Assembly: GCF_009914755.1 (NCBI RefSeq)
Contig: NC_060925.1
Length of the DNA: 64,000 bases
Direction: 5' to 3' (one strand)
Source of the DNA: the human T2T-CHM13v2.0 reference genome, Homo sapiens
Below the pieces are notes generated by a model. That model did no database searches. It was not told the origin of the DNA and was given only the letters and a program-made list of their open reading frames with translations. A program made the position numbers and the translations under genes. This document shows positions 1 to 64,000 of the stretch, in pieces. Every line of letters begins with the position of its first letter. Position 1 is the stretch's first letter.

Positions 1-1056
1 ATTGCCTTCCCCAAGGAGATGCTCTCTAGGCTGAGTCTTGAAGGAGGAGAGGATGTCACCAAGAGTCCTAGCAAGGTTGAAGAGCTCTCCTAATGCTGGA
101 GGTGCCATGTTCAAAGATCCAGAGGATCGAGCAGCCTGGTAGGCTCCTGGAACCATCAAGCCAGTGTGACTGGAGCAGGGAGAAGATGCCCTGTGGTCTT
201 GCTGTCCTTGGTGTGCTGGTGAGCGTAGGGTGAAATGAGACCAGGCAAGGCCTCCAGTACCAAACTTGTTCCCTAGAATCCCACCTTGTTGTGGATCTTC
301 CTACTCTTTACCCCAACCCACCCCTGCATCCCCCCATAAAAGTTCTATGATCTTCGTCCCACTGCTTGCCTGCTCTCTGATTTCTAGTGTAAATTCATCC
401 AGGTTAGTTTCTTGTTGGATAAAATTATGTTACTATAACATCTAATTCCAGGAGACACAGCCATCATTTCATTCAAATAGTACGTATTTATTAAACACAC
501 AGTGAAAGAGGGCTGTGTTACACAGATACAAGGCAATAGAAGACTTTCCAGGAAAAAGCCATTGAATTCAAAAGAGCAACCTCAATGGGAGAATATGAGC
601 CATTGGAGCAGATACTTTGGAGGAAAACAGCCACATACTCACATATGCTGAGTCTGCCCCAAAAACCTCTGTGCCCCACTCATTCCTGCATTCTTCCAAG
701 GCCCAGTCTTGTCCCCTGGTTGTTATGGATTTTCTATATCTTACTTATCTCCTTTATTTAAAAAAACAAAACCAAACTCTGTAGACTCTTGATTTTGTTT
801 CTAGACAACTTGGACCAAAAGTTGACTGCCTGGTTTGGGTATCATGGGGTCTCCTGTCTTTTCTTCTTGTTCAGATCATGAATAGCCTCTTGGCCCTGCA
901 GAGAGATTTGGATTTTATATTGACCCAAGTTAGAATAGAATATGTTGCAGGAGACAGTGATGAGGCCTCAAAGGAGGCAGGTGCAGTGTAGATAAAAGGA
1001 AGTTGCCTTTGTAATCACATGTATGATGGAAGCATTCATTAACAGATAAAAATATT

Positions 1057-1350
1057 GGCTGGGTGCAGTAGCTCACACCTGTAATCCCAGCAATTTGGGA
1101 GGCTGAGGCAGGTGAATCACGAGGTCAAGAGTTCAAGACCAGCCTGGCCAACATGGCAAAACCCTGTCTTTACTAAAAATACAAAAATTAGCCGGATGTG
1201 GTAGTACATGTCTATACTATTCCAGCTACTCGGGAGGCTGAAGTCAAGAATCACTTGAACCTGGAAGGCAGAGGTTGCAGTGAGCTAAGCACTCCAGCTT
1301 GGGTGGCAGAGACCATCTTAAAAAAAAAAAGAAAAGAAAAGAAAAAAAGA
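1057..1350 (+). mobile_element. Alu (AluS-like)
   Basis: Starts GGCTGGGTGCAGTAGCTCACACCTGTAATCCCAGC; dimeric with A-rich linker and A/GAAAA tail. Confidence 0.93.
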
Positions 1351-3394
1351 AACCACTTTAAAATAAATTACCTGGCCTCAAGCATTCTGTTACAGCAATA
1401 CAAAATGGGCTAAGACAGAAAATACTTAAAGAAGAGGGTACTGATTGAGGTTGAAGTGCTTGATAGACATTTGATTGAAGATTTAGTAAGCAGTGAGCAG
1501 TTTGAGCCTTGCGTTCTATAAGAAGGTTCCAGGTAATACACTGAGGTTTGGAAAACTGTAAGGAAATAGATGGTAGCTGGGGTCATGAAGGTAGACAAGA
1601 AATATTCACTTCTAAGAGGTAGAGGATAAAGAAGATTGTGCAGAGAATTCCAGGAAGGAACAGCTCATAAATGAGAGGAAAAGGAGGATGGCTGTGGCCT
1701 GGGAGCTGGAAGAGATGTTCTCTGGAATAGTAAGCAAAAAAAAAGAAAATCAAAACTACATTGGATTTAACAACTGGAGGGCACCAAGAACCTTGGGTAG
1801 GACCATTTTAGAGGAATGTCCAAAGGCAGAGTACTATGGGCTGGTGAGGAGCAGATGTGGACCGAGCAAGAGCAAAGGATAGCAGATGTGGTCACTTTTC
1901 CATCTGGAAGGCGGAGAGGAAGGGAAGGAAGGGGAGAGTGCATGCTATGGGCAGACTAACAGGATCAGAGGGTTATTTTCCAATGATACTGGAGAGATTT
2001 CTCTAGCATAGGGCAGAGTTTTCTTTCTTTCTACTATGCCCTGGGGATGTACTGAATCCATCCTCATGCCAAGCAAGGATAATAAAAAAGGAATCTTTGA
2101 TAAAATAGAGAGAAATACAGCCTCAATGAATAAAATTACACTACGAATATGAAGGAAAGAAAACTTGGTTTCTCTTGCAGCTGTTTTCTTTTGGGGCTGG
2201 ACCATGAGGGGCCATTTTCCTCTGTTGTCTCCCTCCCTCCTGCTTACCAACTGGCAGGAAGGGGAGGAGGTGGCCATACCAAGGCAGGGCAGGAGATAAT
2301 CCACAGCTCAGGCTCCCAAGGTGGCAAGAGAAAGAGGGGTCAGAGCTAGACCGGAGGACACCATGCCCTGAGGCAGGAAAGGAGACCAAGTGGGGGGCTG
2401 GTTTCTTTGGGGAGCCAAGGGAAGGAGGATGCTGCTTGCAAACAGGCTCTGCTTTCTTTATGGAGTAAGAGGCAAGGCTGTTCTGTGAAGGTAGCAGAAG
2501 GAGGTTTGAGAAACGTGATGAAGTCTGGAAATACGGATGGGAAGGTGCTAGAGGAATGATTAGAAACAGGAAGAGCAGGCCTCTCAAAATCTGATAAGGC
2601 ACTGTTTCATTTTAGCTTGAGTCCTTTTCCCCAGCAGTGCACAGTGGCACTGGGATAAAGCCTTTGGTCCCCCAGGCAGGGCAGGTGAACAGCAGATAGG
2701 AAGGGAGGTGAGAGCAAAAAGGACAGGGTAGAGAAGCGTGGCTTCAATAATGGATCACGTTGGGAGAAGGAAGAGGCCGGTGGAGGAAGGGGAGGGGCTG
2801 GGCAAGCATGGACCACACATGGGTGAGAGCTTGAAAAGGGAAAACTGGAATCAAAGCCTGAGAGGAGGCCAGAGTCTAAAACTTCCCCTCTCACTCTCAT
2901 TTCCATAAAACATTCTTATGGTAGAAGTTTCTGGAATTTTCAGTTTAGTGTCTGGGCAATCCATGTAATTGCTTCATTTACAACTTTATGGAGACATGCT
3001 GAAATTTGGGAATTAATGGCTTGTATTTCAGCATCCTCACAGACTAAAGATTTAGCTATTTCCTGTAAAATTTCCCTCCTTTGTTGATTTCCTTCTTCCA
3101 TGGAGACAGGAGATCAATTCTGCTTCACTTGCCTTAGGGATGATAACAATCAGGTATGAACCAGGCCTGGCATTTAAAAAGTCAGTGATGGATTTCAGGA
3201 CATCAGGGTGAGGGGGCCAGTCTCCTGAGGGCCCTAACTTTCCAACTTTCATCCAGCCAACAGCCATTTCTAGCAACATCCCCATTCAACCTTAGGTGGG
3301 AGGAGTTAGTGAGTTGAGTAGGGGGTTGCCAGAGAGGTGAAGCCAATACCATCAAAATTCCAGAGTGGGATTTTAAATTTACATACGCCTACTA

Positions 3395-4172
3395 CCTTGG
3401 TCTATTCAGGCTGTTATAACAAAATATCATAGACTGGCAACTTATCAACAACAGATATTTCTTACTGGAGGCTGAGAAGCCCTAGATCAAAGTGCCAGCA
3501 GATTCAGTGTCTGGTGAGGACCACTTCCCGGTTCATGGATGGTACCTTCCTGCTGTGTCTTCACATGGTGGAAGAGCTCTCTGAGGTCCCTTTTATAAGG
3601 GCACTAATCCCACTCATGAGGGCTCCACCCTCCTGTCCTAGTAAACTCCCGAAGACCTTACCTCCTAATACTGTCACTGATATGGTTTAGATGTTTTGCC
3701 CCGTCCAAATCTCATGTTGAAATGTGATCTCCGATTTGGCAGGTGGGCCTAACAGGAGATGTCTGGGTCATGAGGGCGGATCCCTCGTAAACAGCTGGGT
3801 GCTTTCCCCACAGTAATGAGTGAGTTCTCATTCTATGAGTTTATGTGAAATCTGGTTGCTTAAAAGAGCCTGGCACCTCCTTTCTCTCTCTTTCCCTTCC
3901 CTCTTGCTCTCGCTCTCCCTCTCTCTCTCGCCATGTGATATATTAGCTCCTCTTCCCCTTCCACTATGATTGTAAGCTTCCTGAAGCCTCACCAGCAGCA
4001 GATGCTGCACTATGCTTTCTATACAGCCTACAGAACTGTGAGCTAAATAAGCCCCTTTGCTTTATAAATTACCTAGGTATTCTTTATAACAATGCAAATG
4101 GACTAATACAATGACCTTGGGGCGTAGGATTTCAACATGTGACTTTTGGGGGCACATGATCATTCAGTCCAT
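3395..4172 (-). mobile_element. MLT1A-like MaLR LTR, interrupted by an MST LTR
   Basis: CAGGCTGTTATAACAAAATATCATAGACTGG...TTTTATAAGGGCACTAATCCC is reverse-complement MLT1; the element resumes at 4111. Confidence 0.8.
3678..4110 (+). mobile_element. MSTB-like MaLR solo LTR nested in MLT1
   Basis: Complete TG...CA LTR: TGATATGGTTTAGATG...GGACTAATACA. Confidence 0.85.
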
Positions 4173-5779
4173 ATACTTAACTTTCCATTTCCCCTAGGAA
4201 GCTGATGTAGCTATCTGCTAACACCCACCTTCCAGGTGAGGACCACAGCTCTAATCCCAAAACATTCAGTTTATAAGCGAGTGAACCGAGATTCAGACAG
4301 ACCAAGTGACTTCTCAAAGTCCTATGACCAGCCAGTAAGAGAGCAGCAATAGAAACCAGGCCACCAGATTCCCTGCCAGCCTCAGGCCATCTCTACCATC
4401 ACACAGTTCATGCAACCAACCTTCTACCCAGCAGTATGTGGGGAGGATGAAAACATAATAAAGGCTTGGGTTTGTAATCATCTTCCTTGCGCACTCAGAA
4501 CACATTGGAAGCAAGTGTGATGAAAGCCCCTCCTCCACATCACTGGCTCCTTAGCTGCAGGTGACACTCCCTGGCCCAGCCATCCATCAGGGCCTTGTGT
4601 TTTGCCTCACAACAAAGTGGCTCCCCTATGGACCTCTCCCAGGATGGATGCATTTTATTCCCAGGAATCTTCTGCATCCTAAGGGGCTTTGAACAGTCAA
4701 AGGCTTCAGGGAGCTAGGAATAGGACTTCCCTGCATGTAAAGGAACTGCGGGTCATAGAGGCAGGGACCAGGTTTGAGCCAGCCATGTCCTTTTGTAATT
4801 CAGATGCCTGGAACTGGCACAGCTCTGGAAGCTCACAGGCTCCTAGAACTTAAAAAGCATCTCTGATCTGGGCAGTCTGCTGTTCAATGCCTCCTAATCT
4901 GCTCCTTAAATATGGCTCCATTCATAAGGTGAGCATCCACTGAAAACAGAGGGAAAGACTTATTCATTCTCCTTGGTCTGTCTTCAAGGGCAGTGACTCT
5001 GCACCTACTGAATAAAGCCATGCTTTCATGCAGAGCATGCCGCAATCTGGCCACAGCATGCCTTTAGCTCACTCTCTCACTTTCTCTCTCCTCTCCTCCC
5101 CTTTGCCTTTCTCTCTGTCTCTCTTTTTCTTTCCTTTCCAAGCTCTATTCAGAGGCTTCAAGTATGCACTGCATATTCTTTCCTTGAGGCATTTGCTTCT
5201 ATGCCTGATACAGATCAAACACACAATAGGCATGTGTTGGGCAAATAATTTTGAAAATGAATGAATGAATGGTGTGATTCTGTCTGCCTAGAAGATTTCC
5301 CTCCTTGTCCTCACTAATTCCAAATCCTTACTCTCCTCTTACTTCATCGAGCTCTTCTCAGAACTCACACAACACTCATTGCCCAAACCTCTCCTTTGAC
5401 CTCTTTCCTGTGTTACTACACACACCACCAAGTGTGTCCTCGTATGTCCTTGTGTTCCCTGTGCTTTGCTGGCATGATATAAGTTGTTGATTAGTTTATT
5501 CCACTATTTTCTACAATTGTTTACTATGTAATTCGTCTCAATAAATATAACATCTATGCCTTGCTTTACAGCTTATAGTGTTCTTGGCCTTGTGTTACCC
5601 CAAGTGGTACCTATAACAATGATGATGAGTTAGAGATCGGGACCCCATTGACCCAACAAGACAACCAAGGCTCCCACAAGGAGCTGTAGATGATGAAACA
5701 GACCTCCAGAGGCAAAATCCACTGCCCCTTCCACTGGTCCAGTGCTGCCAGATCAAGCCTGTTAAGGACAGACGGTCAC

Positions 5780-6958
5780 TGTGATGATTAATTCTGCATC
5801 AACTTGACTGGGCCAAAGGGTGCCCAGATAGCTGGTAAAACATTATTTCTGGGTGTGTCTGTGAGGGTATTTCTGGAAGAAGTTAGCATTTCAATTGGTG
5901 GACTTGTTACAATAGGTATTTAGGCAGACATAAGCAGGGCAGGAGAGTCTCCCCCCAACAACCAGGAATGTTAGGCAACCATCAGGTGATGGCCAGACAG
6001 TTGTTAACTGTCTCTCTAAAATAACTTTTGGGCATGGCTGGCACCAGGGAAAAGCAGTCTCCCAATAAGTAGAAAACACCTGAAGCTGGTGATCAGCCAC
6101 TTCCTGACAAGATCTCAGGAGGTGGGCGAGTAGGCTAAGCATGCACACCAAGAGGAAAAATGGTGGAGTTTAACTGCTATGTGACCTTCCTCTAGGAACA
6201 CTCAACTGGTAAGGGAAGAATGCCTCAAGCAAGCATGTGTACAACTTCAGTAAACACACTGCACATGAGGCCCCTCCCAGTGCTGGCAGGCCATCGCTCA
6301 TGCGAGATAGCTCACCCCAAGGGAAGAATCCCAGGAGAACTGACGCAGACCACAGAAGTGTACCAACATACCAAACCCCAAGCCAAAGGTCAAACCGGGC
6401 ACTTGAATCTCTCAAGTCACTTGCTTGGCCCTCTTCCAAGTGTTCTTTATATCCTTTTGTTCCTGCTCTAAAACTTGCCTCAGTCTCTCACTCTGCCTTA
6501 CGCCCCTCGGTCAGTCTTTCTTCTGAGGAGGCAAGAACTGAGGTTGCTGCAGACCGTATGGATTTGCCGCCACTAACAGACTGAATGAAAAAGATCGCCC
6601 TCACCCATGTGGGCAGGCATCCTCCAATCCTTGAGGTCCCAGATCCAACAAAAAGGCAGGGGAAGAGTGAATTTGCTCTCTCTGCTTGAGCTGGGACATC
6701 CTTCCTTTCCTGCCTTCAGACATCAGCACTCCTGGTATAGGACCAGGACTTCACCATCAGCCCCCTGGCTCTTAGGCTCTCAGACTCGGGCTGCAACTAC
6801 ACCACCAGCTTTCCTGGTTGTCCAGCTTGCAGACAGCAGATCAAGGGACTTCTCGCCTCTGTAATCACATGAATCGGTCCCTCATCATACATCTCTTTTT
6901 ATATATCTGTATGTCTATCCTATTGGTTCTGTTTCTCTGGAGAACCCTGAGTATCTCA
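5780..6958 (+). mobile_element. MLT2 (ERVL) LTR, interrupted by an ERV1 LTR
   Basis: TGTGATGATTAAT...CAACTTGACTGGGCC...; resumes at 6583 and ends near TCTGGAGAACCCTGA. Confidence 0.85.
5905..6578 (+). mobile_element. ERV1 solo LTR (MER50-like)
   Basis: TGTTACA...CTAACA termini with perfect 4-bp TSD GACT (5901-5904 / 6579-6582). Confidence 0.8.
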
Positions 6959-8059
6959 GTCCCCCTAGACCCAGGCTCAGTGACCTTGCCAGAGTTTTGC
7001 CTTCCCTCCAGGCCTGCCTGAGCCAGGGGTTCTCAGCAGTGAGTAGATGCCTCATGGTTCCCAGACAACTGGGTCATCAATAGCACATTCTTGATCTGTC
7101 CCCTGAGTTAATTCCACCTTCCCTTCTCTCCAAGGGTTTGCTCCCAGCTGGGTGTAATTATTAGACACTTTGAAACTAGTAATTATTCTAGTAAATATAT
7201 TTTATTCTTATTTGTACATGAAGCAGAGGGTGGAAATCCTGGATTCCCATATTGTATTAATTGCTTCACCTGATTAAGTTTTAAATTAGATGACGTTTTG
7301 CACTAGTTGGATGGAAGGCAGAAATAAATGTGCCTCAGATGTTCAGGTTTGATTATAGCTGGATGGAGAGAAGGAGAAAGAAAAGGGCATAAAAAATGAC
7401 ATTCATTTATACTGGCTTTAGTGAGCCTCTCAGAAAAGGGGCTCCCAGTCATTTTTATCTAGAATCATCCTAGGTCACAAAGGAGTTGGAGCAGCAGCTC
7501 AGGAATCCTGGTCTTTCTTCAGTTTGGTACATGAGAGTACTGGGTGCCTTGGGGGTTTGGGTGATAAGGGGAGTCTGAACCATAGAATGATTAAGAACCG
7601 GACCCCAATTAAGCTTCACTTTTTTTTAGGTCTGGCTTCTTCTTCTTTAGTGTTTTCATTTGTGCCTAGAGAGGTGAGGGGAAATGTCACTTTGTGCTCA
7701 TGTCTCTTCCAGAAGCAACCTGAAACAGTGCCTGGCTTGCTCAGTTTGTATCCACCTGTGTCTTACTGGAGCTCAACATGCATGGACCTTGCCTCTAGAG
7801 AAAGCCTACTTCTCTAGAAGGTTCCATGTGTATTCAACCCATTCTATTTACCTGTCTCTCCCTCTAGCTTTCAAGGCCTCCAGAGTAGAAGGGGAAGAAA
7901 TCAGACTTTCTTCCCTGCCCTGGGTGTCCCAGAGTGCTGATGATTTTGTCAGCAAATGAACAGAATGGAGGTATCATTCCCTGGGAACTTCCAGGGGCTC
8001 CCAAGTGCTGGATCTGGAAACAAGGGTCACCAATTTGATCTTTATTTACGTATTTAATT

Positions 8060-8481
8060 ATTTTGAGACAGGGTCTTGTTCTGTTGCCCAGGCTGGATTG
8101 CAATGGTGTGATTATAGCTCAGTGCAACCTCCAACTCCTGGGCTCAAGTGATCCTCTTGCCTCAGCCTTCCTTCCAAGTAGCTGAGACGGCAGGCACACG
8201 CCACCATGTCTGGCTATTCTTTTTTTTTTTTTTTCTGGTAGAGATGAGGTCTCACTGTGTTGCCAGGCTGGTCTCAAACTCCTGGGCTCAAGAAATCCTC
8301 CTGCCGAATGGCGGGAACCCGGGAGGCGGAGCTAGCAGTGAGCCGAGATGGCGTCACTGCGCTGCAGCCTGGGAGACAGAACTAGACCCTGTCTCAAAAA
8401 AAAAAAAAAAAAAAAAAGAGATCCTCCTGCCTTAGCCTCCCAGAGTGCTGGGATTATAGGCATGAGCCACTTCACCTGACC
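8060..8481 (-). mobile_element. AluJ containing a nested opposite-strand Alu fragment
   Basis: AluJ-type CTCCTGGGCTCAAG motifs; interrupted at 8306-8415. Confidence 0.9.
8306..8415 (+). mobile_element. 5'-truncated AluY-like insertion
   Basis: GAATGGCGGGAACCCGGGAGGCGGAG... plus poly-A; 16-bp TSD AAGA(A/G)ATCCTCCTGCC at 8290-8305 and 8416-8431. Confidence 0.88.
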
Positions 8482-8737
8482 ACAGGTCTCCAGTTTTAAA
8501 AGCCTATGCCCAGCAGGGGGTTTATCTTCTTTTTCACCTGTCACTCAACATGCAACTAGCCTTGTTTTCTCAGAGTCAACTTCACACCACAGTAATTTAA
8601 GGAAATCTGACAGTGACATATTCATCATCAGAAGAAACAAGACCCAGGCCTTCTAAGGCCGCTTCAGGGCTGGGCCCCATCCCTGCATCTCCCACCCTTG
8701 TCAGTGGGACAAGTGTCCTACATTGTATTCATAGCAG

Positions 8738-9077
8738 TGTTGGGAGATTTTTCCTTAGTTCAGCTAAAGACGGGGTCCTTGTCCCACGGCCACGAAAGAT
8801 TAGGCTCGCAGACAATTTTAAGGGTGAGTAAGGCAGGGTTTTATTGGGTGAAAAATGAAATAAAGGGGAAAAAGAGACTCTTAGCGAAGCCAGACTCCCT
8901 GTCAGTGTGCTTCCCACCTCGCAAACTGAATCGCAGGTGCCACACAGGAAGGGGAGGGGCCGGGCTCCTCCCCGTCAAACAGCACAAACTTCTGTGGCTC
9001 CACTCCAGGGTGCACTCCTTCCAGTGTGCAGGCTGGTTAGAGTTTCTCTGGGGACCCCTTCCCACCTGGCTGTCTCC
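8738..9077 (-). mobile_element. ERV1 solo LTR (MER61-like)
   Basis: TTTTCCTTAGTTCAGCTAAAGACGGGGTCC...CCCTTCCCACCTGGCTGTCTC; 4-bp TSD GCAG (8734-8737 / 9078-9081). Confidence 0.8.
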
Positions 9078-9779
9078 GCAGTGAGCATTTCTTTTTGCTT
9101 GGGTGTTTTCACTCACCTTTCTGTTTGGTTTTCTCCTGTTCTGATAAATCTTTCCATTTCCCTATTGAGATGGTGACTAGCCTGGTATAAGCACACGTAT
9201 CACATCACTCACAGATCTCCATTTGTGGGGTGTGCCTTCTCACCAGGAATGGACCTCTGGGCGTGGGGTGGTCCTCCTGCTTGGAGATCATGTGCGTTTA
9301 CTTTGCAATGCACTACAAGTAATCCAGGAAACTCTAAACCCCTGGGGAGCCTTTGGGTTGCTAAAGTCTTTCATTGGCCGGGCCTGATTAATCTCAGATC
9401 CAATCCCTGATTTCTACTGGGCTCATCCTTTGCTTACAGAACACCTTATGGCTCTTTTTTTTTTGAAACCCCCTTCTGAACCTGAACATTGCCTTAGAAT
9501 CCTTCCCAGAACTCTGACTATTACAAATTGATTGATGTTGGCCTGGAAATTGAAACCTGTTCACCTCCGTTAATGTAGCCCATTTAATAGTGGAAGGGCT
9601 CAATCACCATGGTTGGAAAAATTGATTTTAGCGCTATGTGGTATAAAACAGTAATTTTTGCAGTGAGGCAATATGTTATCCAGAAGGAAGGTAAAGGCAG
9701 ATTAACGTTAGCTTTTGATACATTAGAAGCATATGTTGTGATTCTTAGGGTATTCACTGAAAGAACCAAAACAGATTGC

Positions 9780-10250
9780 TGCCAAAAACAAAATTTCAAC
9801 AAACTGAGTTTAAACATCTAATTGGCTTTTATTAATGATTCATGAATTGGGCAGCATCCTGTCTAAAAAAATAGAAAGAGCTCCACTAGGCCTAGCAGAA
9901 CAGTCAGTTTTTGTAAGGTAACTTGAACAGAAACAAGGAAACAGCTTAATACAGAAAAAGAGGATTGGTTAACATCAGGTTACTTCAGGTTACTTTCTTT
10001 AAAGGGCTAAAGCAGAGGAGACTTCCTTATCATGCCAGCTCAGATTGACTGGGCCCTTATAGATTGGTCGTCCTAAATCTTCTGTTTTTTTGGAAAAAAC
10101 TGGCCAGCTTGGGGATTTTTTCTGTTTTTTTTAAAGTTTCAGTTTGATTATGTGGCACTTAACACAAGTGACTCCATTTTGGTTGGTCTGTAGGGGCTTG
10201 GCACAAGAGCTTAGCTCAAAACAATGGCCTCCCATACATTTTATTTAACA
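9780..10250 (-). mobile_element. ERV1 LTR (MER31-like)
   Basis: Ends AAAACAATGGCCTCCCATACATTTTATTTAACA, the reverse complement of a MER31-type 5' end. Confidence 0.7.
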
Positions 10251-10955
10251 CTGTATACCCCCAACTAAGAGAGGGAAATTGTGAAAGCCTGAGCATAGGA
10301 GAGTAAGCTCAGGTGGGGCCAGAGGTCAGAATGTGAGTAGGCAAACAGGACCATGGGTGGCCCTGTTGTTCTTTGGGATTGAGCGAAGAGTTCTAGGGAA
10401 CCGCAAAATGTCACTGGACAACCACAGCTTCCCTCGTGCCTGTGTATATGCTTGATCTCCTCTTTGGATGCTGCCCTCAGAGCCCAAGCTCCTATTCCTG
10501 TAGCCCAAGGTACCTTCGGCAGGGCAGGTGGGTTGAAGTTGGCATCAGAGGGAGTGTGTGTTCCCAGAACAGTCTGACATCTGGAGAAATTTTAAAGAAT
10601 TGTCTGCCAGAGGGCTTTTCCCTTGTATTTCCCCCAAGATTTACCAATATCTTCATTTTTTGACCCAGAGATTAGAGCTTAGCCATTACCTCTACCACTC
10701 TCACTCCCATCACCATCTCAAACAAGACTAGTCTTAGGCAATAATCCCTAATCATACCAGTTAATAACCAGAGAGAGTCTACATAGCTTTATGAGCAGAT
10801 ACAAAAGAGGAAACCACTCAACAAATGTCTAGTGACCCAGCATGAGTCATGAGTGCCTGCATTTCACTCAGCTAACATTTCCTCAGTGCCTACTATGTCA
10901 CCTTTGATTACTAGCATTTATTGAGCACTTACTGTCATCCAGACATATTACTCAT

Positions 10956-11323
10956 GTTTTTTTTTTTTTGAGACAGCGTCTTGCTATTGACCCAGCTGAA
11001 GTACAGTGGTGCTATCATAGCTCACTGCTACCTCGAACTCCTGGGCTCACGGGATCCTCCTCCCTCAGCCTCCCAAGTGGCTGAGACTACAGCTGCATGC
11101 CACCACACTCGGCTAATATTTGTAGGGGCTTTTTTGGTTTTGTGTTTTTGTGTTGTGTTTGTTTGTTTGTTTGTAAAGACTGGGTCCTACAAAATGTTGG
11201 ACCTGTTAGTCTTGAACCAACCAATGTTGCCCTGACTGGTCTTGAACTCCTGAACTCAACCAATCCTTCCACCTTGGCCTCCCAAAGTGTAGGGCTTATA
11301 GGCATAAGCCACTGCGCCTGGCC
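10956..11323 (-). mobile_element. AluJ inserted in a MIR
   Basis: Antisense Alu with expanded TTTG linker. MIR-like sequence flanks it (ATTTATTGAGCACTTAC upstream; TTTACAGGTGA downstream). Confidence 0.88.
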
Positions 11324-11899
11324 TATATATGTCTTTGATCCTTCCAATAATCCCGCAGAGTAGTTCCCAATATAATGTCCACTTTACAGGTGAAAAAAAC
11401 ATGACACAGAGGAGTGAAACAACTTTCAGGAGCTAGAAATGGGGCCAGTAAAGGAACAGAGCTGGATATTACACATGCTCTATCTGGCTTCACCTCACAA
11501 CAATACGTGACAGTTCCCAGGACAGCCTCAGCCCTCAGTGGGCTTTTGGTTTAGTAAGGAAGTAAACAGGTACACTCAAGACTCCAAAACAGGACAGATA
11601 GGATGAACAACATAAAAGAATGACAAGCGGTGGAAGAGAAGACGGAGAGACCAGGCAATGATGAGGAAGGGAGTGGTTGTGGAAGGATAGGAAGAATTTG
11701 TTTCATCCGTTTCATCAAGAAAGACAGCCACAAAGTTAGTCATGTGAAAAGATGGGACAAGTATGCCAAGAGTAGAAAATAGTGTGAGCAAAGACGTAGA
11801 TTTAGAAATGAAGTTAAGCTTGGGAAATGGATAGAAAGACTGGTTTGCCTGGAGTGTAATAGTAACACTTATAGTAACAACAACAGTAATGATGATGAT

Positions 11900-12072
11900 G
11901 TGTTTTCATACATTGGTGCTGGGAGAATTAAGTGCTGTCTGTACCACTGCACCAGTGAAGAATAACTAGGAGCTCCTGCTGGTTTCTCCTGGACTCTGCC
12001 ATATGTGTCTTTTGCTTTACTCATTTTAACCTGTATCTTTTCACTGCAACAAACTACAACCATGACTATAAC
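11900..12072 (+). mobile_element. Internal fragment of a MER21-like LTR
   Basis: CTGGTTTCTCCTGGACTCTGCC...TTTTAACCTGTATC...AACCATGACTATAACA resembles MER21; no LTR termini are visible. Confidence 0.6.
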
Positions 12073-12109
12073 AACAACAACAAAAAGATGATGATGATGA
12101 CGATGAAAG

Positions 12110-12330
12110 TAATTAATACTTCCATTGTACCAGGCACAAATCTGAGCACTTTATGTATATTCAGCAATTGAATCCTCACCACAGCCCTATGAGGTGAGTA
12201 CTATTATTATGCACATTTTACAGATGAGGAAATGAATGCAGACAAGGACAATTACTTGCGTGAAGTCACAGGCTAGATTCAAATCACTGAGATTCAAATC
12301 CGGGCAGACTGTCTTGAGCCTGTGTGATCT
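12110..12330 (-). mobile_element. MIR
   Basis: MIR core AATCCTCACCACAGCCCTATGAGGT...ATTTTACAGATGAGGAAA. Confidence 0.85.
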
Positions 12331-12389
12331 AAACCACGATGCTTCTGTTGCAGTTAGACAGAACATTAGTGAAACCCACTAAGGAAAAG

Positions 12390-12650
12390 AATACAGGCTT
12401 TGCACACCGGGATTAAAATAACCATTTATTAGTGATGTGACCTTGGGCAAGTTTTTGAACCTCTCTCAATATCAATTTCCGCATTTATCAAATGAACACA
12501 ACACTACCTACATCAGGGCACTGTGAGGAGTAGAGATATATGTTATCTCTACCAGTGTATACCAGATACACACTTATATACCTGTATACCAGATATATAG
12601 GTATATCTGGTATATACTTATATACCAGATAGTACCTGGTATATAAGTGG
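12390..12650 (+). mobile_element. MIR with an internal palindromic insertion
   Basis: TGTGACCTTGGGCAAGT...AACCTCTCT core; the 3' part is disrupted by inverted repeats. Confidence 0.7.
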
Positions 12651-12905
12651 AAAAAGGATGTAGGAATGACAGATGAAGAAATAAATATCTGATTCAGGAG
12701 ATGCTGTTAAAGGCCTTCAGCAAGTAACAGGATTGCAGCTGAGCTATAAGAACTATCTGAAAGGAGTTTATTGGAGGAACAGGTTCTTGACTGGAATGCC
12801 CAAGACATTCTAGGGAATGTCAAAGTCCTAGGTTTATCTCCTCAGAAATTATAAGTATATCATCTAGGAATTCATCCTATGAAAACAGAGATGTACTAAA
12901 GATAA

Positions 12906-13268
<363 letters not shown>

Positions 13269-13967
13269 TAATTAGATCTGGGTTATATAAATGATGCAAC
13301 GCATATGATAGAATGCTACAAAAAGCATTAAAAATACTATTTTGGAGGACAATCTGATGACTAAATGCTCATAGTAAATTATTAAAAGTAGAAAAAGAAG
13401 CAGCCTATAAAAGAGTGTATACAGTATGTTCTTATAAATATACCTAATCTGTGTCCATATGCATTAAAAAAAAGCTATTAAAAAACTGCTAACAGTAATT
13501 CTTGGCCAGTGGAATTATGGGTAATATTAGTTACCTTCTTCATCTGTTCTCTATTTTCCAAAATTTTAGAGTGGCTTTATATGTATTACTTTCTATATAC
13601 AAATTTTTAATTTTAAAATATATTTTAAAATATTGGATATATAGCTTTAAGTGGAAAATTTTAGTAACAATAATAAGTCCACCAGAGAGCTAATGATTGT
13701 GAAACATGTTATATCTGGTCAATATGGCAGGTTACTAGATGTTTGGTTTGGTTTGGTTTCCATGTTATTACATGTTAGTTGATTTTGCTTTTAAAATATG
13801 GATCCAGAATTTAAAATAAATTAGACCAACTGGAAATACTGAAATCCTTTTTCTTTGCTAAACATTTTAAGAACTGGGGCCTTTATCCTGCTTAGCAAGA
13901 GGAGACAGGCATCCCCAGTCAGGGCGCTGGTGTGAAGAGACATCTATAGCCAGGCATCGTTAAGAAT

Positions 13968-14079
13968 GGCAGGAGAATCGCTTGAACCCAGGAGGCGGAG
14001 GTTTCAGTGAGCCGAGATTACGCCACTGCGCTCCAGCCTGGGCAACAGAGTGAGACTCCATCTCAACAACAACAGCAAA
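13968..14079 (+). mobile_element. 5'-truncated Alu (3' part of right arm)
   Basis: GGCAGGAGAATCGCTTGAACCCAGGAGGCGGAGG...; TSD AAGAATGGCAGGAGA at 13962-13976 and 14080-14094. Confidence 0.9.
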
Positions 14080-15552
14080 AAGAATGGCAGGAGAGACATT
14101 AGTTCTGCTGCCATGAAAATGGAGGAAGATGTAGGCTTTATCTTACTGCTGGCTTTCTCTCTCTCTCAGAAAATCTTAGTGTCACAGCAGAAAAAAAATA
14201 TTAAATTATTAAAGTCTGTGCTTAAGAAGCTGAGGTGTTTTATGAACACGACTGTGACCATTAAATCCATTTTACTGTGGTCTGTGATTTTGTTTTCTTA
14301 AATTCATGGTGACATGCTACTCTGAATCATGGAGGATGGCAGGCACATTGCTTTAAAAGGTAGTTTCCTTGGTTTGAAAAGTAGCCTAGAACCTTCAGGA
14401 GAATGAACAGCAAAGGGAGGATCACCTATCTGGAAAATTACCCCAAAAAGTGGATTTTGGATTTTGTCTCAGTGCCATAGACCTGCACACTTAAACATAG
14501 TTAACATGGTAAATTTCATGTTTATGTATATTTTAACACATGCAAAAGTGTTTTTCATAGAGTTTGGATTAAAATCTTTTATCAGATACATGTTTCACAA
14601 GTATCCTTTCCCAGACTGTGGCTTGCCTTACCTTATCAGTGTTTTTTAAAGAGAAATATCTTACATTTTGATGATGTCCAATTTATCAGCTTATCATTTT
14701 ATAGTTGATAGGACAGCGCTTTGTGTCCTATCAAAAGATATTTCGTGCAACATGAGTCACAATCTATTCCTACTTTTTCTTCTAAAAGTTTCTTCTATGG
14801 CTTCAGGTCTTAAGTTTAGGTCTATGGTCCAATTTGAGTTAATTTTTATATATGGTCTAAGGTTCATTTTTAGAATGAACTTAGTCCATTTATTAAACAG
14901 GCAATCCATTCCCCATTGAATTACCTTAGTATCTTTGCCAAAAATCAATTGACCATATATGTTATGGTCTCTTTCTGGACTCTCCATTTTGTACCTTAGG
15001 ACTAATTATTGATTTATGTAATTGTCTTTTAAATCAGTTAAGAGGAAAAGGGGCTAAAACAAAAAATACATTTATACTTTATTTTATATTTACCTATGGA
15101 GTTAACTTAATTGGTGTTCTTTATCTATCACATGGATTCAAGTCACTGTCTAGTGGTCTTGCATTCTAGCCTTAAGTACTCCCTTTAGTATTTTTTGTAG
15201 GACAAGTATGCTAGAAAGAAATTCTCTCAGTTTTTGTTTGTCTGGGAATGTCTTAATTTCTCTTTCATTGAAGGAATGTTTTTGCTGGATATAGAATTCT
15301 TGATTGACAGTCATTTTTATTTCAGTACTTTGAATATATCACCCCACTGCTTCTGGCCTTTCTGGTTTACAATGAGAAGTCAGCTGCTACTCTTATTGAG
15401 GTATTCTTGTACCTGATGTGTTGCTTGTTTCTTACTGCTTTCAAAATTCTGTCTTTTTGTTTGACTTTCAACAGTTTGATTATGATGTGTCTAGATGTGG
15501 CTCTCTCTGCATTTATTCTACTTGGAATTTGTTAAACTCCTTGGATGTGTAG

Positions 15553-16116
<564 letters not shown>

Positions 16117-16175
16117 TAAAACATCACAAAGCTCAATGTTCTTACTGAGATTCAGATGTTTTTCTTGATTGCTAT

Positions 16176-16967
16176 TGAGATGAAGCAAGGACCCCCTCTT
16201 AGGGGCCTGGGAGCCCCCTCACCTCCACCCCCCTCAAGCATGGAAATTAAGGAAAATCTTGAGTTCCTTTAAGGGAAATTCCAGGTACCTAGCTAGCCTT
16301 GAAAAGTAAATAATAACTTGATAAGCAAGAAAATGATAGTAGCTTGAAAACAATAGCCAAAGAAGTTAGAATCCAGAGATGTTTGGTTCCCTGTGGAAAC
16401 TAAAGCTAACATCTTAACGTGTGTCTGTTGAGTTGCTTTTCAGAAACCTAGACCCCCACCAAATAGTTCCACTGGCACATGGACCTCAGATGAGAGGAAA
16501 CCAAGGACTGAACTCTGACCTCTGCTGTTTGTTCTAAATTTCTTCAGGAGGGGCCTGGAGGGAGTCACACCCACAAGCCAGTTAACATTCTTTACTGCTG
16601 ATTCCAAATTTTTGGACAAAGCTTTGCTTTCTTAACCAATTGCAAATCAGAAAACCTTTGTATCTGTCTATGACCTGTAAGTCCCCACTTCAAGATATCC
16701 TGCCCTTTTTGGCCAAAACCAATGTATAACCTCTATGTATTGATTTACAAATTTGCCTGTGACTTTGCTATCCTGAAATCTACCCCTGCCTTTAAAAACT
16801 GTCACCTGCAAGCCGTAGAGGAGGTCAGGATTTGAGCACTAGCTGCCTGGTTCTCCTTGCTTGGCACTGTGCAAATAAATGCCTTCCTTTCTACCACTGC
16901 AAAACCTCAGTGTGCATATCTGGTTTTGCTGCACTGAGGAAATGGATCCCAGTTTGGTTCTATAACA
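16176..16967 (+). mobile_element. ERV1 (MER4-group) solo LTR; subfamily uncertain
   Basis: TGAGA...ATAACA termini, AATAAA at ~16874, near-perfect 4-bp TSD CTAT/CTAC. Confidence 0.75.
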
Positions 16968-17027
16968 CTACAAGCTTTTGGTTAACTTCCAGAACTGAAA
17001 AAGTTGTTCTGACAAATTTTGTCAGCA

Positions 17028-17390
17028 CAGACAACCCCTGATATATAATGGTTCAACTTAAGATTTTTCAGTTTTACAGTGGTGTGAAAGCAATACGCAT
17101 TCAGTAGAAACCACACGTGGAGTACCCAAGTAACCATTCTGTTTTTCATTTTCAGTACACTCTTCAACAAATTACATGAAATATTCAACACTTTATTATA
17201 AAATAGGCTTTGTCTTAGATGATTTTGCCCAACTGTAGGCTACTATAAGTGTTCTGAGCATGTTTAAGGTAGGTTAGGCTAAGCTATGATGTTTGGTAGG
17301 TTAGGTGTGTTAAATGCATTTTTGACTTACATTTTCAACTTACAATGGATTTATCAGGACGTAACCCCATCATAAGTCAAGCAGTCATCT
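17028..17390 (-). mobile_element. MER47A (TcMar-Tigger MITE)
   Basis: GGTAGGTTAGGCTAAGCTATGATG...GGACGTAACCCCATCATAAGTC matches the reverse complement of MER47A. Confidence 0.85.
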
Positions 17391-17625
17391 CATTGTCCTG
17401 GAGGAAAGAATTTTCAGAGGCGCTTACTCTGCCATTCTGGCTGACATCCTGTCCCTTTGATCTATATGTCTATCTCTACACAAATACCTTTCCTGAATAT
17501 TGCATAGCAAATCTTAAATTAGATAGTGTAAGTATTCCAACTTGGTTCTTATTTTTCAAAATTGTTTTGTCTATTCTAGGTTATTTGCATTTCCATGAAA
17601 ATTTTAGGAATGGCTTGCTATTCTA

Positions 17626-17763
17626 GGCCAGGTGCAGTGGCTCATGCCTATAATCCCAGCTCAAGACCAGAATGATATAGTGAGACCTCATCTCCACAAA
17701 AAAAGAAAAAGAAAGAAGAAGGAAGGAAGGAAGGAAGGAAGGAAGGAAGGAAGGAAGGAAGGA

Positions 17764-17823
<60 letters not shown>

Positions 17824-17911
17824 AGGAAGGAAGGAAAGAAGGAAAGAGAAAGAAAAGAGAGAGAGAAAGAGAGAGAGAAAGAAAGAGAGAAAGGAAGAAA
17901 GAAAGAAGAAA

Positions 17912-17971
<60 letters not shown>

Positions 17972-17998
17972 AAAGAAAAGAAAAGAAAAGAAAGAGAA
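17626..17998 (+). repeat. Internally deleted Alu monomer whose tail expanded into a 301-nt pure-purine (GGAA/GAAA/GA) microsatellite
   Basis: Alu head at 17626-17697; no pyrimidine from 17698 to 17998; TSD TTGCTATTCTA at 17615-17625 and 18006-18016. Confidence 0.9.
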
Positions 17999-18761
17999 CA
18001 AGGGTTTGCTATTCTAAATGTCTACCCAGGGAATCTGCTGGGATTGTGATTCTTGTGATTCAGATTCTACAAATAAATTTGGCAAGAAATGACATCAAAA
18101 ACTACTGAGTCTTCCAACCTATGAAATATCTCTTCATTTGTTGACATCATCTTTAATTTTTCTCAGCACTCTTTTGTATGAAATAGTTTTCAGTGTACAG
18201 GTCATGTACATATTTTGTGAAATATATCACAATATTTTGTTCTTTTGATGCAATTGTAAATATATTGTATATATTTTATATGTATATATTTATATGTATA
18301 TATTTTAATCTAATTTTCGAATTGTTCATTGCTAGTAGATAAAAATGCAACTCATTTTTATATATTGGCATTGCTAAGCTCACCTATTCTGCTACCATTT
18401 TTGTAAATTCATTACTATTTTATACATATATAATCATGTCACATCATTTGTGAATATAATCAGTTTTATTTTTCACTTTTACATTTATGCATATGACTTC
18501 TTTTTCTGGTCTTATTTCACTGATGAAGACCTCTGGTACAAAATGAAATAGAAAGGGCAAAAGCAAATATCCCTCCCTTGCTCCAGATCTTAGAGGTGGA
18601 ACATTCTGTCTTTCATCACTAAGCATGTATCTATCAGGCTGAGAAAAAATTACCTTCTATTTTTATTCCATTTCCCTTCTATTTGTTGAGTGTTTTTAAT
18701 CATAAATGGGTATTAAATTTCATTAAATGGTCTTTCTATAGAGATGACTATATTTCCTGTC

Positions 18762-19129
<368 letters not shown>

Positions 19130-19482
19130 TAAATCTGTTAATGTGATGAATTACATTAATTTTTCACATGTTAAACCAACCTTACATTCCTGGTAGAGAT
19201 CCTACTTCATAATCATGTATTCTGGATTATATTACTAAATTTGATTTGCTAAACTTTTTGTCAAGAATTTTCATTAACTATGTTCTTGAAAGATGTTGGT
19301 ATGTAATTTTCTTTTCTTCTACTGTCTTTGTATAGTTTTGGTATCAGAACAATATTGTCCTCAAAGAATGAGTTGAAAAAGTTCCCTCCTCTTCTATTTC
19401 TGGAAGAGTTTGTGTAGAATTGACATTATTTATATTTTAAATATTTGATAGAATTTAGCTGTGAAGCCATCTGGGCCTGGAG

Positions 19483-19491
19483 TTCTCTCTC

Positions 19492-19537
<46 letters not shown>

Positions 19538-19572
19538 TGTGTGTGTGTGTGTGTATGTGTGTGTGTGTGTGT
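19483..19572. repeat. Compound (CT)n(GT)n microsatellite
   Basis: Read directly from the sequence. Confidence 0.95.
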
Positions 19573-19732
19573 TTCAGTAAACTTTTTATCATAGGATAGT
19601 TTTAGATTTACAGGAAAGATGTGAAGATAGTATCAAGAGTTTCCATATACTTCATACTTGGTTTCCCCACCATTGATATTTTGCATTGTATATTTGTCAC
19701 AACTATGACCTGATACTGATGAATTATTATTA

Positions 19733-20033
19733 TTATTATGTTTTTAATTGAGATAGAGTCTCGCTCTGTCCCCCAGGCTGGAGTACAGTGGTGCGATCTT
19801 GGCTCATTGCAACCTCCGCTGCCCAGGTTCAAGTGATTCTTCTGCCTCAGCCTACTGAGTAACTGGGACTACAGGTGCACACCACCACACCCGGCTAATT
19901 TGTTTGCATTTTTAGTAGAAATGGTTTTTTGTCATGTTGGCCAGACTGGTCTCGAACTCCTGACCTCAAGTGATCCACCTGCCTTGGCCTCCCAAAGTGC
20001 TGAGATTACAAGCGTGAGCCACGGAGCCAGGCC
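19733..20033 (-). mobile_element. AluSx-like
   Basis: Full antisense Alu; TSD-like CTGATG(A/C)ATTATTATT on both flanks. Confidence 0.92.
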
Positions 20034-20797
20034 TGATGCATTATTATTGACGAAAGTCCATATTTCATTCACCTTTTCTTTTTACTGAATGTCTTTTTTT
20101 CTGTTGGGATCGCATCCTGGGTAGCACATTACCTCTGGTCATCACGTCTCTTTTGATTCCCCTTGGTCGTGACAGTTTCCTCACACTTTCCTTGTTTTCG
20201 ATGACCTTGACAGTTTTGAGGAATATGGGTTAGGAATTTTGTAGAATGTCCATCAGTTGGGCTTTGTTTGATGTTTTCTGAAACTATACTGGGACGATGG
20301 GTTTTTGAGAGGAAGACTACAGAGGTAAAGCGCCATTGCCATCACATCACACCACGGTATGCACTATCAACTGGAATCACTGTTGATACTAAGTTTCTCC
20401 TGCTGAGGTCAGGCTTGCCAGGTTCCTCCACTGTAAAATTACTCTCTTTATTCTAAGGAAGTTTTAAACTATGTATTTAATTTCCCTAATAAATACAGGG
20501 CTATTGATAACATTTCTTCCCAAGTGAGGTTTGTGTCTTTCAAGACATTTTTTCATTTTATTCCATTTGCTGAATTTATTGACATAAATTGTCCACCCCT
20601 TTCCCTTATATCTTCTTAATATTTATCAAAGGTGAAGTGGTGGCCCTTCTCTTATTCCTAATATTAGTAACTTGTGTCTTCTCTCTTTATAAATTTTTTT
20701 CTTTATCTTTTCATCTCTTATCTTTTTTATGTCTTATTAGTTTCACAGGGGAAGGGTCTTATAAATTTTATTTATCCTCTAACAAAACTAGCTTTTA

Positions 20798-21158
<361 letters not shown>

Positions 21159-23684
21159 TAGTTTCTTTTTAACTATTTACTATTTTGTTTCTTCTGATTA
21201 ACTTAGCCTTAATTTGCTAAGACTAAGTTTTAAGCTATAAATTTAGTTTCCCTAATACATATAGGGCTATGTGGAGAGCTAGTTCATTCATTTTCAAGCT
21301 ATCTACCTACATTCGCATAACATGCTACAGATTTCTAAGTACTGTTTTAGCTGCAGCCAACAAATGTTTACATGTTACGTTTTCATTTTGTTCACCCTCA
21401 GAGATTCTTCTTTGTTTATTGTATATATTTAAGGTGCAAATAATTTCATTTTTATTTAGTTCAAATATTTTCTAATTTCTCTTGTCATTTCTTGTTTGAC
21501 TCATGGGGTTATTTAGAAGTATGTAGTTTAATTTCCAAACATTTGGGAGGATTTTTAAGGTATCTTTCTGTAAGTGATTTCTAGTTTAATTCCTTTGTGG
21601 TCAGAAAACATACTTCGTATGACTTAAATCCTTTTAAATTCATTGAGACTTATACTATGATCCAGAATATGGTCTATTTTGTTAAATGATTCATATGCAC
21701 TTAAAAATAATGTATATTGTGCTATTCTGAGATGGAGTGTTACATAAATGACAAGTTGGTTGATAGTGTTGTTCAAATATTCTATATTTTTACTAATTTT
21801 ATTTCTTCCTGTTCCATCAGTCATTGAGAGAGATGTTGAAATCTCTAACTATAACTGTGAACTTGATTACTTCTTCTTTCAGTTCTATCAGTTTTAATTT
21901 CTTTTGAAGCTGGGATATCAGGTTAATACATATTTAGCATTTTGATATCCTCTTGATTACTTGATCTCTTTATTATTATGAAATTATCCCTTTTATCCCA
22001 CTTAATGTTTTACTGTATTTATATTTTAGATATTGTATTCTTCATCTTTATAAGCTTCACTCATGTCTTTTTATTCTTTCATTTATTGCTTCATTGTATC
22101 CTTTTCCTCTACTTTCTTATACAATGGAACTTATTTGTAACCATTTTAATATTCTGATCTGCTAATTCTGTCATCTCTATCATCTCTTTCATTTCTGGGT
22201 GTTTCTATTGGTTACTTTGTCTCCTGATAATGGTTCAAATTTTCTTGCTTTTTGCATTTCTAGTAATTTTTTATTGGATCATGAATATTTTGGGATTTAC
22301 ATTTTGGGGGTGCTGAATCTTTTGATTCCTTTAAAAAGTGTTGGACTTAGTTCTGGTAGACAATTAAGTTATTTGGAATCAGTTTGCTCCTTTCAAGCCT
22401 GCTATCAAGCATTTCGGGGGCATGTCTGAGTCAGCCTTCAGTCTAAGGCTAATAATTTATCCCAACTAGTAAGATGGTATTTTCCTGTCTTGTGTATTTA
22501 TTGCAAGGTCTGTCCATTTGGCTAGTGGGAACACAAATTATTCCTGCTTATGTGCGAGCACCAGGAATGTTTAGCCTACTGCCTTGCAGAGTAGTTACCC
22601 AGGTCCAGGTAGTTCCCTTTCACACGTGGGCAGGTCAGTGTTCGTCTAAAGGTGTGCCTGGTTTCCTCCACAGGTTTCTTGAGCTATTTCTTGGTGCAGC
22701 TCCTTCTTTTTTTCTTCAGTATTCTGTTCCACAAATTCTAACCACTTTGGCTTCCTCCCTCCCACTTCTGATCTCTTTCTCCTGAGCTCAGTGTAATCCT
22801 CAGACAGTGTGGGAACTGCTTCCTGCGCTACAGCCTGGAAATTGCCTCCTGGCACTTAGCTGGGGCAACTGTAGGGCTATCTTGTTTGTCACCCTCGCTC
22901 AGCAGTCTCAATCTTGTACTGCCTATTGTCCAATTTCTGAAGAAAAAAAACATGATTTCTTATCATTTTGTCCAGTTTTCAAGTTGTGTAAAGTGGGAGG
23001 GTAATTCCGGCCCCAGTAGTCCTTCATGGGCAAAAGTGGAAGTCTCAGATGCTCTTTTAACAAGTTTTGTGATAGAGAGCAAGAGAGAAGTAGCTTGAAG
23101 GTCAGGCAGAATCAAGTGAATCTTTTTCTTTAAGTTGGAAAAGAGATTTTCTTCTGTAGACAAGAGAGAATGAGCAAAGAATAAATGCCATTAGAACTAA
23201 AGTTTGTGATACTTGGTAGAAAGCTTCAAAAAGCTCATTTCTGGTGACATTTATGTTTTGTATATTGTGGGAGGTACAGTCATCCAGTAAAAATGGCATG
23301 TGACAAAAGAAAATGGTGAAAGTTTAAAGATCAGCTGGAGGAGGCAGGGAGGGTAAAGTAGAGCTGATTAGGGAAGAAAAAAAAAACACTGGTGACCAGG
23401 TGAGAGGGGACATATTGTAAGCCGTAGGTTAGTCATGATGTCCCTCAAAGAAATACGTAACTTGAATGGCAGCACTAAACATGTCTGAAATGATGCCCTT
23501 GACCATGAGACCTATAAGACCATGTTCTATAAAACCCAAGGTTCACAGACATTGAGCACTGTTGAAAAGTCATTCCTCTGGGCAGTCTCTAAATATCATT
23601 AGAGCAAGGTGCTGCATTTCCAGTCCTGTTCCCAGGTCTGGCTGTAAAGGCTTCCTTAGATCCTTGGCTCTTGTTACTCTATTA

Positions 23685-24150
<466 letters not shown>

Positions 24151-25250
24151 AAAGAAGAGGTCACACATGGTCAGATGTGTAGGTCAAAACCACGCCGTCA
24201 ACCCTTATGAAAGAGTACCCAAGGGCGGAGACTTGGAGCTTTCAAAGAGGCACTGTTAGGACAGTTGACTTCACCTGGGCTGACTAGACCTGAGTCCTTT
24301 TCTCTGTGTCTCGTTTGGCTGCCAGCCCTTGCCAGCTTGGGATTTTTGGATTTGCCTACAGTGTCAGTTTCTTACCCATGTTTTGCCCAAATTTTGCATG
24401 GCGAGTGTGCTGAAAGACCCCAGCCAGATCCCCCCGTTCCTTTCACTTCACAAGCTAGCGTTTGGCATCCAGCGCATCTGGGTCCCTGTCAGACTTTGTG
24501 TGAATTAGTAAAAGCTTCCTTTTATGTGTAGTCCCATGTGAGGGCTTCTAGCCTGGCAGATGGAACCTAGGTTAGATTTTAGCCCTTGCTCACCCCCTTG
24601 ACCCGCTCCCCGTATAGCGTACAACCCACATGACTGTACACAGCTGGCACAGTGCCCTTCATTTCCTTGCCTTGACTCCCTACCTTCTCTCTTGGCATTA
24701 GCAATTAATAGTGACTTTGTCTGCCAGGCAGGCTCCTGACCTCTTAATTCACTGCTTTTTATGTCAGTACAGGTGTCCTTCCAGGTGGTCTCAGTCCCAC
24801 CCAGGTGTCTGCAATGGTGCCTGACAGCTATCCGCTTCACACTGTTAAGCCCTGAGCCAAGGATGATGATGACACACTGTGTATTAGGAGAAACATCCTC
24901 TCTATTGGGGGCATAGAATCTACTGCCACTGTCTTCTATCCAGATTTGCCTGAGGTGACTTGAGTTTCCGGAGCCCCTCATGGGAACAGAGTTGTGGCTT
25001 TCCCACACACCCCATCGAGGGCTGTCAGTCTACACAACCAGTCAGGCCTTCTCTCCCGCCATGTCCCTGCGAATCACTCTCATTTCCACCAGAGTCTGGG
25101 CCATGATGCCCTGGGAACCCCACACTGATCATCTGTAGCCTTGTTCTGACCCCTTGTCTAGACAGTGCTGGACTTTTCCCTTAATGCGAGGCCTGACTTG
25201 CAGGGTCTTTTCAAACTTTACAGTGGTTCTGTTAGAAAGTCTTGGGAGGA

Positions 25251-25872
<622 letters not shown>

Positions 25873-26554
25873 TTGGGGTGTGGACCTTTCTGTTCCGTTT
25901 CCCGGTATGGTGCTGCTTTCTCAGGTTATTGGGAGGACTGCGGGAGCTCCTCCCTCCTGGGCATCCACTCGCGTTTCTCAGGTGAGGAGTTGCTACCTGG
26001 GCCTCTCTGTAATCATGTCAGCTGCAAAGGAAGCTGAGAAACAATCAAGGAAAACGCCTGCTGCGGATGTCTCTGAGTTCCAAGCCCCCTGCACTAGGAT
26101 CTGATTGATCTCCTCTGTTTAACTTACAGTGTTTGATTTCTCGTGCTTTTGAGCTCTCAAGGCTGCTTTAACAATGCTGTTCTTGAAATATGCTGATAAT
26201 TTCCTTTGAGACAACTGGCCTGCTCATTTCAAAATGACAGGTTTTCTCTTTCAGTACTTTAACTGTGAGCTCTCTTTGATTGAAGAAGAAAAGTTATCTT
26301 CTCAATTCTCATCCCCACATGAAAGAACATGATGGGAAGAAGCCTTTGAATAATGAGCCATGACTTCTACTTCAAACTGCTTGCTCTGTTGATCCAAGTG
26401 GAGAACCTCTTTCCATATCAGAAGCCAGTCTTGGCCATCCCCCTACCTAACCTCACTCAGCCTTTAATAAGCAGGTAATGGCATCTGCTTCCAGGGAGGA
26501 AGATGCTCCGTGATGACTGGTCTTTAAGGACAGAAGAGTGGGCCAACGTGTTGA

Positions 26555-26954
26555 TGTTTTAGACCATTTGTGTTACTATCAAGGCATACCTGAGGCTGGG
26601 TAATTTATAAAGTAAATAGGTTCAATTGGCTCGTGATTCTGCCGACTGGAAGATTAGGCATGTGGTGAAAGCCTCTGGCTGCTTCCACTCATGATGGAAG
26701 CTGAGGGGCAGCCAGCCTGTGCAGAGATCGTAAGGCAAGAGAGAACGCAAGAGGTGCGGGGGGAGATGCCAGGCTCTTTTTTACAACCAGCTTTGTGGGA
26801 ACTCATACAGCAAGGACTTACTCATTACCTCGAGGATGGCACCAAGACATTCCTGAGGGATCCGCCCCCAAGACCCAAACACCTCCCATTGGTCTCCACC
26901 TCCAACACGGAGATCAAATTTCAACAGGAGGTTTGAGAGGACAGACATACAACA
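26555..26954 (-). mobile_element. MST-family MaLR LTR
   Basis: ATACCTGAGGCTGGGTAATTTATAAAG...CACCTCCAACAC.GGATCAAATTTCAACA.GAG.TTTG. Confidence 0.8.
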
Positions 26955-27677
26955 ATAAGGTGAAGATTACTTGGAGAAAGCTGGAGGCCTGAGTCCTCAG
27001 CACTGTGCAACTGACAAAGAAGGAGGGGGAGAAGGAGAAAGAGGAAGACGAAGAAGAAAAGAAGAAGAGACGGAGATGTTTGTATTTTTGTAGTCCAAGT
27101 TCTTACAGAACAGAGTTCCTGGTTAGGCAAGGCTTTAAACACCCTGAAATCAAGGACTGGTCATTCAGTAACGCTGTCTGCAATGCCTGTGATGCTGGGT
27201 ATGAGGTTGCATGCAACCATAGTTTGCTGGAGAACAAGAGAGAGATGTATGAGGCAGGGCTTTAGCCCTTCATGACCTTACAGGATAGTAGGAGTGACGG
27301 ATGGGTACAAGAGTCATTACCATGTAATAAGATATGGGATCTATGTGTGCATGGTGTACTCAATAGTAGAGCAACACTTAGTGGAGAGAGTTTCTGTGGG
27401 CTGGGTCTGCAGAAGGCTTTATGCTAGTGGTCATCTTTGAGCGAAACCTTAAGGTTTTACAGATAGTAAAAGCAAGATGTATGTCATGACATTCACTGTG
27501 ATCTCACCAGTGTCTGTTTCCTTCCACCTCTCCATTGCCTAACAGAAAACCAATTTTAATTCTGGCATCTACCTCTTTCCATCACAGGCTAAGCACTTTT
27601 GGAAATGCTTGACTGACCTTAAGCCAGTCAGCACTGTCCATTCCTCTGGCCATTTCATTATTTTGGTGAGAGTACTA

Positions 27678-28215
27678 TATTAATTGTATTTTCTTATTTT
27701 CTGTATTCTTGATGCTCTGACATCTAGGTCCTCACTGACTGGAGAGAGACTGCCTCTTCCAGGGCTCAGAGATAGAGTAGCAAAAGGTCCACCCAGGTCT
27801 TTCATAGGCAAACTAACAAATCCAGAGCTCATACTCTGAGCCACCTCTCCTATCTGGCTCTTGCACTCCAGGAAGCAATATTCCTGTGCCTTAAATCATC
27901 CCAGGGCCTGGTACAGCCAACCTGGGCCAGCCCCTACACTCCAGAGCCCATTGAAATTATTCATACTAGCCAGTCCTAAGCCTGCTTACTGTGCCTTGCC
28001 TAACCTTTCCTGTGGAAACCACAGTAAAGGGTCCTGGTCATGCTTTTCCCTCTCTCCCATTGCCCTGAGATCCAATTTGGTGTTTCCGCCTGCACCAGCA
28101 GGGATTGCTTCATCTCAGGAACTGTGAGTAACAAACTATCTTTTCAGTGGTGGTCATTGCATGACCTGTTGGCCTCATCATACCTGAATAATAATAAAGC
28201 CTACACTTTAAAACA
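27678..28215 (+). mobile_element. ERVL LTR (MER74-like)
   Basis: GTATTCTTGATGCTCTGACATCT...GACTGCCTCTTCCAGGGCT...AATAATAAAG. Confidence 0.6.
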
Positions 28216-28705
28216 AGTATGACTTAAGTCCGTGCAATCAGGGTAAATTTCTGGGGTCTGCTTGGAATTATGACCCAGAAGCACTCTCTCTCTTCCACTG
28301 GATATCAGTGAGGAAAGGTTATGGCCCTTGTTGTACATGGCAGGCATCCAAAAACCACAAGAGGAGCCACCTGAGCTGGACAGAAGACTAGAGAGGCAGA
28401 CACAGCCTTCTAGGACATCACTGAACCTCCAAGCCACTGACCAACTACACCTGAAGTCCGCCTGTCTTGTCAGTCAACAGAGCTCCCTTTAGGTAGTTTA
28501 AAGCCTGTAATACAATAAAGACTATTCAGAGGCTCAGAGAATGGTGGGAAGTAGTCTCTGGGCTGCATTTACAGGGACAGCTTCCAGCTCTTCTTTGCAG
28601 AACTGATGTGAAATGGAAACTGTTGCTGCCATCAACCTGAGCAGCCTCTGCTTGGGCCAACGCAATGGATGCCCCTGGCCCTTGTCTTTTATAGCTGGCT
28701 TCAAA

Positions 28706-28817
28706 TAGAGTGATCAACTCAGCTCAGGTTACCCAGGACTTTGCCAATTTTAGCACAGAAAGTCTCACATTCAAGACTCCCTCAGTGCCAGGCAAACCAG
28801 AATGGTTGGTCACCCTA
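28706..28817. mobile_element. MER81 (hAT-Blackjack MITE)
   Basis: TIRs TAGAGTGATCAACT and TGGTTGGTCACCCTA; ~112 bp. Confidence 0.8.
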
Positions 28818-30002
28818 CTTCCCAATAGAAGTTATAGGAGAGTGCAACTGAGTGATAGAATCTATTTCCCCAGCAGCAAGAGGGACTGGGTCTTTTCATT
28901 GGAAAGGAGGAATTTACAATGTGGGGAATGACCAGAAATGTGGAGAGGATGTTTAAGCAATTTTGAGCAGTCAAGAATGACAAATGTATTTAATACAATA
29001 AAGCATCATACCTAGACTTTCCAGGTCCATGAGCAAGATGAGGCACTTGCAATTGGGCTTGCAACCAGAGCTCCCTACTTGATACAGAGGCTTTCAGCAG
29101 CTTCTACTAGAGAGCTGCTGTGCTGAACTGAGAGCGAGTACCCTGGTGTTATTCACAAGAGAATGAGGTCCGATGTCTAGGGCTTTTCTCATAGGATTGC
29201 AGATTTACCATATTTTACCTTGTGGTGCCAGGGACAAAGACATGAAAAATAAGCAAATAGATAGGAAGGGGGGCAATAAAATCTACTGTTTATTAAATGA
29301 AAGAATGAATTTAATTTTTTAACCCTTGATGACAATGAGCTATGCCACCTTCTTGAGAATGTGGCACCAAAGTCCAGAGGACAAAGTAATAAGACTAGAA
29401 GTCCCTGAATACATATCTGAATGAAGTAATGAGGGAGAGGCATAGAAGATGGTGTTTCACGAGTCGTTTATCAAACTGTCTGCACTGCAGCATTCAGCAT
29501 CTGGACCAGCTCTGTCAACATCACTTGCAGTTGTTGTTGAATCACATGTGACATGACAAGTCCCCAACAGGTCTGGGCTGACAGCCAGCCTGCCTCCACT
29601 GCAGTGACACCTAGTGCAAAGCCTGTATTTGGGACTCAGCCTATAAAAGAGGACCACCCACCCCTGTCCACCACCACCACAGTTGCCTGCCACCATTGTA
29701 GAACAAACTACAGGAGAATGTCACACATACCCTAGGGGATACGTTCACTCTGCTCTTTGAAAAGTCTTTGCATACACTGTGTTTCAGGTGAGCCCCTCCT
29801 ATGTCACCTGGAGAGATAGGCAGGATAGGCATTGTGATGTCCATGTTAGAGAAAAGCAAGCTCAGATCCCAAGAGAGTACGACACGCCTGCTGTGATACC
29901 GTTTGTCACAGGTAGCTCTTTGCCTTTGATGGGTGAGAGAGGCAAAGAAGGTGGCAAGACTAGTCTCATCTGTTAAATGTCAGTCATCAAAACCAAAGCT
30001 GA

Positions 30003-30330
30003 GGCCAGGTGCTGTCACTCACACCCATAATCCCAGCATTTTGGGAAGCCAAGGTGGGAGGATTGCTTAAGCCCAGGAATTCCAGACCAGCCTGGGCAAC
30101 ATGGTGAGACCCTCATCTCTACAAAAAGAAAAAAGAAAAAAAAAAATAGCCAGGTGCAGTGGTGTGTGTCTGTGGTCCCAGCCACTTAGGAGGCTGAGAT
30201 GAGAGGATGGCTTGAGCCTGGGAGGCTGAAGCTGCAGTAAGCCCTGATTATTCTACTGTACTCCAGCCTGGGTAATAGAGCCAGACTCTGTCTCAAAAAA
30301 AAAAAAAAAAAAAAATGACAACAACAACAA
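30003..30330 (+). mobile_element. AluJ
   Basis: AluJ motifs GGATTGCTTAAGCCCAGGA; TSD AAAACCAAAG(C/T)TGA. Confidence 0.9.
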
Positions 30331-31546
30331 AAAACCAAAGTTGATACTTTTAAAATATCAACTTTGATATCAACTTTTAAATATTTTAAATATTTTTAAA
30401 ATATCGACTTTTAAATATCTTAAAAATATTTCTAAATATTCCCCAACTTTGGGCAGATTCATTTCATTCTGTAGCAAATTGGTTTCTGCATTTGGGCTGA
30501 ACCACTTGATAGACATATACTCTGCAGTTATATATATAATACATATTTTACACTCTATAGTAAGTTGCCTGAAGTGCCCAATATATTCTAAGAACATGAA
30601 AGAAATGATACCAAAATAAATGATTTCCATCAGCCCCTTGAAAGTGTCTGAGACCTCACTTATTTCTCTATTGTTCTGCCTCATTCTGTGTAATTGCACT
30701 GGATAAAACATTACCTGGTCTAAATTGTCTTGTCAATAGAACTTTCACTTTCTCTTTTTTGTGCCTCTGCTTCTCATACTCCTATAGCCATTCAGACCCT
30801 GGCTTTGTTTTCTCTCATCTCTCCTGAGCCCTCGGCTTATGTCCACAGGGACTGGCTCTCTGTGGAGGAGAAAGGACTGGCTCTCTGTGTGGAGATTTCT
30901 GGCTCTCTCTTCAAGCTCCCAACTCTGCTCTGTTCTACTCACCCCAGCCCTCACCTTCCAGCAGTGCATCTAGAATGGGCCCTTCTGCCATATTTGCATT
31001 CCACGGCTCTCTCATTCAGTCCCCCACTGACCTCCCCCAGCCTTCACTATTTGAAGCAGGGTAGGCATTTTCCTTGATTCCGCCAAGCAGATTTTCAATT
31101 CCTAGGATTCTGTAGTTGAGCCTCAGGGATCGTTCCTAAAATCTTTTAGGTGGTGAGAGTGAGAAGCCACCTGAGACCAGGCCTGGGAGGGCCAAGGTTG
31201 ACCTTGTCAGGGCTGCAGTGGAGAAAGCCAGATGTTTTAGATGGCCATGAAGCCAAGGGAAAGAGATCGGGAGGCTCTGAGAGGCCGCGTGGGAACCTGG
31301 TTCTTGTGGAGATCCCAGTTCTGGGAACCAGCCCTTTGGAACCTGACCAACTTGCCTGTACTTGCCCTATTTTGCTTAAGCTGGGGAGTTCTGTTTCTTG
31401 TACCCCTAATCATGGCTGCCTCCAATCTCACCTTTAATTTGCTGGGAAGCTTTAGCTAACGGCACCTGCCCCACCTTCACTGCAGCTTTATTCTGCCTCT
31501 AACTTTACCATGTCAGGAAGAAATCTGATCTAATCTCATCTCTCTA

Positions 31547-31885
31547 TATTATGGGCTGAACCGTCTCCCTCTAAAAATTCACATGTTGCAGTCCTAACCT
31601 CCAGGACCTCAGAATGCAACTGTATTTGAAGATAGGACCTCTAAAGAGGTAAGCAAGTTAGAATAGAATGAGCTCATTAGGGAGGGCCCTACTGCAATAT
31701 GAATGCTGTCCTTACAAGAAGAGAAGCCCGGGACAAAGATGCACTCCAAGGGAGGACCATGTGAGGACACAGGGAGAAGATGGCCATCTGCAAGCCAAGG
31801 AGAGAGACCTCAGGAGAAACCAACCCTGCTGACACCTCAATCTTGAACTTCCAGTCTCCGGAATTGTGAACAAGTAATATAGCTG
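31547..31885 (+). mobile_element. MLT1B/C-like MaLR LTR
   Basis: TATGGGCTGAA...AGAAGATGGCCATCTGCAAGCCAAGGAGAGAG. Confidence 0.85.
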
Positions 31886-32513
31886 AGAGCAGCCACCAAC
31901 TTTTCATTGCTCAGGGAAAAATCTTGGAACCAAACTTACCTCCTTCTTTCTCCCAAACCCTACCTCCCACCCATCAGGAAATACTGCTGGTTCCACCCTC
32001 ACTGCTGGCTCTTCTCTTCTGCTTGCTCCCACACTGGTCTCAGCACCAGCAAGCGGAAGAGTTTCCCAAAAGGTCGGAAAGACTGCTTCTGCCCCTGCCT
32101 TGTGTAATCAAACTCAACACAGCAGCCAGCATCAGATGTGTTTGCTCTTCTGCCCAAAACCCTCCACTCAGAGTAGAAGCTAATCCTGAAAGCACCCTGC
32201 AGGATCCTACATTCTCCAACTCACTGTGACCTTCTGACCCAGCTCCGACCTCTTCCTTCTTATTCTCAATTCACCATGCAGGCTGGACAAGCTCTGCCTC
32301 AGAGACTTCGCCTGACTGCTTTAGCTCCTGCATGGAAGGCCCTTCTCCCAGGTGCCTGCTTGGCTGATTCTCTCACCTCCCTCTAGTCTGGGCTCAGATA
32401 ACCCCTGCTCACCATATCCAGGGTGGCCACTGAGTCCGCACTCACTGTCACTCTCCCCTTCCCTGCTCCACCTGTCCTTGTGTGCAGTGTACATGTGACC
32501 TTCTAACACACTA

Positions 32514-32921
32514 CAGGGGACCCTTGAACAACATGGGGGTTAGGGCACTGACCCCCTTCGTGGTCAAAAATCCACGTATAACTTTTGACTCCCCCAAGAC
32601 TTACCTACTAATAGCCTACTGTTGACTAGAAGACTTACTGATAACATAAACAATTACCACATACTGTGTATATGTCTTAAATACTGTGTCCATACAATAC
32701 AGTAAGCCGGAGAAAAGAAATTATTAAGAAAATCATGAGGAAGAGAAAATACATTTCCTATTCATTAATTGGAAATGGATGATCATAAAGGTCTTCATTC
32801 TCATTGTCTTCATGTTGAGTAGGCTGAAGTAAAGGAGGAAAAGAGGAGTTCTTCTTGCTGTCTCAAGGGTGGCAGAAGATCCACATATGAGTAGACCTCA
32901 TGTGGTTCAAGGGCCAATTTG
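32514..32921. mobile_element. Tigger2a/MER8-like DNA transposon
   Basis: TIRs CAG.GACCCTTGAACAAC and GTTCAAGGG.CAA.TG, flanked by TA. Confidence 0.85.
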
Positions 32922-32999
32922 TATTTACTCTACCTACTCATTGTGTTGAATGCTTACTGCCAGTCCCTCCCTTCCCCATCCACCACTGCACTACAGTAG

Positions 33000-33646
<647 letters not shown>

Positions 33647-33721
33647 TAAGTCTGTTTTGTTCCCTGATGTAACCCAAGTTTCTAGAACAGTGCCTGGCAC
33701 AAAGCAAGCGCCTAATAGAGA

Positions 33722-33817
33722 ATGGCTGATGGAATAAATAGAACTTCTCACTAAAGTCCACCCATTTCCTTAAGTCTGGGGCTATGGGGGCGTCTTTAAC
33801 CATGAGTCTCCTTTCCT
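33722..33817 (+). repeat. Copy A of a 96-bp local duplication (partner 37642-37737)
   Basis: Ungapped alignment with 8 mismatches; the last 51 bp are identical. Confidence 0.97.
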
Positions 33818-36799
33818 GCCTAAACCTTCCCACTCAAGTCCAGCTGCTGCTGCTTCCCAGCCAGCTCTTGTTTGATTCCTCCCTGCTCCCTCAGAGACCT
33901 GACTGGAGCTCAGATCTGCCCCACCCCATCCAGCTGCAGAGCATGGACTCGTCCCCTTACCCCAACAGGTCCTGAAATCACCTATTAATCTTTTAAAATG
34001 TTGCTTTTATCCTACCACTCCCTTGCTCTAAAAAACCCACCACCCCTCTGTCAGCTGTTGGATCAAGTTCAGGTATAGCAGCCTGAGAGCCAAGCTCTCA
34101 GATCCAGGGCCTATCCTCCTCCACCACAGCTGTCTGCGGTCGAGAACGCCTCCCAGAATGCTCACCCTCATGTCTGAACCATACCCATCCTCCAAAGCCC
34201 AACTCAAACCCTCCCCTCGACCCTTCCTTGGAACTCCAGCCCACACCGATGGGTCCATTCTCTGACTTCTCCCCACAACAATTGAGGGCAGCTCCTGATT
34301 TAAAAGTTGGATTAATGCAGCAGGAGATTAAGGACAATAAACCTTTTATCATTTGGAAATCCCCAAGAGATTTTGATAGCAACTAGACTTGCTCCCCGCC
34401 ATATATATTACATTTAAAATTTTCTGTTAACCTCTTAAGTGTCCATATCCAGCATTTGCCACTTTATTTATTGCCTTACTATCTATTTCACATGTGCGTG
34501 CTCTGTTTGTCAAACAAGGGAATAAGTTCCTTGAGGGTAAAGGCTGGTTTATACAGTGATACGTTGATTAGAAATTCCTTGGGAACAAGGCTCATTTATT
34601 CAAAATCGACTATGCTCAAAAATAAAAACAAAACATCTTCATAAGTCATTCTAAGCAGAGCTGCCAGCTTACAGCTGCATGTCAGAAATATTTCAATGCA
34701 CAGTTTCTGTTTGTCTCTACCGATTCTGAAGTTAACGAGACCCGTCTTGGGGAGAATCTGCAGTCTGAGAAGTTTGCTCTTGGCATGCAGAGCCTCCTCA
34801 TTTCCAACTTGAGCTTCCGCAGCACCATTGTCAGGCCCCTGAAAGGCGCACATCTCCACCTCCCCACCTCCCCAACCTCCTGCAGAGTGGATAGACCTAG
34901 GAGACTGCCCTTTATCTTCATGGATGCATTGAAACTGACTCCCTCTGGACTGTGTGCACTGCACTCACTCTTAGAAGGTGTGAGATTTTTCTGAAGGCAG
35001 AGATGTTCTTCACCTTCTTCATCCGTGCACTCCAGTAATCTAGAATAGAGCTTGGCAAAACGTAAATACTCAATAAATATTTGTGGAATCGGTGATTGTT
35101 ATCTCAATGGGCATTTATACTTTCAACCTTTTATCTCCAGTTGTTTCATAAATTGTTGAGGACTTGTCAATTACCTACATGGGAGAAATGTTCTCCCTCC
35201 CCACACCTTCTTAAGCAAAAATGCCCCTGATGTTTCAATTAGGCTGGTCAATCTGACCTGTAGCTGGCCTAGCCTCCCTCAGGAGGAGGTGATTCATGGA
35301 GACTTTCCCATTGTCTTTCCAGCTCACTGCCTGGTTCTTGAAGAGGACAAGCTATGGTGGGATCCCTTTCTCATGGCCCATCGTCATCATGTCTACAGAC
35401 TCATCCAGCCCCTCTTTTGAGCCCCCTTCTCTCCAGGGCTCTCCTCTATCACTTACCTCTGCAAAGGTCAAGCATTCATCCTTAACAATGACCTAATTCT
35501 GCCCTCCCGTCCCCTCCCTAGGACTTCCAAATGCACCATTTTATGTTGCTCTATTTGGGATCTGATTTAAGGACTTTTCTTAGTAAAAACCTCTCTTTTC
35601 CGACATCCTGAAGAGTCCCATATCATTTCTCTTCCTGGTTCAGAAGTTTCTAACAAAGATAATCTGCCTGGTAAAGAAACCTGCTTGCTAACGGAGCTAT
35701 AATTTGGGGTGCTTTAAAAAAAACCTCCTAGTGAATTATATCCAGGACAAAAAATCTTCATGGAGCTAAATTTAATCATTAGCAGCTCAAGGACAGGAAC
35801 CCATAGTGTACATTTTCATTTTTTTTTCTCACTGTTTGTAGAAGTCCTAGGCCCAGCACAGACCTGTAATAAACACCTGTTGAATAATTGTTGAATAACT
35901 GATTGATTGACAGCCTGCTGAGTATGCCAGATGTTTCTGTCTGGCTACAATGTCTGGGTTTTTCTTTTCTTCTATAAAAATTGTTATGATTTTCAATGCA
36001 ATTATTCACCAGATTTTCCTCATGTGCCTTTATTTTTCTTTTTCTCCCAGCTTTTCATTTTGAAAAGTTTAAGTTATAGATACAAGTTGAAAGAACAGAA
36101 TAATAACCCCATTATGCTCTCTACCTGGATCCAACAATGAGTGTTTTCCCACATTTGTTTTTATCTCTTGCTATATCTATGCCTATATTTGTATAACTCT
36201 CTACAATATAAATACTTTCATTGCTAGGTCATTTGAAATTAAGTTGTAGACATCAAGAACTTTACCCATAAATACTCCAGCACACAGCTCCTAAGAATGA
36301 GGACATTTTTCTAAGTAACCACAATAGCAATATCACAGCTAAAAAATTAATAATAACTCCAAAATATAATCTAATACCCCTTCATTTATTCTTAAATTAG
36401 AAAAGCTTGCCTTTTGATCAGACAATGACTTTGCTTTCCAAAGTGGAATTGTGGTCCTAGTTCCCTACAGATCCATTAGGATTTATAGGTATAGTCAAGA
36501 TGTACAGTTCACATAAGATAGTTGCATTCTCTGGTTCTGGGATGACAAAGGGATGTTCAGGCCCCCAGAATGGGCTGTTTCTAGGGTAGACCAGGTCCAT
36601 CATCAAGTGGGACCAGGGAGATGTTGCTTTGGGACTCTGAGGGTTGCCATGAGCCCTACATACCTGTTAGAGTTTCTAACCCCACAGCTCCACAATGTAT
36701 GCTTGCTCTGTCTCTTTCTAAAATCCCTGTTTCTACTCTCCTTTGTCTACTTGCATTGGCAAATGGAAACACTATACACTAGTCAGCTCCACTCTTGGC

Positions 36800-36870
36800 A
36801 GTTCTGATTCAGTAGGTCTGGGATGGGAATCTCGAGAAATTTTATTTTTAAAAAGCTCTCCAAGATCTGC
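36800..36870 (+). mobile_element. MER5A fragment
   Basis: TTCTGATTCAGTAGGTCTGGGATGGG...TTTTTAAAAAGCTC. Confidence 0.7.
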
Positions 36871-37129
36871 AATCTGGCAGGGGGAGGGGGGAATGGAAAA
36901 TCCCTCATGAGTTACGTGGTCTGCCTACACAGCTCTGCACATCTTATGTATATGTGTTTGTGGGTTTCTGTAAAATGTCTCCAATTATCTTTGGAAGTGA
37001 GTGGAGTATAAACTATAAATAAACGAGAGACTTTCTCAGAACATCTATGTGCGGTGGGACCAGTCTTGGGGACTCTGCAGCTGAAGGTGGGGGACGGTGG
37101 AGAGAGACTGTGAACTTGAAGGGAGATGA

Positions 37130-37292
37130 CTGGCTGGGTCTGTGTTTGGTGCTGCCATTGGCTAATTACATGGATGGTTTTGGACAAGTTGCCTGACTTT
37201 TCTGAGCCTCAGTTTGTCATCCTCTAAGATGAGCAGAGTAATATGCACCTCATGAGACCTTGAGGTCGTGCATGTGAAAGTGCTTTGTAAAC
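37130..37292 (+). mobile_element. MIR
   Basis: TTGGACAAGTTGCCTGACTTTTCTGAGCCTCAGTTTGTCATC...GTGAAAGTGCTTTGTAAACT. Confidence 0.8.
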
Positions 37293-37641
37293 TACCTGCA
37301 GGAGTCTAAGTTGAGCCAGAGATAAGTTCACCCAAGAGCCCGGATCTGCCTGGGGGCAGGGGCAGGCACACAAGGAACTGGCTACCGGAGGAGCTGCGGG
37401 GCGTCTTGAGAAGAAGCTTACCCTAAAGGAAGGTAGCAACCACAGGCAGGAGGGGTAGGAAATGGGAAGGGGCATTGCTGGGGTTAGGTAAGTGTCGTCC
37501 GGGGCTAGGAGGATTCCGCTGGCTCCTTTCCCCAGGACGAAGGGAGGAAAGGGCTCTGATACAAGAGTGTACACGAACGAAAAGCACTGGCTGGAGATCA
37601 TCTATGTGGAATGTGGACAGGGCAAGGTGCCCGTAGCCCCT

Positions 37642-37653
37642 ATGGCTGACAGA
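37642..37653 (+). CDS. GALNT2: Coding end of the upstream alternative first exon of GALNT2 (MADR, no signal-anchor)
   Basis: ATGGCTGACAGA is followed by the consensus donor GTAAGT (GT at 37654). It is phase 0 like canonical exon 1, so it can join the same exon 2 in frame. This matches my recollection of an annotated GALNT2 isoform with a 12-nt coding first exon ~9 kb upstream. The exon's 5' boundary cannot be determined from sequence. Confidence 0.75.
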
Positions 37654-37737
37654 GTAAGTAGAACTTCTCACTAAAGTACACGTATGTCCTTAAGTCTGGG
37701 GCTATGGGGGCGTCTTTAACCATGAGTCTCCTTTCCT
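37642..37737 (+). repeat. Copy B of a 96-bp local duplication (partner 33722-33817)
   Basis: Offset 3920 bp from copy A, same orientation. Confidence 0.97.
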
Positions 37738-38089
37738 AGCACTCCTGACACTGGCCTCCTCCTTCCTAGGCCCAACTCTCAGGCTCACTCAGGGGCAGCC
37801 TGGGCTGGTGAAGCATCAGCAGAGGCCGTAGTGCTATGAGTGCTGGCTGGCGGCACGGCGACATATTCCCTGGGAGCCTGAGATGAGAGGGTTACACAGC
37901 GGGGAAGGTGGGAACAAGAAGACTGCCTTTCAGCAGAATGTCCCCAGGATCCCCTAAGCCCCCGTGATGCTGTGCTCGGTCGCTTTCCTGCCCCACCCTC
38001 TCCAGATAGCTGCTGTCCTGCCTAATGGGAAGATTCCTTTCCCCCACCGGCAAGTGTGCCAAGTGCCTCCTAGTGACTCAGTCTCCCTG

Positions 38090-38250
38090 ACTCTGCTACT
38101 CGCTGAGCTGCCTTGGGCAAGGCACTTAACAGCACCCTGCTATAAAACTGAAATAGTGAGAGCATTTACTTGATAGGACTGTTGCGAAGATTTAATAAAA
38201 TAATACACAAACAGTGCCTGGCATATGGTAAGCACATCATTAATGTTTAT
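38090..38250 (+). mobile_element. MIR
   Basis: CCTTGGGCAAGGCACTTAAC...ACAGTGCCTGGCATATGGTAAGCAC. Confidence 0.8.
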
Positions 38251-39817
38251 ATGTTCAGGGCAATCGATTCCTTTAACCTAAATCACATTTGATAAACTAT
38301 TTCTCAGTCACAATTCAAGCCAAGCAATTTCTGGGAAGACCGCAGCAGGTGGTTAACACTGTCCCCGGGGTGTGGGGATTTTGAGCTTAGTGTCACTAAG
38401 AGCTGCTCACTGAGGATAGAACTGTAGTACTTCAAAGTGTCCCCTCTCATTAAAGACAGCCCATTGTGGGTCCTGGGAGTATGACAGGGCCTGGGCAAGC
38501 TCTTCCATATCTTCTTTTTATAATAACCTCCATAGAAATGTGCTTTCAGTTTGGTGGGAGGGGCGTGCGAACGAGTTCCCATTATCCAATTTCAGTGTTT
38601 AATATTTTGTTCCTTTTAAGCAGTCATAATTTTGTTTCTCCTTTTCTCCTGATTGGGTATTGTCCCCCTTTAAAGTATTTTAGAAAAAAGGAAATTGGAC
38701 AATCAGATTATAAGAAAGGTTCTATTGTGCAAAGTCACAATGTATCATTAAATTGTACAGGGCTCCCGACAACTCTGACAACAGTAACTGGTACAGTGAA
38801 TTGGCAGCAGAAACGCTGAAGCTGTATTTATGTGCTGCTACAAATATGTAGCTATTCTTACTGTACTATACAGTCAGGAAAAAGCCCTAAGGGCTTCTGG
38901 CATGAAAATGTTACATTGATAAATGACAGCCACGGTGCTGAACAGTACTAGGGGCTGACAAAAGGCAAGTCAATGTATATAGAGTTTCCTACTCATTACC
39001 TTACCTGTAAACACTAGAAGTCATGCACAAGTGTTTGAAAGTGTCTGTGGAGATGTGTTAGGAAAGTAAATGAAGGTAGAAGAAAGACAAGGAGCGGGTG
39101 TTTATATGCCAGCCGTCTAGGGAAGCAAGTTGTAGTATCTTTTAGACGCTTGGGCTGTGGGGTTGTTGCAATGGAATGTTTTTAGGTTTCTGCCTTTTAT
39201 CTAATCAGCAGAATGAAACTTCAGGGTCACCATATTGCATGTAAAACCACTTTTAAAGAAAACGATTTCAAACTTACCAAAAAAGTTGCAAAAATAGTGC
39301 AGAGAATTCACCTATGTCCTTTACCCAGACTCGCCATTTTAAAATATTTTGCCACTTTTTTTTATCATTCTCTCTCTATATTTTTCTTGAATCTTTTGAA
39401 AGCAGCTCGTGTATGTCATGCCCCCTTAACCCTTGATACTTTAGTTTATATTTCCTAACAAATATCATATTTCCTAACATTCTTCTAAGCAACTATAGTA
39501 CAGTTAGCAGAATCAGAAAATTGGACATTATACTATTTACCATAGTGTACCATGGTATATCAGACTATGCTATAGTCCGTAGTCCTGTTTTATTCATTGT
39601 CCTACTCATGTTCTCCATAGTATTTTTACTTTCCACTACAGGGGCTTTATTGCATTTAGATATCATGTCTCTTCAGGTCCATTAATCTGGGACATTTCCT
39701 TACTCTTTCTTTGTCTTTCACAATAGCCAAAGTGACATTTCTGAAGAATACAAACCACTTACTTTACAGAATGTTCCCCATTTTTTTCCTGATATTTATT
39801 CACATCCTTGGCCAGAA

Positions 39818-39932
39818 TACATATTTTCATTTGAATATATTCTCCCTTGGACACCTTGTAATTATTCTTTGTTTCTGGGATAGTTTTTGTCATTATTTTC
39901 AATTTCCTTCTTGAATTTGCTCAACCCTTGTT
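39818..39932 (+). repeat. Inserted copy of a 115-bp local duplication (source 44819-44933)
   Basis: 2 mismatches in 115 bp; flanked by direct repeat ACATCCTTGGCCAGAATACA (39802-39821 / 39938-39957). Confidence 0.97.
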
Positions 39933-40767
39933 TATATACATCCTTGGCCAGAATACAAAAACCATGATGCTGTCACCTTCTCAGAGTCTCTCTGCAGACT
40001 CAGGATATCCATCTGACCCTCATAAGTGATGCTAGTTTTGGTCACCTGGCCAAGGTGCTGCCTATTTCTCCACCAGCTACTAAATCCCCCATCCCCTCAC
40101 CACCACCACCCCCACCCAGCAGTGAATAATATGTCTATTATCCAACTAAGAAATGTCTGTTGAAAGACACTTGAAGACCTTGTAAATCTCCTCCTTTTCA
40201 TCAAACTCTTCCTCCCCTAACCACTTCAGCATCCATTCAGGTGTCTTCTCCAAACAAACCTTTACTGCGATGGTTGTAAGATGGTGATCCACTCTTCCCT
40301 GAATGTCTATCAGTTGGCATTCTACTCAAAGAGTTCTCCTTTTGTCCATTTATTTATTATCATTGTGTATGCCTAGATTTCTACTTTATTCAGTGTTTAT
40401 TTTGATGCATATATGGTCTTAGATTTAGCCAGTGGGGCCCCTTCAAGCTGGCTCCTATGTCCTTTTAACATTGTGCTCTCTCTCTCCTCTGCTTCTCTCT
40501 TTCTCTCTCTCTCGCTCTTTCTGCCCTTCCTTACTTTCTAGTACAACAAGATGTTCCAGGCTCATTTAATACCCTCTCAACCCCAGTCCTGGAATCAATA
40601 ATTTCTCCAGTGAACTCTTACAGTGGAGAATGGTATTTAGAAACCAAGATCTGGGTGCAAGGGGTGCTCATTGCTACTGGGATATTATTAATCGGGGCCC
40701 TTTAAGTGGACAGATCTAGGAAATATGTATGTATATTTGTTTAAATATGCATACATATGAGCATAGA

Positions 40768-40794
40768 TGTGTGTGTGTGTGTGTGTGTGTGTGT
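40768..40794. repeat. (TG)n microsatellite
   Basis: Read directly from the sequence. Confidence 0.95.
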
Positions 40795-42599
40795 CTGTAT
40801 GAAATAATGAGTTCATACCGCTATCTCTAATTACAAATCTACTCCACAGGAATCTTTCTTGCCTTCTTCCATCCCATTCTGTATCTCCCTTCTTCCATAG
40901 TGAAAAGCCTAGCTCCCCAAAACAATGTATTTCCTGATTTGCTCAATTGCATACCATGCATAAAATAATACAATTGCTATACCCATAACACTATGAAAAA
41001 AATAAAGGGCTTTAAAATTCTTTCCAGTTCTAGGCTGAGAGCACATAGCTGGCATACTTTGTTTAAAGTTATGAATATTTTTTTAAGCTTTATATTATTC
41101 ATTTATAATATAATTGGATTCAGATATTTCTGTTTGGATTCAGTTTTTATTCCTCTCCCCTCAGCTTTCTTGATTTTATTTTGTTTTTTTAATATAGAGA
41201 ACACTATCATGTTTCCAAAATTTAAGCCTGGAAAAACAGTATACTCAGAGAAGCATCAATTCTTCTCCTATCCCTTCTACCTTTCCCTCCCACCCCTTCT
41301 AGGTAACCAACTCAATTGTTTTCTGGTTTACCACTATTGTGTATGTGAGTGTGTATGTGTGTTTTGCCAAAATATGCAGATACATGTGTCTTTTCTTTTC
41401 TGCATGGAGTGCTTTCCAGTGAAAACCAGCAAACCTTCTACACAAGTTCTAAAAGAGCTATAACACTTACATGTATGTTTTCTTCTAGTCCCTTCTTTGT
41501 TACAGATAAAGTAGCAGATGATACATACCCTATTGCAACTTCCTTTTTTCATTTAACAAAATATCCTGGATATTACGCTATATGTGTTCACGGACGTCTT
41601 CCTTATTTATTTATTTATTTTTGTAGTCTTGCCAACAGAATGTTTTGTCAAACTTTTGATTTTTTACCGGTTTGATGGGAGGATAAATAGTATGTTTGTA
41701 GTTTTAATTTACAACTCTATTAAGAGCAAAGTTTAATGTCTTTCCATATGTTTATGGACTCTTTGTAGATCTTTACTATGAATTGTCTGTTTATGCTTTT
41801 CGCCATTTTTTATAGGAGATTTGGGGTTTTTCCTTAATGTTAAGTACTTTATATGTCAGAGATATTACCTTTTTATCTATAATGTTGTGGAAATAATTTC
41901 TCCCAACTTGTCATTTGTAGTTTTTTCAAATTGTGATGAAATATACATCACATTAAATTTACCATCATAACCATTTTAAGTGTATAATTCTGTGCCATTA
42001 AGTACATTTACCATCCATCTCCAGAATGTTATCATCTCAAACCGAAACTCCGAACTCATAAATAATAATGGGAACTCCTAATTCCTCTCTTCCTCAAGCC
42101 CCTGGTGACTGCCATTTTACTTTTTGCCTCTATGATTTTGGTTACTGTAGGAAACTCATATAAGTGAAATCATTTGGTATTTGTCTTTTTGTGTCTCGCT
42201 CATTTCATCTAGCATATTGTCCTCAAGGTTCATCCATGTTCTGGTATGTGTTAGAATTTTCTTCTTTTTTAGGGCTGAATAATATTCCATTGCATGGATA
42301 TACCACATTCTGCTTGTCCATTTATCTGTTGATAGATATTTGTGTTGTCCCACCCTTTGGCCACTGTAAATAACACTGCTATGAATGTGGATATACAAAT
42401 ATCCGTTTGAGTCGCTGCTTTCAATTCCTTTATGTATACAACCAGAAATGGAATTGCTGGATCATATAGTAGTTCTAAATTTAATTTTTTGAGGAACCAC
42501 TATACCATTTTCAACAGCAGTGCGTAAGGGTTCCAATTTCTCTACATCCTCACCAACACTTGTTATTTATTTATTTATTTATTTTAAAAATGTTTTATA

Positions 42600-42896
<297 letters not shown>

Positions 42897-44063
42897 TTAT
42901 ATAATAGCTATCCTAATGGATATGAAGTGGTATCTCACTGTGGGTTTTTGTTGTGTTTTGTTTTTTATTTCCATAATCAACACTGGAGGTACATTACAGT
43001 TTGTCCTCATGAATTCTAGTTGTTCTCATGAGGTACATTTTGTCCTTGCAGTTTTGACTTTGTCTTTGAAATGCCCCATGTCACATCTAGCTATTCTTCT
43101 GATTCCCAGGTCTAGAAACTACAGTGACTTCAGACCTGCCCCATGTACAATGGAAAGACTTCCATAACCTTTTTTCTTCTACCTCTAACATTGTCTAAAG
43201 TTTAATCTCTATCATACATCGCTTATTCCATCAAACTAATAATGATTTTACTTTGCAGATCAAATCCTAATGATATACAATTGATAAGTGTTTAGGAAGG
43301 GAAGTTTTGGGCTATAAATTGTCCCTCTTCATCTCATTTAATGCTTTTTGGCCTACTCTGTTTTGTTTGATATCAGAATCACAGCACCTGCTTTTTCAGA
43401 GTTGGGGTTTCCGTTATGCCTACATTTGAAAATCTTTTATTTTAAAGGGTGAACTGAGCCCACTTATAAATTGTTATATCTGATGTGGGTTGGTCTCAGC
43501 TGTGTCATATTGTTTCCTATTATAACTACTGCATCACTGTGCCACACTTACTGTGTTTCTTTCATTATTTGGTATGTATTCTTTGCTATTTTTAGAACTT
43601 TTGGGGTTTTGGAATAGGGTTTCCAATATTTGGGAATACATATATTTTGTTGTAGTGATTTTTATTTATATTTTTAATATATTACCCTTAATTCCTATAT
43701 TTTGTTTCTAACCTTTTAACATCTGGTCTGTCTGTTTTATATGGTATCCTTTCACTACTACCTGCTACTGATATTGCAGACAATGATATTATTCTATTTT
43801 CCCTTCGCTCTTCCCCTTCTCCTCCAGTTGTCTTTAGTTGCACCTGTTCTAAGTTTATCAGAAAGTATAATGTATATACACTAGTCTTTCACCTTCTGAA
43901 TATACAAAATGCTCTCCATTAGTCACTCTGCTGGCTTCCTCAGCTGTCTCTTGGTTGGAGGAAGCTCATTCTCTAAGATTCCTCATGAAAGGCCCATGTG
44001 AGTCACGTTCTCTGAATTTTTGCATTCAGGTCATATCTGTTTGCCTACAACCTTGACACTTGA

Positions 44064-44504
<441 letters not shown>

Positions 44505-44818
44505 TAAAATCTAATCGTTTTACTAAAATATATTTAGGAGTTGATAATTCCAGATCATTTCCCAAGGTACATGGAAGTCACTTTTGACATGTACATTTAA
44601 ATTTTCCCTTATTCCTGGATTATTTTCTGGGGTTATAGTTTTAATATTAATTAGGTTTTATTGTTTAATGTTTGTACTTTAGGGACTCCACTTAACATGT
44701 ATTTTGGTCTTCCTTTCCTGGCTTTTATTTTAACCTCTTCTCTCTGAACCTTTTTACTTCTATCTTTATATTATTTTCAATTTCTTGATTGTTTTCTTGC
44801 CATTCTTCAGTGTCCTTT

Positions 44819-44933
44819 TACATATTTTCATTTGAATATATTTTCCCTTGGACACCTTGTAATTATTCTTTGTTTCTGGGATAGTTTTTGTCATTACTTT
44901 CAATTTCCTTCTTGAATTTGCTCAACCCTTGTT
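44819..44933 (+). repeat. Source copy of a 115-bp local duplication (partner 39818-39932)
   Basis: Offset 5001 bp, same orientation; no flanking duplication at this copy. Confidence 0.95.
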
Positions 44934-46299
44934 GCATTTCTTCCTAATTTTTGTCTAGTCTGTCTTCAGTTCTTGAAATTTCTTATCCTAGATATGTGTG
45001 TGTGTGTGTATGTGTATACAAATACGTGACACTTTGTTCAGTTTGACATGTGGTATTACAATTTTCTTATGCTTCATGGTTTTTATTGTGGGGGTTTTCA
45101 TCAGCGAAAATGTTATGATTTATTTTTTATCATCAGAAATGTGATTTCTGTTTTCTTTTTGCAGAATCTTTAAATGCAGTTGATTTGATGTTTTTCTGTT
45201 ACTAGGCATTTTGAGGCAGGGTTCCCGGTTCAAGAGTGTTTTCTTTTATCTGTGTACTGAAATGCAGTTTTTAATAGATAATGTTGGTGTTTGGGGAGGG
45301 GACTGGCTGTCTTCTCTTTCATTTCTGCAGGATTTGTAATTTTCCCTTCTGACTTCCTTCTTTCCCTTCATTGTCAGGCCTCTGAAGGACATTATCTTCT
45401 TTTCGTATTTATCTGACTTTTTCCCAGAAACAAGGCTCCTTCAAGCCTCTCACCTCTTGTCCCATTTTCTTTCAAATCTCTTCCCTTGATCAATAAGGCA
45501 CCTGACCTCTGTTCAGTTTTTAGTTCTTGGTGTTGGACTTTCTATTTATAAAGAGGTGACAACCCTGTACTTCACTTAAGTCCTTGGCAATAGTGGAGGG
45601 AGCTCAGTTGGAATTTGGTATCTTTTCTTTCTTCTACTTAAGTAATTTAATGTTCAGTTCATGGCATTCTCTCTAAGTAATGCTGAAGGCTTGTTTTTGT
45701 TTCGTTGAGGATATGGGTACGGACTTATATCAGGCAGCTGCCATTATCCTCTGACCGAGAAGCTCCTGAAAACATTTAATATATCAAGTTCTAAGTAAAA
45801 TTTCTGTCTTTCTTAGGAACACTGGAAGCTTTGCGTGTTGCAAGGGCATCACCAAGGTTACATAGATTATGTTACAAGACAGATCGTTTTCTTGTATCGT
45901 TAAAGATGCTTAATGTGCTTTTTAAAGAACGCAACGAATGAGAAAGAAAAGATTTTAAACAATATATTATTGCTTTCCTTCTTCCTCATTTTGTGTTTAT
46001 TGAAAAGAACAACTCTACCATTGATAGCTCTGTCACCCACAGAAAAATGTTCTTTTGAAAATTACCTTCTCAGTTCCTACCAACTCAAAACCTCCACATC
46101 TGCCTATATAGATAAATAAAATCGATACCAGCGGGTCAGGAATGTTTTGCTGCAAGATTAGTGAGAAAACTGCAGCAAGCAGCAGCAAAGTCGGGTTCAA
46201 GCGGGCGGTTTGCACCAAAAACTCAGGTCAGTTGGCCAATAAGAGCAAGCCCGTTAAGGGTCTGAGGTGGCCCCAAAGACCAAGGCTGAAGAGGTGACA

Positions 46300-47960
<1,661 letters not shown>

Positions 47961-48834
47961 CGTTTGTAGTGTTTTACTGGCTCCTCGGCTTTGAAAGCAG
48001 CGTTATCTTTTCCGAATTCCTGTAACCCTCGTTACTGTGACATTTAGTGTCACCGCAAACCCAGAAAATTCTGAGTTAATGGAGATGGACTACGGGTGGT
48101 TGGGTTGGAACAAGAGAGTGGTATCCTGAAACAAGCCAGAGGGAACTAACTAGATGAACAGACTTCAGTTCTGAAGTCAGACCCCTAAATGTCCACGCCG
48201 GGGTTTGGCTGCTTCAGAGGTTTTTTCTTTGCTTCATTCATTCATTCATAGCCGAAGATGTTAGGTGGAATGGGTGCCTTATGTGGTTTCTGGTAAATTA
48301 CGTGGATTTGTTTTATCTAGAAGGGCAGAAATAAAGCCCTCTTTCCACGTGCTGAATCGGCCTAGCTTCTGAGCTGACATTGTACTCTTAGCGTTGTTTT
48401 TGTAAAAAATGGTATAGGTAGTATATGTACGCGAAGACTTGGTTTATTCTTGAACAGCAAAGAGCATGCAGGCAGCAAAAGCCGTGCAGTCCATTCAGAG
48501 ATATAATCGTGTAAAACTGGAATGATTTTTAAAACTTTGCTTCCCGGTAAACTGTGCCTTGGCCACTCTGCATAGCCTGGTGTGCTGGTGAGACCTGGCA
48601 AAGCTTTCTGCCTTTCATGCAAAGAAAACCAAACACATAAGCCACCCTTGGCGTTTCTCTTTCCTTAGTCTGCCACTTTCATTAGTACACGTGATTAGAA
48701 AGAGCAAGCGTGCTCGTTCGCCTCCCGGAGGCTGATTCCTCACTCTGGTGGGCTTCAGTTCCTGGATGGTGTGAGGGGTCTTCCATGCAGAAGTCTTCAG
48801 ACACTCCTGAAGTGTGTGATTCTTAGTTTGTTTT

Positions 48835-48866
<32 letters not shown>

Positions 48867-50469
48867 TTAAAGAATTCCTGGTGGCAATATAGACAGGTAC
48901 GGAGACCAGGTAGAAAAAGTGGGGGAAATGAACAATTAATTACACATGGATTGGTGATTTGGGATTCTATTCTTTCTGTCAACGAACCATAAAATTTAAT
49001 GCTACCCCTTAGGATGCTTTAGTGATTTGTCGGTTGAGGAAGAGGTGTGTAAATGCAATAGCTTTTGAAATTGCAGTGGAAGACTCATTAACTTCGTGTG
49101 GTGGACCCAGGGTTAAAGAGAAGCCTTAAGATGGTTTCTGAAGGAGGTAAATAGAGCCCTGCTGTCACGAATGCCTGATGTATAGGAAAATCGTGTAGTC
49201 TTCTTTCTTCCCCAATTGTTTCCATGGATTTAGACACTAGAAGTGTCTCTAAATTTATTTCATTCTCATACCAAAAAAAAAAATGTGGTTTGTTTGGCTT
49301 GTAAAGTATGGACATAAAAAAAGATAGCGGGCCATGCACAGAAAGGCAGAATTTAAAAGCTAGCTATAGTTTTTTAGAGATAAGTGGACCTATATTTTTT
49401 CTCTTGCCTCATACTGTTCAAGTCAGGGCTTTTATTCCATATTTAGCCAGTTTCTGCACATCCTGACGTTTTTCATAGGGTACTAGGCTGCAGTATTGGG
49501 CTTTAGGGATCGTCTGAGGGGAGTCCAACTAGGATTTCTGCTGCTTCAGCAGCCCAGCCCAGGCTTGTCATTGTGTGCCCTGCCTGTTAAGTAACTCATC
49601 ACAGAACTGTTATTCTCCACTTGGCAAAACCCAGAGAGCCAGCTCACCTCAGATTGCAGGTTTAGTAAACTAAGCAGGAGGGAGTGCTGAAGACCAATCT
49701 CAGGCACTGCCGCACAACTCGGGACTCAACACCCAGGCTCAGGACATGTATGTTAAAGCAGTTTATTCAAAATATTGTTTAAAATTATGTTTCATTTACA
49801 TTTGTGTCCATACCCTTTCCCCCCATATTTTGCTCTTTCCCCCTAAATTGATGATTTGCACTTCAAGCGTGCCTTTCCTTTGAGCTTCTTAAATGCTTTA
49901 AAATTTTAACCATGTTAAGTCTCCCCTGGGCTTTGGTACGTTGGCAGTGGATGGAGCCGCAGAAGAGAGGAAGGGATTTCTCTGGAAATGAAGCTGCCTG
50001 TGGGTGAAGTGTGGCTGTTTAGGGTGGAAAGGGAAGGGTTTTCTCTCTGCTGTAAGAGTGTGTGGAGCCTGAGACCCCTTGCCTGTGTGCCTGCATGCTG
50101 GGAGGTAAGGGACGGTGTTAGTTGAGGGACATGATCCGGAGCCCTGGGAGCCTGTCCACTTTGCACAGTAGCATCACCCTTATTCCCTGAGCTGGCACGA
50201 GTCCTGTGGCCCTTGCCCGAGAGTCCAAGGGTGGGGGACTTTGGGTGGGATCTTCTAGGAATCATGCGGGGAGGCGGGCAGGTTATTTCTTGGAACAGTG
50301 AAGGACCTTGCCGGGCTAGACCATGGTACACATGGAGGGGAACGTTAGGGTGTAAAGTTGGAGAAATTCAGAACTAAATTGTAACGGGCTTCAAATGCCA
50401 AGCTGAACCATTTGGGAACTAGTAATGTTTTTGAGCTAGTAGTAGACATTAAAGGGAAATGGCACAAAT

Positions 50470-50650
50470 CCACTTATTGGCATTGAGTGAGACCTAGCTG
50501 TTTACCTCTTTGTGCTTAGTGACCTTCACTGATGCATTGAACCTCTCTGACCCTCAGTTTCCTCATCTTTGCAGTGGGAGTAATCATTCTTACCTCATGG
50601 CCTTGTTCGGAGAGTTAAATACTGTTAGTGGGTGCTGAATAACTGCTATC
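50470..50650 (+). mobile_element. MIR
   Basis: AACCTCTCTGACCCTCAGTTTCCTCATCT...TACCTCAT. Confidence 0.75.
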
Positions 50651-53625
50651 TCTAAAAGAGGAAAATGAAAAAATAAAAGCCTAAATATCCCCTTGAAAGT
50701 GTAGTGAACCAGGAATCTTAAGTTCACGGTATTCCTGATACAATTCTTGATTTCTGGAAAATAGTCGTCTTTCTTTTTTTTATCTGTTACCCCCACCTCT
50801 GAGATTGATCTGACTGGTTCATTTGGGGTTTGGGCTATGAATCTTAAATGCTGTTAGAGACGGACTTTTTGGGAAGTTGTCCAGACACCATGCCAGCTCT
50901 CTTGTACCCAATTGTGGTGTCAGAATGGGGATCCCAGTAGTGGGCAGCCATCGGGAATGTGGGTGGAGGGTGCAGCTTGCCTTGGCGGTTAGGCAGTTGT
51001 AGTGTCCAACAGTGGACAGACGTGTCCCTGAACGAGGGGTTCCTGTGGTGGGATCCCAGGTTCTGAGCTCCACTGCTCTCCCTCTGTAGCCCTGCCCCTC
51101 TTGTTAGAAGGGCAGGTCGCTGTGATCCCTGGAAGCATGCATGACTTGAGGTGGAGCATGGGGCCCTCACGTGGTTTAATGGGTGCCAAAAATCTGTGAG
51201 CATCTTGGTGGATGCGGAGGGGAACACACATACCACTCCTTGCCACCTATCATCCGTTTGGAGTTTAAAGAAAGTCCACTTCAAATGAGAGTTTGAAGTT
51301 GACACAGGGAGGACAGTAGCAGGGAAAACCACTGTATAGCCAGATAATCCGACAGTGGCACTGTAACATAAACTTCTCTCTTTAAAGAAAATAAAGTTTC
51401 CCAATTCTGGAGTGAAGCTGTGGCTGCCTCTGGGTCAGCAAACATAATGGAAACAGATTGTGTGACTGCTGAACAGTGCAAAAGTAACGAGCTCTTCCCT
51501 AGACCCTTGAGCAAAAATGAAAAAGCAACTGCTTTACCCAGCACTGAGTGGGGTCAGCTTGCCCAGGCTCTGTTGGACCTTGGGGTGGGGGACACCTGGG
51601 AGGCTGGTGAAGGTTTTATGAGTCTTCAGACCCGCTGTCAGTTTCCCCACCCTAGCTCCTGTTTGGATGAATGATGGGTGAGTGGTTGGTCTCCTGTTTG
51701 GAACAGAGGAAGAGGTGGTCAGAAAAATGATGGGAGAGGGGGTGGGGGAGATTGGGTTGGGGAAGACATAATTTCTTCTTGCTACTGCTCATGTTTCTTA
51801 GGGCTTTGGGGAGAGGGAAGTCAGTTTGGGAAGATACTGATTTTAGTGTCAAAGCAGGCAAGGCCACTGTCCTGCCTAACTTCTAGCAAGTCCAGAGGCA
51901 GTGGGCTTAGTGAAAGCAGGTGTGGTGGGGCGGGGGTGGCGGGGGGTGCGGTGAGGCTGCCTGGGACAGAGACACAGGTGTAAGCAGGAGTCGACTGTGA
52001 GGCTCTGGCTGAGATCCCAGGAAGGGAAGCTAGGTATTCCTGGGAAAAGCCTGTGAAGTCTCCTGGAGTGCCCAGCAGAATTCACGTGATGAGAAAACAC
52101 ACAAACCTGGCCAAGTCTATGCTCCCTGTTGGTTTTTGTGCTTTTGTCCTTGTGAAGCCTCTTCTGGAAGCTCTGCATGGGTGATGCTGAGCCATACAAG
52201 TCAGTGGATATCCAGATGGAAACACACTGGCTTAGCCATGCCACTCACATGTAACAGTGGGGCACTTCCATGCTGGTTGTTAAATATGCTCTGCCTTGAG
52301 ACCCCCTGAGTGCCCTCCGGTTCCTAGCTGCCCTGGTCTTTCCTTGGGATCTCTTTCCCATGTTCAGCAATCAAAGGGTTGAATCCTGACACTTGAGGGG
52401 CCTCTTGGACCCACTTCTGTGCCTGTGCCATAGTGAACATGCTGATTGTCACCCCTGCAAATGTGCCACTTGGATAGAAGGAGGCCTAGCCCCACTTCCA
52501 TGATGGGAACAATCCCTTTTCCCTCTGAGTAAGTCTTGATTCACTGTTACTGTTGAGAGTTCTGGTTCCACCATTGTAATCTTGTGGCCTTGCCTCTAGA
52601 CTGCCTTATGGGTGAGGTGTTTTTAAGGAGGAGGGATGTCTTGGTACTTCCATATGCAAACCCCCCTGAATGGGTCTGGGATAGGCTGGGCCTGGCGGGG
52701 AACTCTCCTCTATGGAGAATTACATTGAATTCATTGATGTGTGCTCACCAGTGATCACTCCTGTCCTTAGAGTGGAACTTGACCTTGTTCTCTTAACAGT
52801 GTGAAGATTCCTTTACCTTGGCCCTGTGCTTGATCTTCATGATGAACCCAGTATGGAGTTGGCAGGAAAGCTGTCTTCAGATTACCTGCCCAGTCCAGAA
52901 AGCCTCTCCCACCTTTCTCTATTGTAAACCATGGAAATAAAAGGGGCTCAAGACACTAATCCATCTTCCCTGATGGGCCCCCACCTTTCTAGGGTTCCCT
53001 GCTCTAAGCAGGTGGCACTGTGCTCCTGCCTGGCTCTTGCCTCCTGCAGCACAGGGTGAAACACTGGCATTTTTGCACTTAGTCATGTCTACTAGTATGG
53101 GCCCCAGAAGCATGGGGTGTTTTATATGGATTAGGTTTCTTAGCATGCTGAAATGTAGATGACAGTGATTCATCAGGGCCGGATTTGGAGATAAACAAAA
53201 ACTGTCACATAGAGTCTCACTCATAGGCTTACATTTAAAAAGCTTTCCCAGGCTATGGGAGTTATATGAGCCCCTTGTCTCACTGAGGCGGGCTGTCACA
53301 AAGAAGCAGTTAAGGGCTGGCTGCCTGGGGGCTGGGAAATGGGCCGATCCCTCATGGCTCAGCCTGCCCTTGCTGGCTGCTTGCCCTGGTCAACTGTCCC
53401 TTCTGCCGCAGCCTTCCAGGAGCTCCCCATGGAACAGAGAGTCTCTCCTAGGCCACTCTGCTGACCACCTCCTCCTGCCCATGGCTGGCAGTTTTCTGTC
53501 CCTAACTCTTAGGGAAGAGGAATGGCCAGGAGGGTTGGGGGTAGAGTTACTGAATTTCCAGAGTTCAGGTCAGGACATGCATTTGGGCAGGGACAAGGGT
53601 ACTTTCGGGACCGTGGTTGCTCTGG

Positions 53626-54143
53626 TTCAGTTTCTTAACTCTGGCACCATTGACATTTTTGGCTGGCTTTTTTTTTTTTTAAGACAGTTGTACTCTGCCA
53701 CCCAGGTTAGAGCTCAGTGGTACAACCAGAGCTAACTGTAGCCTCAAACTCCTGGGCTCAGGTGATCCTTTCACCTCACCCTACCGAGTAGCTAAGACTA
53801 TAGGCATGTGTCACCACAGCAGGCTAATTTTTAAATTTTTTGTAGGGACAGGGTTTCACTATGTTGCCCAGGCTGGGCTCAAGCGGTCCTCCTGCCTTGG
53901 CCTCCCAAAGCATTGGGATTCCAGGTGTGAGCGACTGCACTGGGCTGGATCATTCTTTGTTGTGCAAGGCTGTCCTCTGCATTGTATGATGTGTAGCAGC
54001 TTCCCCAGCCTCTCCCCACTAGATGCCAGTAGTTCTCCCACCCCTGATCTTCCAAGTTGTAACAACCAAAAATGTGCAGACATTGCCAAGTGTCCTGGCG
54101 AGGGTGGGAGGTGGGCAGAATTGCCCTTGGTAGAGAACCACTG
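53626..54143. mobile_element. MER20 (hAT-Charlie) interrupted by an antisense AluJ (~53668-53945)
   Basis: GGCACCATTGACATTTT...CCCACTAGATGCCAGTAG...AACCAAAAATGTGCAGACATTGCCAA...GAGAACCACTG. Confidence 0.88.
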
Positions 54144-54659
54144 CCTTAGTCCGTTAATTTTGATTTCATTCCTTCTGTCTGAGCCTTTATGGTTAGACCT
54201 TCTTGTAATGAGACTGCCTTTCTGTGTGGTCTGGGGTGAACCACTGTGGGGAGGGCTAATATATTAATACGTTTTAATTTTCAAAATTTAATAAACACTT
54301 TCATGGCACTCACTGTGCATAGAAATAAAAGGGCTGCATTTCATCTCAGCCCTTTTATTTCTTCTAGTGTACTGATGAAACTGAAGCACAGAAAGGTTAA
54401 GTGACTTTCCCAAGGTCACAGAGCTCACAGGTGGCAGACCCAGGGTTGTCTGGTGGAAGAGATCTCCTCAGGGCCTCTGGAGGCAGTGGGGTTTTTCTGC
54501 AACTCCTGGCCGAGGGTTTCTGCCAGCCAGCAGTGAACCTGGCTTGCTCCTGCTCCCTGGGCCTCCCATGCCCCTTCCTTGCATTGGCAGTGCCCTCATA
54601 CTGCGGCCTCATTTGGAAAGTTCCTGGAAGGCATCTTGGAGCAGATGCACACTTGATAA

Positions 54660-54989
<330 letters not shown>

Positions 54990-55124
54990 TGCTCTTTTCT
55001 TCATTTTTACCTTTTGCTCCATGGAATTTGTGTTCCTACCCTCCAGGCCTCTGCCTGTCCTGAAGGCCGCAATCCTCAGCTGCCCCTCCGGAAGGAGCAG
55101 AGATGAAAACTGGCTCTGGTTCTT

Positions 55125-55430
55125 TTCATTTATTCTTTCAGTGAGTATCTCTTGAGACCCTCCTATGTGCCAGGCACTGCTTGAGTGTTTGGGAGTACAC
55201 CAGTTGTTGTAGCAGACACGGAATCCTTGTGGTCTTGGAGCTTTCATTCTAGTGAGGGGCTGCGGGGAGCCAGACAGTAGACATGAAGTCAGTTACGTCA
55301 TGTGCAGAAAGGTGCTGTGTGCTGTGGAAAAAATAGAGCAGTGTATGGGGATTAGGGATGAGGGCGGAAGGATAGTTGCAGTATTAAAGTGGTGATCACG
55401 TAGGCTCATGGGGAAGGCAGGATTGGAGCT
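55125..55430 (-). mobile_element. L2 3' end
   Basis: TTCATTTATTC...CCTCCTATGTGCCAGGCACTG...GGAGCTTTCATTCTAGTG. Confidence 0.75.
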
Positions 55431-56955
55431 GAGACTAAGAGGGAGCCATTGTGGTTCCCTCTGCTTCAGAGGTAGCCCCTGGTTTCATCTTCGTCCAGCC
55501 TCTTTTTCGGTGATCTCTCTACTCCTTGGTTTCTTTTGCTAAACAAATGAGCCAGTTTTCTTTCCCGAAGGATGTTGCCTTTGGTTGGCTAGTGGTGGAG
55601 TTTCCCTCCATGCTGTAGACATCTTGGTCACCTGTTCTTGTTCTGGTCTCCTCGATGAGGCATGAATGCATCCTGGTTAAAAGGTTGTGTGTACTCTCAT
55701 AATCGCTTCCCTTACTACAGACCTGCAGCTGCTCGAGGCAGTTTTAATTTAGACTGCTCCAGCAGTTTAATTTGCTGATCAGCTTCGTGGGATATGCTTG
55801 TGGAACAATCTCATTTCTTGATTCCTGAGCTGACTTCTGTGAAGCACCAAGCATCGGGTAAGTCATTCATTGTTAGGTGCACCATTGAAGAACAGTACAC
55901 ATTCTTAAAGTGCTTTCTGCACATATTGCTGTTTAACGAGAAATCCCCCTGGGTCCCTGTGCACCTTTTCCAGCACAGGATTTCCGCTGTGATGTGATCT
56001 TTGGGAGTTGCTGCGGGTGGGAGTGGGGTTTGTTGATTCATATTTGCAGGAAACCAGAGATCAGATGCCTGCCTGATACCCAGGCTTTGGAGAGGGGGGT
56101 TATTCTTGGCAATGTGGGTAACACTGAGCTTCTGTGATAGATAGTATTGTACTTGGGGACAGTAAAATGGAGATGTGACTTCATGGCCAATCTCAGGGAG
56201 GCGGAACTGTGGGAAGTTGTGGCTGGTCCTGGTTCTCAAGGTGAGGGCATGCAGGTGCTTTTCATAGAGGCCATTCTCATTTATGAAGGGTCATTAGATA
56301 TTTTATCGGATTGGTAGGTACCAATCCCATAAAACCATTGGGATGGTTAGGCACCGTGCGTCCAGTGTACTTCTGGATAAAACAACTGGAGCATTTACAT
56401 GGCGGGAAAAAGAACAGGTAATTTGAGAGGCCTTCACATTCAAGAGTGGCCATCAAGGTTTCTTCCTCTCTGCGTCAGAGACCAGTCCAGGGAGTGAACT
56501 CTTTTCTTTCTGACAGGCTGCTGCCCTAGAAAAATGACGCACTTCAAATGAAGGGTCTTTCTTAGCTAAATTGCCCTGTGAGAGCTTGAGGAGCCGGTGC
56601 AAATTAAAGGCCTGTGTTTTGGAGATGCCCATGAATTAAGTACTCTGTTATCAGTATTTGGGTAAGTGTAGATGACTGTTGGGTAGGGGCATTTGTATGG
56701 CTGTCCTGGATGATGAGAGGGTTGGCCCAGTGTGGGATGCCTCCCAGTCTCATTGTTTCCTCCTTGCTGCCTCTGGGGCTTTCCCCTTGACCTAGATGTT
56801 GAGCTTTTGCTCTGTGACCTTCAAAAGGCCTGCCCTGCCGCACTCTCCTTCCCCTCCTGCCCTTGTCCTGCCCCATCCCCTGTGCCAGGGAGCTCACTTA
56901 GTTGTCTTCCTGTCTCACTTTTGATCATCACTAATTTCCCCTGTGTCTGGAATAC

Positions 56956-57690
56956 AACTTTTTCATCAATTCCGAGAGGCCATTATTTGTCAAACATGCC
57001 ATTATTTTGTGGACCACTAGGAAAGAAAAAACACTGTCCATTGACCTGTGACACAACGGGTTCTTATCAGTTGGCATTCTTATTTTCTACTTATTGAAAG
57101 AGCTCTTTCAGACCGAGACATCAATTTTTCCATATATCACTCTCGGGCATAGATAGATACAAAGGAAAATACAAGTGAAATACATTGAGCAAAGTGTTCT
57201 AAAAGTTTTTCAGAGTCCAAGCACTCTGAGTCACTTTTTGACTCAGATGTTAGTGCCTATTTTCTTCAAACAGAGTCATCCACTGTGCCACCAAAAGCGC
57301 TGGTGATGTAGCATTTCCTAAGGAAAAAAATCCATAAAAATACTAAGAGCCATTGGTTCTGGACTTTGAAGACAGCTTGGCAATGAAGTCGAGGTAGCCA
57401 GCCTTTGACTCTTCTGGGAATTTTGCCTAACTCCTCAATTCACCATCCATTCCTATCCCACCATGATTTGGTTTTTAGGGATTAAGAGTGCTTGCTTCAT
57501 TGTCGTTTCTTGGATTTTCTTCTAAGCCATTGACGTATATGTCCTGCAGATGTGGATGATTGAGCATGGGCTGGTAAGAATGCATCATGGGCCTTGCCCA
57601 GCCCATAGCATTGCCGACGTCATTGATTGTGAGCTGCATTCCAGTCGGGGGTGGTGGAGGAAAGGGCATCTTAGAATTGACCAATTACAG
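56956..57690 (-). mobile_element. TcMar-Tc2 (Kanga-like) DNA transposon with transposase remnant
   Basis: TIR-like ends TTTCATCAATTCCGAGA and CATCTTAGAATTGACCAATTACAG. The minus strand at ~57275-57325 reads FLRKCYITSAFGGTVDD, a decayed pogo-type FKKCCITNALDGTEDD motif. Confidence 0.7.
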
Positions 57691-58369
57691 CCTTTCTTTT
57701 TCTCGTGTGTCACATTGCAGTTGGGCCTTCATATCTGCGGGTTGCACATCTGCAATTAAGGCAATTCCTACTTTATTAGTGGTTATATTATTAAAAATCC
57801 TTATTTTTTGAAGAACAATACAAACTGTGGATACAATGTGTCGTATTTGGGGGGGGATCATGGAAGAAGCCAGATGTGCTGTTGAAGTTGACCAGTGGGT
57901 TCATGGAGTTCATTCTACTGTTTTATTTTTGTGTACTTTTGAAAAGTTCATTTAAAAAATTTAAAAAGATATTTACTCATGTATGCAGCATAAATTAAAG
58001 AAGCAGCTGAAAACTAGTATTTTTGTAAAAAGCAGCTCAAAGGGTTTGTGATCGTATTAGTCCAGAGGTGCTTCTGCCTCACAGCTCTTCTGTAGTTTGG
58101 GATATTCCACAGTGATTCTTTTCATAGGGAGCATCAGAGATTACGTTAGATCCTGACTTAGTACCTGTATCACCAGGGAAGCATTCTTACATTGGTTGCT
58201 GTTTCTTCTGTGAGGAGTATCTACATTCTTTGGAAATTGCTAATCCTGGTGCAGTTTCTGGTGGTAGAGGATGAGCTCAGGCGGTCTGTGAGGTCATTTC
58301 TGCCTAAGCAGACTGCCCGGTGGACCAAAGACCCTGTTACCCACCAGAGTTCACTGTAGATGTTTTATT

Positions 58370-58543
58370 TTATTTTATTTATTTATTTTTAGAGTCAGGG
58401 TCTCACCCTATCACCCAGGCTGGAGTATAGTGGCATGATCATGATCATAGCTCACTGCAGCCTCAAACTCCTGGGCTCAGGCGATTCTCCACTTCAGCCT
58501 CCCAAGTAGCTGGGACAACAGGCATGAGCCACTGCGTCCAGCC
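58370..58543 (-). mobile_element. Alu monomer (FRAM/FLAM-like)
   Basis: Single-arm Alu; TSD AGATGTTTTATT (58358-58369 / 58544-58555). Confidence 0.88.
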
Positions 58544-60234
58544 AGATGTTTTATTATCTTGACTACACCCTTCTCATTTGCCAGGCACCTCTTTATGTTC
58601 AGTCTTTCTGCCAGATTTTTCACTCATGCTAGGCAGCTTTGCTTGTGGTTATAAGCTATCCATCAGGAGCTGTGGATGACTTGGGAAGCTGAGTGGGAGA
58701 CCGTTAATAAATATGTGTTAGTCCTTTTGGTTCTCCCAACAAGATATTGATGCTAAAGGCTATTTTACGTGGTATTTGTCAATAAGAGATTTTGGCAAAT
58801 TATGATACTGCGTATCTTCTGTAAGGTATAATTCCTGGTACTTCAAATTTATGTCAGCTTTGTCTCTGAGATGTCTGAAATGCTTTAGAGCCATTGCTCA
58901 TTTGTCTTGCTTTTCAGCATGCCTGGGAGAATGAACAGCTGGGGAGAAAGAACAGCTTTTCTTCCCACATTCACACACAGTTTCTGATGGACCCACAGGT
59001 TACTAGCCTGCCCCACGGGTCATGCAGTAGCAAAGTTGGGACTAGAATTTCAGTGTTCCTCCACCTGCCTAAAGTACGGCTCTGGAGAAAGTCAGCCCTG
59101 GCTGTCCTGGTCTTAGTAAAGCTATAGTTCGTGAAACATCAGGTTACAAATAGCAGGTTTCCCTCTTGCTGACGCAGAGCTGCAGCTTCAGGCTTGGAAG
59201 GTGCTGATTACTGGGGCTGGTGATCTACTAACCCTTTATTGAAACTGCTGATGTGGATGATCGAGAAGCAGAGAGCCGGGAGGAGAATGTAATTCAAGTC
59301 TGGGTTCTTGGATGGTCTAAGCTCCAGGCCTGAGGCTGGCCGTCATGAAAGGAACATAACTGTGGCTGTCCAGGCCTCATAATTGGGCTCATGGAGGCAG
59401 ACGGGCTCATGAGGAATGTCCCTATGGAGAGGGTTGCTGAGGCTCAGCCTCCATCTGCACTTCAGTAACTTAGGAGCTCACACATTCTTATGGGTCAAGA
59501 AGTAATCTGGGTCACTAAGCATTTGCCTAGGAAGATGTGAATTTGGCGTCCTTTGTTTTAGAAAGAAAAGGGATAGAGGTAAAGTTTCCCCTCTTCCTGG
59601 TAATAAATGTGACTTGGCATATGTCATAATTGCAGTAGTGTTTGTACTTAAGACATAGGTTTTAGTTTAGAGGATTTTTCTCCCTAACTGGCAGTGGAGA
59701 GTGTGTGGAGTCATTTTCCTTGTACTGGCCCTGGAAGGATATTTTTGGTGATCTAATTTTTTTATTCCAGTGTTGCAAAGCGCCGACATCATTATCAAAT
59801 GTGCCATAGTTGTTTGGAAGCGAAGCTCTCATCAGCTATGTAAGTTTTTATTTTAGGTTACTGTGGAGAAGGGGAGGCCTCGGTGGAGGACTGATGTGTG
59901 TTCAGAGTCGGAGCTTTCTGCAGAAATTCGAGTCCTGTTGACCCAGGGAGCAGGCCTTGACATCAGGCCCCGTGCATGAAGCAGTGTGATGTCCCAAGCA
60001 GTGGTGCTCTGACCACTTGCCATTTAGGTCCTGGTGCCAGCGGGAAGGTCTAGCATCAGCAGGTTGCCAGGGTGACTCTGTAAATCCATACTGGGGGCTT
60101 TGGAAACAGTTTTGCCTGTTTCTGGCCCTAGCCTCGTTTGACAGCAGAAGCCCAGGAGGCTTGTGCATGGGAGCTCTTGGTGGACAGCTAGCTCTGGGTG
60201 TCTTTCTGGGGCTGCTGTGACATGGCAGAGAGGA

Positions 60235-60460
60235 TGCATAGCACAGGGGCCACTGGCCTGGGCTCCGGAGCAGACTCTGGGTGTGCATTCTGGCTTATCC
60301 AGTTAGCTCTGTGGCCTCAGGCAAGTCACTTAACCCTTCAGTGCCTCAGTTTCCCCATTCACCTATCATCAGGTTGTTCAATGATGAATAAATTAGTTTA
60401 TGTAAAATGCTCAGAATGGTGCCTGGTACATACATAGTAAGTGCTTAAAAGTGTTAACTG
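60235..60460 (+). mobile_element. MIR
   Basis: GGCAAGTCACTTAACCCTTCAGTGCCTCAGTTTCCCC...TGCCTGGTACA. Confidence 0.85.
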
Positions 60461-62307
60461 CTGTTGCTAATGTCAACTGTCACTTTGAAGGCGGGGAGGT
60501 GTTGACACGGGTTCTTGGGGAAGCTGCATCAGTGTGCTCTCACATCACATGTGACACGTCGCAGGCATTCACGAGCCCAGAGGCTCCTGTTCCCCAGCCA
60601 GAGCCAGCCTCCTCTGCCAGGTTTGAAGTGAACCAACCTACTTTCCTCGAAAGCGCCTCCAGCCTCCGCAGACCATGCCTGAAACTGTCATTCCTAGGTA
60701 GGTGGGTTGTTTTGGAAGGAGTGTGAGGATGAAGGGGCTCCTGCAGCCCTTTGCTTCTTCCTTGGGTGGGGAATCTGAGCCCCAGACAGCATGAGGAAGC
60801 TGGTCAGGGTCCCCCCCAGCTGGTGTGAGGACCGAGTGGCCCCTGGGGTTCTGCAGGTAGCTTCAGGCCAGAACCCTTTCCCCATCCAGTGTTCAGTGGC
60901 CAGGAGATTATTTCCCAATTCCACCCTTAATCTTTTCCAGCTTGTCTTTGAAAAATTATACCGAGATATGGTTTTAAGTGCGTGCTGTTTAATTTTTTAA
61001 TACTCTTATTGGCAATTGGATTTTTCAACATCTTGAGCTGTTACTATCTGAATATAGCGTGTTATTTGAAAACTTTTCTGCAAGGTTTTAATTAGGAAAT
61101 GTTCTTTCATTAGTTCAGTTTCTGGCTTGCTTTTGAAACTGCAGATGAGTGACAAGTGGAAGACAAATTAATAATTGTGGCAATGCAACAAAGCCCCCCT
61201 GTGAGGGCTGAGGACTAGTTCTGTCAATTAGAAAAGTGCTCACGTGGCTTTGCTGATGGCTCTAATTAAGACAACTCACAACTGGATTGCAGATCAATAG
61301 ATACACTCTGTGATGATTTTAAGGAGGAATGACCTGTGTGAAAACCCACGTTTGGTCATGCTAACCATGACGAGGAAGGATGGCACAGTGGTTGGGAGCC
61401 TGGCCTGTCATGTTAGACCTGGTTCAGATCCTGCTGTTACTACGGAGTAGCTGTGGGACATTGGCTTGCGTTTCCTTGTCTGGAAAAGAGAGTTAGTGAG
61501 TTGATGAAGATGATGCTGACGAGCTTAGTGAGGACGTTTATTTGTGCTTGCTCTCCCTTCCTGCAGGTACTTCTGGGGCTGGTCTGGCTTGACTTCTCTG
61601 ACCCAGGACGGGTCTTGCTTGGAGCAGACCTGCAGGTCAGTGGTGACATCAGGTGTGAATTTTTGGACTAGGAGTGTCAGTCGGGGTGCAGAGGCACCTG
61701 GTGAGGCAGGCTTTTCCATCCTTCTTCTCTAGTCCGTGTCCCTCCTTTGGGCAATGTGGAGTTGCCTTCAATCTGGGAAGGTCTCTGTTTCTTTGTGTAA
61801 GGTGAAGCTGTGGTGCTGAATGAAGCAGGTGTCACATTTGGGTTACATTTTTAAGGTTCTCTAATCGGTCAAAGTGCTGTGTAAGTTTCCAGGGGCACCG
61901 TAGAACAAAGCAGGCTTAATGGATTAATGGACATGATTGAGTGAGCTGATGGGTTGGTGATTTCATAGGTGTCTGGCTTTAAGCCCTGCCTTGCCTTTGC
62001 AGTTCCACAGCCATTCAGGCTGGTCATCTCTTCCTAGGGCCTCTGGAGTTGGCCTACCTTGGAGAGATCTCCAATGTGCCATTCCTCCTGCAGCCGACTC
62101 TCCTTATCCCTACTTCCTCAGTGCTGAGCCAGAGGAGAGTACCTTTTATCACTTCTGTATCATTTATTTATTTCGGGAAGGGAGTGTAGTGGCTGCCAGG
62201 AGAGGGAGGCACACATATAAATTGTGGACAAAGCCTAGAAACCTAGGCATTGCCCCTGCTCATAGGAAGTCATATGCATGGAACATACGCACTGGAGTGC
62301 TAGTTAG

Positions 62308-63110
62308 ACAGCTGGGATGATAGAGCAGGGGATCCAGGCTGATACATCAGGGGAACTTGCAGAGAGAATAGGGGATCCAGGATGATAGAGCAGGATAAGG
62401 ACAGCTGTGGATGGAGCAGGACGACTGGATAATGGAGCATGGAGCCAGGATGATGGAACAAGCAGCCAGGATGATGGACAGGGAGCTGGGATGATGGAGC
62501 CGGGAGCTGGGATGATGGAGCAGAGCAGCTGGGATGATGGAGCAGGGCAGCTGGGATGAAACAGCAGGGAGCTGGAATGATAGAGCACGGCAGTTGGGAT
62601 GATGGAGGAGGGAAGCTGGGATGATGGAGCAGGGAAGCCGGGATGATGGAGCAGGGAAGCCGGGATGATGGAGCAGGGAGCCAGGATGATGGAGCAGGGA
62701 GCCTAGATGATGGAGCTGGCAGCTGGGATGACAGAGTGGGGAGCAGGATGATGGAGCAGGGAGCCAGGATGATGGAGCGGGGGGGCCAGGATGATGGAGC
62801 GGGGAGCTGGGATGATGGAGCAGGCAGCCAGGATGATGGAGTGGGGAGCCCAGATGTTGGAGCAGGCAGCCAGGATGATGGAGTGGGGAGCGAGGATGAT
62901 GGAGCAGGGGAGCCGGGATGAGGGAGCAGGCAGCTGGGATGACGGAGCAGGGAGTGGGATGATGGAGCAGGGAGCGGGATGATGGAGCGGGGAGCCAAGA
63001 TGATGGAGCAGGGAGCTGGGATGTTGGAGCAGACAGTTGGGATGATGGAGCAGGGGGCTGGGATGATGGAGCTGGGGGGCCCAATGATGGAACAAGAAGC
63101 CAGACTGATA
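62308..63110. repeat. G-rich minisatellite/VNTR, unit ~20-22 bp, consensus GGATGATGGAGCAGGGAGC(CA/TG)
   Basis: Roughly 35-40 units; the core (~62430-63075) is homogeneous and the edges are degenerate. Confidence 0.95.
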
Positions 63111-64000
63111 GAACAGAGGAAATGATCTGAGAAACAACTTTGAAAGGTCACCTGCAGCCCCCTGATGCTTGCATTATGTTAAAATGTTTGAAAATTTAGA
63201 ATCCTCATTTTAAGGCATTGATCTTTCCTTCAGAAAGCTGTCCTTGCTGTTAAACGGTGTCCGGAGAGTAAGGAGATGGTCAGCACTGAGCATTTAGTTT
63301 CTTCAGAGGAATGACAGTGGGGGTTACTCTGTTTTTACTTGGAGTATCTGGATTGTTCAGGACCAAGTAAAACTCTGTAAGAAAGGGTTGGAAATCCTGG
63401 TGGGCCTCTGTTAGCCCTTCCAATAGAAGGGGGCCGGAGGGGGCCCACTGTCTGTGTCCTTGGACCTGCATGCAAGCTGAAGGAAATGGTGCCTGCTGCA
63501 CATGGAGGAGCTGGAGCCGTGGACAGGCCTGAGCTCATCTCCATCAGCACCCGGATGTTGGCGTACATGCCTGTGAAGGTGAGGGTCTGCACTTCCAGCA
63601 GCCCTCCCCCTTTGTATGTCACTTTGGACACCCGAGATTTCCCTGATTTGCCTGGAGCCTCTGTGTAATTTTTAATTTGATCCCCTGCGTCCCAGTGGAC
63701 TGTGAGTGTCTTGAGGCCAGCACAGGCTTGGCCCCTCCCACAGCAGGGAGACAGTGGGGAGCCAGGCTAACATGGGCCCAGGGATGTATATTCTGGAAGG
63801 AGGGCAGGCTGGGGGACGGTCACGCCAATATCAGAGTGTGAAGTGGGGCTCCATGAGAGGTGAGTCCTCATCAGGAAGGGCCGAGGAGGGGACCTGTGGG
63901 CGAGGCCTGTTGACCAGAATGATCCAGTGTGGCAGAAGGCTGTCTGGGCTTGGAGAAGATCCTGTGCAGAGATCCTGGGGCCAGAATGAACTTGGCATGT

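What the first reader, a model, noticed from the sequence alone, without database searches (positions are those of the whole stretch)
33722..37737. The alternative GALNT2 first exon gets its ATG and splice donor from a 96-bp local copy of an L2-tail junction
Seen: 37642-37737 is an ungapped copy of 33722-33817 (8 mismatches in 96 bp), and the homology starts exactly at the ATG of the MADR exon. Copy A reads ATGGCTGATGGA-ATAAAT (no donor). Copy B reads ATGGCTGACAGA-GTAAGT, so two A/G differences make a consensus 5' splice site, in the same phase as canonical exon 1. Copy A is continuous with an upstream L2 3' end (GTGCCTGGCAC...GAATAAAT tail), so it is the likely source. Inference: a short templated insertion plus point mutations created a new first exon for GALNT2. 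This is exon birth from a repair-type duplication rather than classic in-situ TE exonization. I do not know of this origin having been described.
Basis: partly seen in the sequence, partly recalled or inferred. Interest (0 to 1): 0.85.

Follow-up and report, generated by a model that had tools for sequence, protein, structure and literature searches.

The report
Small local copy ends GALNT2's alternative first exon
The start codon and splice site of a minor, upstream first exon of GALNT2 lie in a 96-base copy of a sequence 3.9 kb away that spans the end of an old repeat, a neat but modest case of exon birth whose product probably does little.

Summary
33722-33817 and 37642-37737 match without gaps at 88 of 96 bases. 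They are the only two places in the human reference that match at E<=10. Copy A spans the end of a dispersed L2-like 3' end and its unique flank. Copy B begins inside that tail and has no element upstream. B is therefore a truncated DNA-level copy of A's junction, not an independent repeat insertion. B supplies the last 12 bases (ATG GCT GAC AGA) and the GTAAGT donor of exon 1 of the curated transcript NM_001291866.2. The two G's that make the donor are derived in B.

- The other 278 bases of the exon and its start site are single-copy DNA.
- A better consensus donor sits inside the exon at 37488.
- Three upstream ATGs precede a weak-context start.
- The isoform lacks the signal anchor.
- HeLa ribosome footprints unique to the first exons were 181 versus 0.
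- "Repair-type templated insertion" fits the lack of flanking duplication and poly(A), but no empty site could be examined.
- The age is unresolved.

This is a new member of a known kind, of modest interest.

The parts
33655..33739 (+). Fragment of a dispersed L2-like 3' end (the family name is recalled, not given by any tool). Its tail runs into copy A.
   Evidence: 7 other genome places match 33655-33717 at 83-93%; the 21-mer at 33681-33701 occurs at 37 places, against 0 for the reversed control; tails of other copies compared as they stand.
33722..33817 (+). Copy A, the likely source. It holds the last 18 nt of the element's tail plus 78 nt of unique flank. It has ATAAAT where B has the donor.
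37642..37737 (+). Copy B. It is 88/96 identical to A, begins at the annotated ATG, and has no element upstream and no flanking direct repeat.
37364..37653 (+). Alternative first exon of GALNT2 (NM_001291866.2), 290 nt. Only its last 12 nt come from copy B.
   Evidence: RefSeq table; 37200-37641 is single-copy in the genome.
37642..37653 (+). Annotated coding part, Met-Ala-Asp-Arg, phase 0.
   Evidence: the exon 2 frame is open.
37654..37659 (+). 5' splice site GTAAGT. G at +1 (37654) and G at +5 (37658) are A in copy A (33734, 33738).
33739..33760 (+). First copy of a 22-nt imperfect direct repeat inside locus A. Its partner is at 33821-33842 (18/22).
33821..33842 (+). Second copy of that direct repeat. 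It starts 3 nt after the end of the 96-nt unit.
37488..37493 (+). Donor-like GTAAGT preceded by TAG, inside the annotated exon and not used by the RefSeq transcript.
46807..46975 (+). Canonical exon 1 (NM_004481.5). It encodes the 42-residue N-terminus with the hydrophobic signal anchor and lies in a CpG-rich promoter.

Best explanation
Copy B (37642-37737) is a short, same-orientation, non-tandem DNA-level copy of the junction at locus A, 3.9 kb upstream. At that junction an old L2-like 3' end meets its unique flank.

The copy brought an ATG that had already arisen by decay of the element's tail, plus the string ATAAAT. In the B lineage two A-to-G changes turned ATAAAT into GTAAGT.

Transcripts that start about 280 nt upstream in single-copy, CpG-poor DNA can use this donor to splice to GALNT2 exon 2. 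This gives the curated variant NM_001291866.2.

Shown here: the copy, its uniqueness in the genome, its polarity, the donor-creating differences and the annotation.

Inferred: B arose as a patch put in during break repair or template switching. The variant is a minor by-product, and its predicted protein (MADR plus exon 2 onward, without signal anchor) is unlikely to act as a Golgi enzyme.
For: - The match is 88/96 without gaps, with sharp ends.
- Only two genome places match.
- A's upstream flank belongs to a dispersed family. Its mean local score against 29 copies is 26.7, against 8.0 for shuffles, with 0 of 200 shuffles as good. There are 37 exact places for the 21-mer.
- A's 18-mer extends that element in register: the summed anchored score is 68, shuffles average -13.4, 7 of 1000 reach 68, and B's 18-mer scores 15. 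A's 18-mer scores better than B's in 17 of 29 copies, ties in 6 and is worse in 6.
- The 78-nt remainder is not found after the other copies.
- B's upstream and downstream flanks resemble neither the family nor anything else in the genome.
- B has no flanking direct repeat: the longest shared word is 4 nt, with 1870 of 2000 shuffles as good. No poly(A) follows it.
- At unit position 37, A's internal repeat partner agrees with A, so B's base is derived.
- The RefSeq exon ends at 37653 and joins exon 2 in phase 0.
- Evidence for minor status: three upstream ATGs, the context GCCCCTATGG, loss of [17 protein letters not shown] (17-residue Kyte-Doolittle mean 2.09), CpG observed/expected 0.36 against 0.97 at the canonical promoter, and HeLa footprints of 181 versus 0 (PMC8323483, Table 1).
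Against: - No other species and no empty site could be examined. Insertion, direction and age therefore rest on human sequence alone.
- The polarity tests are moderate rather than overwhelming (13 of 500 and 7 of 1000). They used 29 of the 36 other exact-21-mer places.
- One negative control (39000-39079, + strand) also scored high against the family, with 1 of 200 shuffles as good.
- All 8 mismatches fall in the first 45 nt (P=0.0016 post hoc; P=0.014 for a clean run of at least 51). A single neutral copy event does not predict this.
- A 22-nt direct repeat in A ends 3 nt from the unit's end. A 6-mer, GCCTAA, lies on both sides of A's unit, with 111 of 2000 shuffles as good. Both hint at extra events.
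- There is a weak right-flank similarity, 33830-33868 to 37739-37779, with 44 of 1000 shuffles as good.
- The ribo-seq zero comes from one cell line, and only 12 nt of this exon are coding.
Confidence: 0.65

Rival explanations
1. Two-step exchange between the loci. First, about 57-60 nt (33761-33817/33820) entered locus A from the B progenitor, creating the 22-nt direct repeat 33739-33760 / 33821-33842 as a target-site duplication. Later, a break at B was repaired from A using that homology, copying leftward through 39 nt (repeat copy plus 17-18 nt of element tail). The ATG and the donor progenitor still come from A's tail, but most of B's intronic part would be native to B.
For: The direct repeat is 18/22, and 3 of 1000 dinucleotide shuffles reach that. 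The right end of the A-B homology (33817) lies 3 nt from the start of the second repeat copy. A nearby insertion at 39.8 kb shows that patches with long flanking repeats (27 nt, 25/27) occur in this neighbourhood.
Against: 17 of 235 real 261-nt pieces of the window have an equally good 22-nt repeat. It needs two events where one suffices. The repeat pair differs at 4 of 22 positions, while A and B differ at 3 of 57 over the supposed first insert; this is not the equality expected if both date from one event, though the numbers are small.
Confidence: 0.12
2. A and B are remnants of an older, larger duplication. Its 96-nt core was later homogenised by gene conversion, the last 51 nt most recently.
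For: The mismatches are clustered and the last 51 nt are identical. There is a weak similarity of the right flanks, with 44 of 1000 shuffles as good.
Against: There is no left-flank similarity: 637 of 1000 shuffles are as good locally, and the anchored score is 0. B's upstream flank is not similar to the element family. No other match was found between the 5-kb surroundings.
Confidence: 0.08
3. B is ancestral and A is the derived copy, inserted next to a truncated element.
For: The 6-mer GCCTAA occurs both left (33710-33715) and right (33818-33823) of A's unit, with 111 of 2000 shuffles as good.
Against: A's first 18 nt continue the element in register (7 of 1000 shuffles), and B's 18-mer fits worse. 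The 6-mer is not adjacent to the left junction. At unit position 37 the outgroup-like repeat copy supports A's base.
Confidence: 0.05
4. Both copies are independent insertions of one dispersed repeat.
For: The first 18 nt are repeat-derived.
Against: The 96-mers have only two places in the genome at E<=10. The 78-nt part is absent downstream of 29 other copies. B has no element upstream.
Confidence: 0.01

Closest known systems
Exonization of transposed elements (as in Sela et al. 2010, PMC2879366; abstract read)
   Same: The start codon and the 5' splice site lie in sequence derived from a transposed element. The splice site arose by point changes. The event sits at the 5' end of the coding sequence, where that paper's abstract says such events are enriched.
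   Different: The element-derived 18 nt are not at the element's insertion site. They arrived inside a 96-nt secondary copy of an element/flank junction. This is a first exon, not a cassette exon. 278 of the 290 exon bases are not repeat-derived by the tests run here.
[quoted passage not shown]
   Same: A short patch templated from elsewhere in the genome, with no target-site duplication and no poly(A) tract.
   Different: The template is only 3.9 kb away on the same strand. Those authors describe distant, RNA-derived templates and polymorphic events. Junction microhomology, an RNA intermediate and polymorphism could not be tested.
Insertions of 10-1000 bp from ectopic donors during error-prone break repair (review PMC7407515; passages read)
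   Same: The size class and the non-tandem local donor are the same.
   Different: The review's example is the rice genome. The polymerase-theta insertions it describes are small. Nothing here identifies the pathway.
De novo exon birth by splice-site-creating substitutions in non-coding DNA (general knowledge, recalled; no paper read for it)
   Same: Two substitutions create a consensus donor downstream of a weak promoter.
   Different: The substrate is a recent paralogous copy, so the pre-mutation state is preserved in the same genome at locus A.

Membership tests
Dispersed L2-like 3' end (locus A) | Many dispersed copies sharing the same 3' region | tested here: met
   7 other places match; 37 exact places for the 21-mer against 0 for the control; 0 of 200 shuffles as good. 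The name L2 is recalled; no repeat library was available.
Dispersed L2-like 3' end (locus B) | Element sequence continuing upstream of the 18-nt tail piece | tested here: not met
   37562-37641 against 29 copies, 43 of 200 shuffles as good; no similarity to A's left flank.
In-situ transposed-element exonization | Exon or splice site lies within the element at its own insertion site | tested here: not met
   B holds only 18 element-derived nt, carried in a copy together with 78 nt of A's unique flank.
Class 2 templated sequence insertion | No target-site duplication at the insert | tested here: met
   longest shared word 4 nt, 1870 of 2000 shuffles as good; no direct repeat in 37560-37820.
Class 2 templated sequence insertion | No poly(A) tract at the 3' end of the insert | tested here: met
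   the sequence after 37737 has no A run.
Class 2 templated sequence insertion | End-joining marks at the junctions (microhomology, microdeletion, filler) relative to the empty site | not testable with these tools
   No genome with an empty site was available. The present-day flanks of A and B share nothing at the junctions.
Class 2 templated sequence insertion | Template from a distant region, via RNA | tested here: inconclusive
   The template is 3.9 kb away on the same strand. The unit's ends in A are not splice-site-like on inspection. An RNA intermediate cannot be tested.
Tandem exon duplication | Adjacent copies of an existing exon | tested here: not met
   The spacing is 3920 nt. Locus A overlaps no annotated exon or gene (and the annotation given with the finding).
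Functional 5' splice site | GT with consensus neighbours, used by a transcript | tested here: met
   AGA followed by GTAAGT. It ends exon 1 of the curated NM_001291866.2. Spliced reads themselves could not be seen. GTRAGT hexamers occur at the chance rate in the window, 55 against 52 expected.
Type II Golgi GalNAc-transferase (protein product) | N-terminal hydrophobic signal anchor | tested here: not met
   The anchor [17 protein letters not shown] is encoded only by canonical exon 1. The alternative isoform begins MADR and continues with EDWNEIDPIKKK from exon 2.

The most novel reading that the evidence does not exclude
A break-repair patch copied from an element/flank junction a few kb away seeded a primate-lineage first-exon donor and start codon. 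The cluster of changes at its 5' end (4 in 18 nt against 4 in 78 nt, Fisher P=0.038) would reflect either error-prone synthesis at the start of the patch or selection for the new splice site. The result would be a regulated GALNT2 isoform without signal anchor, either with a cytosolic role or acting as a switch that lowers enzyme output when the upstream promoter fires.
Probability: 0.07. Interest if true: 0.55.

Novelty: new member of a known kind. Interest (0 to 1): 0.3.

Why it matters
The case is unusually legible. The pre-mutation state of a new splice donor is preserved as a paralogous copy in the same genome, so the two substitutions that made the donor can be read directly and tested in a minigene.

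It also shows that element-derived splice signals can reach a gene second-hand, through short non-tandem copies that repeat annotation would not flag. Only 18 nt of B are element-derived.

It bears little on GALNT2 biology unless the upstream promoter proves to be used in some tissue. The isoform lacks the membrane anchor needed for a Golgi glycosyltransferase.

Tried and rejected
Known RNA in the unit: Rfam at E<=1 over 33000-42000 found nothing at either copy. The only overlap was a 17-bit HOTTIP_3 match at 33783-33871, against a gathering score of 50. Folding of both strands of both copies gave z-scores from -0.63 to +1.82. Rejected.

Larger duplication: blastn with word size 7 on the 5-kb surroundings and anchored or local flank alignments gave only a marginal right-flank hit (44 of 1000).

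Retrotransposition-like insertion of B: no flanking repeat and no poly(A). Rejected.

RNA-mediated copy of an exon at A: the unit's ends in A are preceded by GA and followed by GC, so they are not splice-site-like. Not pursued.

Cross-species dating: no tool here holds primate genomes. The protein word search could not be used for the isoform, because that needs a spliced (joined) sequence, which may not be typed. Left out.

Literature:
- GALNT2 + 'alternative first exon': 0 papers.
- NM_001291866: 1 paper (section 9 with Table 1 read).
- GALNT2 + 'alternative promoter': 10 papers, listing only. One was checked by passages (PMC6560887) and was irrelevant.
- GALNT2 + 'isoform 2' + transmembrane: 4 papers, listing only, none on this isoform by title or abstract.
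- 'templated insertion' + exonization: 5 papers, listing only, none on exon origin.
- Searches gave the background papers cited.
- I found no description of this origin in those searches. Supplementary tables, such as lists of primate-specific exons or alternative promoters, are closed and might hold it.

Age: the Jukes-Cantor distance is 0.088. With a recalled rate of about 1e-9 per site per year per lineage this is roughly 40 My. The identical last 51 nt bound that part to under 5.7% divergence. I give no firm date.
Full report
**1. The observation**

MAFFT, the repeat finder and blastn all give one ungapped match of 96 nt with 88 identities, 3920 nt apart on the same strand. The mismatches sit at unit positions 9, 10, 13, 17, 37, 41, 42 and 45.

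The ends are sharp. Alignments forced to start at either junction score 0, and the left flanks show no local similarity (637 of 1000 shuffles as good). A search of the whole reference with either 96-mer returns only these two places at E<=10, with the cross-match at E=8.6e-31. The tool warns that its counts are lower bounds and that closed regions are not shown. The match is real, far beyond chance, and not a dispersed repeat.

**2. What locus A is**

The sequence just left of copy A (33655-33717) matches 7 other places in the genome at 83-93%. Its 21-mer at 33681-33701 occurs exactly at 37 places, against 0 for the reversed control. I recall this motif as the 3' end of LINE-2.

I compared 29 of the 36 other exact places as they stand; the tool returned loci for only 30 places, one of them the window's own.
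- 15 of 29 carry a GAAT[GA]A-type tail within 70 nt.
- A's first 18 nt resemble those tails, with 13 of 500 shuffles as good. B's 18 nt do not (184 of 500).
- A's 18-mer scores better in 17 copies, equal in 6 and worse in 6.
- In alignments anchored at the 21-mer, adding A's 18-mer lifts the summed score from -1 to 68. Shuffled 18-mers average -13.4, 7 of 1000 reach 68, and B's 18-mer gives 15.
- The remaining 78 nt of the unit are not found within 300 nt after the other copies (best score 14; shuffles reach up to 20).

The unit therefore spans the element's end and A's unique flank.

**3. What locus B is**

B's upstream flank resembles neither the element family (43 of 200 shuffles as good) nor A's left flank. 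A's upstream flank (0 of 200) and another tail at 38190-38269 (0 of 200) clearly resemble the family. One negative control (39000-39079, + strand) also scored high (1 of 200), so this test is not perfectly specific.

B's flanks 37200-37641 and 37738-38200 are single-copy in the genome. B has no flanking direct repeat: the longest shared word is 4 nt, with 1870 of 2000 shuffles as good, and one search found none. No A run follows it.

B is thus a truncated, DNA-level copy of A's junction. At the two donor positions A carries the base seen in most tails. At position 37, A's own internal repeat partner agrees with A. At least three of B's eight differences are therefore derived in B.

**4. What the copy contributes**

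RefSeq's curated NM_001291866.2 has exon 1 at 37364-37653, coding from 37642, joined to the same exon 2 as the main transcript NM_004481.5.

The 12 coding bases and the donor lie in copy B. B reads AGA followed by GTAAGT, where A reads GGA followed by ATAAAT. G at +1 (37654) and G at +5 (37658) are the two differences that create the site. Both first exons end in phase 0, and exon 2 reads EDWNEIDPIKKK... in that frame.

**5. What it does not contribute, and how much the exon matters**
- The other 278 nt of the exon and its start site are single-copy DNA, with CpG observed/expected 0.36. The canonical promoter has 0.97 and 80% G+C.
- Inside the exon at 37488 there is TAG followed by GTAAGT, a closer match to the donor consensus than the annotated site. 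GTRAGT hexamers occur at the chance rate in the window, 55 against 52 expected. A consensus match alone does not show use.
- The leader has three upstream ATGs (37462, 37604, 37611) opening frames of 9, 10 and 12 codons. The last ends at 37647-37649, across the annotated ATG. That ATG has C at -3.
- The predicted protein replaces the 42 residues of canonical exon 1, which hold the hydrophobic anchor [17 protein letters not shown] (mean hydropathy 2.09), with MADR. By established knowledge of this enzyme family (type II Golgi proteins), it could not enter the secretory pathway.
- In a HeLa ribosome-profiling set, reads unique to the two first exons were 181 for NM_004481 and 0 for NM_001291866 (PMC8323483, Table 1). 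This is one cell line and a mostly non-coding exon.

I read the variant as a minor by-product transcript and the ATG as nominal.

**6. How B arose**

A 96-nt patch from 3.9 kb away, without target-site duplication or poly(A), fits what Onozawa and Aplan call class 2 templated insertions (PMC5110952; abstract and the section on classes read). It also fits insertions of 10-1000 bp from ectopic donors in error-prone break repair (PMC7407515; passages). This is inference. The defining junction marks need the empty site, which I could not see.

The mismatches are not spread evenly. All 8 lie in the first 45 nt (P=0.0016, post hoc). A clean run of at least 51 nt has P=0.014. The first 18 nt hold 4 mismatches and the other 78 nt hold 4 (Fisher P=0.038). 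Error-prone synthesis at the start of the patch, later conversion of the 3' half, selection on the new exon end, or chance could each produce this.

The overall distance of 0.088 would mean roughly 40 My at a recalled rate of about 1e-9 per site per year. The identical 51 nt allow a much younger event.

**7. Complications**

Locus A holds a 22-nt imperfect direct repeat, 33739-33760 and 33821-33842 (18/22). The first copy starts at the element's end. The second starts 3 nt after the unit's end. Only 3 of 1000 dinucleotide shuffles do as well, but 17 of 235 real pieces of the window do. If it is a target-site duplication around a 60-nt insert, the history may have had two steps, with most of B's intronic part native to B.

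The 6-mer GCCTAA on both sides of A's unit (111 of 2000) and a weak right-flank similarity (44 of 1000) are also unexplained.

In every version that I could frame, the ATG and the donor progenitor come from A's element tail.

**8. A second local copy**

The stretches 39818-39932 and 44819-44933 match at 113 of 115 positions. Other genome hits to this sequence reach only 75-82%. The 39.8-kb copy is bracketed by a 27-nt direct repeat, 39795-39821 and 39931-39957 (25/27). It is therefore an insertion with a long target duplication and no poly(A). Short non-tandem local copies are thus not unique to the A/B pair in this 10-kb neighbourhood.

**9. Novelty**

My searches found no description of this exon's origin. 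Supplements were closed.

The components are all known: element-derived splice signals (PMC2879366, abstract), donor creation by point changes, and templated patches. The combination, a second-hand element tail delivered in a junction copy with the pre-mutation state preserved nearby, is a tidy example rather than a new kind.

Without cross-species data and expression data the case stays modest: interest 0.3.

Noticed in passing
window 39795-39957 and 44819-44933: A second short local copy pair matches at 113/115 (39818-39932 to 44819-44933). The 39.8-kb copy is flanked by a 27-nt direct repeat (25/27), so it is an insertion with a long target duplication and no poly(A). Other genome hits to it are only 75-82% identical.
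   Followed up: partly
window 37488-37493: TAG followed by GTAAGT lies inside the annotated alternative first exon, 165 nt before the annotated donor. It is a closer consensus match than the annotated site and is unused by the RefSeq transcript.
   Followed up: partly
window 33739-33760 and 33821-33842: A 22-nt imperfect direct repeat (18/22) brackets 60 nt inside and just beyond copy A. It may be a target-site duplication of an earlier insert.
   Followed up: partly
window 38190-38269: Another tail of the same L2-like family lies on the + strand, about 470 nt downstream of copy B, inside the annotated H3K4me1 hESC enhancer 37851-38351.
   Followed up: partly
window 41407-41468 (-): A U7 snRNA-like sequence scores 45.5 bits in Rfam (gathering score 34) over the full model length. 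It matches the annotated LOC124904748. Whether it is a working gene or a pseudogene was not examined.
   Followed up: no
window 62307-63136: A minisatellite with a 21-22-nt period (units such as GGGATGATGGAGCAGGG) lies in GALNT2 intron 1, with at least 16 registers reported.
   Followed up: no
window 32963-33649: Two Alu elements in tandem on the - strand (four sub-threshold SRP-RNA matches in Rfam) abut the 5' side of locus A's L2-like fragment.
   Followed up: no
window 40679-40876 (+): A sub-threshold Rfam match to SCARNA7 scores 28.3 bits against a gathering score of 65, E=0.0012. It is probably not a gene.
   Followed up: no
window 39000-39079 (+): A stretch chosen as a negative control scored unexpectedly high against the 29 L2-like copies (1 of 200 shuffles as good). 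It may be another decayed fragment or an A+T-rich artefact.
   Followed up: no
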